Source: Fimbriosthenelais zetlandica (taxonomy: Eukaryota). Taken from it: DNA of 64,000 nt. This document shows, in pieces, positions 1-64,000 of this stretch (the first letter of the stretch is position 1; every line of letters starts with the position of its first letter). The notes under the pieces were generated by a model. The model was not told the origin of the DNA. It ran no database searches and worked only from the letters and a program-made list of their open reading frames with translations. The translations under genes and the position numbers were made by a program. The stretch is taken from the NCBI GenBank assembly GCA_977030845.1, contig OZ365112.1:25730001-25794000 (forward strand), read 5' to 3'.

Positions 1-798
1 ATTGCTTTATACATTCCAAACACCAAACCAGATCAAGAAACCATCAGATCCATGTGCATAGTCGATTGCAATGTATTTTGATCGAAATTTTTCCCCGGGA
101 TTTTGTTTATCTATATACTTGGTAATTTGGTTTATTTTGACTGATGACCTGGCTGGTCCAGCCATTAGCAGGGTACAACCATTATGTGGCCTCGTTACCG
201 GTAGAAAGATAGCCAGTAAGTAAGATGCCAGCTCTATAAACATCCACATGTGGGCCAACACAAATTAACCCAATCCAATAAACACATTGAAGAATGGCAA
301 ACATGGGTTGTTGGAGGTCCAGCTTTAGGGGGATTGGCTCGAAATGTGGATGGCTTCCTGATGATGCATCGAGTTACAAGTATAAACAGGTCAAGAAGAT
401 CTAACATTGACCTCACGGGACATCTCACAGCCTCTGGTCGCCCCTCTAGTGTTGACCGCTATTGCTGATCCATCAACAACAATTTGTACAATATTTGCTA
501 ACATGAACATGAAGTGAAAACGCTTTTGTTTTTATTTTTATTGAACAAAAGAGCAGTTTCATGGATGATGCCCCTAATAGAAAAACAATTTAGACTCCGT
601 TATCTCTGGCCTGTCTGAGAAATGAATGTTATTAATACATAACTTTTCAATGCACACATTAGCGCATGCGCCGAAATAGAACCTTCACTTAGCTCGAGCT
701 CCTACATATTACCTACAAATATGGACGATATAGAGGCATTACAAAGGAATAAAATATTCCTTATATTGTGATTATAATAGAGCGTGCAGGGAAGCAAA

Positions 799-1260
799 TT
801 TAAAGGTTTTTAACCACTACTACATTGGACAATGGAGACGTCTCAACCTGTGTATAGGTAGGCCACATACTCCCTGGTCGCCTTGTTGTTTACCTACGGT
901 GTGCACTCACTGCACTCACTGGACATTCTCTGCCAACGTTAATACAAAAACTCCTACAGTGTGCTCCCTTGATAACTACTTCGAATTGAGATCAAACGGA
1001 TACTTTGGTGGGTTTTTGGTTGCATCTACTTTGCATCAAGCATGTTTAAAGGATTCTAACCACTATATTGGACAATGGAGACGTCTCAACCTGTGTATAG
1101 GTGGGCCACATCGTGTTTGGTCGCCATGTTATTTACCTACCGTGTACACTCACTGGACATTGCCTACAAAAACTCCTACTGTGTGCTCCTTTGATAACTG
1201 CTTCGTATTGAGATCAAAACAGATACTTTGGTGAGTTTCTTTGTTGCACTTATACTTTGC
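799..1260. repeat. Tandem duplication, two diverged copies, period 246 bp (799-1044; 1045-1260)
   Basis: Both copies start TTTAAAGG and share blocks such as ATTGGACAATGGAGACGTCTCAACCTGTGTATAGGT, CACTCACTGGACATT, TACAAAAACTCCTAC and AGATCAAA(C)..GATACTTTGGTG. The second copy has small deletions. Confidence 0.95.
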
Positions 1261-1274
1261 TGTCACCTATCACC

Positions 1275-1664
1275 ATGGCCGAATCAGAACTTTACTTTAT
1301 CCCGAGAGCCATGGAGCTCAAATCTTGTCAGTTTGTGGCATGCACCTCACATAGCACACGCCTGTATGATAAGCCGATCATTCCTTCTGAGCCAAATAAT
1401 GACAATATAATCCCATCTATTACAAAAAGCTTAGATTTTTCATACAGCAAACTGGAGGGAATGGCCAAACATATCTCGATACAGGGGGCAGTTATTGACT
1501 CCATGCAGAAGAGACTCACCAAACTCGAGCTTGAGAACTCTCAACTTAGAAAAAACCTCATTGAGCTAGAGGAATTTCACCTTACACTTGACTGTAATTC
1601 CCGTAAAAAACATTTGATAATCAATAGCATGACCGAGCTCGAAAGTGAGACTTTTTTCATTTGA
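1275..1664 (+). mobile_element. LINE ORF1-like coiled-coil fragment (129 aa from ATG in ACCATGG context)
   Basis: Heptad-rich segment LEGMAKHISIQGAVIDSMQKRLTKLELENSQLRKNLIELEE is followed by DCNSRKKHLIINSMTELESE, which resembles the LE..SRR.NL.I.G.PE junction of L1-type ORF1 proteins. It ends at a premature TGA. Recognised by eye. Confidence 0.55.
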
Positions 1665-2289
1665 GACCTATCCCAAATGCCTACATATACATTAAATATC
1701 TTGGGTTTTATATATAATTTCTGCACAGGACAATATGTCTGATTGTGTGCAGAAATATAATTATAGATATATCTATCACAAATCTATATTATCGGACATT
1801 CATGTTGAGATGCAGTGTTTCCATATATAATACCCTTGGCCTTGTAAGAGGTGAGTAGTGTGGGAGGTAGCATAGGGTTGAGATTGAGTATATATACCTG
1901 GGTGTGAAGGCTATAACTATAAGATCATTACCTTCCCACGCCGACCTGCCAGCAGTCAGTGCACAGGTAACCTTAATATTCATCCTCTTCCGTGTATTTA
2001 GATGAAAAAGGTGAGGAAAAGTAGGTACGTAAAGGTAGCTCCATACAGTGGCATTGGGAGAATAACAACTGGGCATACCTTTGATATATTACAAAATATA
2101 CCTTAAAACATACCTGTTCATGGCCCTGTAACTGGTTCCAAATTAATGTTTACCATTCATTCCTTGGAACACAGCCAGCAGAAATCGAATAAGTATGCTA
2201 TGACAATAACTAAAGAAGACAACAACTAGACTTAAATGTGACAATTTTCTGGGAGTCTCTAACCTAGGCTATTCCATGCAGTCTTCTGA

Positions 2290-2545
2290 AAGTCAATGCG
2301 CGGGTGTTAAGTATGACAATCCTTGAGGATCCGTGCACTAATTATGAAACTCAATGAGATAGCACACCATATGACATATTATTGTCAGGGGATAATCTTT
2401 TTATGGGATATATGGAGTTAGTATTATGCTATGGCAGGCGTAACAAAAATAGAGAGATTGCATGTGACAGAGGAGAGACTTGAGAAGGAAAGTGAATAAT
2501 CCTGACCCACTTTCACCCGTAAATCTATCACGGAACATGATTCGC
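2290..2545 (+). mobile_element. Degenerate L1/Tx1 endonuclease N-terminal remnant
   Basis: Frameshifted but collinear motifs: VNAR (NVRG), YETQ (QETH), GVSIML (GVAIL), EGK*IIL (GR.I.L) and VNL (VNIYAP). Confidence 0.35.
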
Positions 2546-4566
2546 AACATGCGAGGAAGGTAAACCATCTATGTAAATGTGAGCAGCATGTGGCGAGACG
2601 CTCGCATGTAACGAGGCCAAAAGACCGGCAATGTTTCTACTCACAACGACCGAATTTCCAATTTAAAAATAAATAAATTGATTACATTTTACCATATTAC
2701 TTATCTACCGACGCCCCTGCAAAAACAGTGAGAAAAGTATAATGGCAGAAATGTTATATCATATAGAAATAGTAATATGTTTCTTAAAAGATGTTTTTTC
2801 TTGGTCCCTTTGCCCTCCGTCTGCCTATGTGGGCCCACTTGGATACTATTTGGATTTTCAATACACGACTTTACCCAGTTTCCCCCCTAGCGGAAGAACA
2901 ACCGGAAGCGCTCACTTAGACTTCCGCCAGGATAAAGGTCTAGCATGTGTTTTCACTCCATCCCGGTTCTTCTTACTAGATTTCCTCCAAGAGCTTTTCA
3001 CAGAATTCCAGGCTTCAATTCCCTACTCATATGAATTATATTTTCGAGCAATCCTCGGTGTAATAGATGATTCCCTTTGGTATTATATGAATATTAATAT
3101 GTGTTACTTTTCATCATTCTGAACAAATTCAGAAAAGCATGACTGTATAGCCTAATCTTAGTAATGTTTCCCCTTGTATTTTTCAGACCACCAAAACTGC
3201 CTAATAACTTTAAGGGCAGTAGAAGATGCCTGCCAACCACAATTTAATTTGCGAAGGAAATGACCGCCTTAAAAACAGCCTGAGTTTACCCGAAAAGGTC
3301 GGAAATGAACCAAGTGGAATAACCAACATTGCCAGCCTCCACTGTGTGGAGGGCAGCACCGCAGTCACTAACGAGTCGGGCTGAAGGAAAAGGTCAGCTC
3401 TGATTGGACGATTAGAAGTTTGGAGTGCAGGTCCGGAAATCAGTGATCGCAGGCCTTGTTAGTGGCTCAGGTGAGGCTCTTTGATTGGTGACCAAGGTGA
3501 ATAAGAAATGCTACCACCCGGCCACAGGTGACCGGCTTCTCAGCCAAGCAATGTACAAGAAATGTCAAGCCAATTAGCAAACCCAAAATGTCCATCCATC
3601 ACCCATATATTTCTCATTTTAAAAAATGTCTTGCTTATATATATCCGCTGCACGGAAACACCCACGACTATTTCACTATGGTGTTGGTAGCTTCATCCAT
3701 ATTCCTCATCTGATCCGTCTGGGTTTTTTCTTTCTGAAAAAAATGAAAAAAAATACACCAATGCAACGTGATCCAGAGCTTTTTATCACCGGCTTCTCTC
3801 GACACAACAATAACTCAATGGAGCAGACCAAAATCAATATGATCAGCGAGTTCCTCCAAAACCTGGACGAGGAGAGAGAGAGAAAGAGAGAAAAAAAGAA
3901 AGACTTGTAAAGCTCTCTGCATCCAAGATGTCTTCCATCATGATCGTGTTTGCCTTTCAGCTTTAGAAGGGTGAATCGAGATGAATTGGGCTCGCTTCTG
4001 CTGAGGTCACTTAATCCAGGGTCATGCAGGCGCACGGCCACAAAAATAAATGGTATGTGTCCATTTACCAGACCTTATACCTATAGTCAATCCTCTCTTA
4101 ATCTCAATGATTTTCTGTCTAAATTTACATCTATTGCGATGTTTTAAGTTATACCATGAAGAAACGCAGTTAAATATCCATAAGCATTGACCATTGCTGT
4201 AATAATTATTTTTTTAAAAAAACAGCAAGTCATTAATTTTTGACGATAGCGTGTGTTCTACTTGTCGTGAGAATTTGCTAACCGGACATTGAGCAACTCT
4301 ATTAATAAGCATGTTTAATTGATGATTTAAATGATAGTATTTCCCACTCTTTTGTTACGTATAATAACTTGTTGCTAACATTTCTGTTCTTGGCCTATAG
4401 GTTATAATGGAAGTGGAGGCTAGAAGCGGGCAGTGGAGATGAGAGGAGAGGGCAGTGGGAGGAAACTGTAGCATTATGACTTGAAACAATGTCCGAGTGT
4501 CTGAGAGAGGAAGCAGGTAAGTGGTCTGGCGTGTCCACTCAAAGCCTTATATATACTCTACTATCA

Positions 4567-4655
4567 GACCATGTATTCATGAAACTATAGTTTCATAGTA
4601 TTCATGGTATAGTTTCATAGTATTCATGAAACTATAGTTTCATGAATAAGTGGTC
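4567..4655. repeat. Palindromic micro-array: three 22-28-bp units inside an imperfect inverted repeat
   Basis: Units at 4574, 4599 and 4621 (TATTCATG..TATAGTTTCAT). 4621-4648 TATTCATGAAACTATAGTTTCATGAATA is a perfect 28-bp palindrome. Outer GACCA (4567) pairs with TGGTC (4651-4655). Confidence 0.95.
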
Positions 4656-7160
4656 CAACTGCGTGTAGAATAGAAAGCATACATTATCTGTATGAGCCTC
4701 AATATCTAGTAGTGTTAGGGGTTATTCGTTAAACATTATTTCATTGTAACACAACCTAATATTTACCTACATTGTCTAAGTCAATAGCTCACATATTCAT
4801 TAGTCTATTTCATCATTGACATTTGGATGAATCCATCATTGACCTTGTTTATACAATCCCAAATGGTGACCAACGAGAGGGTCTTAACTATAACACATCT
4901 CTATTACATATTCCCTAATGCTCATAATCTGTATCAGGCTATCATGTGAAAGCCCTTGACCACAAAAACACCAGAATAAATAAAGCAGTTAAGGGAAGGA
5001 AGTACATGACTGTGGCTATACAGGTTTGGACCACTTAGTCGTGGCTTTCAGTAGTGTTGTCTATGCTCCCGGGAAGCCAGCTTCACTCATTGAAGAGATA
5101 ACATCCAGCTTTGACCCCTGAATGACCTTAGAATTGATGTGATCAAGCCTCACCCTGCCCCCTACCGTCCACCTCCTTCTCCTGCTTTCAGACTTCAAAG
5201 ACCTCCTCCCAGTCTTCCACTCTTCCCGCAGGGAAAAGCCATCTTGTCTGCATAGGAATAATATGGATTGATTAGGGGCTTTTCCATTGTTATTTTTCCC
5301 TCTAAGATTTGTGCCAAGACCCCTCGCTCTTGCCTCACAAAATTGTGAACAGGTCGGAATTGATGGCACATTGAATGAAGAATGATTGATATTGAGTTTC
5401 TTTAAACAATCGAATAATTCTTCTACACAATTGTCCCTGACTCCTGTCTTGAAAAGGACAATGCCCTGGCAGAGGTCTCAAACCAAATATAGGACACAAA
5501 TTTTACCTGAACCGATGGTCCCCAAGCCCGCAGGGATTACCAATTACAAATACTCTTTAATTTGCTAATTGCTGTGACTAAATACTACATTATCCTAACA
5601 GACATAATGGCGAACAACGAAGAAACTTTTCCATCTCAATTAGTCCAGATTAAGTGGAACAAGATAACACAATCACAAGGGCCGCGTGTGTTTGTACAGC
5701 ATTATGTCCTAACACAAAAATGTTTCCTAATATTTCAAATATCTGAAAAGATGGATTATCTTCAGAAGGAAAAAAAATCTCAGCATAAGAAGAGTAAAAA
5801 AACCGCCACAGGTGCCTCTACAAGCAGACTAGGGCATTTAGGGAGACAAACAGTTTTTGGCCTGGAGGTCCTGTCATTTGATCGTTATTTCAGAGCAACC
5901 ATTCCACCTGTATAACCAAGATTAAGGAGCTTGGGGCGTGGGGCCTATTTCTAAAGGGGAGGGGGAGAATCTGGTGAAATTTTCCTCATTTCCGAGTCTA
6001 AATCGAGTGCCTCGATATAAGCTTCATCAAGGAGCCTGAGGCTCTCCTCATCTTATTTTCTTTCCAATTATACCGCGGCCTAAAGCGTATTGCATTATTG
6101 GTCAATTACCGTCCATGACTCCACCCCGGCCACTGTGTCGTCCCAACCTTTTTTTTCTCTTATTGTGCCACTTTTTTAAAGGAACAAAAGCAATTAAGTG
6201 GTCCGGGCGACCTGGAATTGTTATGTAAAGTGTATCTTCCGTGCATCCGAGAAAGGTTGACCTGGGTTATCCAGGCAAATGAGGAAAAATAGGCAATTAC
6301 ATGACAAATGATTGTTAGGAAGTTCTGATGGCAATGGAAGAGATCATGCCACCCGTTGCACCTTATTGTTCAAGGGTCAACCAAGTAGAAGATCATCATT
6401 AGTTTATCTATAATGAAGAGTCACTTTAAAGAAGAAAAATCCCTGATATATTTACCAATTGCTCTAATAGGTCTCCTTGACAAATTATCTTCACAGTTAG
6501 TTCATATGCTAGAAAGAATGGATTCAGCGTGGGGGTTCCTAACAAAATATCACAGCCGTATTCATAAATCACACGTCAACTTGAAGTGAGAAAAAGGGAA
6601 ATAAAATCTAATCTATATATCATATTGCACGGGCAAACATCCTTATCTCTAAAAAGTAAATGGATTCACATTGCAGCCTTATGTTTCTTATCGTCCTATC
6701 CAAAAAGGGGAATAGACTCAACTTCCATGGGTGGAGAAAGGCTGAGAGACCAGTCATCTATTCTAACAGATAACTTCAACGTTTTTTACTGCCAACCAAA
6801 AGGCTGATGGGAGATCTGCGTTCTTTTTTTTTCTTCGGGCCCTCACACAAAACGCTTTTCCATACATCAGTCTATATTCAGTGGAATAACGTTTGTTGGC
6901 GACGACGACGAGACTAAACCCCCATGGCTCTGTTGAAAGGAAGCCAACCGGAAGCAGAGATTGCAGTCTATTGCGCATGACCGCCTGCTCTAATGGCGCC
7001 TCTAGTGAGCGGCTCGCGGGGGGATCGTTAGGCCAGATGTTTTAATGACTATTCCACTCATTGTTCCCCAAAGCCAAAAATGTCATCTGGGAGAAAGGTT
7101 GGACCATCCTTGGCATACTCTTCTTTGTCTCAGAGCCACCAATTATGTGTGGTAGCGATT

Positions 7161-7190
7161 GAGAGAGAGATAGAGAGAGAGTGAGAGATA
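7161..7190. repeat. Interrupted (GA)n microsatellite
   Basis: GAGAGAGAGATAGAGAGAGAGTGAGAGATA. Confidence 0.85.
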
Positions 7191-8560
7191 CAAATGTAAT
7201 ACCCGACTACTTTACTTGGGGGAGGAGAAAGTCAAGAAGCCCCAAGCCCGCGAAGGGGCGAAAGAAGCTGGCAATTGATATTTGTCTAAGGGATTGCGAG
7301 AGGTTCACTAAGGAAATCTTGTTCTGTCACGCAGCCTCAGTCACAAAATGATATGTCATCAATCATTCAACCAATAGATGCAGCAGGCTCCATATCATTC
7401 TATCTGCACCCCATTTTGTCAATCCCCGTCGTGATATATGTTAGAACTCACTAACTTGAAAACACTGGTGGGGCCTATTTGTCCTACTTGTTCATGCCTT
7501 ATTCAGTACTCTCTATTCATATTTTGGCTATACCGCAGCGATATGCAGCTCTTCACACACATGTTTTGCATATATGGTAAAGACTTTGGATATTATGTAT
7601 ACTTTGCATGGTTTCATTCTCCCTGACATGCTAAAACATAGCTATTACACTGATAGCCAATACTAATAGATCCATCATTCCATAGGATAATTTGTCATTG
7701 AAAGAATACCTAAGAAATCCAAAGATTTTTAACCCAATTCATTTTTTGCACCGAGAAATTGTTCCACTTACAACATCCATTGAAAGTTTATTCTCGCCGG
7801 CTGTTCAAAAAGCTATTCTCGGAAGATTTGGAATCAGAAATCTCTCTGAAACAACTTGGTTTTGATAGGACCCCCAGTTGATAGAGAGGAAGGGTGGGGA
7901 GAGCGCAGTAGTGTAGCAAACCTCCTGTAGGTGCCGCGACAGGCGCTCACCGCGTGAAGCGGTAATACCTCGCACCTGTGCCAACACAAGATCTCATAGA
8001 ATGGAAGAATATTTGGATTCGAACTTCCCCTGACTCCTCCTAGAAAAAAACTCTATTTTTTTCTCCCATTCCCATTGCCATCCGCGCCCTCATTACATTA
8101 GAAACCTTTTTGTCAATTGATCCCGACCTGCATGTTTTTTTTAAATATGCACGAAACCTGCCCGTTGAGACCTTCAAAAATCACAAGGCAATGTTTTGAT
8201 TTACTTAAAACACAGGGTTTTAGACACACCCTTCTATATGTATATACGTACTAGAAGGTAGGGAACATTGTAAGGTATATCCCACTGGAAATGGGTCAAA
8301 GAATCCATGAGATTTTTACATGGTCTCAAAGCGCGAAAGTATGTTAAAAATAGAGTAAAATCTTATAGATTCAAAAGTAGATCTACGACCTATACATCTT
8401 GGCATCATTGTATTCATCATGAAAATCTACTACTGTTAGTAAATTCTGACAGAAATCATCAACCCACACTTCAAAACACTTTACAAGTGACCCACGGTTC
8501 GGTCAATAAGTTGACGATATATAGTCCATCCATCCCATTCCGCAGCCTTGTCAAGCAGGC

Positions 8561-8803
8561 TATATAAATCTAACCAAGTTGCCCTTTCATTTTCAGCTCG
8601 TGCTACTCGTGGACTGAAGCTCTGAGGTCAGACAAACATGGCTTCTCGTCTGGCTGACCGCGCGTGTGGCTTCGTGTCGTGGCCTCCAATCTGGACAGTC
8701 AATTTACTGGGAAATTGCTCAGTTTCTGACACGCCTGACCTGCGCTAGAACAAGCCTGACCTGTCAGTCGACATCTCTCAGCGCGAGAGACATGGAGGTA
8801 AGG
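8561..8803 (+). promoter_or_regulatory. Candidate Pol II core promoter and first exon
   Basis: TATATAAA at 8561, Inr-like TCATTTT with A at 8589 (28 nt later), a CpG-rich 200-nt body, then ATG GAG (8792-8797) and donor GTAAGG (8798-8803). Confidence 0.35.
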
Positions 8804-9715
8804 AAAGGCAGGGGGAAATGAAAGGACTTGGCCTTGTAGTACGAGTTTTAGACTGAAGTTAATTAACTCACGAGTAAGGGAAATTGATAATAGTACACCA
8901 TATTTGAATATAATTTGATTATATTGTATATTATTATTTGCCGTTATGATGTGGAATGTACTCTATGATATGACTATATTTCTATAAATTTCTATTTTCT
9001 ATTTTTATTAGACAACCGAATTAGAAGTTGGTCAGACTCTAGGCGAGATGCATACATGTGTTCATTCCGGCAACCCCTCATCGTCAAGCATTGGTAATAA
9101 CGCAAGCAAATCTTAATCAATTCTTAGTAATGTTAAGTTAAGTTAAGCCTAGTTAAGTCTACATTACTAACTTAATATTAAGTCAGGGGCAATTTGATGT
9201 ATTCAAATTCTCCAGAAAATAAACAATAGGATTAAGACATCATGCATTTGTTTCTGCTTGACCGAACGGAATCACTTTATCAGTCATTGTATTGAAAAGA
9301 AAAGAAGAATACAATATGATATTGAAAAGGGACTTAACATAGAAAAATAACAACCATCGTTAAAAATAATGTTGAAATTCAATCCGGGCCTCCAGGCCGT
9401 ACCGCCATATGGTGAAGGCGACGTTAGGATTCAAACGGCGCTAATTAGTCTGTAGTCGTGACCGTGCATACTCTTGACGACAGCTGCCTGAAATCTTCAA
9501 TATCACTCCTCCCCTACCGCCATTATTCCCATCACGTCTACGACACAACGACAGCATCTAAATGTCATCTCGAGAAAAGCTAAATTCTTATCCCGTCCTG
9601 GAAAACAAAAGGAAAACTCCCTTTGACTTAACAGACAATAATTACGAGACTTGCCTGGAAAGTTTCCCTCCAAGTCTCCATTTCAAATGTCTCCTTTGAT
9701 GTTCCAATCATCGTT

Positions 9716-9756
9716 GGGAGGGAGGATGGGTGGGTGGGTGGTGGGGGTGGATCGGG
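9716..9756 (+). other. Potential G-quadruplex
   Basis: Seven G-runs of 3 or more, including GGGTGGGTGGG..GGGGG. Confidence 0.6.
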
Positions 9757-9789
9757 AAGAAAACCGTAGCCCATACTTGAGTATGACAA

Positions 9790-10060
9790 AAGCGGGGCCT
9801 GGGTGCTGTTTGATGAAGATGGAATGAAGACCTGTGTGACTTTATTATTTTTGTGAAATATTATCAGGAGGAAGCATTGTCTTGACACGGTTGAGCAGAG
9901 TGAAGCATGACTGTGAGCGGCCTTGGTCGTGTTAGTGATTGGATATATTGTCTCACATTTCTCAAGCATGCTCTTCCACTCAATTTCCAGACATGTAGCC
10001 TTATAAAACCTATCCAAATCTTCGTCTCAGATCCGTTGCCTGAACAACAAAGTTGATATT
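9790..10060 (-). mobile_element. Degenerate L1/Tx1 RT N-terminal remnant
   Basis: ORF 9628-10017 reads DRFYKA..., then SLCSTVSRQCFLLIIFHKNNK, resembling EFYK.F...LP.S...A.I.LI.K..K. Confidence 0.3.
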
Positions 10061-10485
10061 TTAATGCTAGATCACTTACAAAGCAAGTTATGAGGTCCCA
10101 GATGTTCCTAACTTGTATTGCCATTGTACCAATCATTTCTACAATAACTACAGTTTATAAACAGTAAACTATCACTTAGCTGGTCTGTATTTTTAAGAAA
10201 CCTGAGTGACAATCCCCAAGGCAGTTTTGACAAAGTTTCATGCACTATTTTAAAGCCTTCCCTGAAAACCACACCCTGATATCCATTTTATTCTATAAAG
10301 TTTTAATCCTAAACTATATAGAGCTCTTGATCAAGAAGATTCCACCCTAATATATGCTCCATAAAACCCACCTACCCACATCCCCCACCCACCCATCTGA
10401 TCCCATCAACGAATGGAGAGTAGCTCCACGTGTATTGACGATCAGCTCGCCACCAACTCAGCCTTTCCTATAAAGAAGCCTGCAC

Positions 10486-10503
10486 CACTGCGCCACCTAG
10501 CCT
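10486..10503. promoter_or_regulatory. CTCF-like motif
   Basis: CACTGCGCCACCTAGCCT versus the GCGCCMCCTAGTGG core; 11 of 14 positions match. Confidence 0.3.
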
Positions 10504-10949
10504 GAGTGTCGAGAAGCCAGTAGGCCAAGTATAAACATGGCATGGTTAACTGGCAGCCAGCGAATCATTGCCAGTAGCGTGGTGGTAGGACTACACTCCA
10601 CACACAGGTGATAACAACACTCAGACTCCCATACACCATTTACACCTCTCTCTCTCTATGCTCTATCCCCGGACTTAAAACTAACACACAATCAGTGGAA
10701 TACTATACCATTCACTGTCCATCCACCATCATCCAACAGGGGTTTACTGGATTAATGGGGACACATGTGGCCTCTTCCCTGATCCAAGGGGAAAAACCCT
10801 AAGGAGGGAGTGAGGGGTAGAGGGTTGCGGCTGGTGGAGGTAGGAGCGGTGAGGGATGATGGGGTAGCTAAGTTGGACTCCCTACTCGTCCCCGTGTGTG
10901 TATTGGTGAGTGTGGACTATATAGCACGCTTGGAGGAACAGCTGAGACC

Positions 10950-11061
10950 TTCAGTTAAAGCTACGACTGGTCGGCAGTTTAAGCTGAAACTGGTGGGCCG
11001 GCAGATACCATATATACTCCCAACCATCCTCACCATCCCAAGTGTATTCCCTTTAACTTAA
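10950..11061 (+). mobile_element. L1/Tx1 post-RT remnant
   Basis: KLKLVGRQIPYILPTILTIPSVFP resembles LSL.GR..L.K..LP..Y..SV.P. Confidence 0.3.
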
Positions 11062-13035
11062 AACCCCAAGTAAACTCTCAGTGGATAATAAAAGAAAAGT
11101 GGACTTAAAAGATTTCATATATCCCCTGGAATAAATATAGAAATATATTTTTTAAATCAGAAACCTAGTTGTCTATGGATATAAGGAGTGACTTTTAAGT
11201 GAACCATTTCCATTCAGGATTTTACAAGAGAGAGGAAGGAAACCGAACCCTTTGGTGTTTTACCATTTGCTTTGATGTGGGTCACTGCCAATGGACACTT
11301 CTGACTAGACATACGATATCCCTGTGCTAGTATTCCCCTTCATTGACCAATACAACTTTACGGAGTGTAAATATTGCCCCCTATCCACTGCCTTCTAACT
11401 CAAACAAATTGGATACCAGTGCGGGTTGGAAGGATATGAGTGTGACTTCAGTGCATTCAAGTTTAAATCTATGACATAGACCAATGAGGACAACCTCCAC
11501 AGCTCGAGGGGTCTTGAGTCCTAGGGTTCAGTGAACATCAGGGACCGTTCCTTATACTAGCAATTTACTCCTACTCTCTCTCTCTATATATATATACACA
11601 CCACAATCGTGTGGTGTAGACATATATAAATAAAACCCCTCATTGGATATACACTAGCCACGGTCCCATTTAAAAGGAATGAGATATATTTATACTGCGT
11701 TCAATCACACCTATTTGAAATTGAAATGCAAAGCTTGCCTAAATAGGAGATACATTACTCAGCGGTGTGTGTTCGCTTTGATTGGATCCTGATTACACAT
11801 TCAAACACTGAAGGTAAACCCAACATTGAGGATACGAAGGCGTTACACAAACCTTGCCCGGGATTATCATTCTAATTCCATATAATTGATCGCCCTAAGC
11901 TTCTTCCAACGTTAAGAAGAGAGAAGGAAGAGGAGAGGAGGTTTTTCTACTTCTTTAGTGTGCGTTTTCCAAGCAAAAAGGAGCCCTTCTTTTGAACCGA
12001 ACCAAGGAAAAAACAGGTGATTAGTTTGATACTTGTTGTATTGCATTGATCCATCAGTTGAGGTAGAATGTCTAGGTTATTACTATAGGGTTAAGTCGTC
12101 CACAGCCCATATATTATTGGTTGATTCAATACCTGTGATGTGACATATGAAGGCTTCAGAAGAGCTATTGCCCATTTATATGATCTATGTACCTCTCCCT
12201 CACAGAGGGAGAAGCTAACTTTTAAATGTTCCCCCAAGCTGGCCCCGATCCCTGGACGCTTTTATGTTGGCCTGGTTATGTTGAGAACTAGGTTTATATC
12301 ACTGGAGTGGGATCTGCCATTTGTTTCCCCTCTGCACGATTGTCCACAGAAAGTGGGATTTATTTTGACAGGTGTTGTTTTGAGTACACCTCCAGCCTCC
12401 CCTCTGATGACCATCAAGGGTCACTTGGGTACTATTGGTGTGCCGCAGTACAAGAGCTCTGGGGCATATTTTTAAGCAGAAGCCAGTTCTCCTTCTTCCA
12501 ACCAATTTATAAAAAAAAAAACAACGTTAGCAGCAGTGATGTTTTCCCTATGATATATGCCCCTTCAGCATTATACTGTTCTTGCAAGTTATACACTCCA
12601 TTAATTACTTCGTAAGAAGAATATCCTACGGCCGCTTGAATTACATGGGTGGGGCACCGTGAAATAATTAATGAAATACACAGGTAAGACATAGTGGCTT
12701 CATGTATCAAAATGACAATCCTTATGGGAAACAAGAGACGGCTCTGTGTTGCCCCTATGGATCTATCTAATCCAATGGGGAATGACATATTATAAGCCAG
12801 GACCCTGGCCCCCACTCTGACTTTTCCCCATCTGACCCTGACTTAGTTGTTGCTACTAGTAGTACTTGTACAAGAGGGGAGAGGGATATACATGCAGGTA
12901 GCAGATCTAGAAGGTCGGTACACCTGTGTAGGTTTCCTCCACTGTAGACAAACCTTGTCTTGTTTACCTGATCCCATGCCTCCAGTTTACCCAAGCCCAA
13001 GCAGCCCCTAAACCAGAGCTTGAGCTCTTGGAATT

Positions 13036-13323
13036 CTACCGAATCCTTTCTTCCGTCCATCCATCCATCCTCCTTTCACCTACTCTCTCATACATAGTAT
13101 ATACCTTTTTACTAGCCTGTGTATCATCAAATGTGCTCTGAAATTCACAGTGGAGGTGTACAGAATATTTTAAGTGGATGATAGAAAAAAAGTGTGAAAG
13201 ATGCTTTCCAGGCATAAACCGATCCTCAAGTGGTCTCCACATCTCCTTAACAGAGTGAGTCGATGGTGGGGAAGAAAATGCAGTTACAACCCACTTGTAC
13301 ACCTCCACTACTGCCACACTCAC
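13036..13323 (-). mobile_element. L1 ORF2 3' region remnant
   Basis: HLSHFFSIIHLKY and SKKVYTM resemble ..SHFF.YLQ.RH and ISKLY of fish/amphibian L1 ORF2. Confidence 0.3.
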
Positions 13324-16149
13324 TTATATATTGTGAATAATATATGTGGGCGCTTATGTGCCACTTACTCTCTCCCACACACTCTTCTAGGCATAGTGCA
13401 CTAAACACGGGTGCTAGAATGGACAAAAAAATCCCGCTTTGCCTTAGGCTATAGATTTTAGAACGAACATCTGAATAGTTTTACGCCGGCCAAGTCTAGT
13501 CCCCTTGATTATCAATTGCCAAGGGATCCATTGGAAAATAGTACATGCAAGCAGGCCCGATGGACTGGCGCTTAAAAGCATCTCGCTCTCTCGTTCGGGA
13601 CTGATCAACGCACATGGCGATAATTTTATTAAGAACAAAAACCACTTTCCATTCATGTTCCCTTTTTTATTTATAGACCCTAATGTGTTCCGTACTAAGC
13701 TGTATAAAAAGAGAAGCTACTTTTATTTGATGAAAACTTGCTCTATATGCACAGCGCCTCTTCATCCGCCATTGAACAAAACAGTTTTCATTTTGTAGCC
13801 AGGTCTTTATTCAGTACTTTTTTTCAAAAACGCGAGAATCCAATTTAAGGCCAATGATGTTGCCAAAAGTTTGTGTTGCTTTTTGGACTGGCTCCTGTGA
13901 AACCGTGACAGTGCAACGGTGCATCCCGTTTGTTTGAGGGCCGGTTATTTATTCGGACATTTTGATTTCAAACCTTAAATTTATTACATGTTCTCAAATT
14001 ATAAGAATCACTTTATGCACCAATATTGTGTCCATGAATTAACTAATTTTACACTAATATTCATGCACGAATCCAACCCACAAAAGCCAACTCTAAATCT
14101 CCAAGTAATTATCCTTTCTAATGTGGTTTTGAACTCCCACTTTAAAAGCTGATCATTATTTCAAAGGCCCCCTTTACTTTGACCATTCCCTCATAACAAA
14201 GCGCTTTAATTTACACTCTTTAAGCTGCAGCCAGTCTCTAATTAGCTACTAAAAGTTACCTGTTAAAAGGTCTACCATGGCCTTCTCTAAGACACGGCAT
14301 ATTAAGGCGTTACATAGCTTAACTTAATGACCTCGGGGGAATAGTAAGGTATATGAATGAATCTCTCCACCACCATTCCACATCCCTATAGGCTCTTTCA
14401 CTCGCTATAAACATATAGATCTCCATATTTGCTAGTACATAACCAAGTGGGACCCTCACAATTACAACCCTCATATAGTGTCTAGATACCGCGGTCGCCT
14501 GCTAAGATATGCTGCAGTAACTTAGCCAGAGAGAAATTCTCCTTTGCCTAATTATCTGGCTGACTAATTACCATCATTTAGGATGTAATCTGCTAATGAG
14601 TGTGTGATCTAGGGACTGGCTCCTACTGGGACTATACCATCTAGTAGCATCGGTATGCACCCAACATCAAGCCTCTACAATAGGCTTGGCCTTGCCTTCC
14701 CCACAACCCTTCCATCCCTCATTTCTTTTGCCCTAGCTCTGTTGACCAAAGCCTGTGTGTTTGAAGAAGATTAAGACTGTCTCTGCTGCTTTTTTGCCTC
14801 TCTGGGACCATCTTTTTCCCTGCATGGGGAGCGAGGAACAAAACATTTTGATCATGTGACTGCAGTCAGTGCTTTCCCAGCACCATCCCCAAGGGTCCTT
14901 CTAGAAGAAAGCATTCTACATGTTCTCTAATAGAAGAAAAATAAATCCTATATTTCATTCAAAGGGTGGGTATGCTCCTAGGCAAAAAGGGAGAGTATTA
15001 CTAAGTCTACAGTGTATGCTTTTTGCAACCACTATTTGCAGTAGCAAGTAGTGTGCATTGTAAAGATCCATGTGGCTGTACAAAGCCATTCATTTCTGGT
15101 GAGATCTTTTTACCTCACTGCCATCGGAGGGCAGTCACGAGGCTTTGCATGTTATATCTTAAACTAGATCCCACTTCACATGGGATTGTTGTTCATCTGG
15201 CTGTTCCAAACCTTGCCATTCAACACTTCCATTCCAAGTAACATGCGCCAGGTACAGAGCATGGACATCGTATCCAAGAAGGGCCTGCTTTTGGTTTTGC
15301 AGTGCGGTACCGAGGATTCCCCTTACAAAAAGCAACCACGGTGGTTACTAAAGAAAAACTAGTGTTTACATGTCACAAACCTTTGGAAAGAAACACCATT
15401 CACTGTAGGGTGATGGCAGGGAAAAGGGATTGGTGGCTTTTTGTCATTTTTGGACGAAATAGATCCCCTTCCAGCGCCAGAGCCTAGACGGGTAGAATTC
15501 ACCATTGCCAAAACCCTGACACCATCAGCCGCCTGAGTAGGTACCCATCCCAGGCCTCGATCTGAGGTCGCGCTCTAGTAAAGATCAGGTGGGCCTGCCT
15601 ATGGTATTAGGTGCCATTTAAAACCGCTAAGATGCATTCCTTCATTCTGAAAACTGCAATTACATGTATACCACCCCTGGATAGAATGACCCTTCTTTTA
15701 AAATGGCCAGTAGATACACATTGTACCATTTCAATCCGTCAGGTACCTTCCCTTTTCCAAGTCTCCAAGCTGAAAAGGGGGGAAACGTTGAAAGGCTGCT
15801 GTCCTCGTTTTCATGCGGCGAGCGGTTGGAAGTTTTTAAACAACCATCAGGGTTAAGTTACCCAGCCTTCGTACACATGAAAGATTGATAAATGAGGCAG
15901 CTTTAAATCATGGAAATACCCCATTGGTATCCTGTGCAGCTTTCACATAGCTTTTTAGATTTATTACAGGGAATTACATCTTTGCCCATCATGAATAGTA
16001 ATTTATAGCTTCAGCATCCACTGCCGCCATTGTCCTTACCATAGATGGTGCCACCGATTACTGTCACTAAATATTTCTATAAATATTTCATGGGGGGATA
16101 GTGAAATAAGGATATCACCTGAGTGTTCACAATAAATACCAGCTCGATT

Positions 16150-16670
16150 CATGCCCACCGAGGGTTCATTGAGATATGTCCCATGTGATGTACTAAAATT
16201 CAATCGTCAATCACCACTTTTCATTGCTGTTTAAAGCCTGGCTTGTTCGACCTAGCTTCACAGGGGGGCTTTACAATTTTACAGCAGCTCTAAATGGGAC
16301 CATTGGAGATAACAGATCCAGGCCCCGGCACTATCTAATATAGATAACGGAAAGGATTGCGTTTCCGGAGGATTTGCCCTCAATAGATAAAGATTACATT
16401 GAGTCTCAACTCCTGGACATTGTGCTGTTGTGTACGTGAAAGTTTTCCCAAACATTTGCGTAGGAAAGAGCTATGTTTTCCCCCTGTTGCCCTACGTAAA
16501 TGGGTCCCTTTCGATCCCTTGCACCCAGAATGAGTTCACCCCTTGAAAGATGGAATCTCTTCTCTCCACTGGAATGGTTTTAAAATACATTCATTGCCCG
16601 GGCTTAGCACTCCCAGGGGTTTTTCCTTTCACCAGTGTTTAAAGCTGCATTTCAGCTATTTCCACTTTCC
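16150..16670 (-). mobile_element. Degenerate L1 RT N-terminal remnant
   Basis: EIAEMQL*TLVKGKTPGSAKPGQ*MYFKT (16580-16660) resembles EI..AI..L..GKSPGPDG...EFYK. A weak F*YITW (FD.V.W) follows downstream. Confidence 0.4.
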
Positions 16671-17949
16671 CACTGCAGCGCCAGTGAATTCTGTGGGATC
16701 TTTTAATATGGTTGACCCATGAGCGAATGAGATCCTACGGCGAATAACTTGCTGCATTAGTTTTGCTTTTGGGATGTAAATGGCACACCTGGTTGATATG
16801 TACATGTTGTGTTTATGTGTACATGTGTGATTGAGGTATATAAATCGTGCTCAACATCAGGGTGATATGTAATTATAATGGCCCCAGGCACCGAAGCTAC
16901 ACATTTGCCTCTGGTGCTACAAATGTATATAAAGATTTCCCGACACGCTTGGCCTGTTCACCCAGGTAACTTTCACAATGTGACATTATGAGCCTTTGTG
17001 CCCATTACTTAGCTATGCGTAATGGCAATGATAATTGGCGATTATGTCCCGAGGGCCCCATATACCTCAGGGCCCGTACATATGTTACCCAGCTATGTAA
17101 GCAATGCGGATGCCTTCAACCAAAAAATAACATTTCGCCATTATACCAGAAACGGGGAAAAAATTGGTAAACATATTGTGTTTGTTTAGGGATAACATTT
17201 TGTATCTGTGGTGGTTGTAGAGAGGGTGGGGCGTATCATGCAGTACTCTTCACGCATGTTAATCCAATATAAGATGACTTTTTACCATCGGGCGGGGGCC
17301 TACTTTATTCAGCGTTTGTCAATTAATTGGCCCCTGGTTAAGCGTTCGTCCAATTAAGTTATTCTCAGGGACAGCTTCCAAGAAAATACACTTCTCGTAC
17401 AATTGCTTGCCAAATCTGGAATGCTATTAATTTAAGCCTTGTCTTATCCCATGATTTAATCAGTCCCAGTGCTTGATTAAAATCTATACATGAATTCCTC
17501 AGGTATTACATTTTGAGATATACCTGAGAGGGTTGTACATTGGTGGTATAACTATATATCTGGGGATGAACACACCTATGTACACTGTATATGTGTTTAT
17601 CTAACATGGCCTGTGAAGGTATCAATATCAGGGAGCTTGGAGGTAAATCCTCCCTCGGGGAAGGACCTCTGACGTCCCACGCTCCCATCTCTTATCCCAG
17701 TCACCTATACTGATACATAGCCCCGGATCCAAACAGGACTATCTAATGGCTTATATCCACTAAACCCATGCTCCCATCGGTTAACAATGGGCTTTCTCCT
17801 ATCCCATTTTGATGCATCTTTTACCAGTGGTTTCCCTTAAGGCAAAAGTACATCAGGACTAAAATCGATGACTCGAAAGAAGGGTAGCACCTTTTAGAAA
17901 ATCTCTTGCAATCTGATATCAAATCGCTTCAGTGAAACCAGGCCTTAAC

Positions 17950-19260
17950 CTGCCTTAAGATCATGTGTGAGAAACTGGTATAGCCACAACTCGCCTGATG
18001 AAGTCCCAATAGGGAGGTGTCCCTGGGGTAGACGTCCCTATGTTACACACTTGGAGCATCTACATTATAGAACCACCTCACGGTGGATTAGGCATTCCCA
18101 GGTATACATATACACACGAGACTCACAACCCACCCTCTCACCATCTCTACATGGGAAAAGTTTCCCTGATAAGCTGCCTCAGTGGCTTACCTCAAGAGGT
18201 GGAAGTTTTGATTCAAAGGTTATGTATACCAGTCTCCTGTGCTCTGACATTGGTTGGTTTAATAAACAAGAGATAAGGAAAGTCAGTGACATTGTATATG
18301 GGTAGGTTTATATATATGTGGGTCTGAGAGAGTGAATTGAAGTGGGGTCCTCACCACTGACTTACTTGTTGTGGGAATACGGTTATATCAATAGTCGTAG
18401 CTTGATAAGTGGACTCATGCTACCGTGTTGACATGCTACCATGTAACCATTGACGTGTTATTTTGGGCTTAATTTTGACATGTCCAGGCTTAAGTTGATG
18501 TGGCATCTTTGCGAGTTCATCAACAGGGGAGATTGCATAAAAAATCCACTGAAAATACAACCATTCTTCCTTATGCAACAGGTTCCCATACACCTATCTA
18601 TACCTGCCTCCCCACCTTTGTCTATAGTATCTGTTTTTTTGAAGTAGCATAGAGGACGAACCTCCTTAGACAAATATCCCTGCCCAGAAACCGTAAGCCA
18701 TTTGTATGCCTTGCTTCATAAGAGAATTGATATTGGAAAAAATGTTTTTGTTCCCCTCGTGTGTAGGACATAAAAAGAGCAAGCAGTGGGCTTGCTTAAG
18801 ATTTACTGGCTACCATCCGGAACCTATTGTCACAATAGGGAATTCATCACTCCATCAATATGAAATCCAGTCTGCCAAGAGGTATCTGTCTTCCACCGCA
18901 ATAGTTTATGCTTGTCAGAGCCCATGTTGCTGAGCCTTTGATGCTGGCCTTATTGCTTTTTTTGCTGCACCTTTCAGAGGGACACTTTTAGAAAATTAAT
19001 CCCTATAACTACATTGCCAACCATGGCTAAAATAGCTAGAGTGAACTTGAGTTATTGGACTTGCTTCGGATGAATTTCCGGGCAAATCTCTCAATGAGGA
19101 AGGGAATCCATCATCAAGGGGGCGAGGGACCGAGACCACTTATAGACATGTTTTTATATTGTGCCTTTAAAGTTGTGCACTTTCTAGTAGATTTATATTT
19201 TCATGAGAGAACGGGGAAAAAAGATTGGATCGGCCATGTTGTATAAGGTGATTGGTAATG
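17950..19260 (+). mobile_element. L1 ORF2 3' half remnant (post-RT to C-terminal Cys region)
   Basis: Collinear motifs: WGRRPYV..L / PPHGGLGIP (W..K.PR...L...GGL.LP), VSHLYALL at 18693 (ISKLY), KQW (KWE), QYEIQSAKRYLSST (QYK.LHR.Y.TP), SPCC and EGTLLE at 18977 (EGTL.H). Confidence 0.6.
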
Positions 19261-19675
19261 GGGCTTATTTGTCCCAGTGTTTATACGCCAGAAGTCGGAA
19301 GGCTTTCATTGTTTATGCCGACAATGGTTCTGTTTACGGGCCTTTTAGGAAGGCAATACCCTCTCCTCTCACTCGCCCCTTCTCTCCTTCCCCTCTCTAT
19401 GATCCTTCACCAAATCGCTGTCAGTCTCTGATCTTTGTTCCTACATCCACGAGTGTTGTGAACGCCATATCTGATGTCTGAAGCAATCGTAAATCAAAGC
19501 TGTAAAAGGCAGCAGGTCCTCTGGACAACTCTCAACACAGAGAGCCAGGCTCCGGCCTCTCATGTAAAGAGGTCCGCGAGGAGAGAGGCCAAGCACTGTA
19601 TGGATTGACTGAATGATGGACGCTCCCCGCCTATAATGTCCCCTCTCCATACCACCACCATTCATCAAGTACGGC

Positions 19676-20022
19676 GAAAAGGGGAAGAGAGGCAGAGGGG
19701 AAGGCAAGGAACTACTGAGAGGCAAGGGGAGAAGGGAAGAGGCAGGCAGAGGAAGAGAGAAGGAAAGGAAAAGCGTATACTGAGTGGGAGAGGAAAGGAG
19801 GAAGGGCAGGGGAAGGGAGGGAGAGGTATAGCAGAGAAAGGCAGAAAGGGTATAGAAAGAGTGGGTTTGGTGAGGAAAGGCTTGGGGGCTGAAGAAGAAA
19901 GGAGAAATGAGAGGACGCATGGGAGAGAATCCCACCCCAGCAACTTGGTACAGAATCTGTCCCATGTATCTTTCTTTACAAGGGTCCGCAGAATGCAAAG
20001 CAAAGAGGAGAAGAGGAAAAAA
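19676..20022. repeat. Polypurine (GA-rich) low-complexity tract
   Basis: Nearly pure A/G on the + strand over 19676-19915, tapering to ~20022. It explains the overlapping low-complexity ORFs. Confidence 0.9.
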
Positions 20023-21535
20023 TGTCCATAAGTGCTCGACCTTAATAGACAATGTATCTTCATCAATCACATTTTCCACCCGGTTCTGACCAGCTTAGCG
20101 CATGCACAGATTGATACTCTGAATCATGTTTTTTTTTTGCATCCTCCTTTTCTTTCTCTCCCAGTGGTCTTTGAAGAAGCAGCTTTCCAATTATGAATAA
20201 TTGAGGGGAAACATATGGTCAGACGGGGCAATGATTGTATTTTGGGCCGCCCATATCCAAGCCAGCGAATAACTCATGACCCAATCTGCATAACAATATT
20301 ACCTGCTTCAATCGCCAGGTAAACAAGAGACCTTTGCATTGAAACTTTTTAATCAAACAATGACATTTAGGTTGCCATATAAACCATTGAAACATCCACT
20401 GAGTTTGAACAGTATCATTGCCCACCATTGTAATTGCCCTTTGAAAATAGAAAAAGGTTGCAGGTCATTTTCTTTATTGTACCATCGCATGCAACATTCA
20501 TAGCTTGACCAAATGAATTTGGGAGCGTATATTTGTTTTCAGAAGGATGATGCATCACAAATATATATAAGTGTGTGTGTTCATTTATGTCCCACTTGCC
20601 CAGAGGCGCACATCAGGATGCCAAGCTATATACTATTATGATGAATCACATAGGAGTCCTCCTCCTCCATGTTTTGCCCCTCGTAGATGTAGTATTTCTA
20701 TCTACTATCCGCACTATTAAATGCCGTCTCTAATGGCGATACCTCAAGCCAAGCTAAACGTGATCATTTAAAGTAATGGCCATTCAATCCATCAGGGGAA
20801 CTCGTGATGATATGGTCCTCTCATATGATTTATGTCAATATATCACATTCATATTGAAAAAATACTGCCATACACAACGATGGGCAAGGTCTATTTAGCC
20901 TTGCCCTCAAGCATTTGCATGACACTCTTTTTGTAGTGATGAGTGATAAGCAAAGGAACACAGACACAGTCTTTGACATTGTAATCATAGGCTTGAGCCC
21001 TGAATTTATGTTTTCATTATGTAGATGTAGGGGAGAAAGAAAACAAAGCCTGGGGGCAGTTTTGCATGGTTTTAATAGCTTAAATGGCATCTTTATATCC
21101 AGCGGCTTCTTTACACTATTGAAGCAAGGTATCATGTATCTATAATGATCCATCATAAGCACCGGTGCCTGTATATAAAGGTGATGTATACGTCTCATAA
21201 TGTTATAGTTGCTCTGTGAAGCACTTGCTTCTATATGCATGCCATATAATATGCATTATCAGTGTATATACACCCTCTTAAACATCATTGCCTTTGGCAT
21301 TGCATTCAAGCCACTCACTTATCTCTTGATCTGGTTTTAAATAATTATGAAGACAGCGATCCCATCAGACGTATTGTCTTCCTTGCAAATGAGTCTCATA
21401 ATTCAATTATATTAGAGCGTGTACATGGGAGACTTAAATGGTTATCATCTACATGAGCCAAGTGGAGGTTTTGGTGGCCATGTTAATGATGGTATTTTCT
21501 GGGCCTGTACCACAGTCTATACTGTGAATACTCCT

Positions 21536-22090
21536 TTAGTGAAGAGAAGGAGTCATTGCCAGCTTTAGGTCCTGTACTCTGTGTATGTGTTGACTGACTA
21601 ATTGGAGGGTTACTCTCGGACAGAATCCAATGAGCCCAGATGCTCTCTCTCTAAGATGGGTGGAGACTTGTGAGCAATTGGAGACTCTACTGTTCCAAGC
21701 AATGGACATCTTCCACCGACCGTTCCCAACAATTGGCCTTAGAAATGGCTGCCAAACTAACAAGGGACATGTATGAAAAGGCACCCTCTTCCCACCTGAA
21801 CATTCTCATCCCGATATAGGATTAGCTCATTGAACTATTGACAGGTAGTGTTATTTCATCCCCATTGACCGCACCTTTCCGCAGGTGTGGTCAAGTACTT
21901 ATTAGAATCTTCCATCAGTTCCTGAGAATGTCTAAGATTTCCCTTACACAATCCCTTAGGAATAAAAGGGTTATTCGATTTGCTCGCACAAGAGCAGCTC
22001 GCCGTAATGAAGGGAATATGCTCCACTCTTTGTCTTAGTGGAACTCTTGTCTAGACTCCATAAATGTGACTGTCTAACGCTTGAAGTTTG
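21536..22090 (-). mobile_element. Possible L1 ORF2 post-RT remnant
   Basis: PFLRPIVGN..AWNSRVSNC..LQLVSQHI weakly follows PI..N..W...GI..YLQ.RH. Confidence 0.25.
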
Positions 22091-22774
22091 TCTGTGGTAA
22101 ATATAAGGACGCCTTTAAACTAATTTGAGGCGTCTAATTGCTCGTGCCGGTGAGGAGCATACATGATGAAAAAAACTGTCGTCAGCTAAACGCTGCCTTC
22201 CAACCACAATTCAGTCTAATTGTAATGTATTGTTCTTCTGGCCTTTCTCCATACTCTAAAGGTTCTGAATGCCAGGAATGCATGATTTGTTTAGTTTTTT
22301 TTCGAAAGTAAACTAAAATCGTATACAAAAATCGTACAACATCATGTGAAATGTACACATTCATGGTTGTGATTAAAACAACAAAATTATTTACGAATAT
22401 TTACATTGTTTCTAATCTCGTAAATGGAGACCTTTCATAATTAATGGGGTACATTGAGTACAATGTGAATATAATATTGTGTATCTCTCTGCCATGTCAT
22501 GTCTAGAGTAGTTATGTTTCCATGCAAAAATAACGCAAATATGTCTGGATTTGATGTGTTTGCAACGTAGCCGGGAGAAACAAGTACAAACTCCTTTGTT
22601 CTCCTTCCAAGTACATGGTGTAGGGGCATGATTACAAGCTGTCATGTAGCAAGTATACTGTAGGCAGGAGTGACATGAGTGGATGGGAGAAGGAGAGGAA
22701 GCGAGAGTGAGAGTGAGTTCTCCATCATTTTGGCTTATAAATATAGCCAACCCAGGAGAGAGGTGAGTGGAGGT

Positions 22775-22870
22775 GTATATAGGTTCAGTGTTTGATCACC
22801 CGGTCCCAGGAGGAGCAATAAGTACTCCAGGGTGTGAGGTTGATGTCTGGGAAGCTACCCACCTGGACAA
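22775..22870 (-). mobile_element. L1 endonuclease remnant (N-terminal motifs)
   Basis: RWVASQTSTSHPGVLIA (W...S....RGVAIL), then TLNLYTPP (TL.N.YAP) in another frame. Confidence 0.35.
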
Positions 22871-23685
22871 GCTAACCCCTACCCCCTACCCATCTCCCCC
22901 TACCCCCAGTACCATCACCTTGCCAGGTCCCTTCACAGTGACCAGTGCCAGGGATGGGGATGCTTTATTACGTCCATCGCTAGGTCAGGTCTCTGGCCAT
23001 TGCCAAGGTAAATCCCCTCCCCTCTCCTCCCCCACACCACATATCATCCACCCTGCCCTGTTTTGGCACCAATGCCATGCTTCAGAACAATGCTTCATTT
23101 TATATCAGCATCACCCCATACCATTTCCCAACTGTTTTCCTTCTATACAACCCTTATGTAAGTGAATAAATTCACACAGATTCTGATACACAGGTGCTGG
23201 ATCAAACCGCATCAATTGAAACCATAGCCCTGAGGGCATTCCCAAGGGGGTGTTTGCACCCTTGAGTGCTTTGTCTCGTACTATTGGGTTAAGCCTAGAT
23301 GTACACCTGGTCAAATAGGACATTCATACCCACCGACCTATAGCCGTTGTAAATCTATTATCAATGCCCCTATCCTCCTTTGCCTCGAGGCTAGGAGAAG
23401 GTGGACACAATACTCATCAATAGCCGCCTCAGGTAGGGCCGTGTTACCTTAATGTTTATTGACCGAATCTTTGCAATACAGACTTGAATAGACATCCCTC
23501 GTTTGACTAACCCCCATGTATGTCAACTATGTGAAGCTGTAACAATCTTACGGCCAGATTAGGCAAAAACCTTCAGCAAAGAAAAAATAAAGGTTCTGGT
23601 AACCTGCAACCAAGACTTGCCCCCTTAGGTGATTACCAATCGTGCCCCACCCCCTTTAGATTCAAGACTACTCATGTCCCCTTAA

Positions 23686-23780
23686 GGTTCTGTAGAACCC
23701 TTGTGTCCCACTAGGTTCTATCATTCTATTGGTTCTATAGACTCTTGGTTCTCTTATATATGTCTATAGTTCTATGGACC
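23686..23780. repeat. Degenerate GGTTCT(A) motif array
   Basis: GGTTCTGTAGAACC (hairpin) at 23686, GGTTCTA at 23714 and 23731, GGTTCT at 23747 and AGTTCTA at 23769. Confidence 0.6.
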
Positions 23781-23789
23781 ACTCATGAC

Positions 23790-24060
23790 TCCATTTTCGT
23801 TCAAGACCACTCGTGCAAGGCGAAACCCAAATGTCCATTTTCTCACGGACATAATCTTTGGCTCCCACCTTCCTGCATGGGTCTTGTACACCATGGTTGT
23901 ATCCGCCTAATACTGCACCTTTTTTTACTGGGACTAGTGTTTGTTTACACAGTGGTTCCGGAAGGCCAATATTTCTACACCCTGCCATATGATATATGCT
24001 CTCCTAAGGGGAAAACAAGGAGAGAATCTGTAGCAAGGATCCATCATTCTCCAGGTTCGG
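23790..24060 (-). mobile_element. L1 endonuclease C-terminal remnant
   Basis: TWRMMDPCYRFS..RRAYI (D.WR..HP..R.YTF.S...SRIDY), then GYNHGV (SDH.PV). Confidence 0.35.
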
Positions 24061-25299
24061 GGGCCTCAGTCTGGCCCTCCGCGCCCGGGAACATGGATCA
24101 TGATGAGGTAATTACATTTTCCTCACTAAGGTTTTGCGGTGGCGAGAGGAAAAAGTCCCTTCTTTTTCATTGTGGAGGCTCCATCAACATCCAAACCATA
24201 AATTCATATCTTCGTAACATTACCTGAGCATAATCTGGGAACTGGTTTTCTTCTTTGCTCCACCGAAGAGCTGCAGATGTTATATATCCTTTGGACACCA
24301 GGATATTGAAGCATTCAACAAAGAGCTACTGCCTCTTTTCAATCAGTATCATTAGCCAATTTGATCTCAAGGACTCTTATATGCATAGTTATTAATAACC
24401 ATAGATTATATTATCATTATATCTGAGATGAGTATCTTTTCCACACATCCCACTTTATCAAGTCGCTCTATAGTAAAGCTCAAAGACCTCCGATCTACGA
24501 GAGCTGTCATTTATAGACACGAAAAGGTCAAGGAGGTCTAATTGAAATATCAAGATTTATCATTTTTATCTGAAAGGCGTCGCTGAAAGGCTGGCAAAAA
24601 ACTGTTATTAGGATCCGTCCATGTCCCACACAACAATGAACTGACATGATGGGGGTCATGGAGAAAAAAGTCACGCTTTACTGGCAAAGAATACTCCTCG
24701 CTGCAGGAGGTTTTCAACGGAAAAGCCTATGATATGACAGGGCTTTGTGTGTTTGTCTATAGCTTGTAGGAATATGGCGCACTCACTCTTGATAAATCAG
24801 AGGTCTGTGTGCGCCATATGTCCCCTACACATGTGTTTTGTATGATATTGCTTAACCTAAACGATCAGACCCCCTACAAGGAGTGACTGGCCGCTCACCC
24901 TCCATCTCGGTCACTGAGTTTTGAGTTGTGACAGGATGGATCATCAGTTAGGAAGGAAGCTGGTCAGAAATGCTACTGAGTTGTCACTCAGATGACGAGC
25001 AGATTTTACTATTTTCGTAACAGAAGCAGGGATCGAAACATCTTGCGGAAGCATGGTGTTCCAGCTGGAATATTTGCTGTATTCCTTTGGTAATCTCGCC
25101 GAAGGATATGGTAGTCTGGAAGTCAGGCACCACACTTCCTGAGCTCTGAAAAGTTACACCACCTTTCATTGGTTGAAAGGGGCCCTTCTGCAAAACTTTG
25201 AAATAAGTTGCTGATACTTTTTCAGTTAAATTCCCCTCATGATTCAGTTGAGAAAGTTAAACCCACTGGGTGAAATGTTCATGAATTATCTCCTCTCTG

Positions 25300-26030
25300 C
25301 CCCAAGTAGATCACTTCCACCTTCTTACCCTCAGGTACAAGCCTGACCTTAATCGTGCCCATATGAACATAGTTTTTATTCATTTCCGAAATTAGATTAT
25401 CGGGAATAGGACTGGGAAGTTGATCAAGATAAAGCTCGCATGAAAAGTGGTTTATGTGGAAGGGTGCAGACTTAGAGCATTAATACAGCCAGTAGGTTCT
25501 GAAAACAGATGTCCATGCACGTGCCTGGGAAGAACTTTGAACTTAGCTAAGGTGGCCACCCCGGCTTATACGCCTTAGAGATTCTGTCATGTTTAGTGTT
25601 CGTAAACCACCACGAAGCTTCCAGTACCCCTATTCAATGCCTCTGTTTATATCACGATTTTCAATTCAAATATTATTTCAATACTCAGTAGCAGATTCTC
25701 ACCCGACACATCATTCATGCTTTAAGCTGTAGCTTCTATTCCAAAAAGCTACTGATAGACATGGCAGTCTTTCTGTTTAAGACAGATCACCTCGCTCCTT
25801 GGACAAAGTTCGTATGCTGATCCACAGATAGAAACTCTCCTATCAGTCAAAAACCACTTGTGGATTAGGCCTCCTCCATCCTATCGGTGCTGCCTAGGAT
25901 CATCCCCACCGGGCTAATTGTATTATTGGTCCCACTCCCCTGGTCTTAAAACAGAGGTGGGTGGCTGCGGACCGATCAATTATCTCAGAGTTATGGAGGA
26001 TGGATAGGGAGGTCTAGTGCCCTTGTCTGT
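25300..26030 (-). mobile_element. Degenerate L1 RT core and post-RT remnant
   Basis: Collinear with correct spacing: KGTRPPYPSS at 26024 (RGTRQGCPLS), ISP.G/DD at ~25915 (ISLYADD), EF...NF (F..SG..N..KS), LYLDQLPSPIPDNLISEMNK at ~25430 (YLFQ.LP..IP...LNK) and FIWAR. Confidence 0.6.
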
Positions 26031-26335
26031 GCGATCTTTACATGAATTCACCTACATGTATTTGCATAGATAAAATATCTGAATATTCATGACTGGGTAG
26101 GTGCACAGACCAAGGATTATACCCATGTAAGTTAATGACAATGCACACATGTAGGCCTATATGCTTTGTATATCATGTAGGTAGCAGGGTGACCGAAAAC
26201 TAGCACCATGCATCGTGTAAGAGACCGACGTGTCAGTTGGCGTAATGATATTAGGTTCTCTGTCAGCCATACAAACTGAGACTCCCTCTCCATAAGTGTT
26301 TCCCTAATCTACTGCTAGATGGAGAGGCAAGACAA

Positions 26336-26572
26336 TGGCCTCTGGTGGCGCTATTTTGTTTGCAATTGCTCCAGAAGTGCTTGTTCTTGCACGTCCAATC
26401 TGGCCCTGATATATTGTTATTAGATCTCCATGTCGAGGCTCATTCGTACGCATGCGCAATGAATTATTGATTGCTAATAGGACCAGGGGCGCATGCGTCA
26501 GTTTAGATCATGTCAGAGGCCGTACTCTCTTACGTCGCATAACGGCTGTCATCCTGCGACGTCATAACCAAT
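26336..26572. promoter_or_regulatory. CpG-rich motif cluster (CTCF-like, two NRF1-like, CCAAT, CRE-like)
   Basis: TGGCCTCTGGTGGCGCTA 26336-26353; CGCATGCGCA 26449; GCGCATGCG 26489; GACGTCA 26558; CCAAT 26396 and 26568. Confidence 0.35.
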
Positions 26573-28416
26573 TCTGTGTCATCGAAGCCAGGATGACAGA
26601 GGGGGGCAGGGATTTTGTGAGGAGTAGGGGCCAGAAGGCCAGGCCATGGAAAAGTTTCTGCGGATGCAAAGCATTTTTCCTCATAGGATCTAGTGCTAGG
26701 TTCTTGCAATGATCAAACACATCCTGTTTTCAGCGCTTAACATCTTCCAACAAGTTCTTTGTATTGTGTAATTCTTGTCAAGAATGCTAACAGTTGGCGG
26801 TATACTTCGCAGGATCCCTTGTCACAATAAGTCAGGTCGTGTGTGTCATCCACGTCGCCTGGCAGTGGCGGTGTAGGGATCCGGGTAAAGTAGTCCCAGT
26901 AAAGTAGTTCCGTCCTCGGTGACGAAATGATCAAGACCACTTTGTGGAGTCCTGTTTTACTTCAGGAGCTGAGAGACGAAGAGATGACAGACACTGAATG
27001 GCCAGACATGTCCTCACAAACTGATAGTGACGCCATGTCAGTTGGAGGGCCATTTGTAGCCAGTTTACTCTGGCCCTCCCCGAATCACCTCTCATAGGGC
27101 CACACATCCTCCTCGCGGGGCTGCTGGCTCCCCCGGCCATTCTTCGTGTTTTGTCCTGAGTTTTCTTTTCGGATTTTTTTCTTGCAAGACATTATTGTAT
27201 TATTTCAGCTGATGTTCATCACTCTTCTCCCATGTGTGTCTGCGTGGTGATGGGACGTAGGGATTGAAAGGCCAAAGTCCCCTATACCGGGACTTCACTT
27301 TCAAATGGATTTTTAATGGATTTAAAGGCCACAGCCCACTATGCCTTGTATTCAAATGATTTTTCCAGTAGACTACTTCTCCCTACTCTTGAAAATTTGA
27401 CTTCAAATCTAACACTGCTATTTCTGAGCTATACTTTCAACTCCGGTTGCAATTCCAGTTGAGATTCTCTCCCAAAGCAACTTCCTTGAATCTTGAAGGC
27501 CTACAAATGAATGCTTTGTCAACCCAGCTCGACTGTTGCGCCCCACAGTGGGTCATGCCCTTAATTGCCTTAAATGATGAAGCGGAGACAACAAAAGTCA
27601 GGGTAGAGACACGTGTCATTCGAGGTTAGCTTCTCTATGCATTCACTGACATGACACATTCATGCATTATGTATGAGCAAGTGAAGTGAATGTAATAACT
27701 TTTGGAATCCTTTAATGTTCACACGGCAAAAGCCTTTTGCGTATTCTGCCCAATTGGATCATTCATCATTCTTTGAACGAGAAAACCCCCCATGTAGTTT
27801 TTGACGCCCCTTTATGAATGTCTATCGACAGGGGGCTTTATCATAAAAAATGAATGGCTGATCCAATACATTGGCAAAATTTGACACATCTCTTCTTTGT
27901 TTAAACCCGATCCAACATTATATATGAAGAGACCATCCTATAGCTTTCTGTGATGTATGAACACACACTGCTTTCATTAGGACCAGCTAACGATACATAC
28001 CCTGCCCCTGCTCCTGCACCAGTTGATAGGCTAGTTCCTCCAGTAAATGACCATCTGACCACTCCATCACTTATGGTCATTTACCCAGGTGACCAAAGGA
28101 TCCAATGATACCCTCATGCCTTACATCACTGGTCATTTGACAGTGGACAGGTGCCTTTCATTACCCTCTCACTTGACATATTGACCTCAACCAACACAGG
28201 TAATCCCCTAAGATGACCTTCGTTTAAACATCCCGGGAGAGCTCTCAGCAGACGTCCGCAGGCTTCCATTCTTCATTCTAATCTTTGGTGGGAGGTTCCT
28301 ATATGTGTGGTCTCCTACTTGTGGCTAGGGTCGATGATCTCTGAGCTCTATTCAACCTTAGAGTGACTCCTCTAAGCTACTGCTCTATTGGCATTAAACT
28401 GGCCATTGGCTTTATG

Positions 28417-28839
28417 TACGGAAGCCGAGAATGTTCACAGAAAAAAAAAAAAAAAAAAAAAAAAATTTACAAATTCCAAATTTTTTTCTTTTTTATTGTA
28501 TTAAAAAATAAAAAAAAAATAAAAAAATAAACTTTTTTTTTCCAAATCTCGTTTCAAATCTCGTTTTCATTTTCATTCTCGTTTTCGTTTTCATTTTTTT
28601 TTTTTTTTCAAAAATCTGAAATCTCGGGAGCGCGAGACTTACTTAAAAGACATTTTTATTTGAATGTAGCACAACCAATCATTAACTATCATGATAACTT
28701 GCTGATGTCAATAGTCAAATTGTATTAATTTTGGTTATTAACTGAATTAAATACAAGTTTGAGTCGAATCTCGCGAGTGCGCGACCTTGATGTGGGCGAT
28801 AATACGTGCAAAATGTGAGCGAATCTGATGCAATACCCA
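28417..28839 (+). repeat. Left inverted arm
   Basis: Reverse complement of 29241-29601. The ~300-bp core differs by two substitutions plus homopolymer-edge changes, and this arm carries ~60 bp of extra AT-rich sequence after an A25 run. Confidence 0.97.
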
Positions 28840-29240
28840 ATTCTTGACATAGGCCCCCTTACACACTCTACAGCCATTTTTGTAATCATTTTTATATGAT
28901 TTTAACCAATGGCCAAGTTATTCTCCTGTAACCAGCTATGTAATAACAGAATAACTGTATAGGATCGGCTGATTATTGAGCACAAGCCTCCCTATGGGCT
29001 ATGGCCTGGGCCTGTTTCATGGGTTTATCCTTTATATTATTTACATTAAATATGAAGTCATTAGGTTATATAAAGCTGAATCGATAAATTTTATTGATTA
29101 ATAATATGAAATAATGCTGTAAAGTGATATTTTTGACATTGGCAATGTGGTCATTGTTGCCTACCCATGACAATCTAAGACGTTGCCAAGGCGCTCGAGT
29201 TGTCAAGGACCCAGCGACGTCTTCCTGACGTCACAGGAAG

Positions 29241-29601
29241 TGGGTATTGCATCAGATTCGCTTACATTTTGCACGTATTATCGCCCACATCAAGGTCGCG
29301 CACTCGCGAGATTCGACTCAAAATTGTATTTAATTCAGTTAATAACCAAAATTAATACAATTTGACTATTGACATCAGCAAGTTATCATGATAGTTAATG
29401 ATTGGTTGTGCTACATTCAAATAAAAATGTCTTTTAAGTAAGTCTCGCGCTCCCGAGATTTCAGATTTTTGAAAAAAAAAAAAAAAATGAAAACGAAAAC
29501 GAGAATGAAAATGAAAACGAGATTTGAAACGAGATTTGAAAAAAAAAGTTTTATTTTTTTTTTTTTTTTTTTTTTTACTGTGAACATTCTCGGCTTCCGT
29601 A
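29241..29601 (-). repeat. Right inverted arm
   Basis: TGGGTATTGCATCAGATTCGC...GGCTTCCGTA mirrors the left arm. Confidence 0.97.
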
Positions 29602-30186
29602 TTTATGTGATAACTAGGGAACTTGTTCCACATACTGCCCAGAAATTGGCCCTACACCAAGTCAATATATTTAACTTTTAAAATGAGGAAAAACTGCCTT
29701 TGGGTGTTCAACATTAACCTAAACCACTTTAGTAATTGAGAGCTTCTACCCATCTCTCACCACCTTCCCACCCTCTGCTTCCCTATCTCAAATTCAGCCC
29801 ACATGGCGACCATGTGCTAAGTCATAGCGACCTCTACGTCATCGTTGTGGACGTCATTAACGTCAGGATTTATCGGCTATCCTATATACTGCCGTGAAGG
29901 ATGGGGTTACCAGGCGCTCCGTCCCAGCTTCGAGGGTGGTGTCGAGTGAAGGAGGAATTCGTAAAATGAATTATTACAAATTTGCTACGTTGCTAATTTT
30001 TAGGTCAGACAGATACACTAGTGAAACTGAAAGTCTAGATGTTGCTTTCCAGTCAAAATATTAGACAGTCTGGCTGTTCAAAGTTGGGATTTGTAGAAAG
30101 TTCTTGGAATAATACAACTTTGAAACATCTTTATTCAGTTTACATTACTATTATTCTCAAGTAAATCTAACGTTGCCTCGAACTTT

Positions 30187-30820
30187 TTAATCATTGATCT
30201 TTCCTTTGATAAACTTCACTTTTTTCCCTTTTTCTCTTAGCCAAGATAGAGCTGGGGTGTATTGTAAGGCCTTGGGTGAATCAATAGGTCTACATTCCAC
30301 CATGTCCCAGACACCTGCATGAAATGAACTGAATACAAAGCTACATAGTGGGTCTGCACCCTTAGGGACTTTCCTTCCACTGTTCCTTCTATAGACCAAA
30401 GACTATACTAGCCAATGGTACCTTTGCATGTGTTGCGTGTGAAGCGGTGGCTGTTGCACTATGGTCTAGTTATTCAAGACCATTGCATCTCAGCCGTACA
30501 GAATCATGCGAACCTCCTGTGCTGTAGAAACATTACTATGAATATCACATACAGTGGTACAAAATATAGGCCCCTTTGTCTTCCAACCATATCATATATA
30601 CACCTGGGATTCAATGATATATATCTAGACCATTTGAGATGAGTTGATCCATCTTGATATCAAATTTGACCCAATTTCTAGGATCTAGACGTATGGGGTC
30701 ATCACGCTGAAGCATGATGCATATCAAATCTGTGCCATTTATATCAAGGGGAAACCTTTGGGGAAGAGCGTTGGTAGGGGAAAGGCGGGAGGGTGTTGGG
30801 GGACGGGGGTAGGTGATCAT
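30187..30820 (-). mobile_element. Possible L1 ORF2 3' remnant
   Basis: LSPTNALPQRFP (LSP.TP...NP.F.P), then KALQYTPALS (K.LHR.YYTP.RL). Confidence 0.25.
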
Positions 30821-33331
30821 AATGAAATGTGTCCCTTGAAATGTAGGTTACTTATATGATTGCACTGGATAGATCACTCACTGTTGATGGCATACCCCGG
30901 CTGCAGGGTGAAGAAAAGTACGAGCTTCTTTCTGCCTCATCCATGGCAGCACCTTTTATCCGAAATGAATTGAAGTAATGAGGCATCCCCATCTTTGTGC
31001 ACGGGGGAAAGGAACACCCGCCAGCCCTGAAAGCGTCATTACCATGCTCTTGGTCCACAATTGTGATCTCTGTCTAAACCTCTGACTTCAGGGGATATTC
31101 ATCACATGAATTACAGCTTGTTGACTTATGCACGGGACAAAAAAGGGAAAATGTCCCTCCTCATATCGGTAACAATTTTCATGTACATTTTCCTCTCTTT
31201 GACTGGAGCTAATGAGGCTCACATGAACGTAAGGGAATCGTGCCTTGGGGAGATGGAAGTGAGAAGAATGGGTGGGTTGTCTGTGCGAACACCAACACAC
31301 CCACACTGCATACGAGTATTGTCCACAAATGCACCGCCTCTGGATGTATGGTCCCCCTCCTGTAAAAATGCACTTCCCACGTCAATTACCAGCTGAAAAA
31401 AGCTTTGTAACATGTTTCTTACAAATAATCTTCAATTGGCGAGTATTGCAAAGTGTGTTCTGTCAAATTATTACCCTGCCAATGAAGGGGTCCTGGTTGT
31501 TACTGCCGCAGCGGTACAAATGCCTCCTCTGCAGTGTTGTTGTCCCTCTCCACAGATGTGTTTTATGTCTCTCTTCCTCCTGGCACTGAAGTACCTTCGC
31601 ATGCATAGCAACATGGCAATTGGAAAGGCACAGACAGAGCAATTGATCCTGGTAACAATGAATAAATAACATGGAGCTACACTTATATCCCTTAAATATT
31701 CTAGCCCCCTTTCCCTTCTCTCTCTTTTTTAACCCCTCAATACAACAGTACATGGTCGGTGTAAGTTTATATCCTTCGGGGACAAGAAGAAGGAATGGGG
31801 GCTAATCAATACATCTATTCTCCCCCCAATCATGAATTTGACAAGGGCACTAGCATGTTGCATGTTTTGCCAACCATTGATGTTGAAGTACATTGGTGGG
31901 ACACTAATTATTGTCATATTTTCCGAGGATCGTTAGTGCGGCCATCAAATTCAATTAGCCCTTACAGCACCGCTTCTTGTGGTGGTCCTATTCCGGAGAG
32001 GCAGTGAATATCAACCGACTCCAGTAACATTGCCCAAAAACACACCAATTTCCCCTTTCAGCTTCAGAAGAGACCCAACACTGATGTAAAGCTGTTTTTT
32101 CTTCTACTTCTTCCGAGAAGCTTAAGGCAAACGAATCTCTAGCTTGTACATTGACTTGCAGCAGTCTGTCTTCAGAATAAATCCCACCCAAGCCACCAGC
32201 GTAATGGGATTAAAAGTACAATGTATCATTACTATACCAAAGCGGGACTCAATAATACAATTGCGGAGACATTCTGCTTGGGAAACAAGAGACAGTTGTT
32301 TTCTTTCTCTGATTGCAAATAGCATTAGCTGAAGTGGACGAATAGCTCCCAAACAGTGAGCTGACACAAAATGACTAATGAGTGAAGACAATCAACATAG
32401 TTCATTACCACAGATAAGGCAGTTTGTTCCTTTTCAAAGCCCTCACAGAGAAGTGCATTAGGACGTTAATTGTCCTCTGCCTTGTTTTAATTGTGGCTAT
32501 TTTTTCCACTCTCCACAAACTTTCCTTCCATTCATTTGCCTTCTTTCATTGTCTTAGAAAGTGAATGATAAGTGGTGGGAGATCGAATGATTGGTAAATC
32601 TTTTCAGTGGAAACAAGCCATCGTTTGAGAGAAAAGGGGCTTTAAACTTTCTTCCCGCGCAGTCCAAACATCCACCGTGGCATGTAACATTTTCTCATTT
32701 CCTTCTCGGTTCATTTTTTTCAGAGAAGAACCATTTGGCTCTTTTATTCTTATTTAAGACTGATGGCGAGACCATGAACTGACACCAACTCGCCAAAAGT
32801 TTTCTGAACAAATGACTTTAATTCCAAGGAAATAATTTCCCTCCCACGAATGAATAGAAAAAAGCTTCCATGTAATTGGATTCAGTTTTGGTTGTGTGGG
32901 TGGGCAGTAGATCCTAATTATGGTGACCAACCACATATAACCAAAAATCCCAGGCGTCCTAATTAAGAATAACGACTGAGAGCCATCTTGGTCATTTACA
33001 ATACAGATCCACAGGAAACTAGAATTTGCATCCCATGGTCAGGTTTTTTTCCCAGAGCGATCCAGCCACAGATCATTGTGTCCTCGGTTGTCCATTGTGG
33101 ATACCCGATACCTCCTCTGAAACCACAGGTGGTCGGTGTCCAGTGGTCACTGGTCATCCAGGTGTGTCCATTTCTGTCAGCTCGGACACTTGAGCCTGTC
33201 ATCGAGGTGGGAGCTGAGCATGAACCCACCACCCTCCACCAGCCAGCAACCAACCACCAGTTATCTGGTCATAACTCAGCTTGAATGAGAAAGCCTGAAA
33301 ACACTGGCGCCAAAAATAAAATGCTCTCCGA

Positions 33332-33560
33332 GTGAAAAACCAAATTTATCTTGCTGCTGTGAAACACTTAACAATGGTGATGATTGATGATGCACTGGTT
33401 TTAAAGAATCCAATTAGTCAGTCACACAAATCAAGCTGCAAAGCAGCTTTTTGTGGGAAAGACATCTCCTCTTATCAATTCCACCCATTAGTGTATGTTA
33501 GTGAGGAATTCCTATGATGCACATACTCATTATGCTTTAGGGACATTTCTGATCCAACAC
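33332..33560 (+). mobile_element. Possible LINE RT catalytic-motif remnant
   Basis: MVMIDDALVL (YADD..L), AFCGKDIS (F...SG..IN) and YALG (YLG) occur in order. Confidence 0.3.
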
Positions 33561-33912
33561 AAGGACATGCCTCCATACACTTAGCCTTGGGACAACGCCC
33601 CAGAACTTCATATTCATCTAGAAGACGTAAAAAATACTATGGAGACAGATTAGTCTTGACATGTACTTGGAGTTACTTATAGAGTTCAACGGTTCCCATT
33701 ATATTCGGTGCACTTGTTCATTTTTTCGCGGAGACAAGTGCTTTTCAATGACCTTAAAGAATTTGATATTGAATCCCAATAGAATGAGTCGAGGACATCC
33801 TGTTTAAAACTCTCAAGTGTGGTTCGTCTCAGACCCACTTTTTATGGTCCATAGTATGCATTCAGTCCTTCAAGGACAGAGCACATCATGTATTCAGCTT
33901 CGGACATATATA

Positions 33913-33948
33913 GTTTTTGAATGGGGTCTGGTTTTTGAATAGGGTCAG
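33913..33948. repeat. 18-bp tandem duplication
   Basis: GTTTTTGAATGGGGTCTG / GTTTTTGAATAGGGTCAG. Confidence 0.85.
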
Positions 33949-35717
33949 GTTCGTCCAGGTCCCCCTCGTTTTGCCGGACACGGGCAGTGCCCTGGCTTAA
34001 AGGGGCAGCTTGACCATTGTGGTGAGGTCCACTGTCTGCACATTGTGGTCAGCTACAATTTGTTCTATACATAGTGATGGATTTGTCTGAAAAAAGAAAG
34101 GCCTCACTCATCCGATAAACCAGCAATGCTTTATCCTGGAAAGTCGAGACAGCTTCCCATTCACCTCATCAAATTAGATCTGAAAATATTTTTCTTGCGG
34201 TTGCACTTTGTACCAACAACTATTTACAGATTTTGAATCCTCAGATTTGAATCCAAGATTAGAAATCCAGGGCAATTTAAAAACTGCATCAACCCCATTC
34301 CCAAACCTATAGAAAACAAGGCAATCTGTTTGGCTCCGGTTGGTAACAATGGCTTGAGGTATTTCCTTTGAAGAATGTGATGCATTTTCCAGGTGACCTA
34401 ACTCACAATCAAGTTGTATGGCCCAGACCTTTCATCATGACCAAATGTATAGGTAAAGTGAATTGATGGCCAATTTCTCCCTCTTTATTCAATTTTGATG
34501 GATCCGCCTACGAAGTCAGGTTCAATTGAACTTTCAATACCTCGCCACCTGTTGTTTCCGTTGCTAGGACTATGAGTCCAATTAATACCCACTTATGAAT
34601 AATCATTTACACATTAATTCTAATGATATTTTCACGCATTTAGGATAATTTCAACTGCATCTTAACCCCTGAAGGGCTTTTATGGGTGGGTCTCTGTCCT
34701 GAGATGAAAAGGTCACACCAAGATTCATTATATTTAAACCGGTATTTTTTCTCATTTATTTTTATTTTTGAAAAAGATTTCTCAGGTTTCCTATAGAATG
34801 AACTAGCCACCTGAACCAAATCCCACACCAGGGACTTCTCACATCCTCAGTCCAAATCATAGAGATTACTCTGGGACCATTCAACCTTCTACTGTTTATG
34901 TATTCATTGCTAGCGTACACTTCACAACATACAGATCCAGGCCAGTCCTTCTTACCCAGATCACTGATTGAATAGCTCCACCCATCCTTTTTATCCCCAT
35001 TTTCCTCGTATTTTCTGATAAACATCTTTTAGACGTCCTGTATACATTCTATATCTACCAAGTACCCTGCTGTTACGTCCATATCTTCTACCATTGCTAG
35101 AATTGGACATATTGGTTCGGATTTGTTTTGGCCTTTCAGCAAGAAAAAGAAAAAAACGGTCGTGCAAGCTATTTGCCATTGTTGTGTTCTGGGACCCACC
35201 ACCTACTCTTTCGTGGAAAAGAGATAAAACACCCCATATACAGTATGTTCGTGAAGCAGTAACATTTGTTTCAATACAGACACTTGTTTGGCTCCTGGCC
35301 ATCCAGGCCTGCGGTGCTCTGGGAATCATTTCCAATCAGGTAAATTCACCTTGCCATTTGGTATTCCGATCGGTATGATATTGCAAAACCAGGGGTCGTT
35401 TAATAAAAACCCTATAGATTTCCCATAGATCAATGTCATGCAGCTTTTTTATGAGACAACCCTAGTTACCTCGTGAGAGAGTGCATGGCCCACACGCCCC
35501 ACTAATAGACTATCATTATTTGGGCGGATTAATTGCTATCTTTCATAGTCACAAGGCCTGGCTCTAATGCCCTTAGCATAACTTTGCAATTTCTTGGTGA
35601 AAGCACCTCATCAATGGTCAGCGCATTACCTGAATGCAGGTGTCGTAGCTGAAAGGAAAAATGTGTTGAATTAGTACCTTTCACTATACATAAAGATGCT
35701 CTTTAAAGGGTATCTAT

Positions 35718-37267
35718 TTGGCGCATCAGACGACGCAACCTTTCCATCAAAATGAGACGCAGCATGCTATCAATGAAAGAGCGTTAATGATTGATCATAA
35801 GCTGGGGCGGCTCCTCGCTGACGCCGGGGACAAAAGTTTCCAATTTGACATGGGGATCGAGCCGCCGAGCTGCGGAGCCTTCTTATTCCACCTCGGCCCA
35901 GCGATTCCATTCCATTTTCCCATGATCCAAACAACATTGAAATCTGCTTCATCATCTGCCCGGGGAAAATTGGAATGAAAAGCCAATGATCTTTGATGAA
36001 AGATTAATGCCAGTAGTGTGTCCCATCCCCAGGGCCAATGGGATGATTTAACCCCGCCGATCTCTGCGTTTATCTAATGGCCATTGCCAGGGGTGCCACT
36101 TCAGATCTCTGTAACGCCCTTTTCCAATTAGTTGTCATCAGTCTCACCAAATCAGAGATGACAATGTTTTGCTTGGGGAGCCTCCGTTCCCTTTATCCCT
36201 GTTTAAAAGCAGCGTTGCATAACTTCTGCCCACTCCCAAGTAAATCGCACATTTTAATCAGTAGTTAGATCCCCAATTAGGCCCAGTTATGCAGTCTTGA
36301 CCTTGCCAGCCCGCCCACTTTCATAATTGCTGCTTAGGAAACTTACCCACTGTCTGCCAAACTCCATTCTCTAAAGCTGCCTCCCCCACCCACAAAGATT
36401 TCCATTGAAGTACCAGGCGTCTATGATGACTAATGAAATTCATCAGAGCTCAATAATTGAAGCAGTGTTTGGTCTCAGTACTGTTAAGGTTGAATAAAAC
36501 CTAATTATGGAGCATTTCCCGCCGTCGTTACTTGAGATGAGAGCTTGAGCAGTGACACAAGTTTGCTTTTCCTCTTGTCATCGGTTTAAGCCACCCATCG
36601 CTTTTCTCTCCATACCAATTAAACTATCCGACCACAAGTTCTCCAGACTCATGCGCTGCTTTGTCTTCAGTCATTCTGAGATACCATAGCGCCCTCATGC
36701 CAATCTCCTGATGAGAAATCTCCATTAAAGATCCTTTAAAACGCACGATTACTTAGGTTACTCAGCGCAGTATGGGCGCTGTTCGTAATCGGACCCCAAG
36801 TTGAGATGTCAACAACCGTAGTGTCACAGGGGCAGGGCCCTTTGGCTGTAGGCGCCTGTCTTCAGCTATAGGAGTGGCGAAAGAAACACAATACCCCATT
36901 GTTGCCTTAATCATGTAATAAGACGGCATTTCTAGTGCATCAATAGCATTGCCTCGTTGCTCGAATGTCAACTTTAATGCAGAGAGAGGGCATAGGGCAA
37001 TGCATTGAGAATAGAGGGCACTGGGACAATATATTTGAAGTATAGAAGGCACATCTTATGGAACATTGCATGCAGTTATCACAGCTTGCGGTGCTCCCTT
37101 TCCTTGAGCATACTGAGGACAACATGAAAAATCGAGCGAATCCTGGCCTCGTCCATCGCAAATCCTGCCCTCGTATATCGCATGAGTTAGTTCCAGCTAC
37201 GAGGAGGGGCATTGGTTTTTGGACCTCCTTAATTGGACTCGTTTGCTGGGACAAGTTCCTTGATTGA
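35718..37267 (+). mobile_element. Degenerate L1 RT core to post-RT remnant
   Basis: QPFHQN..AINERALMIDH..LLADAGDKSF..FHLGP (Q.GF..GR...NIRRLLNII..LLSLDAEKAF..FG.GP), VCPIP (GCPLSP), SLYA after a 1-nt indel at 36106, SKSHIL, CLG, and CPRISHEL...RGIG (KPRI...L...GGLG). Confidence 0.55.
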
Positions 37268-37836
37268 GAGACGTTTTATCTGGCCAAATGCCGCTTGTTT
37301 GCAGCTTGTTCCACTCCCATTGATTGTGAAGAATGAGTCTTGAAAATGACTCAAAAACCAAACGAAAAGGCTATAAAACTGATTTACCTAGGTAATCCGA
37401 GGACAAGGGAGAGATAATCCAATGTAATTTTGGTTTGTCTCAGATAAAAGAGTTTTAATTAATAAATTTCATTATTTCTCTCGGATATTAAAATCATTCA
37501 TGTACACGCAGCGTGGACATTCTTGTTCGATCCCATGTTTGTGCCGTATTATTTGATCCACTCCATAGATAACTCCCAAGCAGTACAGCATAAAAATAAC
37601 TCTGTGATGAACTAAACTGATCATGGCCAGATAAGCTGCTTATCATGACGCATCAATGAGGAGTGTGGCTTATCCCTCATATCGATACCATTATCCTTAC
37701 CCATTGCTTTCAACTCGGTCAGCCTCTTGATCCCTCGTGCTCCGATGATCCGCCTAATCTGGGATTAGTATAGGCGTATGTGGTATCTATATTAAATCCT
37801 CTATGTACTGATTCTCCACTCTGCTCCTTCTCTATC

Positions 37837-37856
37837 TATATATATATATATGTATA
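37837..37856. repeat. (TA)n microsatellite
   Basis: (TA)7 followed by TGTATA. Confidence 0.8.
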
Positions 37857-39339
37857 CCTTTAATGGTATGGTCGAAATAATCATTGAACTAAGCAGCGGG
37901 CGAGCAGCCTAGCGTATAATCTAGTAAGGTCTATTTGTCAGATAGATGCATCACCTTGTATATCAAAAAGCACTGGAGCAGCTGCAATCCTCATGTACTC
38001 CGTCCCTAATCCTTAACTAAATCATTTATAAATTATGATATTTGAATTTAATTAATGTAATGCTGAAACATTAAAGATTCTCGCACCCACTCACATTGAT
38101 TGTATAGTTGATAGAGACTGGATGGGTGAAGCATGAGACGCGTTTATGCCGGTAATAAATCGAGGCATCAGCCGAGACTTGATTCCCAGCATTAAACTCA
38201 TCTAATTCTTGACGGGTGAGGGCTCTGTCTCCTTTAGTACACGTCTGAAACGTTGGATTTCACTCCAGTGGATTATGGTCCCAATATCCTTGCGCGATTT
38301 GTAGCAATAATAGTCAACAAAAACCACCACATCAGTGTACTAAAATAGTCATAGAGTCCCAGACAAAGTCTCTGAACTGCAGACATCCATCCCCTCAAAA
38401 ACCATTCAGTAACTCGAGTAGCCCTGTCAACTGGCTACAGCCATAATTCAATCCGAACATCATTAACGAAATATTAAACCATTGAGTGGCACAGCAAAGA
38501 GAACTTTCACTTCTTTCCTGTTATGAGATGCACAAGTCAAATGCAACCGCCTTCCCTGACGTGGTGCATCTATACATCTAGATCTATTATTAATAGGACC
38601 ATGGAGGGTAAAGACTTCCATTTAGTCAATGTAATAGACCAATATCCTTTAGGAAGGATTGTGTTAACCATGCATGCCTCTTCTCTATCTAAGTGGATAT
38701 CGATAGCTAGACATTGTATATTGAGAGTGGGGGTTGTCTGGTCTAGGATCGCAGGATAGGTTATTTGCGTGATCAGGCCCCCGAGTAAGATACATGCCTT
38801 TCTCGCCGGGTTGCTTTTCCAGAAGTGATTATACTTCATAATGAAGCTGAGAAGCCTGATACAGGCTGTGTCTACTTGTCTTACTCCTTTGCAGTCCACT
38901 TGTAAATGGTCACTTATATTTGATTACAATCATTTCATACGGTAGACGCCACGTTTGTTATACAGAAAGAGCTGTAGAAAGAGTGTAATCGGCCTGTTGA
39001 ACAAGCAGAAAGTGCTGAGGATGCTTTTGCGTGTCCGAAAGTATCTATTGGCTCAAATTTTATGCAAGGACCAGACAGGCGATGTTAGCATTAGTCAAGA
39101 GAAACACAGGAACACTTCTCTGTTCCATTGAGCTATCAGCTTTTGCTTGCTTGGAGTTCAAAAAGTTCAACAGCCACCCATTCTTACACAAGTACAGTTC
39201 TGGGTGTATATAATATATATTGGGGGCACATACCAAACAATGGTATATGTATACATTGGTTTACACAAGGTACCCAGACTAGAGACCGTGTCATGATGCC
39301 CAGTTCCACAGACCCAGCTCAGCAGTAGTCTCTATGCCA

Positions 39340-39621
39340 GGTGGGCTCCCATTACATGGACTGGTTCTTGTTGGTATTGGAATCTGCATATCCATGTCTG
39401 GCCGGTATATATAATATAGCATGGCCTCCCGTGGGAGGTACCCTAGGTGTCTCTATTGGACCCGATCCCTCACACAAATTCCTGAAGAGTGTTCCCCGGG
39501 GTGTTATGTGGATAATAAAACGATTATTTTAGCCCATAATAATATTGTTTTGCCTCTTTCTGAATCTGAAACAACTGCATGGAAGAGCGTCAGGGATATT
39601 GGAAGTATGTTTCAGTGGTAG
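39340..39621 (+). mobile_element. L1 ORF2 C-terminal remnant
   Basis: YPCLAGIY..AW..GGTL / LYW..(TP.RL..IY..CW..GTL.H..W.C), then TAWKS (IA..WK) near the end. Confidence 0.5.
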
Positions 39622-39959
39622 GACATTGACAATGCACAATTCCCCAATGAAAGTACTGTTTTTCAATATTAAGTCACGACCTTTCCAAGAGGAATGTGAA
39701 GCATTTCTTTTATATAAAAACTAATCTGTATTAATATTAATCACACCACTTAAGAATGTAGTATATAAAACCACACCTTTCATTAAGTGATTTGTCTTAA
39801 TTACCACACATCCTTCTTTGCTTGTCTGAATACGACATTCATCCAGGAAAGCTCACCACATCCCTGTCTTCACCCAATTACAACTCTCTAATTATCACCA
39901 TTTCCCAGTATTTACTGGTATGAACTTTTTGCATGAATTGCCTGGCTGATTTACCACTG

Positions 39960-40150
39960 TGCCCAGATGGCATCCACCTCCCTATATATATAATCTCATC
40001 ATTGCTTGTGTGTACAGTATCTAAGCTGATAATTTCACCTCCAACACCTCCACCCACAATCTAAATACAGGCCCGGGGCTTGCCAGTCTCTCTTGTTTAT
40101 CTGTAATAATCTTGATCCATCTTATAGCCATGGCCTAATATTTTCATTGC
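39960..40150 (-). mobile_element. L1 RT fragment
   Basis: MKILGHG / RWIKII (L.KFG.G...WIK.LY), then GGCHLG (QGCPLS). Confidence 0.35.
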
Positions 40151-40959
40151 ACCCCCGCCTACCTTATCATCAGTATATAAGAAGGATTGGGGCAAGCTCT
40201 AGCTTGGCTTATACATCCAGGAAATGAAAAAATGAATAGAGAGTTCACCCCAGGGTTAGCCATAGGGAATAGGAGCATCTGATAAATACTTAATTTCCCT
40301 CAGGTTATTTGTATGGGTCAAAAGAGAAAAAAACTTAGTACCGAACTGGAAATAATTGGGTTGATTGAATGAAAGTGCATTTTAATGAATGTCCCTGTCG
40401 AAAGCAAAAGGTCTGTGGAGCCTAATGGTTCATTTGTTTCACGGTTACCCATTAATTTTCAAGCATTTTCCCTAAGAAAACCTACCATGAAGGAGGGAAA
40501 TAATTAATCATAGTCATAAGGTTGAGACAGGGATATAGCTCATGTGCTGCATATCTGCCCCTGATACGCTCTCATCACTGTGTTTATCTCCTCAATTAAT
40601 CGCTTGCCCTCTTTGATAAGGACAATGCCATCTGACTTGATCCTGCATGGATTGATTGAACCCATATAACAGTTTCCCCTCATGTCCTTATACTTGGGGT
40701 TTATGGGTTAGTAGGTAAGTGGGTCTTCTGGGCATTGCATGCAGGGTAACCCTGCTGAGCCCCATGGAAAGGAAATCCAGTGCCAGAAGCCAGTTTGAGG
40801 TTGTCTGATCCTCTTAGATATACCGAGATATGGCCTTTATCCGCTCAACCTATATATTTTCTTTGGCTTACATATAATGCTCGTGACGTGCTCACGAAAA
40901 CCACATGTCGGCACTGGGTCATACATTGAAATATTACTGGAGTAATGCTTTATTATATG

Positions 40960-41620
40960 ACAATATGGTGAGTTAATGGGATAGTATTAGTCCAAGCTGT
41001 TGAGATAACTGGTCATGAACCATGTCAGAACATGTACCTGCTCATTTAGTGAGAGCTACCTCTACACAATGCTTGACGACCTCTTAAGTCGTAATACGTC
41101 GTAGAGAATCATGACTGAGGTCCATGCGTTATATAGTGTTCGTCCATACCTCGAGGGGCGGGGCACTATGGATGGAATGGCTTTTGGAGGCTATAGCCAA
41201 TGTTATCGATCTACTTGTGGGGTTTTAATCGCTCCGTCTCATTACACACCCCATGCTGTGGATTATTTGCCTCCCCTCTATGGCCAGCTCTGCCATTTGA
41301 TAGGATTTCTCATGGGAGGCCAAGCCAACCACCCCTCCTTTCACTTTCTCTCTCACTCCTCTCTCCCCCACCCTATCAGTCCCACACTTGAGATCCCTGA
41401 TTGTGAGCTCTGTCTAATAGCCTTTTTCACTCCACCCTGGGACTGCGCCTCCCTCCACTTGCTTGCACACAGAATCCATTGGTGAAATATGATGGCGGAA
41501 ATTCATATTGTCACCGCATCTCTGTAATAATTTCATCAAAGTACACTCCTCTCTGGGAGTATGGGTGTGTGTGGGTGGGTGGTGGGTGTTGGTCGGGGGC
41601 TCCCTCTGTGGTCAGGGGAT
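40960..41620 (+). mobile_element. L1 endonuclease remnant
   Basis: ORF 41111-41485: YSQCYRSTCGVLIA (Y.S...RGVAIL) and GQLCHLIGFLMG (GR..IL.G.L.G). LVGGSL (I.GGDFN) follows at ~41590. Confidence 0.45.
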
Positions 41621-42309
41621 ATTGCCTGCCATGGTTTCTCAATCTGAGGGTTTTTCTGAAGACCTGACAGGCTGTGTGCTTGAATTACTCTGGTCTGTAT
41701 TGATTCAGCATAGCTTGATTATCACCAGCGATCTCCTTGCTGGCCGTATTAGTTTCTTTTATTTTCTTTTTTTGTTTGGTTTTCCCTGGTTTCAAACCAT
41801 TTGATGAAACAACCACACCCGCGTCTAGATTGAAATATGAATAGCCTTGATAAAGCCGTGCGAGGAAGAACATAACAGGGAGGGGAAGTTATGGAAGAAT
41901 GGAAATTGAGTTTTGCTTGTGGATGCATGGAAGGATATGGGGGCTCGATGTTGATATGGCTCGGTTCTATAATGGAAACATGGAGTGTGACGACCACGTG
42001 CTTACAAGAATTTCTGCATCAGATGATCGGCTCTGGTCGTGATTAGGTTGAGTGTAATTCAAGATGATTGAAACTATTACACCAGCGGCCAGACCTTATT
42101 GTGCTGGAATCTAATATGAATGTTTCTTTAAATAAAAACACACACACACACCACAGCCCAGATCACTCTCCTTTGTTACATCCATCACGATCTCAGAATT
42201 GGTTTCTGACTCGCGGGAGATTGGAAAACACAAATATTAGATTGGAGAGAGGGAGAGAGAGTCTCTGAAAAAGTAAGAGAGGAGTGATTGCGTCACCCAG
42301 CCTTCTCAT

Positions 42310-42805
42310 CTCTCTTTATTCAGATTCTCCGCATTCTGCAAGTTATAATTGCCGGACAGGCCCCGGATATATTGAGGGGATTTTCTTCTGGTTCGGTCGC
42401 AGATTTGCCCAATTATAAACTCTGAAACCGGAGCCTCAACCAAACAGCAAGAGCAGCTCGCAATAGTCCCTGTACTGCTCGCTGAATGGATGGCTTATAT
42501 ATTTTAAGCTTTATCCATCAACCTCCAGGGATTTGTTCGCTTTGACATTCCCAATCGGAACTCTTGGAATGCTTGAGTGATTCTTTCAGCATCATCCGAA
42601 ATGGCCTTCTGATGTATAGGGAGTCGTTAACTTTAAATTTTTCCCTCCTCCCACTCAGGTTTTAGGATAATGAATTGAGACAGGGCAATGGGAGGCTGAT
42701 CTCCACTGGTTCATGCGAGTATGAATTGAATCTGAGCGATGCAAAGCTGGTCAAAAAACGACCAGTGGAAATGGCCGGGCCCAGTGTTGTTGATGGATGA
42801 CCATA
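42310..42805 (-). mobile_element. L1 RT N-terminal half remnant, single frame with stops
   Basis: NNTGPGHFHWSFF..SGDQP..IILKPE..S*RLPI..DDAERITQAF..RL..FIIGQICDRTRR..LQNAENLNK tracks KSPGPDGF..EFY..G.LP..LI.KP..SYRPI..D.KI..RL..F..GR..DN.RR..LDAEKAFD. Confidence 0.65.
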
Positions 42806-42869
42806 AGGCAGCCAAGCATATCGCCTCATTGTCTTTCTTTACCAAGCCTTGTTGATTTGTGTGTCATCA

Positions 42870-43311
42870 ACATAGGGCAATGCAGATGTCCTCGTCTGCA
42901 CCTCCTCACATCCTCCACCACTCTTTTTTTGGGCCATGCCTGGGACATATTGATTCCGCAAAGATAAATGTTTGGTAGTTTCCGACGCCTCGCCAATGGT
43001 GCGATTCCACACTACCGGAGGCTTGGTGAGGCCAGAGAGAGGCTGTGTGTTGGGGGTGCTCAGACCTGGTGAAAATCTCGATAGCCTCGATCGATCACAA
43101 TATGATAAGCATTGGCTACTAGCAGAGCCTGGTGCTCAGTGGTAACATGATGATGGCTGCCACTCGCCCTTTCTAATCTCCCCCACTCCCCAACAGAAAA
43201 AGAGCAAGAAGATAGAACAGAGACGCAAATCAAAACTTTTCTCTCCCACAACAGTAAATCACTTTCGCCGCTCTCCTGTAGAACTAATGCCCATATGAAC
43301 GCCCCTACCAC
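42870..43311 (-). mobile_element. L1 endonuclease N-terminal remnant
   Basis: LVLQES (LQETH), EWGRLERAS..ALLV (W.G...S...GVAIL) and LSLRNQYVPG (LTL.N.YAP). Confidence 0.45.
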
Positions 43312-43959
43312 TATTCAACAGCGCCCATTAGGCATGTCCACATCCACAATGCATGATCTGACAAAATGCTTTGTCCCACATTTAATTTTAGGGATTGTTT
43401 TTTGGACCATCTGTCATCCCTCTGGCTCAGTTTTCACCTGGCCATTCAGTCTCATTGATACAAATGGGAACACGGTAACTTAAGATGACTCGATCAATCA
43501 TGAAATTACTGGACAATTATTATGCAAATGGAGAAAATCACTGCATGTTGTGATGTAATTATCTGTTCGATTAACAACGTGAAAGCAACACTTTAAGCGG
43601 CCCTTTCATTAGAATCTTTTTCACCTTTATGCTAAATGCAATATAAAAGCTCAGACTGATTAAATAAGCGAAGTTCATGCCGGCACTGTATCGGTTTCCT
43701 GCCCTCCCTTCTCTGGTAATATTACGCATCAATATAAAGGCCTGATTCGCAAAGGTTCGCTACTGGGCAAATCCGATAACACGTGCTGCCTCAGGATTAG
43801 TTACATTGATTCAAAATATGAGATAATCATTTGCCAACTAGACTGCTTCCTTGCCCTCCAGTTATTCCTGCCAGAAAGCATTAAGGATCCTACGTTAATT
43901 GGATTATTATCCTTTCTTGGCAATCTTTGTAGACATCTAAGGGTTGACATTGGAAATAC

Positions 43960-44001
43960 AGTACCTCATGTTGTTCTTATTCTATTCTCTTGCAGGTATG
44001 T
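43960..44001 (+). other. Acceptor immediately followed by donor (recursive-splice-site-like)
   Basis: CTCAT branch-like motif, pyrimidine tract TTCTTATTCTATTCTCTTG, then CAG|GTATGT (AG at 43994-43995). Confidence 0.35.
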
Positions 44002-44601
44002 TCTCTACTCTCTCTCACACTGGATCAATGTGATGTTCCTTGAAATGTGATTCGACTCAACAGAAATGCAAGTAAGATCCTTCACTCTGATTGAAGTGCT
44101 GTCATTGAAAACAGCTGAAACTTTTAGGCAAATTCAGAAATTTGAATACAGTCATTTTCGATGTTATCTGTTACGATATATCATGTCAAACGTGGGTATA
44201 ACATTCACATATTGAAGGCCTCTGTGCATCAATCCATCGCTCTCTTCAAGCCTTCAAATTATTTCGAAGTTGATCCCTTTTAATCTAAAGTAATATGCGT
44301 GAATTCCTGAGTATATTTTACCTGGATACGTCAATGGAATTCTTTTCAAAAGTTAGGTTTGCTATAATCATCGGCAATTTCATTTCCTTCTCCGTGACCA
44401 TGACCCTACTTTATAGGTGCTATATTTATCGGTTCACAAATACCCAGTTGAGTACAGGATTCAGTTTCCACTTTCCATGCTACGCTTGAAAGTCTATTGA
44501 ACAGGCGCTTCTCGGTGCATAGAGGAACAGTCCCCTTCAGATCGATGGCCCAGTTCCTGCCGATGGAAAGAGGCGAGTGGGGTACATGGGAGTCGATCCT
44601 T

Positions 44602-44650
44602 GGGGGAGGGGGTTGTGGGGAGGGGGTATCGAGGGGGATGGGGAGTTGGG
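44602..44650 (+). other. Potential G-quadruplex
   Basis: Seven G-runs, six of them 4-5 G long, with short loops. Confidence 0.65.
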
Positions 44651-45559
44651 AGACAGAGAACAGAAATTAGGCTGAAAATTGGTGTTCCACTGGAGAATTG
44701 CAGCCCCCCACAAACCCCTTTTCAAACGACGCCATCTTTTATTTTTCACTCCCAAATAATTGCCAAATTGATTTCTGTTCTCAGCATCATGATTGCCTTT
44801 GTCGTGGAAATGCTGTTTTTACGCTGGAGTCTCCATAGGGGAGGCAGGGGAGGAGAGATAAGACACGACATGAGGGAATATTGTTCCCACTATCTCTCCC
44901 CCACTACTAAAGCTGGGGATCAGATAAGGGTGCAGCTATGTGGGATTAACATGACAACTAAAGCATAATCCCAATCTCTTACTCATGTGCATACAATTTG
45001 GATTTAGGGATTCATTTTTTGTCACTCGTGAATCGCGGTCGACGACACTGCGCATTTTAAATAAAAATAAAGAGGAGCAAATGATCCCATATAGAAGATT
45101 GCTCAATATTACTATGCATTATTTTTTTGGGTTGAAAAGCCCATTATTTCCTTGATTGACTGTGCCATGATGGGATGTTGAAAATCAGTACTACTACAAG
45201 TGATGAAATACACATGTAGGGTAGCAATTACCATCTCAACAGGGGTCCATGCGGGAGATGGCGTAAGAAATAAATTGAAAATGGAGACATTTGATCTGTT
45301 CAATCCAGTTTCAATAGTTTTTTAAGTCCTTAATTTATTGCCTACTCCCCACAAATGATGTCCTCCTGGAATGAGTAAATAGTGATTTAACGCCTTGTCC
45401 TACATCCCCATGCATATAGAAGAAGACCCAGATATAGGTCGCTGCTAGGTTTTCTAGATATTTCCAGGAGGTCCACACCTGAAATATTTGCCCTGACGTC
45501 GTTTGTAGACGGGCCATATTCAATCAATGACATGCCTTTAAAGATGCTGAGAAATGAGC

Positions 45560-45658
45560 ACAGGAAGTTGTGAATCTTTCTCGTGACGTCACGTCAATGT
45601 GTGTAGGCTGACCTGTCATCGCGTCACCGGAAATGAGGACACGGGCGCCCTCAGTAGC
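45560..45658. promoter_or_regulatory. CRE + ETS + CTCF-like motif cluster
   Basis: CAGGAAGT ~45561, TGACGTCA 45584, CCGGAAAT 45627 and GCGCCCTCAGTAGC 45645. Confidence 0.3.
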
Positions 45659-46259
45659 TAAATTGTGAACTAATCAATAGTGCGGGAAATCAGGTATATT
45701 TCACCATGCTTCTATTGATTTACCATTAGACACTTGCCTCCACTCAAGCCTACGTTGCCTTTGTCACTGCGAATGAAAATTGGCGCTATTCCTAGATCTT
45801 AATCCTAGCTACAGAGTACTTATAGTCTTGTGATCTGTACATTTCTCTTTGGAGTTCAATTAGCAAAGGAAGCAGCTCCACACCAATGCAATGACGATGC
45901 TGGGTTGCACAACAATGCTTTAGTCTATGGTTGTACAATGGCCTGATAGTGTATAACTATACAAAACACCCCCTCGTTTTTTCATTCATGTTTACCCCAT
46001 TTCCAATGACATAGTCCTCATTTCAGAGAGGATATGGGTAGGCGACGCAAAGCCTTTTAGCTGTTAAATAACTAAAGGCAAATCAAACTGCACAGGATCG
46101 AGGCAAATTGATTTTTCAATAATATAAGACTTAAAGGGCTGGAAATAAGACCGGCTGCTGCGGGCGAATGTACCCAAGTGGTGTTCCAGCCATGAGTTCT
46201 CAATAACGAGCAAGAGTGGCACTGGCCTATTATCGGCGAATAGTCGAAACCAACAGCTC

Positions 46260-46830
46260 CTAAATAAACCGCTCCCTGGAATTAAGCAGTGGTAGAAATG
46301 CCTCTATATCTGTGGTATACAGTCCCCGGGTCTGGGTATCATTGGTAGATTTATAGTTATTATATTGTGACCACATGTACAAGGACTGCGGCTCTTTAGG
46401 GATGGCCTGATGCGGTTCAGTAACAGCAGTGAAGGCCATTGGGCAGATGTATTTGCGGAATTTAATTGAATGGTCATGAGGGTGCTTCATGTTGTTGCCA
46501 GTGTAAAGTATATTGGAGGGAGATGCATTAGGAAGTTACTGCAGAGATGGCTCATGCACTAACTGCATGGAGAATATCGCTGGTTGTCGCTGTCGTGGCC
46601 TTTTTTGCCGCTATGTACCCAATAAACAGTCGACCCTTGATGATCTTTAGATATATTGTGATCATTTTGATATCATATCAAGAGCTGATACCATTGATAC
46701 CAACCAAACATCCCTTCAATACTGAGTGTGGGGTGCAGACATTTTTTTCCCAATGTATGCTGTCGATGGCCTTCATTTGGTCTTCTTCGCCATTCGTTGC
46801 TGGTTGTTGCCGCAACTGTTGATGCATCTT
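46260..46830 (-). mobile_element. L1/Tx1 endonuclease C-terminal half plus linker remnant
   Basis: One frame with stops: INSCGNN (I.CGDFN), RDVW (L.D.W), SSRVDCLL (SRIDY.L) and PAIFS (P..FSDH). It continues to W..YK..TRG (W...K...RG). Confidence 0.6.
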
Positions 46831-46893
46831 GCTCCAATTGACTTTTCACTTATCAAACCAAGCCCGATCCTATATGTTGTCTTTTCCCTCATT

Positions 46894-46922
46894 ATGCTAG
46901 TATCCATAATGCTAGTATCCAT
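46894..46922. repeat. 15-bp tandem duplication
   Basis: ATGCTAGTATCCAT(A) twice. Confidence 0.9.
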
Positions 46923-49248
46923 TGTTTTGGTTTCAAATTGTGTTTTTAAATTTGAGGTTTTGTTTATGAAGACACAGTCAACCGCGGTGTTGGCATCATG
47001 GGCCTGTTCTTAATGGCAACATGGTGTGTAAAATATCACCTGATCTACCGGGAGTTCTGCATTGGATGGATAAGTGTACTATGAAGAAGCAGCCCTCCCA
47101 TGCTACATCCCTATTCCCCATCACCGTCCCTTGTTCTTAATAATGAAAAGTCATTCTACTCTACCATATCACTAGGTGATTGCATGTCAAGCTATACCTT
47201 CAAACAATATTCTCTTCAATTTATAGACCTATATTATTCTCTGCTATAAAAACCTCTACGCCATTGTTCGATGCTATAGAGGGAACCCATTTCTCAATAA
47301 ATGGACTCGTATTATACTTTTTATCCTGCTTCGCCTTTCATTAAAAAACACCGAGCTGTGTCCTCCTCGCGGGTCCAGGTTTTAATATGATGCAATTACT
47401 ATAGCATGTTGGTGGCCGGCCCTGGTTAAACCAGGCCATTATTTAGACGAGCCCTACTTTACTGACATGTTGACCACTGTGTTTTTCCTGGCCTTAATTT
47501 AGCTGTGATATCCCAGGCTTTACATGCCTAAGTCACTCCACGCTCCAGGCCACTGTTCAGATACATCCAAAAGGTCAGCAGAAGTCACTGCCGGGGGACA
47601 TGCTAAATGATTGACATTCACCTTGTCCATGGCTTGTTCTAATATGAGTACTTTTAATGGTCATCATTTGAGTGCACCAGTCATATTACATACATCAACC
47701 AGTACTAATGGGGCCTTTATTTGACAGATTTACACAACAGAATGGTCGTTAACTATACCTCTCAAATACATTACCCCTTGTCAACACTTCCACAGTCTAT
47801 TCCCATCATTCACTGAAGCTGTAAATTTTGTGAACTTAAAGATGTTAACTCTTATCCAATGCCATATATATATACAAGTTCCCAATATCTTGTTAGCTGG
47901 TTGTGGCATTGTGTGGTAAAGGAATTAGTAATACACATTATTTGCGCCCACTGGAAAGCTCTTTGTTATTTTGTAATACCAAACAATGTCGGTCAAAGGG
48001 CTCGTACGGTATTAGAGAGGTGGGAGTGGAGCTTTCAATTGCATTTAAAACATGGATTTGGACGGGTATCACCTGTTCTGTCCACTGTCCAAGGTGACCA
48101 TTCCAGATGACCATTTGGCATTGTCTCTCTCAACACAAGCCATGGTCCTCCACACTGGATTTAAATTGTCCAGCTGCATCAGGTTTAGCCAGAGGCTACA
48201 GACGGCTCACGACCTGGACGTAGAGATGGCCAGAGATGGCCAAATGACCATTAAGTCCACTCTGATGACCACTCTGGTTCCGTCTCTCTATAGGCCACCC
48301 ACCCATTAAAGCATAGTGCACTGGAACCATTAAAACTGGTCCTATTGAAAAGAGGAGCGAGCAACAGATGCCTTTCCTTGTCAGTCCATTTTAGTACAGA
48401 AGTGACAAACACAATTCGCAGCCACCGCTGTTCATGCTGACAGCCTCAGCTCAGATTTGTGTGTTCATGCATAAAAAAGCCATGACAAGATCAGAAAACT
48501 CGTTGAAATAATTGCAGAAAATTGGTTGTTTGCTGGAGAAGTGGTTTATGAATGGGTGACATACTACTATTCTGAACCTTCCATTTACATATATCACAGG
48601 GCTTGAAAACTGGAAGCCGTGCAAATCATTTCACTTATTGTTGCTTTTACGAGTGAAGTTGGTTTTTGGTAATTGCCCGAAGCTGTCCTCAAATATTGGA
48701 GGATCCTTTAAGTGGATGGATTAAGAAGTAAAAGAGGTGGTAATCCATGAGAGTATTATACCGTCCACCTGTGATTAGCACCTGTGTGAGAGACCACACA
48801 CACATCTTCCTTCTCACTGATAGACTGTGTCACAGTTGAAACTTCCATCCCGTCTCTTTGCCAATAACGATTTCACACTATCAACTCTAACGATTTACAC
48901 ACTCTCAGATCTAAGCCCCGGCTTTTCTCCTTGTCAACCCAGCATGTAGGAAGAACTTGGTTAACCTCCAAACCATCTAGTCAGAAACGCCATTAAAAAA
49001 GTCATTTTTGTGTATGTTTACTCATGTTTTGTACGCACATCACCAATGATGTGCACCTTCCATCATTCCACCTCTGGGTTACTTTCAATGCATCTTTTGC
49101 CTGGCCAGCTGCATGGCCATAAAAATATCCCCTCCATCGGAGTTTCCCAATCGCTGGCGATCACGTAGAATGACTTGATGAATTTCACACCTCCGTGAGC
49201 CTTAAAGCTTTAGGACCACCCAAGAGGCCTTGTCCTAAATGACGATGA

Positions 49249-49524
49249 TTAGCAAAGCAAATATGACTTCTCCCTTGAGCCATATTCCATACAGTTACTG
49301 CAGTTCCCCTCTGCGGCGTAGGAATATGGCACGCCCAAATATTTGCAGACTAGATTTCCACGCGGATGAAGCAGATTTGTGCCTTGATCAAAGAAACTTT
49401 TCCCCGCCAGTTTGCATCCGTTGACTCGTGAGAAGGCCAGCATGAACAGTGCTTCCATACTGGGAAAAGCAGCCCATATCCCTTGGGGGACCCTTCCTTG
49501 TCTCCTTTTCCCATCCTTCCCCAA
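49249..49524 (-). mobile_element. LINE (L1/Tx1) RT C-terminal fragment, open frame
   Basis: RRQG..SMEAL..FSRVNGCKLAGKS..CKYLGVP matches RQG.PLSP.LF...MEAL, F..SG..IN..KS and KYLG.P. Confidence 0.65.
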
Positions 49525-49989
49525 ACTATTATCCCTACATCCCTAATACCTTGAATAGAAACATCTTGTATCTATTTCTTCAGCAAGCATCTTTTTACAC
49601 TTCCAAAAAGATAACTGAAATACTGGATAAAGCATAGAGGTTCTTGTATCCCCAGGTATTTCAAGCTTTTTGCATTCTTTTCCCATCAAATGTAGCTCTA
49701 AAAACCTGATGGAAGTCAGATGTACTATTGTCCTCCTACAATGATGGAAAAAAGTGTTATTGGATATACATAGATCAAAGAGCTTCTATTGTTTGTAGGA
49801 AGACAAAGGGTACCATGATTCTTTACGTGAAGGAATCAATAGACTCTTCCTGACCTAATCAGACGACTCTACCTCAGACAGAAAGACCTGACATCTCAGC
49901 TGCAGCATGTCTTTCCCCGCTTAAATACCCCTATACCATCCACGAGACGTGTACAATGTACCAACGGTGTTGGAAGCTTCAAATGGTGG

Positions 49990-50290
49990 TAAACTGTTCT
50001 CTTGTTCACAACTTCATAAGGGTATGGCAGGAACGTCAGTCTTTTAAAAAGTTGAGGGTTACCCTACTTGAAATCAAGTCAAGAAGTTTTGACGCATCCA
50101 CATACACACATGCTGTATGGGCCAGGCCTTCATTTGTCTTCCTTTCTTTTATCAACAAGACCTATTATAACGGGTGGCTATTTCTTAGCATATCGCCCAA
50201 TTCATTGTTTATGCACATCAATTGTAGTGATTTTCAAATTATGTGTAGTGAATATGGATCATAATTCTTCCTTTTCATATTTTTCATCAT
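49990..50290 (+). mobile_element. LINE RT fragment
   Basis: VTLLEIKSRSFDA (LL.LD..KAFD), FINKTY (F...I..LY) and FIFFIIEY (LF.L.IE.L). Confidence 0.35.
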
Positions 50291-52389
50291 TGAGTATTGG
50301 ATCGTAATTGGCTTTTACCACGAGATGAATTTGACTCTGCAACATTTATCCCTAGTACAAAAGGTTAGGTTTCAGATTTAGATTCATTATTTGGAAGGAT
50401 CCCTGCTTTTGTTATTTCCACATAAACATCTTATTACATGTAACTTCTGGCATCAATATAAGCTTACGTATACAAAAGATACATTACACAAGTTATTTAG
50501 CCCTACTGATGGCAAAATCATGCTGTTGAGGGCCCATAAGCCATCGTCATTCCATCTGTTTCCCCGCAAATAAGCTTTTTAAAAATGTGACAAATGGGAA
50601 AGGATGGTACCAATAATTTGGCACTTGTGGCAAAGGGCAAAATATTGATAGCCTGACAAAGTGACTTCAATCAATCACCACTCCGGCTGCCATTGAAATG
50701 AACACTATTGAGACTATCGATCCATCATGAGATGCCATATAATAAAGTGGCCGTAGATTATACCCACCAACTTGGCCCTTCCTTCACCGGTGCAGAACCG
50801 ATTCTATAGTGTAGAACTGATGGAACCAGCGGCCAGGTTAATTAGGGTTTTCTCTCATTAATGGAGCCGGCAGACAACCCCCCCTCCCTCTGATTAGAAC
50901 CCCTCTATTTAATCCCCAATTTCCATTCTTCATCTTGTCCTTTCTGCCCTCAGTGCTGCTAACTGGGTTATCAAAGGCCAGCCATGTCTCTCACTGTCTA
51001 TGGAGAGATGCTTGTTTACTAAAAAAAAACTTTAATCACAAGCCATGCCTTCCATTGTCTATGGAGAGTGGCATAAAAAAGGATGGTTGCAGTCGTTTGA
51101 GAAGAGAAACATATGAAGACCTAACAGCGTTTTTTTTTCGCGGGGTGTTTCGTCCTTGTTGCCATAATATAATGTTATGATCCTGACTATCCCAATCAAT
51201 CAAACAAACCATCAATTCATCTTTAAATCTCTTTCAGTCATTGAGACAAGATATTCTACGAATTTTCCGAATGAAATCAAACCCTCCATTCAAAACTGCC
51301 ATAAGTCATATTCACAAGGATCATCGGACAAACAAATGATGAAAATTAATCTTTTTTGGCTCCATTTCCTTTGCACGGTGATAAAAACTTTAATTGAGTC
51401 CGATTCATGGCAATTTGACCGGGTGCGATATGATGAGAACACTTGTAAACGGAGGAAGCCACGAGTATTAGATCTTGTTCAATATTTGGGAGGGTTTACT
51501 CGACACGCTGATGGCCTCAACCATGCAATCTACCTATCACTGTGAACATCAATCCAATTTAGCCTCGGCAAAAGCATTTATTATTCACGTGTTTTCGTTA
51601 TTCACTGACTTTGCTTTCATCGAATCTGTCACCGTGTTCTCATCGAGGATACAAGTACATTAAATTTTGATGGCATTTCTCTTTACAACAAAAAATCTGT
51701 CTGGCTTCGAAAAAAAATGTACCCTCAATGTTGCTGCCTGGAAGTGGTCCCGAGGGGGTATGTATGTATAGGCCTCCCCCTGAACCTAACGAATGGGCGC
51801 ATTCATGCAATACATGCATAACAATGGAGTTAGCCATTCAGGTGTGTACTCCAAACCCGACTTCCTACCACTCTTCATAAATCAAAATGATTTAAACATA
51901 GTTGATTGTGACAAAATCGATCACCGTGTCCCATTTAAATGAAATATGGAGTGAACTGCTGTTTCAGGCTATGAACAAATATATCCCATTTTGCACATGA
52001 GCCATTTTTTTGTACTTGCTAGAGCACAAACTAGTTGTGGAGTAAAAGTAAGAAGGCCCATTATTTAAACCCCTGTTTTTTGCCCCGTTGCCCCCGGGGC
52101 CTGGACAGCCTGTCAGCCAGGCTATACAGGGTTGGAGGGCACACAGGTAATCTGACCACGGAGCTCTCTAATCAGTTTGATTAAGTTGTCTAGCCTGCCA
52201 TGATTAACGGCTTGACCATGACTCTGGTCACTGACCAGTTATATACCTACATCCCCTATACATGTTCCTCACCACAAAACATCACATATTTATGCCATTG
52301 CCCTTCTCAGTTTTGAGCTTCATACTTTCAAGCTTTTTCCCAAAGTTTGACAAGCCATTGATTTATTTACCCAACGTAACTTTACGAGT

Positions 52390-52680
52390 GAACTTCCTGA
52401 TTAATGGGTTTCAGTTTCAAAAACAAATTTGCTCTTCTTTCTGGAGACTTTACCCATTGTTCAACTCTAGTGTTATTGGGTATCTGTTGCCCGGGATACC
52501 CTGTAGTCATTGACAAGTATGGGATTCCATCCTGGGTTTCCGAGGGGGGGGGTCCCGTCTTCCCAAGGGTATTATAAATGGGGTCAGGGGTCTGAAACGA
52601 ACTCTGGGGGTGTGGCATGGGGGAGGACCCCGCCGAAATCCCGATGACATGGGAGAACAATAGAGAATCAACAGACATCT
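52390..52680 (+). mobile_element. L1 post-RT remnant
   Basis: FLINGFQFQKQI (F..SG.KIN..K), LGI, IPSW..GG (LPLSW.GR) and VFPRVL* (ILPR.LY). Confidence 0.4.
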
Positions 52681-53431
52681 GCATGCCTTTATAGCGATAT
52701 CGGTACAATGAAAAAACCGATGAACAACTTTGTCTTCCAGGTCTTTGAACCTTGGGGTTCAAAGCATGATTGATATCGGGAGATTTGCCTCAGATGTAAT
52801 GCAGTGGTCTTCTTGGAAGCCAATGATTAGCTTTCACCTGATTTGAAAGGCATACAACAATTTAAATATAGCATGGATCTTTTGTTATACAATATGGACT
52901 CAGACAATCAGGAGGTCTGCTTGATTTCGTATAGAGAAAGCGATACTATTCAGTTATGTGAAGTTTTTTTTCACAAAAGCTCTTTCAAGAGGAGTGCTGA
53001 ACAGGCAATAAATTAAAGCTGTACTCAAATATTTATTGCTAATATGTTTAACTTTCATTTCTGCCAGGATTTTGATATATTGAACCATATTTAATTAAAT
53101 GGATATCAAATATTCAAAAGGCAGCCCACACAACAGATGTCAGCAAAATTGTTATCAAAGACCTCGTGATAATGTCCATTTTCCTAATCAAACCTTCAAA
53201 GTCATTGTGTAACGCAAAATAACTTTATCAATTCACATTTGCAGCTTTAAAAGGCAACAATAAGTACCTGTTAGTGCAATATTTCAACAAATCACAGTGA
53301 TTTGTTTAAAAGCCCCACAACACCTGGCCTCTTAACTTCTCACCACGACAAACAATGATGTGACAACACATCCTTTATGTCAGCGCCATCAGCGGGGAAT
53401 CAAAAGCTGCTGCTACTCCCCACCAAAACAC

Positions 53432-53475
53432 CCCCATAACTATAACAATATAACCCCATAACCATAACAATATAA
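53432..53475. repeat. 22-bp tandem duplication
   Basis: CCCCATAACTATAACAATATAA / CCCCATAACCATAACAATATAA. Confidence 0.9.
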
Positions 53476-53985
53476 CCGGGAGGAGGCCATGTTATTAACA
53501 ATCATCCGACCCCAATGAACCTTCGTCAACTGGTGAATAATAGAACTGGTTTTTCACCTCAATAATAGTGCCAGTCTTGTTAGGGGAACGATTGGTTGCA
53601 TGATATCGTATAATATGTTTTCACTTCAATGGACGAGCACGTCAGTGAGGTGCGATTGCTAATTGATATGTTCATTGTTAGCATGCAGTGGCTGTTATAT
53701 CTCACAGCCAGATGTTCATCACTAATTTCAAGGTTAATGGCGGGGATTCACTAAAATAGACTGTATGTCGTCATCCTATTATTATTCCTTTGATCGATAT
53801 ACTCATGAATTTGATATCCAACATTATAGTTTCTCCTAAGTGATGATGTTGAGAATTTCAAAATCGATAGCCGCTAAAAGGATATGAAGTACATTTTGCT
53901 ATTCGATGAAAAATGGAATCCGTAAGTCTAGACACTTAAAAAGCTATTTTGCTATTGTTCAGCAGTCATCACGTATAACATAGGG

Positions 53986-54288
53986 TTGGAGATGCAGTCA
54001 CTTCACCATTGCCTTAGTGCACTGCTCCTTAATGCATCTATGCAAGAAACGGCAGACCCTTTGATAGCACTGCTTAAATGTGGATACAATTTCACCCAAA
54101 TTGAATTCTGTTTGCCTTATTTACCCACTTTCACAAGATCAATTCATTCCATCCATTTAGAATTCTATTCGCTGGAAAAGGGACGTAATTCTTCCCTCGA
54201 AGACACCTCGGAAAAAAGGGAGGACCCAGTTCCAGTGGAAAATCTCAATACTATCTATCACCTGCCTAGCCATCCGACGATCATCTGA
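53986..54288 (+). mobile_element. CR1/L2-like RT N-terminal remnant
   Basis: ADPLIALL..and EKREDPVPVENLNTIYHLPSHPTI resemble PL..I.N and KK..LDP....NYRPIS.LP...KI. Confidence 0.35.
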
Positions 54289-55973
54289 TGGGTGTTTCCA
54301 GATTTGTATTTAGTTGGGTGATCATTTCATTAAATCAATGTCAACAAGTTGTAAAGGCATTCCAGTGGAAGGCAATTGCATCGAAGGAGGAGCGAAGATA
54401 AGAAAATTTATGTAGTGCTATTCCACTGCTCATCAAAGTGGTGGAGTCGGGCGTCTGAATGAGCTGCTTGAATTCAGTATTCACACCACGTTCTTCCTCC
54501 CCAGATGTTTAGGTGTTGATTAGTCTTGAATCTTTATCCCTTTCCTCTCTAATCCTTATTAGAAAACCCTGTCTTGCTCCGAAGTCATTCAGTGAAGAAG
54601 AAGTACCACCCTCCAGGTCTCCCTCTATCATGTACCATCCTAAAATACTTTTCAATTTTCAAACTCTCGTACTCGGATGGAAAGTAACCACTAACACAAA
54701 CTTTTTCGTCTCGTCTCCTGCTGCGATGAGGCTAAAATCATGTGGTAATTGTATCTCAACTTTGTGTTTAATGTGAATTAATGTCAGAGTTTAGTGTGTG
54801 AGAATAACGGGAGTGAGAGGTTGGGATCTTTCATGTCAGTGAGGCGCCGTATTTTACGCGTTTCCCCCCTCTGTCTTTCTTGCACTCATCTCGGTGATGT
54901 ATGATGAAGTTTTGGCCGAGAAAAGCAGCCATGCAGAACGCACTGCCCCAAGCCACAGCCCCAAAGCTCGCCCTCCCAACAGGCCAAGGCAATTTTCCTA
55001 AATAAGGCTCTTAGAATTCATCACCTTGGTGCTGCTGGGGGTGTGTGGAATGCATGGGCGGGCATCTTACCTCCCCTGAAAACGGCGGATTATCCAGATT
55101 GAATATCCAAAGGAGAACGCCTCCTGCCCTCACCTCTTGCTCTCCACATCTGCTTTGGGTTTCATAAGTTTGGCAACTACTCTATTTTCTTCTCTGCGTT
55201 CTTCTCGGTACCGAGGGCACCTAATATTTTTTCTCTTGAAATCTTTTGTATTCCTCTTTCTATTTCTTGCTTTCCTCTTCAGCTAAATTTCCGCAACAAC
55301 AGTTTCATTAATGTACCATTTAGTAACGCATATAAATTAATTCCCCAATTTGCAGTACAGGAAGAGATTTATGCAGCTCGGTGAAAAGTTGCTGCTGCAA
55401 ATTGCCTGTATGCATTTTACGTACTCCTCCTCCAATCGGAAAAATCATGACCGAGACAAACTACAGTGGAGGGCTTTTTCGCTGCCTTTTCCCAAGACAG
55501 ACTAGCAGCCCCTGCAATGCATCATATTTCTCTGTTGAGATTTTTGTTAACTCCCTACGTTTTGGGGGTAACTTATCGAAAGACAAAGGAGCAACCTGGG
55601 GATGGCTTTTCCACTATCATGTTTATGCAGGGACTTGGTACTTCTAACCTCGCAATCATATCACGCAAGCCAAACCATCTCTCCAGGGATTCTTCGATAT
55701 TTTGATTCTCCCTCACTTTTAATAGGCGGGCTTGCTATCTTATTAATCAACAAGGATCACCACCAACTTAGATCAGAGAGGCTACATCCTCTTTGCTTAG
55801 ATTTTTGCCCTGCTGATGACCAAAAAGGGCTATTCTGGGTAGATAATCTTTCTGTTATGGAGAACTTTCAACAATAGGAACTATGTCCAGATGCACTAAT
55901 GAGGAAATGTCGTGAATGGAAAGTGTTTTTTTTTCTTTTGGGTCTGGTTTTACTTTTAGTCAAACTATCCTGA

Positions 55974-56014
55974 TGCATGCGCAGACATGCCCTGGGCCCA
56001 CTAACGCATGCGCA
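55974..56014. promoter_or_regulatory. Paired NRF1-like GCATGCGCA motifs
   Basis: TGCATGCGCA at 55974 and CGCATGCGCA at 56005. Confidence 0.25.
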
Positions 56015-58619
56015 TTGCGTGCCAGCGGTGGAGCTAAGAGACACTGCCCTGGTGGGGAAAATGGTAAAGAATCATGCCCTTGCCTCATTACTGTATCCCT
56101 TATTTTTGCGGGTGTTGAGCCCCTGTCATAGGCTGAGCCGGGGAAATGGATTTTGCACAAAGGCATCAACAGATTTAGCCAGGCTCGGTAGAATTAAAAG
56201 TCACTTTGTCACTTCCTGCATGAGGGAAAACATCGCTGGCCTTGACTGAATGGTTTCACTCTCTAAGTGCCGTGCCAATTTTGCCAAATGCTCTGATGAT
56301 GACCCATCCTTTTTGGCTGTAAGTGTGGCCAACCCAGAACATTCCACCTTTTCATGTGGTTGTAGTTCGTTGGTGGGTTTTCTCGTCCATCTTTTGTTTT
56401 ATTCACAGGCATTCCCATGTGAGTGGTCGCAAACTGTGGTGGGAGATGGCAAACATGCTTGTAAACCACACTTGGTTGCTTCCAGATGATGCAGTTGTCC
56501 CAAAAAGTGTGTTGCGAATGCAAAACACTCATTTGCAGTTCTGACTTTAATCTCGTGTGTATTTTATCAGATTTGTATTATCTTTTATGCAAGTGGTCTC
56601 ATGAGTGGGATGAACGCATTGGTGCCCAGATAAGTGGGATTTTCTTTCAAGTGAGGTGGTTGTGAAGCGAGTATATTTGGGTATGAATATTTAATCATTA
56701 GGCGGCATGGGGCAAAGAAATTAAGGAGGTCATTAGGTTTTTGGTTGAGTCTCGTATTCAGATCAATCTCTCTCATTAGAGTTATGACTGATTACTATAT
56801 GGTAAATTGCCTTCATTAATTAGTGGCCTTTTGTAAGGTGAAGCCAATCTGCCTACCTTCAAGGCCCACTGTGCTATATATAAGTCATCTATGTATAATA
56901 TGCAGCCCAAGGTCTCTCTGTGCAAGACCTCCGCTTGTGGAAGAAAATATGGGCTGAGGCTGGACTCCAAGCCAGTGATATATTTCCATCTCCTTTGTTT
57001 AGCTGCATAATCTCAGCCAGTAATAAAAGCCTGCCAAAGACTGTGAAAGGTACACAGTTAATAAATCCTGACATTAATTATTCCACTGGCACTGAGCCCG
57101 CACCTTCATTAGCGATTCCAAGATGATTGGCTGTCGGTTATGAATGGCCGCATAAAAAGCACGATTGATTATGATCACTACACAATAGCTTTGGGTGAAG
57201 AAAAAAAGCCCCACCAGTGGGAGATGGGTGTCAGGGCCCTTTTGAGCCCGCCGTCACATATATATAGAGCGCTGGCGAGCTCTAAAGGTGATGCAGCGAG
57301 CAAATCCAGCGCAGTGAGCGAGCAGGTGAGAGCAGGTTCTCCCCCCCTTATACCGTGTAAAGCCTCTCAATCACCTGCTCCTATATAGGGCTGGGATTAA
57401 CTCACAAACTAGCATAATCTGCTGAGAGATGGCTCTCATTAACGCAGAAATGGATCGCTTCATTTGCATGCGTGTTAAATTTCAATCAACCTGTCGACTC
57501 GTTCATGCAGTCACTGTGCTCGCACGTTTTGTGATGTATAGACGTGTCTGTCACGAAGGCGTGTGTCGGCCTTCTGAAAATGATTATGACTTTCTAAAAT
57601 AATTAGTACATGATTTGCTAATTACTACAATCTTTATGAAGTATGCTTTCCGCTGTGTGTCTCCTTGTGCAACTTTTCAAGAAAATTCTGGTTTATGGCT
57701 GGAACAGACTGCAAACTCTTCTGCTTGCTTACATTTTCTCTTGTCATGCAACTTCAGAAAGAAATGCAAGCAATCAAGTGCCCCTATTATCCATTCTAAT
57801 AGAGCACAGGTTCACTAGGATCTTTGATTATTGGTGCACAAAGAAGCAGACCAAGTCTGGTGCATCTATAAAAACGTTCTAGTCTGTTCCTGCCGTTATA
57901 TGAGTTTATTCTAACACTAGGTCTTGTACTAAGCTTATGCAGTAGGCCCTATATATTATATTATATATGGTGACGGTGATATGGCCCCATATTGCCGCTA
58001 TGTTGTCAGCTGAACCTATACAGTCCCCCACATCAGCTTTTCGAGATGAAAATGATTTATATAGATCTCTCTGTCATATATGTACTCATTCATTCATCAC
58101 TGCCCTCTTTGATGTCTGCCTCCAAGTAAAACCATTCCATTGATCTGTGAGTTTCCGAATATCATCCTACCCCTCTAATATAGCACACGCAAATAAAAAA
58201 GATATTGCCATTCGATAGAGATGCTTAGACAGCCGATATTTATGACATTGTTCATATTGTCGAGCTTTTCATGTCATTTCAAGGAAGTGGTGAAAGGGTA
58301 GTGGAGGACAAAGTGATAAGATATTCTCTATTGTATCGCCTTTCCCTCTGTATGCAATACGTTCCACTGGCCACACCTGATTACATTTATGGACTTTCAC
58401 TGGCCCCTTTTTGCCTGCTTGATCAAAGCATCTTCCGCAGATTGATCTGTACCAATATTACTGGGTTTTCAATGTGGGAGCCTGCCTGGTCGCTCTAGGC
58501 TCTCACAGTGGCTGCTGACAAATTTACATTCTCCCTGGGCTCGTTTGCCTGCCGAGCATGGAAGGCATATAAGCCATACGTTAGCAGCATAAGTACCGGG
58601 TCATACAAATCCAGGCCCA

Positions 58620-59000
58620 GCCTGGCTATGGGTTAACACTTGTGCATGGGGACACTTCCCCTCGATTTATTGCCATGTTCATGGATTGGTAAAGCGTTGG
58701 GGACACGAAGAGGAGGGCGTAGATAATGGAATACCACCTAATTATCCCACCCTGTGGGATGGCGTAAATTTCATTTCCAATATGGAGCTATCGCTGTGGA
58801 TTGTGAAACGTGATGGTTGGAGCGACACTGGTTAGGGGTAAGGCTGGGATGACTTTCCCCTCGCGGCCTCTATTCGTGACATCACAGATGAACAATTGGA
58901 CAACAATGATAAAAGGCAACTGGTGGCCCCCAACGGAAACCCCTTTATGGCTATGGCATCCATCACTTAACGCCAGAGGCATATCTAATAATGGGGTTAT
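58620..59000 (+). mobile_element. L1 ORF2 post-RT remnant
   Basis: LPCSWIGK at 58670 (L1 ORF2p IPCSW.GRI), IW..(FIW), GKAGMTFP (GG..FP), ETPLW (TPLW.N) and ARGI (W..KGI), all collinear. Confidence 0.6.
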
Positions 59001-59763
59001 TTGGGATGCCCCACTGATTCATAAATCTCCTCTCCCTAGAATACTGCTACTCTTTGCTAAAGAAAAAGACACGGGCCAATCAAGGCCCACTGCCTCGTTA
59101 GCTTTGTGTACACATGACAAACCACTGAAAGGTCCATTGTGGTTTGTATTTCCAAAGTCAACAAGGAGGAAAATTAATAATAATTGATTGATTTTGTACT
59201 CTTGCCCCCGTAATCCTTCTGATGCAGCACGGACTTTTTAACCAAACCACAAATCAGGTTTTGCACCATGTGCGTGAACTCGTTCACTTTATTTGCCACG
59301 GTGGTTTACTCTTAATTCAAATCTTTCCATGGATTGTAATCATAGTAAACGGTTGCTAGCTATGAATGGAGGTGTATGATTAATGTATCACTTAGTTGAC
59401 AAAGTTATCACATAGAGGCGACAAAGGACATTGGAGATGTCAGGAGCTTTGTCCTCGCTGGCGGTCGTTTCAGGACAACAATTAAGATGCCATTTCCTTA
59501 TAACAGCAGGCAATGATGCATCAAATGCCGCAACAAAACTACTAGGCATGCTTTCAATGGATTTGAATACTAAATTTGAATAGATTGATGACAACAATAT
59601 GTTTGTCTGCGAGGTCTATATCTGACATAAAAACCTACTGAAAGATAGATACATATATATATATGATAGTGCCAGCTCCAATTTTGAAATGGCACACCTT
59701 TGAAGACCTTTGGTCCTTGATGACGAACCCATAAAATAGAAGGCATTGTCGAGGAAGCAAGCT

Positions 59764-59820
59764 ACTGTACCCTGCCATTGAAGGAAACTAACAACTGTAT
59801 CCCTGCCATTGAAGGAAACA
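59764..59820. repeat. 30-bp tandem duplication
   Basis: ACTGTA(T)CCCTGCCATTGAAGGAAAC twice. Confidence 0.9.
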
Positions 59821-61599
59821 CAGTTCGTATAGTGCCTATTCATGAACATTACATCCCTTCAAGTGACGTTCAGTGAGGGAAAGTTGTCCTCGCTGAAGTA
59901 ATTATGCTAGATGGTCTATACACAGAAAGAGAGACCAAATAATGAGGAGGGTATGAGGAGAAACATATAGATAGAGATTAAAGGTGCCAGCTTCAGCACA
60001 CCACCTCCATCCATCATTGGTGATTAGGAGGTATATAAGAGGACTGACAAGGGGGATGAGGCAACGTGAGGTCTAGATCACACCAACATGTCTAACCAGC
60101 CCAAAGATGGGACAAAAATATAAACACTACCAAGATTGAAACACTCCCACAGATGATGGCCACCTACAAATCATGAGAATTACTCACAGCATGTGTGTGG
60201 TTATGTCAAGGTGGTTTTGTCATCTACTAACTGGTCTAAATGTCAATTTGGAATAAGATATTAAGTTGGCATTATAGGTTGGTCTAACTAGAGACCTTCC
60301 CTCCCCTATAAGTAGTATAGTGTTCAAGATATCATGTGTGTTTACCCATTGGGAAAAGACCCTTAATGTAGTTGCCGAAAGGGTCTTTGCAAAAATAGGT
60401 TTGCGGGTTGGGAGGTACTTATTCCCTGAAAGGAAAAATTACCCTTAATGCATGCGATCGGTGAAATGGCACTTCCATCTAGATATAGCTCTCTATATTA
60501 TCATATCAAGAAAAGAACCTGCGAGCGAGATGAACACGAGAAGCAGTAATTGCTTTGAAAATGGAAATCTGGCGAAGAACACATATATCATTGGTGGAAA
60601 TCGGTGCAATATATTCCTCCACTGCGATAATTAACCCTGATGGCGCCGCCCCGCGAGCCCCTCTCAAGAGATGATCCCCCCTAACGCTTCCAGTTCCTGG
60701 AGGAGTCGGACACCATCTCGTGACACTTTCTCCAGCTGATGACCAATTATCCCAACATGCAACTGCTCCATAATGCACTGAGAATTACCACAGTGAGACC
60801 TAACGCCAATCGCTTCGAATTAGAGCAGTCAGACCTGAAGTCCTGATCCCTGAAAAGGGTCCTTCCCTTCCTCTAAGACCTTCTCCATCTATCACCCGCC
60901 TCCCTCGGTACCTCTAGGTGGGCGGAGTGAAAAGCCCCACTAATAGAAAGTAAGGGAGGATGGAAGAGTATAGGGGGCTGAGGTGGGAGGAGTTGAGCCA
61001 CGAGAAGCTCATGCATTTATACCAATATCTGTCCCTCAAAGTCAGTGATCTACTTTTAGGGTCTTCGGCTTTTTGACTCGTAGAACCCAGGCATATATGC
61101 ACAGTGCGCTATACCCGCAATATACAGGGACATTGATGAAGTGAGAAAAGTCTGTTTTGATGGATTTATCTGGGGTGGTGGGTGTGGAATATGGGCGATG
61201 ACAAGGTGATTAATGTGTCTGGTACGGCATAAGTTTTACCCATGAATGTAGGGTCTCATAGCTCAACCTCAGGACCACCGGCATCCCACTGGCATTAGTT
61301 ACTCGCTCCCCACACTCTACCCTAATCCTTATTTCATCGCCCTCGGGTAATTCACCCTGTACTATTAACCCCAGACCAAACCAAACTGATTTTATGTATC
61401 CCCTACACACACCCTCCACATCTGTTTTTCCCAACTTTGTGATAAATAGATCATCTAGACATCTTTACACGTTAGAATGGTTAACCAAATGTGTTTTTTA
61501 CAATTCAATTTTTCCGTTGGCTGCACCATGCAACCACTGGGTTCTGTGACAGGTCGCAGCCCAACCTCCTACTGTTTTATTTACTGCAATCGTTTATCT

Positions 61600-61773
61600 T
61601 TTTCCCTGGCTGTCTGCTGGACGAGGCAGCGTCCAAAAATATGCTGGCAGGTTGACGAGCGCCCTGCTCCGAGGTTACTTGTTGTAACCAACATCTTTAT
61701 CAGAGCCATGGAAGATGGACAAGCAGGGTGGCTGACCTCTGGCGACCCACTGGAGTGGTTCCCTAGCATCTAG
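61600..61773 (+). mobile_element. L1 post-RT remnant
   Basis: CWTRQRPKICWQVDERP (W..K.PRI....L..P). Confidence 0.3.
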
Positions 61774-62299
61774 TGTTTCCCACTGGTGGGATACTGCTGC
61801 CATGGTGAACGAGTTGTTGTTATACTATATCCATGTACACGATCCTAACACCAGTTGTAAATATATTCGTCAAATGTTGGTCCTTTTGACGCCTGACGGG
61901 TTGTTAACGTCAATGTTTAAACACATCACAATGCGCTCTGACTGAACAGATTGCTGAAATAAGATTACCAAAGAGAGGAACTCTTTATGAGAGCTGCTCC
62001 ACCTGCCTGATGAGGGTCTAAGATCGGTGCCTTGAGGAGGTCGCAAATACACTCTTCTAAACGATATCTGCTATTTCTACTCAGCCTCTAATCTAAATTC
62101 ATAGAAGGTTTATGAATTATTCAGGCTTGATATAAAAGACTATTGTGGTGACGGTCTTTCACCAGATTTCATGGCACTTCATCACTTCAAGGCACTTGCT
62201 ACTGAACCGACTGAAAAAGCACACTATATAGTCTGGAAACTATAAGAGAGGAGAATAATAATGACTTCTGCAAGGATTTTTAGTTGTCTTTTGGACTAC

Positions 62300-63119
62300 T
62301 GTGTCGTGAATTCTTTCGAAGACAAATTTCAGCGCTTATAGGGAAAATATCTTATAAGTGATAGTTGGTAGAAGGGGTGTACGAATTGGGGTCTATTTGG
62401 TGCCTCATCTATAGGTTTATCCCAACTGACACCCTTATCAAAGCCTGCTGACAGTAACATTGAACCCTAGCTGATCTCCCCTGCCGTTCCCTAAACCATT
62501 CACACTTCCCATGACATGAACAAGCAAGCCAAGCTGACACTGTGGGTGCTCCCATCTTCAAACCTTCCACCCAGTCCGGAACAGACGGAGATTGTCTATA
62601 TATATACTAAAAGGCTGTGATCTTGTACCTCGGTGTACACTATAGTATGGAGATGAGAGTCGAGCTCCCTGGTTTCTGACCCGGGAGCAGGGGTTGAGCA
62701 TTGATCTCTAAACAGCTGGAGGATCACTGATCATCTAGGCCCCTGTCTAGAATATCCCCAAACTGCCAACATACACCCCTCCCCTCCACATACCACTGCC
62801 AATCTTCATTTAGCCTGTCATTGTCTTGTACCCTGTATACTCAAGGATCCATCACATACGGTCGTAGGGGTGTTACTTTCTGGATCCCAGAGGCTAGAGT
62901 ACTGAGGAATGGTTTAGGTAGGACATATTTTACTCCTACTTGTTCGCTTCCCTCCTGCTTTACTTTGGGAGTCCAGAGCTCCTGTGTAATTGATAAAATT
63001 GGGTATTCAGCCCAGCGACCAGATGCAACTGGGCCTCGCGGGAGCCTCTCATTGGAGCCCCTTACCATTAGATTTATGAAGAAATTGGAGCTTTTGTCCC
63101 CTGATTTATAATGATCCAC
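62300..63119 (-). mobile_element. L1/Tx1 linker-to-RT remnant, internally deleted
   Basis: YKSGDKSSNFFINL (E.GEK.SKFF.NL), DQLGF at 62476, AGFDKGVSW at ~62445 (AFD.V.W) and LRKNSRHSSP (RG.RQG.P). Confidence 0.45.
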
Positions 63120-63350
63120 AGGAAAGGTACAGTCCAGGCCCTCACAGATTTAGTTGGGCTACTGAAGGTTCTAACGGCTAGGTTGGTGCGGCCAATCGTC
63201 CCAAGTCCACTGGACTTGTTGGGCCTTGATTGCAGGCCACTCGTGCCCTTCGCCCATCTCAATGCTGCTGGAATCCAAAGGGTAGGATTATCGCAATTTG
63301 GAGCCACTAGAGGTCGCTCGGTGAATGGCCTCGCGAGACTAATCACATGT
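63111..63350 (+). mobile_element. L1/Tx1 RT fragment
   Basis: DLVGLLKVLTARL (D.KIL.K.LA.RL) and QFGATRGRSVNGLARLI (Q.GF..GRS...N.R.L). Confidence 0.5.
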
Positions 63351-64000
63351 CGCGGGAGAAAGCGAGAAAGAGGAGAATCGTGTGGGCAGAGTGAATCTCA
63401 GTCTGCTACAGCAGATAGAGATATGATTAGGAATGAGCCCTGGGGAGTAATCGGTGTTAGCTGAGAGAGAACGGGGGAATATAATGGTTTTAATGTCATC
63501 ACAAGCAGCTCCTTCACATACTATCATCTCACCGTAATTAAAACAGACTCCAGAGATTGTTCTTTAAGAGGCTCTGATCGAAATGCAGATACTGCTATAG
63601 TGTCTGGAGCACAGTCCCTTCCTCCCTCCCCCACATCTCTCTCTATCTCCATCTGTGCTAAAAAACACTTATTGTTAGAAGGATGGTTGAAATCTCATAG
63701 AATTTCTTACTTTGGAAATCTATTTCACTACCCAACTGTTAGTCTACTGATAAAGACTTTGAGGACAGTCTATGTTGGCGAGTTTGGTTTAATACTTTAG
63801 CTTCAATGTTGTAGAATTCCAGTCCGGGCACAGGGAATTGAGCAATTTGCCTCTTATTCCACTGCTACTCAATTGGGGATGTCTTCACCGCGCTGGCCGG
63901 CTCCCACGATGATGATATGGGACCAATATTGATCTCCTTCTTATGAAAATACCGGTGTCAAATCCTGGCTCCCATGGGTCGAAGCCTGCTCAAAGCTGTG

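What the first reader, a model, noticed from the sequence alone, without database searches (positions are those of the whole stretch)
28411..29607. Young foldback element with long TIRs and a 6-bp TSD that fits no common superfamily
Seen: a 1,185-bp unit with exact 24-bp terminal complements (TACGGAAGCC...GGCTTCCGTA), ~360-420-bp arms, a 401-bp spacer and TTTATG directly flanking both ends. Known: hAT usually makes 8-bp TSDs, MULE about 9-11 bp, Tc1/mariner TA, piggyBac/Kolobok TTAA, CACTA 2-3 bp and Transib 5 bp. Polinton/Maverick makes 6-bp TSDs but ends in AG..CT. Inference: this may be a non-autonomous member of an unclassified or rare TIR family, and it is far younger than the surrounding LINE relics. 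Alternative readings are a TA TSD with CGG ends, or an 8-bp TSD with one mismatch (CTTTATGT/ATTTATGT) with ACGG ends.
Basis: partly seen in the sequence, partly recalled or inferred. Interest (0 to 1): 0.75.

Follow-up and report, generated by a model that had tools for sequence, protein, structure and literature searches.

The report
Non-autonomous IS3EU/GingerRoot foldback transposon
This is a real, recently inserted, protein-less DNA transposon, and its 6-bp target duplication and TACGGAAGCC ends place it in the rare but already classified IS3EU/GingerRoot superfamily, so it is a new member of a known kind rather than a new kind of element.

Summary
Window 28417-29601 is a 1,185-bp element. 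It has exact 24-bp terminal inverted repeats and arms of 430 and 368 bp that are 98.6% identical. The loop is 387 bp, and TTTATG flanks both ends (chance 2.8e-4).

The claim that it "fits no common superfamily" is only partly right. The literature defines that superfamily by 6-bp target site duplications, 5'-TA..TA-3' termini and long inverted repeats. Fungal IS3EU families end TAYGG..CCRTA. This element ends TACGG..CCGTA.

Its first 10 bases (TACGGAAGCC) are identical to the starts of eight published rust-fungus IS3EU consensus sequences, and 12 of 13 match IS3EU-2_PGr. That satisfies Repbase's rule for classing non-autonomous elements: same duplication length, and positions 1-11 with at most one mismatch.

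The element has no coding capacity, so it would depend on a transposase encoded elsewhere. Its arms are strongly CpG-rich (observed/expected 2.0, against 0.47 in the flanks), which fits a recent arrival.

I found no other copy in the window or in any collection I could search. I could not test the duplication length across copies, the autonomous partner or an empty site. I could not identify the host genome.

Verdict: new member of a known kind, modest interest.

The parts
28411..28416 (.). Left copy of the 6-bp target site duplication, TTTATG
   Evidence: Read directly. It is identical to 29602-29607. Chance of a 6/6 match is 2.8e-4.
28417..28440 (+). Left terminal 24 bp (TACGGAAGCCGAGAATGTTCACAG). 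This is the exact terminal inverted repeat and the presumed transposase recognition end.
   Evidence: Exact, and found only at the two ends. The first 10 nt are identical to eight published fungal IS3EU consensus starts. It matches the start of IS3EU-2_PGr at 12 of 13 positions, and that 13-mer matches only at the element's two ends (expected 0.04).
28417..28846 (+). Left arm, 430 bp. Order from the outside: 24-bp terminus, A25 run, about 62 bp of A/T-rich sequence absent from the right arm, short tandem subterminal repeats (12- and 18-nt units), T run, CpG-rich core.
   Evidence: It holds four copies of AATCTCG. CpG observed/expected is 2.0.
28847..29233 (.). Non-palindromic loop or spacer, 387 bp, with no coding capacity
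   Evidence: GC is 0.377 and CpG observed/expected 0.58, close to the flanks (0.47) and unlike the arms. GACGTC (29216-29221) and TGACGTCA (29226-29233) lie just inside the right-arm junction.
29234..29601 (-). Right arm, 368 bp, the reverse complement of the left arm
   Evidence: 362 of 367 aligned positions are identical to the left arm. It holds four copies of AATCTCG on the minus strand.
29578..29601 (-). Right terminal 24 bp, an exact complement of the left terminus, ending ...GGCTTCCGTA
29602..29607 (.). Right copy of the 6-bp target site duplication, TTTATG

Best explanation
The feature is a single, recent insertion of a non-autonomous DNA transposon of the IS3EU/GingerRoot superfamily, in long-inverted-repeat ('foldback') form.

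Shown:
- Two near-identical arms end in 5'-TACGG...CCGTA-3'.
- A 6-bp duplication of the target, TTTATG, flanks them.
- The element has no coding capacity.
- Its ends match published IS3EU ends.

Inferred:
- It was moved in trans by an IS3-like/integrase-related DDD/E transposase encoded by an autonomous IS3EU element elsewhere in the host genome.
- That enzyme would recognise the terminal ~24 bp, and probably the subterminal AATCTCG-type repeats. It would cleave at the TA ends and join them to target strands staggered by 6 bp. Host repair of the gaps would make the TTTATG duplication.
- The 387-bp loop has host-like composition. It is probably a remnant or a captured filler, not a functional part.
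- The length difference between the arms looks like slippage or deletion between A runs after the arms formed.
For: 1. Real insertion structure. The 24-bp ends are exact and found nowhere else in the window. The arms are 98.6% identical. The 6-bp flanks are identical, p=2.8e-4.
2. Superfamily hallmarks from the literature:
[quoted passage not shown] - GingerRoot: 72 of the 77 intact elements have TA..TA termini, the TSD is 6 bp in all but six of the 77 (five 7 bp, one 8 bp), and TIRs are 100-150 bp. It occurs in fish, corals, anemones and oysters (PMC6839031).
   - Fungal IS3EU 'generate 6 bp TSDs ... [quoted passage not shown]
   - The element ends TACGG..CCGTA.
3. Extended terminal identity. 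Table S1 of PMC12730594 has eight IS3EU consensus entries starting TACGGAAGCC, the element's first 10 nt. The 13-nt start of IS3EU-2_PGr hits the window only at the element's two ends, with one mismatch (expected 0.04).
4. This meets Repbase's stated rule for classing non-autonomous DNA transposons: same TSD length, and terminal alignment of positions 1-11 with at most one mismatch (PMC4455052).
5. Non-autonomy. No reading frame over 99 aa (stop to stop) touches the element, and none has a family match.
6. Youth. All 17 CpGs per arm are retained. CpG observed/expected is 2.0 and 1.9 in the arms, against 0.47 in 10 kb of flanks.
7. Subterminal motif. Eight of the window's 12 AATCTCG sites lie in the element, four per arm in mirror positions.
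8. IS3EU elements are known to be mobile and to make 6-bp TSDs at new insertions (Styx/REP9 in Zymoseptoria: PMC10853768; PMC8232023).
Against: - There is only one copy, so the TSD length rests on a single insertion.
- No other copy turned up in the window, nor in viral, metagenome or prokaryote-genome collections, nor among called proteins.
- The defining protein, an IS3EU transposase encoded by a partner with the same ends, could not be looked for because the host genome is neither identified nor available.
- The terminal comparison is with fungal families. I could not obtain the termini of animal IS3EU families.
- The arms (368-430 bp) are longer than the 30-150-bp TIRs reported.
- The AT-rich target TTTATG differs from the GC-rich preference reported for GingerRoot in Selaginella.
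Confidence: 0.83

Rival explanations
1. It is a non-autonomous hAT element. Either it belongs to the hAT6 group, which makes 6-bp duplications, or it is an ordinary hAT with an 8-bp duplication that has one mismatch (CTTTATGT/ATTTATGT) and ends ACGG..CCGT.
For: hAT families with 6-bp TSDs exist (hAT6, cited in PMC12730594). hAT is a common superfamily. TACGG matches the hAT terminal motif YARNG at 4 of 5 positions (motif from PMC3014272). Subterminal short repeats are typical of hAT. The 8-bp reading is 7 of 8 identical.
Against: TACGG has C where YARNG needs a purine. Under the 8-bp reading the ends ACGGA fail three of the four specified positions. hAT TIRs are usually 10-25 bp. The 10-nt identity with eight IS3EU consensus starts (about 1e-6 per comparison by chance) would be left unexplained. 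I could not obtain hAT6 terminal sequences to compare.
Confidence: 0.05
2. It is a Tc1/mariner-type element with a TA duplication and ends CGGAAGCC..GGCTTCCG. The extra TTTATG on both sides would then be a coincidence of the target sequence.
For: TA lies at both junctions. [quoted passage not shown]
Against: The pre-insertion site would have had to read TTTATG-TA-TTTATG by chance, p=2.8e-4. The identity with IS3EU ends includes the TA itself.
Confidence: 0.01
3. It is a member of an undescribed superfamily whose ends and duplication length happen to match those of IS3EU.
For: No transposase can be tied to the element. The arms are longer than those described for IS3EU/GingerRoot. No other copy is available.
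Against: It needs three independent coincidences: a 6-bp TSD, the TAYGG..CCRTA motif (TAYGG frequency about 0.14% per position in this window), and a further 5 nt of identity with published IS3EU ends.
Confidence: 0.05
4. It is not a transposon. It would be a local inverted duplication, or an assembly artefact (a chimeric foldback read) that happens to have matching flanks.
For: It is the only copy seen. Long hairpin-forming sequences (predicted -478 kcal/mol as single-stranded DNA) are prone to artefacts. It is by far the strongest repeat in a window otherwise almost free of repeats; the only other is an 80%-identical tandem duplication at 792-1260.
Against: An artefact does not make a 6-bp direct duplication outside exact inverted ends (p=2.8e-4). 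It does not reproduce a published superfamily-specific terminal sequence. It does not give arms that differ by five substitutions and several indels.
Confidence: 0.02
5. It is a fragment or derivative of another group with about 6-bp duplications: Polinton/Maverick, Ginger2/TDD or Dada.
For: These groups are reported with TSDs of 6 bp (Polinton; Ginger2 is given as 6 bp in PMC6839031 but as 4 or 5 bp in PMC10045372) or, for Dada, of 6-7 bp as seen in the example sequences.
Against: Polinton termini are AG..; Ginger termini are TG..CA. Dada has no terminal inverted repeats and inserts into snRNA or tRNA genes (PMC3706591), and no RNA gene is present here. The element ends TA..TA.
Confidence: 0.01

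Closest known systems
IS3EU-2_PGr / IS3EU-5_PGr and six further rust-fungus IS3EU families (Kojima 2025, PMC12730594, Table S1)
   Same: 6-bp TSD. Ends TAYGG..CCRTA. First 10 nt TACGGAAGCC identical (12 of 13 with IS3EU-2_PGr). A terminus of about 25 nt followed by homopolymer runs and short tandem subterminal repeats.
   Different: Those families are published as consensus sequences of autonomous, multi-gene elements (transposase, alpha-kinase, TET/JBP dioxygenase) in Pucciniales fungi. This element is 1.2 kb, has no genes and has arms of about 400 bp. Beyond about position 13 there is no evident similarity. Its host looks like a large, gene-sparse, CpG-depleted genome and not a compact fungal one, but the host is unidentified.
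GingerRoot (Selaginella lepidophylla; relatives in fish, corals, anemones, oysters; PMC6839031)
   Same: 6-bp TSD, 5'-TA..TA-3' termini, long TIRs, and copies without a transposase.
   Different: GingerRoot TIRs are 100-150 bp and elements are 3.9-12.9 kb, often carrying gene fragments. Its TSDs are GC-rich; this one is AT-rich.
Styx/REP9 of Zymoseptoria (an IS3EU-related element with observed new insertions; PMC10853768, PMC8232023)
   Same: 6-bp TSDs without a sequence consensus. Highly conserved TIRs.
   Different: An element of about 8 kb with four genes and 36-43-bp TIRs.
hAT6 (hAT group with 6-bp TSDs; Kapitonov & Jurka 2007, cited in PMC12730594)
   Same: 6-bp TSD. Subterminal short repeats are a general hAT trait.
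   Different: The general hAT terminal motif YARNG is not fully met. Typical hAT TIRs are short.
Foldback (FB) elements of Drosophila and long-TIR MITEs in general (from my own knowledge, not tested here)
   Same: Architecture: long inverted arms with internal short repeats around a short loop, and no coding capacity.
   Different: As I recall, FB elements make 9-bp TSDs and their arms are built of tandem repeats. The resemblance is in shape only, not in ends or TSD.

Membership tests
IS3EU/GingerRoot | 6-bp target site duplication | tested here: met
   TTTATG on both sides, p=2.8e-4. One insertion only.
IS3EU/GingerRoot | 5'-TA..TA-3' termini (PMC10045372; PMC6839031) | tested here: met
   TACGG...CCGTA
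IS3EU/GingerRoot | Extended terminal motif TAYGG..CCRTA (fungal IS3EU, PMC12730594) | tested here: met
   TACGG / CCGTA (motif quoted)
IS3EU/GingerRoot | Repbase rule for non-autonomous elements: same TSD length, and terminal alignment of positions 1-11 with at most one mismatch to a classified family (PMC4455052) | tested here: met
   10 of 11 with IS3EU-2_PGr and IS3EU-5_PGr. The 13-mer search gave 12 of 13 at both ends only. Eight entries share the first 10 nt. The rule as written compares two non-autonomous elements; the comparators here are autonomous families.
IS3EU/GingerRoot | Terminal inverted repeats longer than about 30 bp | tested here: met
   24 bp exact, 48 bp at 98%, arms of 368-430 bp
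IS3EU/GingerRoot | An autonomous partner with the same ends that encodes an IS3-like/integrase-related DDD/E transposase | not testable with these tools
   The element has no coding capacity. The host genome is unidentified. No related locus was found.
IS3EU/GingerRoot | TSD length consistent over many copies | not testable with these tools
   No second copy in the window or in any searchable collection
hAT (including hAT6) | Terminal motif YARNG (PMC3014272) | tested here: not met
   TACGG has C at the R position. Under the 8-bp reading, ACGGA fails three of the four specified positions.
hAT (including hAT6) | 8-bp TSD, or 6 bp for hAT6 | tested here: inconclusive
   6/6 fits hAT6. The 8-bp reading needs one mismatch.
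Polinton/Maverick | AG.. termini, and a 15-20-kb element with protein-primed polymerase and integrase genes (size is from my own knowledge) | tested here: not met
   Ends TA..TA, 1.2 kb, no genes. Termini quoted.
Tc1/mariner | TA target duplication only | tested here: not met
   The flank identity extends over 6 bp beyond the TA.
Dada | No TIRs; insertion into snRNA or tRNA genes (PMC3706591) | tested here: not met
   Long TIRs are present. No RNA gene lies at or near the site.
Ginger1 / Ginger2 (TDD) | TG..CA termini and 4-5-bp TSD | tested here: not met
   TA..TA ends and a 6-bp TSD (features quoted)

The most novel reading that the evidence does not exclude
The 10-nt end TACGGAAGCC is shared between rust-fungus IS3EU families and an element in what looks like a large animal-type genome. 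One reading is that IS3EU transposases recognise an unusually constrained end sequence across kingdoms. The other is that this lineage moved horizontally between very distant hosts not long ago. The intact CpG-rich arms would then mark a currently or very recently active IS3EU lineage in this host, in a superfamily whose structure and biology are called 'largely unexplored' (PMC11934779).
Probability: 0.2. Interest if true: 0.55.

Novelty: new member of a known kind. Interest (0 to 1): 0.3.

Why it matters
IS3EU/GingerRoot is one of the least studied superfamilies of eukaryotic DNA transposons. Clean, young, non-autonomous copies help define what its transposase recognises. This copy shows a 24-bp exact end whose first 10 bases equal those of fungal families, followed by repeated AATCTCG-type motifs. 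That points to a conserved core recognition sequence. For annotation, it shows that a 6-bp duplication with TA..TA (TAYGG) ends should be filed under IS3EU and not left unclassified. It changes no principle of transposon biology.

Tried and rejected
1. Other copies in the window. The 24-mer with up to 3 mismatches and blastn of the whole element against the masked window found none.
2. Other copies elsewhere:
   - The terminal 20-mer in viral, metagenome and prokaryote-genome collections gave 0 hits.
   - An arm-core 21-mer in metagenomes gave 0 hits.
   - A word search with the non-repetitive part of the longest arm reading frame found no candidate.
   - An exact look-up of three element reading frames and seven window reading frames found none on record.
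3. Paralogous empty site. blastn of 1 kb of each flank, kept apart, against the rest of the window gave no hit.
4. Host identification and context:
   - Pfam on 135 reading frames of 75 aa or more gave nothing.
   - Pfam on 150 more frames of 61-74 aa gave only noise-level single hits.
   - Rfam at gathering score and at E up to 0.5, a tRNA scan and a tandem repeat scan gave nothing diagnostic.
   - 191 reading frames of 50-60 aa were listed but not scanned.
   - The host stays unidentified. I do not take the window for human. CpG observed/expected is 0.51 and no RNA-family match came up at all (so none to the 7SL RNA from which, from my own knowledge, Alu repeats derive). From my own knowledge, young CpG-rich DNA transposons are not a feature of the human genome.
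5. Literature search for the terminal 10-mer returned only chance primer matches. A search for 'hAT6' gave no paper with its termini.
6. GingerRoot supplements are not held as text. The IS481EU paper's supplements hold aligned protein blocks of animal IS3EU transposases. I did not use them as queries because that would mean typing long sequences.
7. Rejected readings are listed under rivals: Polinton, Ginger, Dada, a TA duplication, and an assembly artefact.
8. (TAYGG over the window) served only to give a background frequency.
Full report
**1. Observation**

The sequence at 28300-29720 shows an element from 28417 to 29601, 1,185 bp.

- **Ends.** The outermost 24 bp, TACGGAAGCCGAGAATGTTCACAG, occurs exactly twice in the 64-kb window: once on each strand, at the two ends. 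None is expected in 100 shuffles, even with three mismatches allowed.
- **Arms.** The repeat finder reports inverted arms of 253 nt at 98%, 110 nt at 94% and 48 nt at 98%. A global alignment of 28417-28846 with the reverse complement of 29234-29601 gives 362 identical of 367 aligned positions (98.6%). There are five substitutions. The left arm has about 62 extra A/T-rich bases between A runs, and there are two 1-bp differences.
- **Loop.** 28847-29233, 387 bp.
- **Boundary.** The inverted repeat stops exactly at T28417/A29601.
- **Flanks.** The six bases outside each end are TTTATG on both sides. The chance of this at window composition is 2.8e-4.

**2. What else is in and around it**

- **No coding capacity.** The longest reading frames touching the element are 93 aa from a start codon (99 aa stop to stop), low-complexity translations of the A/T runs. 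Nothing in or around it matches a protein family.
- **Arm layout, from the outside in:** the 24-bp terminus, an A25 run, short tandem repeats of 12- and 18-nt units, a T run, and a CpG-rich core.
- **A repeated motif.** AATCTCG occurs four times per arm in mirror positions. That is eight of the 12 occurrences in the whole window.
- **CpG content.** Each arm holds 17 CpGs and all are shared between the arms. CpG observed/expected is 2.0 and 1.9 in the arms, 0.58 in the loop and 0.47 in the 10 kb of flanks. The arms have therefore not undergone the CpG decay that marks the surrounding DNA. The loop has host-like composition.
- **Hairpin.** As a single strand the element would fold into one long hairpin, predicted at -478 kcal/mol as DNA.
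- **The rest of the window.** It is almost free of internal repeats. It has no tRNA gene and no RNA-family match worth the name; the only hit at E up to 0.5 is a mir-8356 model at E=0.38 on a tandem repeat. It has no microsatellite. It has no credible Pfam hit in 285 reading frames of 61 aa or more.

I could not confirm the 'LINE relics', and I could not identify the host. GC of about 0.42, CpG observed/expected of 0.51 and the lack of genes over 64 kb suggest a large, methylated, gene-sparse eukaryotic genome. I do not take it for human.

**3. Which family**

The list left out IS3EU/GingerRoot. The literature says:

[quoted passage not shown] - Cerbin et al. (2019, PMC6839031): 72 of the 77 intact GingerRoot elements have TA..TA termini. 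All but six of the 77 have a 6-bp duplication (five have 7 bp, one has 8 bp). TIRs are 100-150 bp. Relatives occur in fish, corals, sea anemones and oysters.

The element ends TACGG..CCGTA, an exact fit to that motif. TAYGG occurs at about 0.14% of positions in this window (184 of 128,000).

Table S1 of the 2025 paper prints the consensus starts. IS3EU-2_PGr and IS3EU-5_PGr begin TACGGAAGCC followed by C. Eight entries in all begin TACGGAAGCC. The element begins TACGGAAGCC followed by G.

I searched the window with the 13-nt start of IS3EU-2_PGr, as printed by the tool, allowing one mismatch. It matched only at 28417 (+) and at 29601 (-). The expected number is 0.04.

Repbase states its rule for non-autonomous DNA transposons. 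Two elements go in the same superfamily if they have the same TSD length and their ends align over positions 1-11 with at most one mismatch (PMC4455052). As written, the rule compares two non-autonomous elements. Here the comparators are autonomous families, but the same test applies. The element passes it for IS3EU.

**4. Rivals**

- **hAT6.** However, the hAT terminal motif YARNG (PMC3014272) is missed at one position by TACGG. It is missed at three of four specified positions under the 8-bp reading (ACGGA). The 10-nt identity with IS3EU ends would also be a coincidence of about 1e-6 per comparison.
- **TA duplication (Tc1/mariner).** This needs the target to have carried TTTATG twice, 2 bp apart, by chance (2.8e-4).
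- **Polinton and Ginger.** Their termini differ.
- **Dada.** It has no terminal inverted repeats and inserts into small-RNA genes (PMC3706591).
- **Local inverted duplication or assembly artefact.** This would not produce a direct 6-bp duplication outside exact ends that also match a published terminal sequence. It would not give arms that differ by five substitutions and several indels.

**5. Mechanism**

Shown:
- a non-coding element with IS3EU-type ends;
- a 6-bp duplication of its target.

Inferred from what is known of the superfamily:
- A DDD/E transposase related to bacterial IS3/IS481 transposases and to retroviral-type integrases is encoded by an autonomous IS3EU element elsewhere. 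It binds the ends, most likely the terminal ~24 bp helped by the AATCTCG-type subterminal repeats.
- It cuts at the TA ends and joins them to target strands 6 bp apart. Host repair then creates the TTTATG repeat.

New insertions with 6-bp duplications have been seen directly for the IS3EU-related Styx/REP9 elements of Zymoseptoria (PMC10853768; PMC8232023).

The long arms and the host-like loop suggest that this copy descends from a derivative that kept, or duplicated in inverted order, one end region of a longer element. The extra A/T-rich stretch in the left arm lies between A runs, which looks like slippage or deletion. These last two points are inference.

**6. What I could not do**

- No second copy was reachable: not in the window, not in viral, metagenome or prokaryote-genome collections, and not through protein-level searches of arm reading frames.
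- The flanks have no paralogue in the window that could serve as an empty site.
- I could not get terminal sequences of animal IS3EU families or of hAT6 families.
- Transposase alignments in a paper's supplement were not used as queries, because that would have meant typing long sequences.

**7. Verdict**

This is a genuine, young, non-autonomous transposon insertion. It is best classed as a new member of the IS3EU/GingerRoot superfamily (confidence about 0.83).

The one point of wider interest is that its first 10 bases equal those of rust-fungus IS3EU families. That suggests either a strongly conserved recognition sequence or distant horizontal spread. Interest: 0.3.

Noticed in passing
window 28417-28846 and 29234-29601 against 28847-29233: The arms are CpG-enriched (observed/expected about 2.0, 17 CpGs each, all shared). 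The loop (0.58) resembles the CpG-depleted host flanks (0.47). The loop may be captured or older host-like DNA; with only 8 CpGs in the loop the contrast is suggestive, not firm.
   Followed up: partly
window 29216-29240: Just inside the junction of loop and right arm lie GACGTC (29216-29221) and the palindrome TGACGTCA (29226-29233). The short inverted pair CTTCCTG / CAGGAAG brackets the second and spans the junction (29221-29240). From my own knowledge TGACGTCA is the cAMP-response-element core. Its significance here is unknown.
   Followed up: no
window 28455-28528: About 62 bp of A/T-rich sequence is present only in the left arm and lies between A runs. This is consistent with slippage or deletion in the right arm after the arms formed.
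   Followed up: partly
window 792-1260: A tandem duplication of about 245 bp (792-1034 against 1038-1260, 80% identical). Apart from the element, it is the only repeat the window's self-comparison found.
   Followed up: no
window 1212-1661 (+): A 150-aa open frame with a coiled-coil-like stretch. Pfam gives only weak sub-threshold hits (HAP1_N, E=0.0027).
   Followed up: partly
window 19441-20094: Long overlapping open frames on both strands (up to 217 aa stop to stop) in a low-complexity stretch. One strand reads S/P/L-rich and the other G/E/K/R-rich. The 2-kb bin that holds most of it (18001-20000) has a positive GC skew (+0.086), unlike most of the window. No family match. It looks like a purine/pyrimidine-skewed tract and not a gene.
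   Followed up: no
window 4573-4643: Three copies of a partly palindromic tandem unit (period about 22 nt). It gives a chance-level match to a microRNA model (mir-8356, 27 bits against a gathering score of 70, E=0.38).
   Followed up: no
whole window: The 64 kb holds no credible protein domain in 285 reading frames of 61 aa or more. It has no tRNA gene and no RNA-family match above chance level, no microsatellite and almost no internal repeats. GC is 0.42 and CpG observed/expected 0.51. The host genome could not be identified with the tools at hand.
   Followed up: partly
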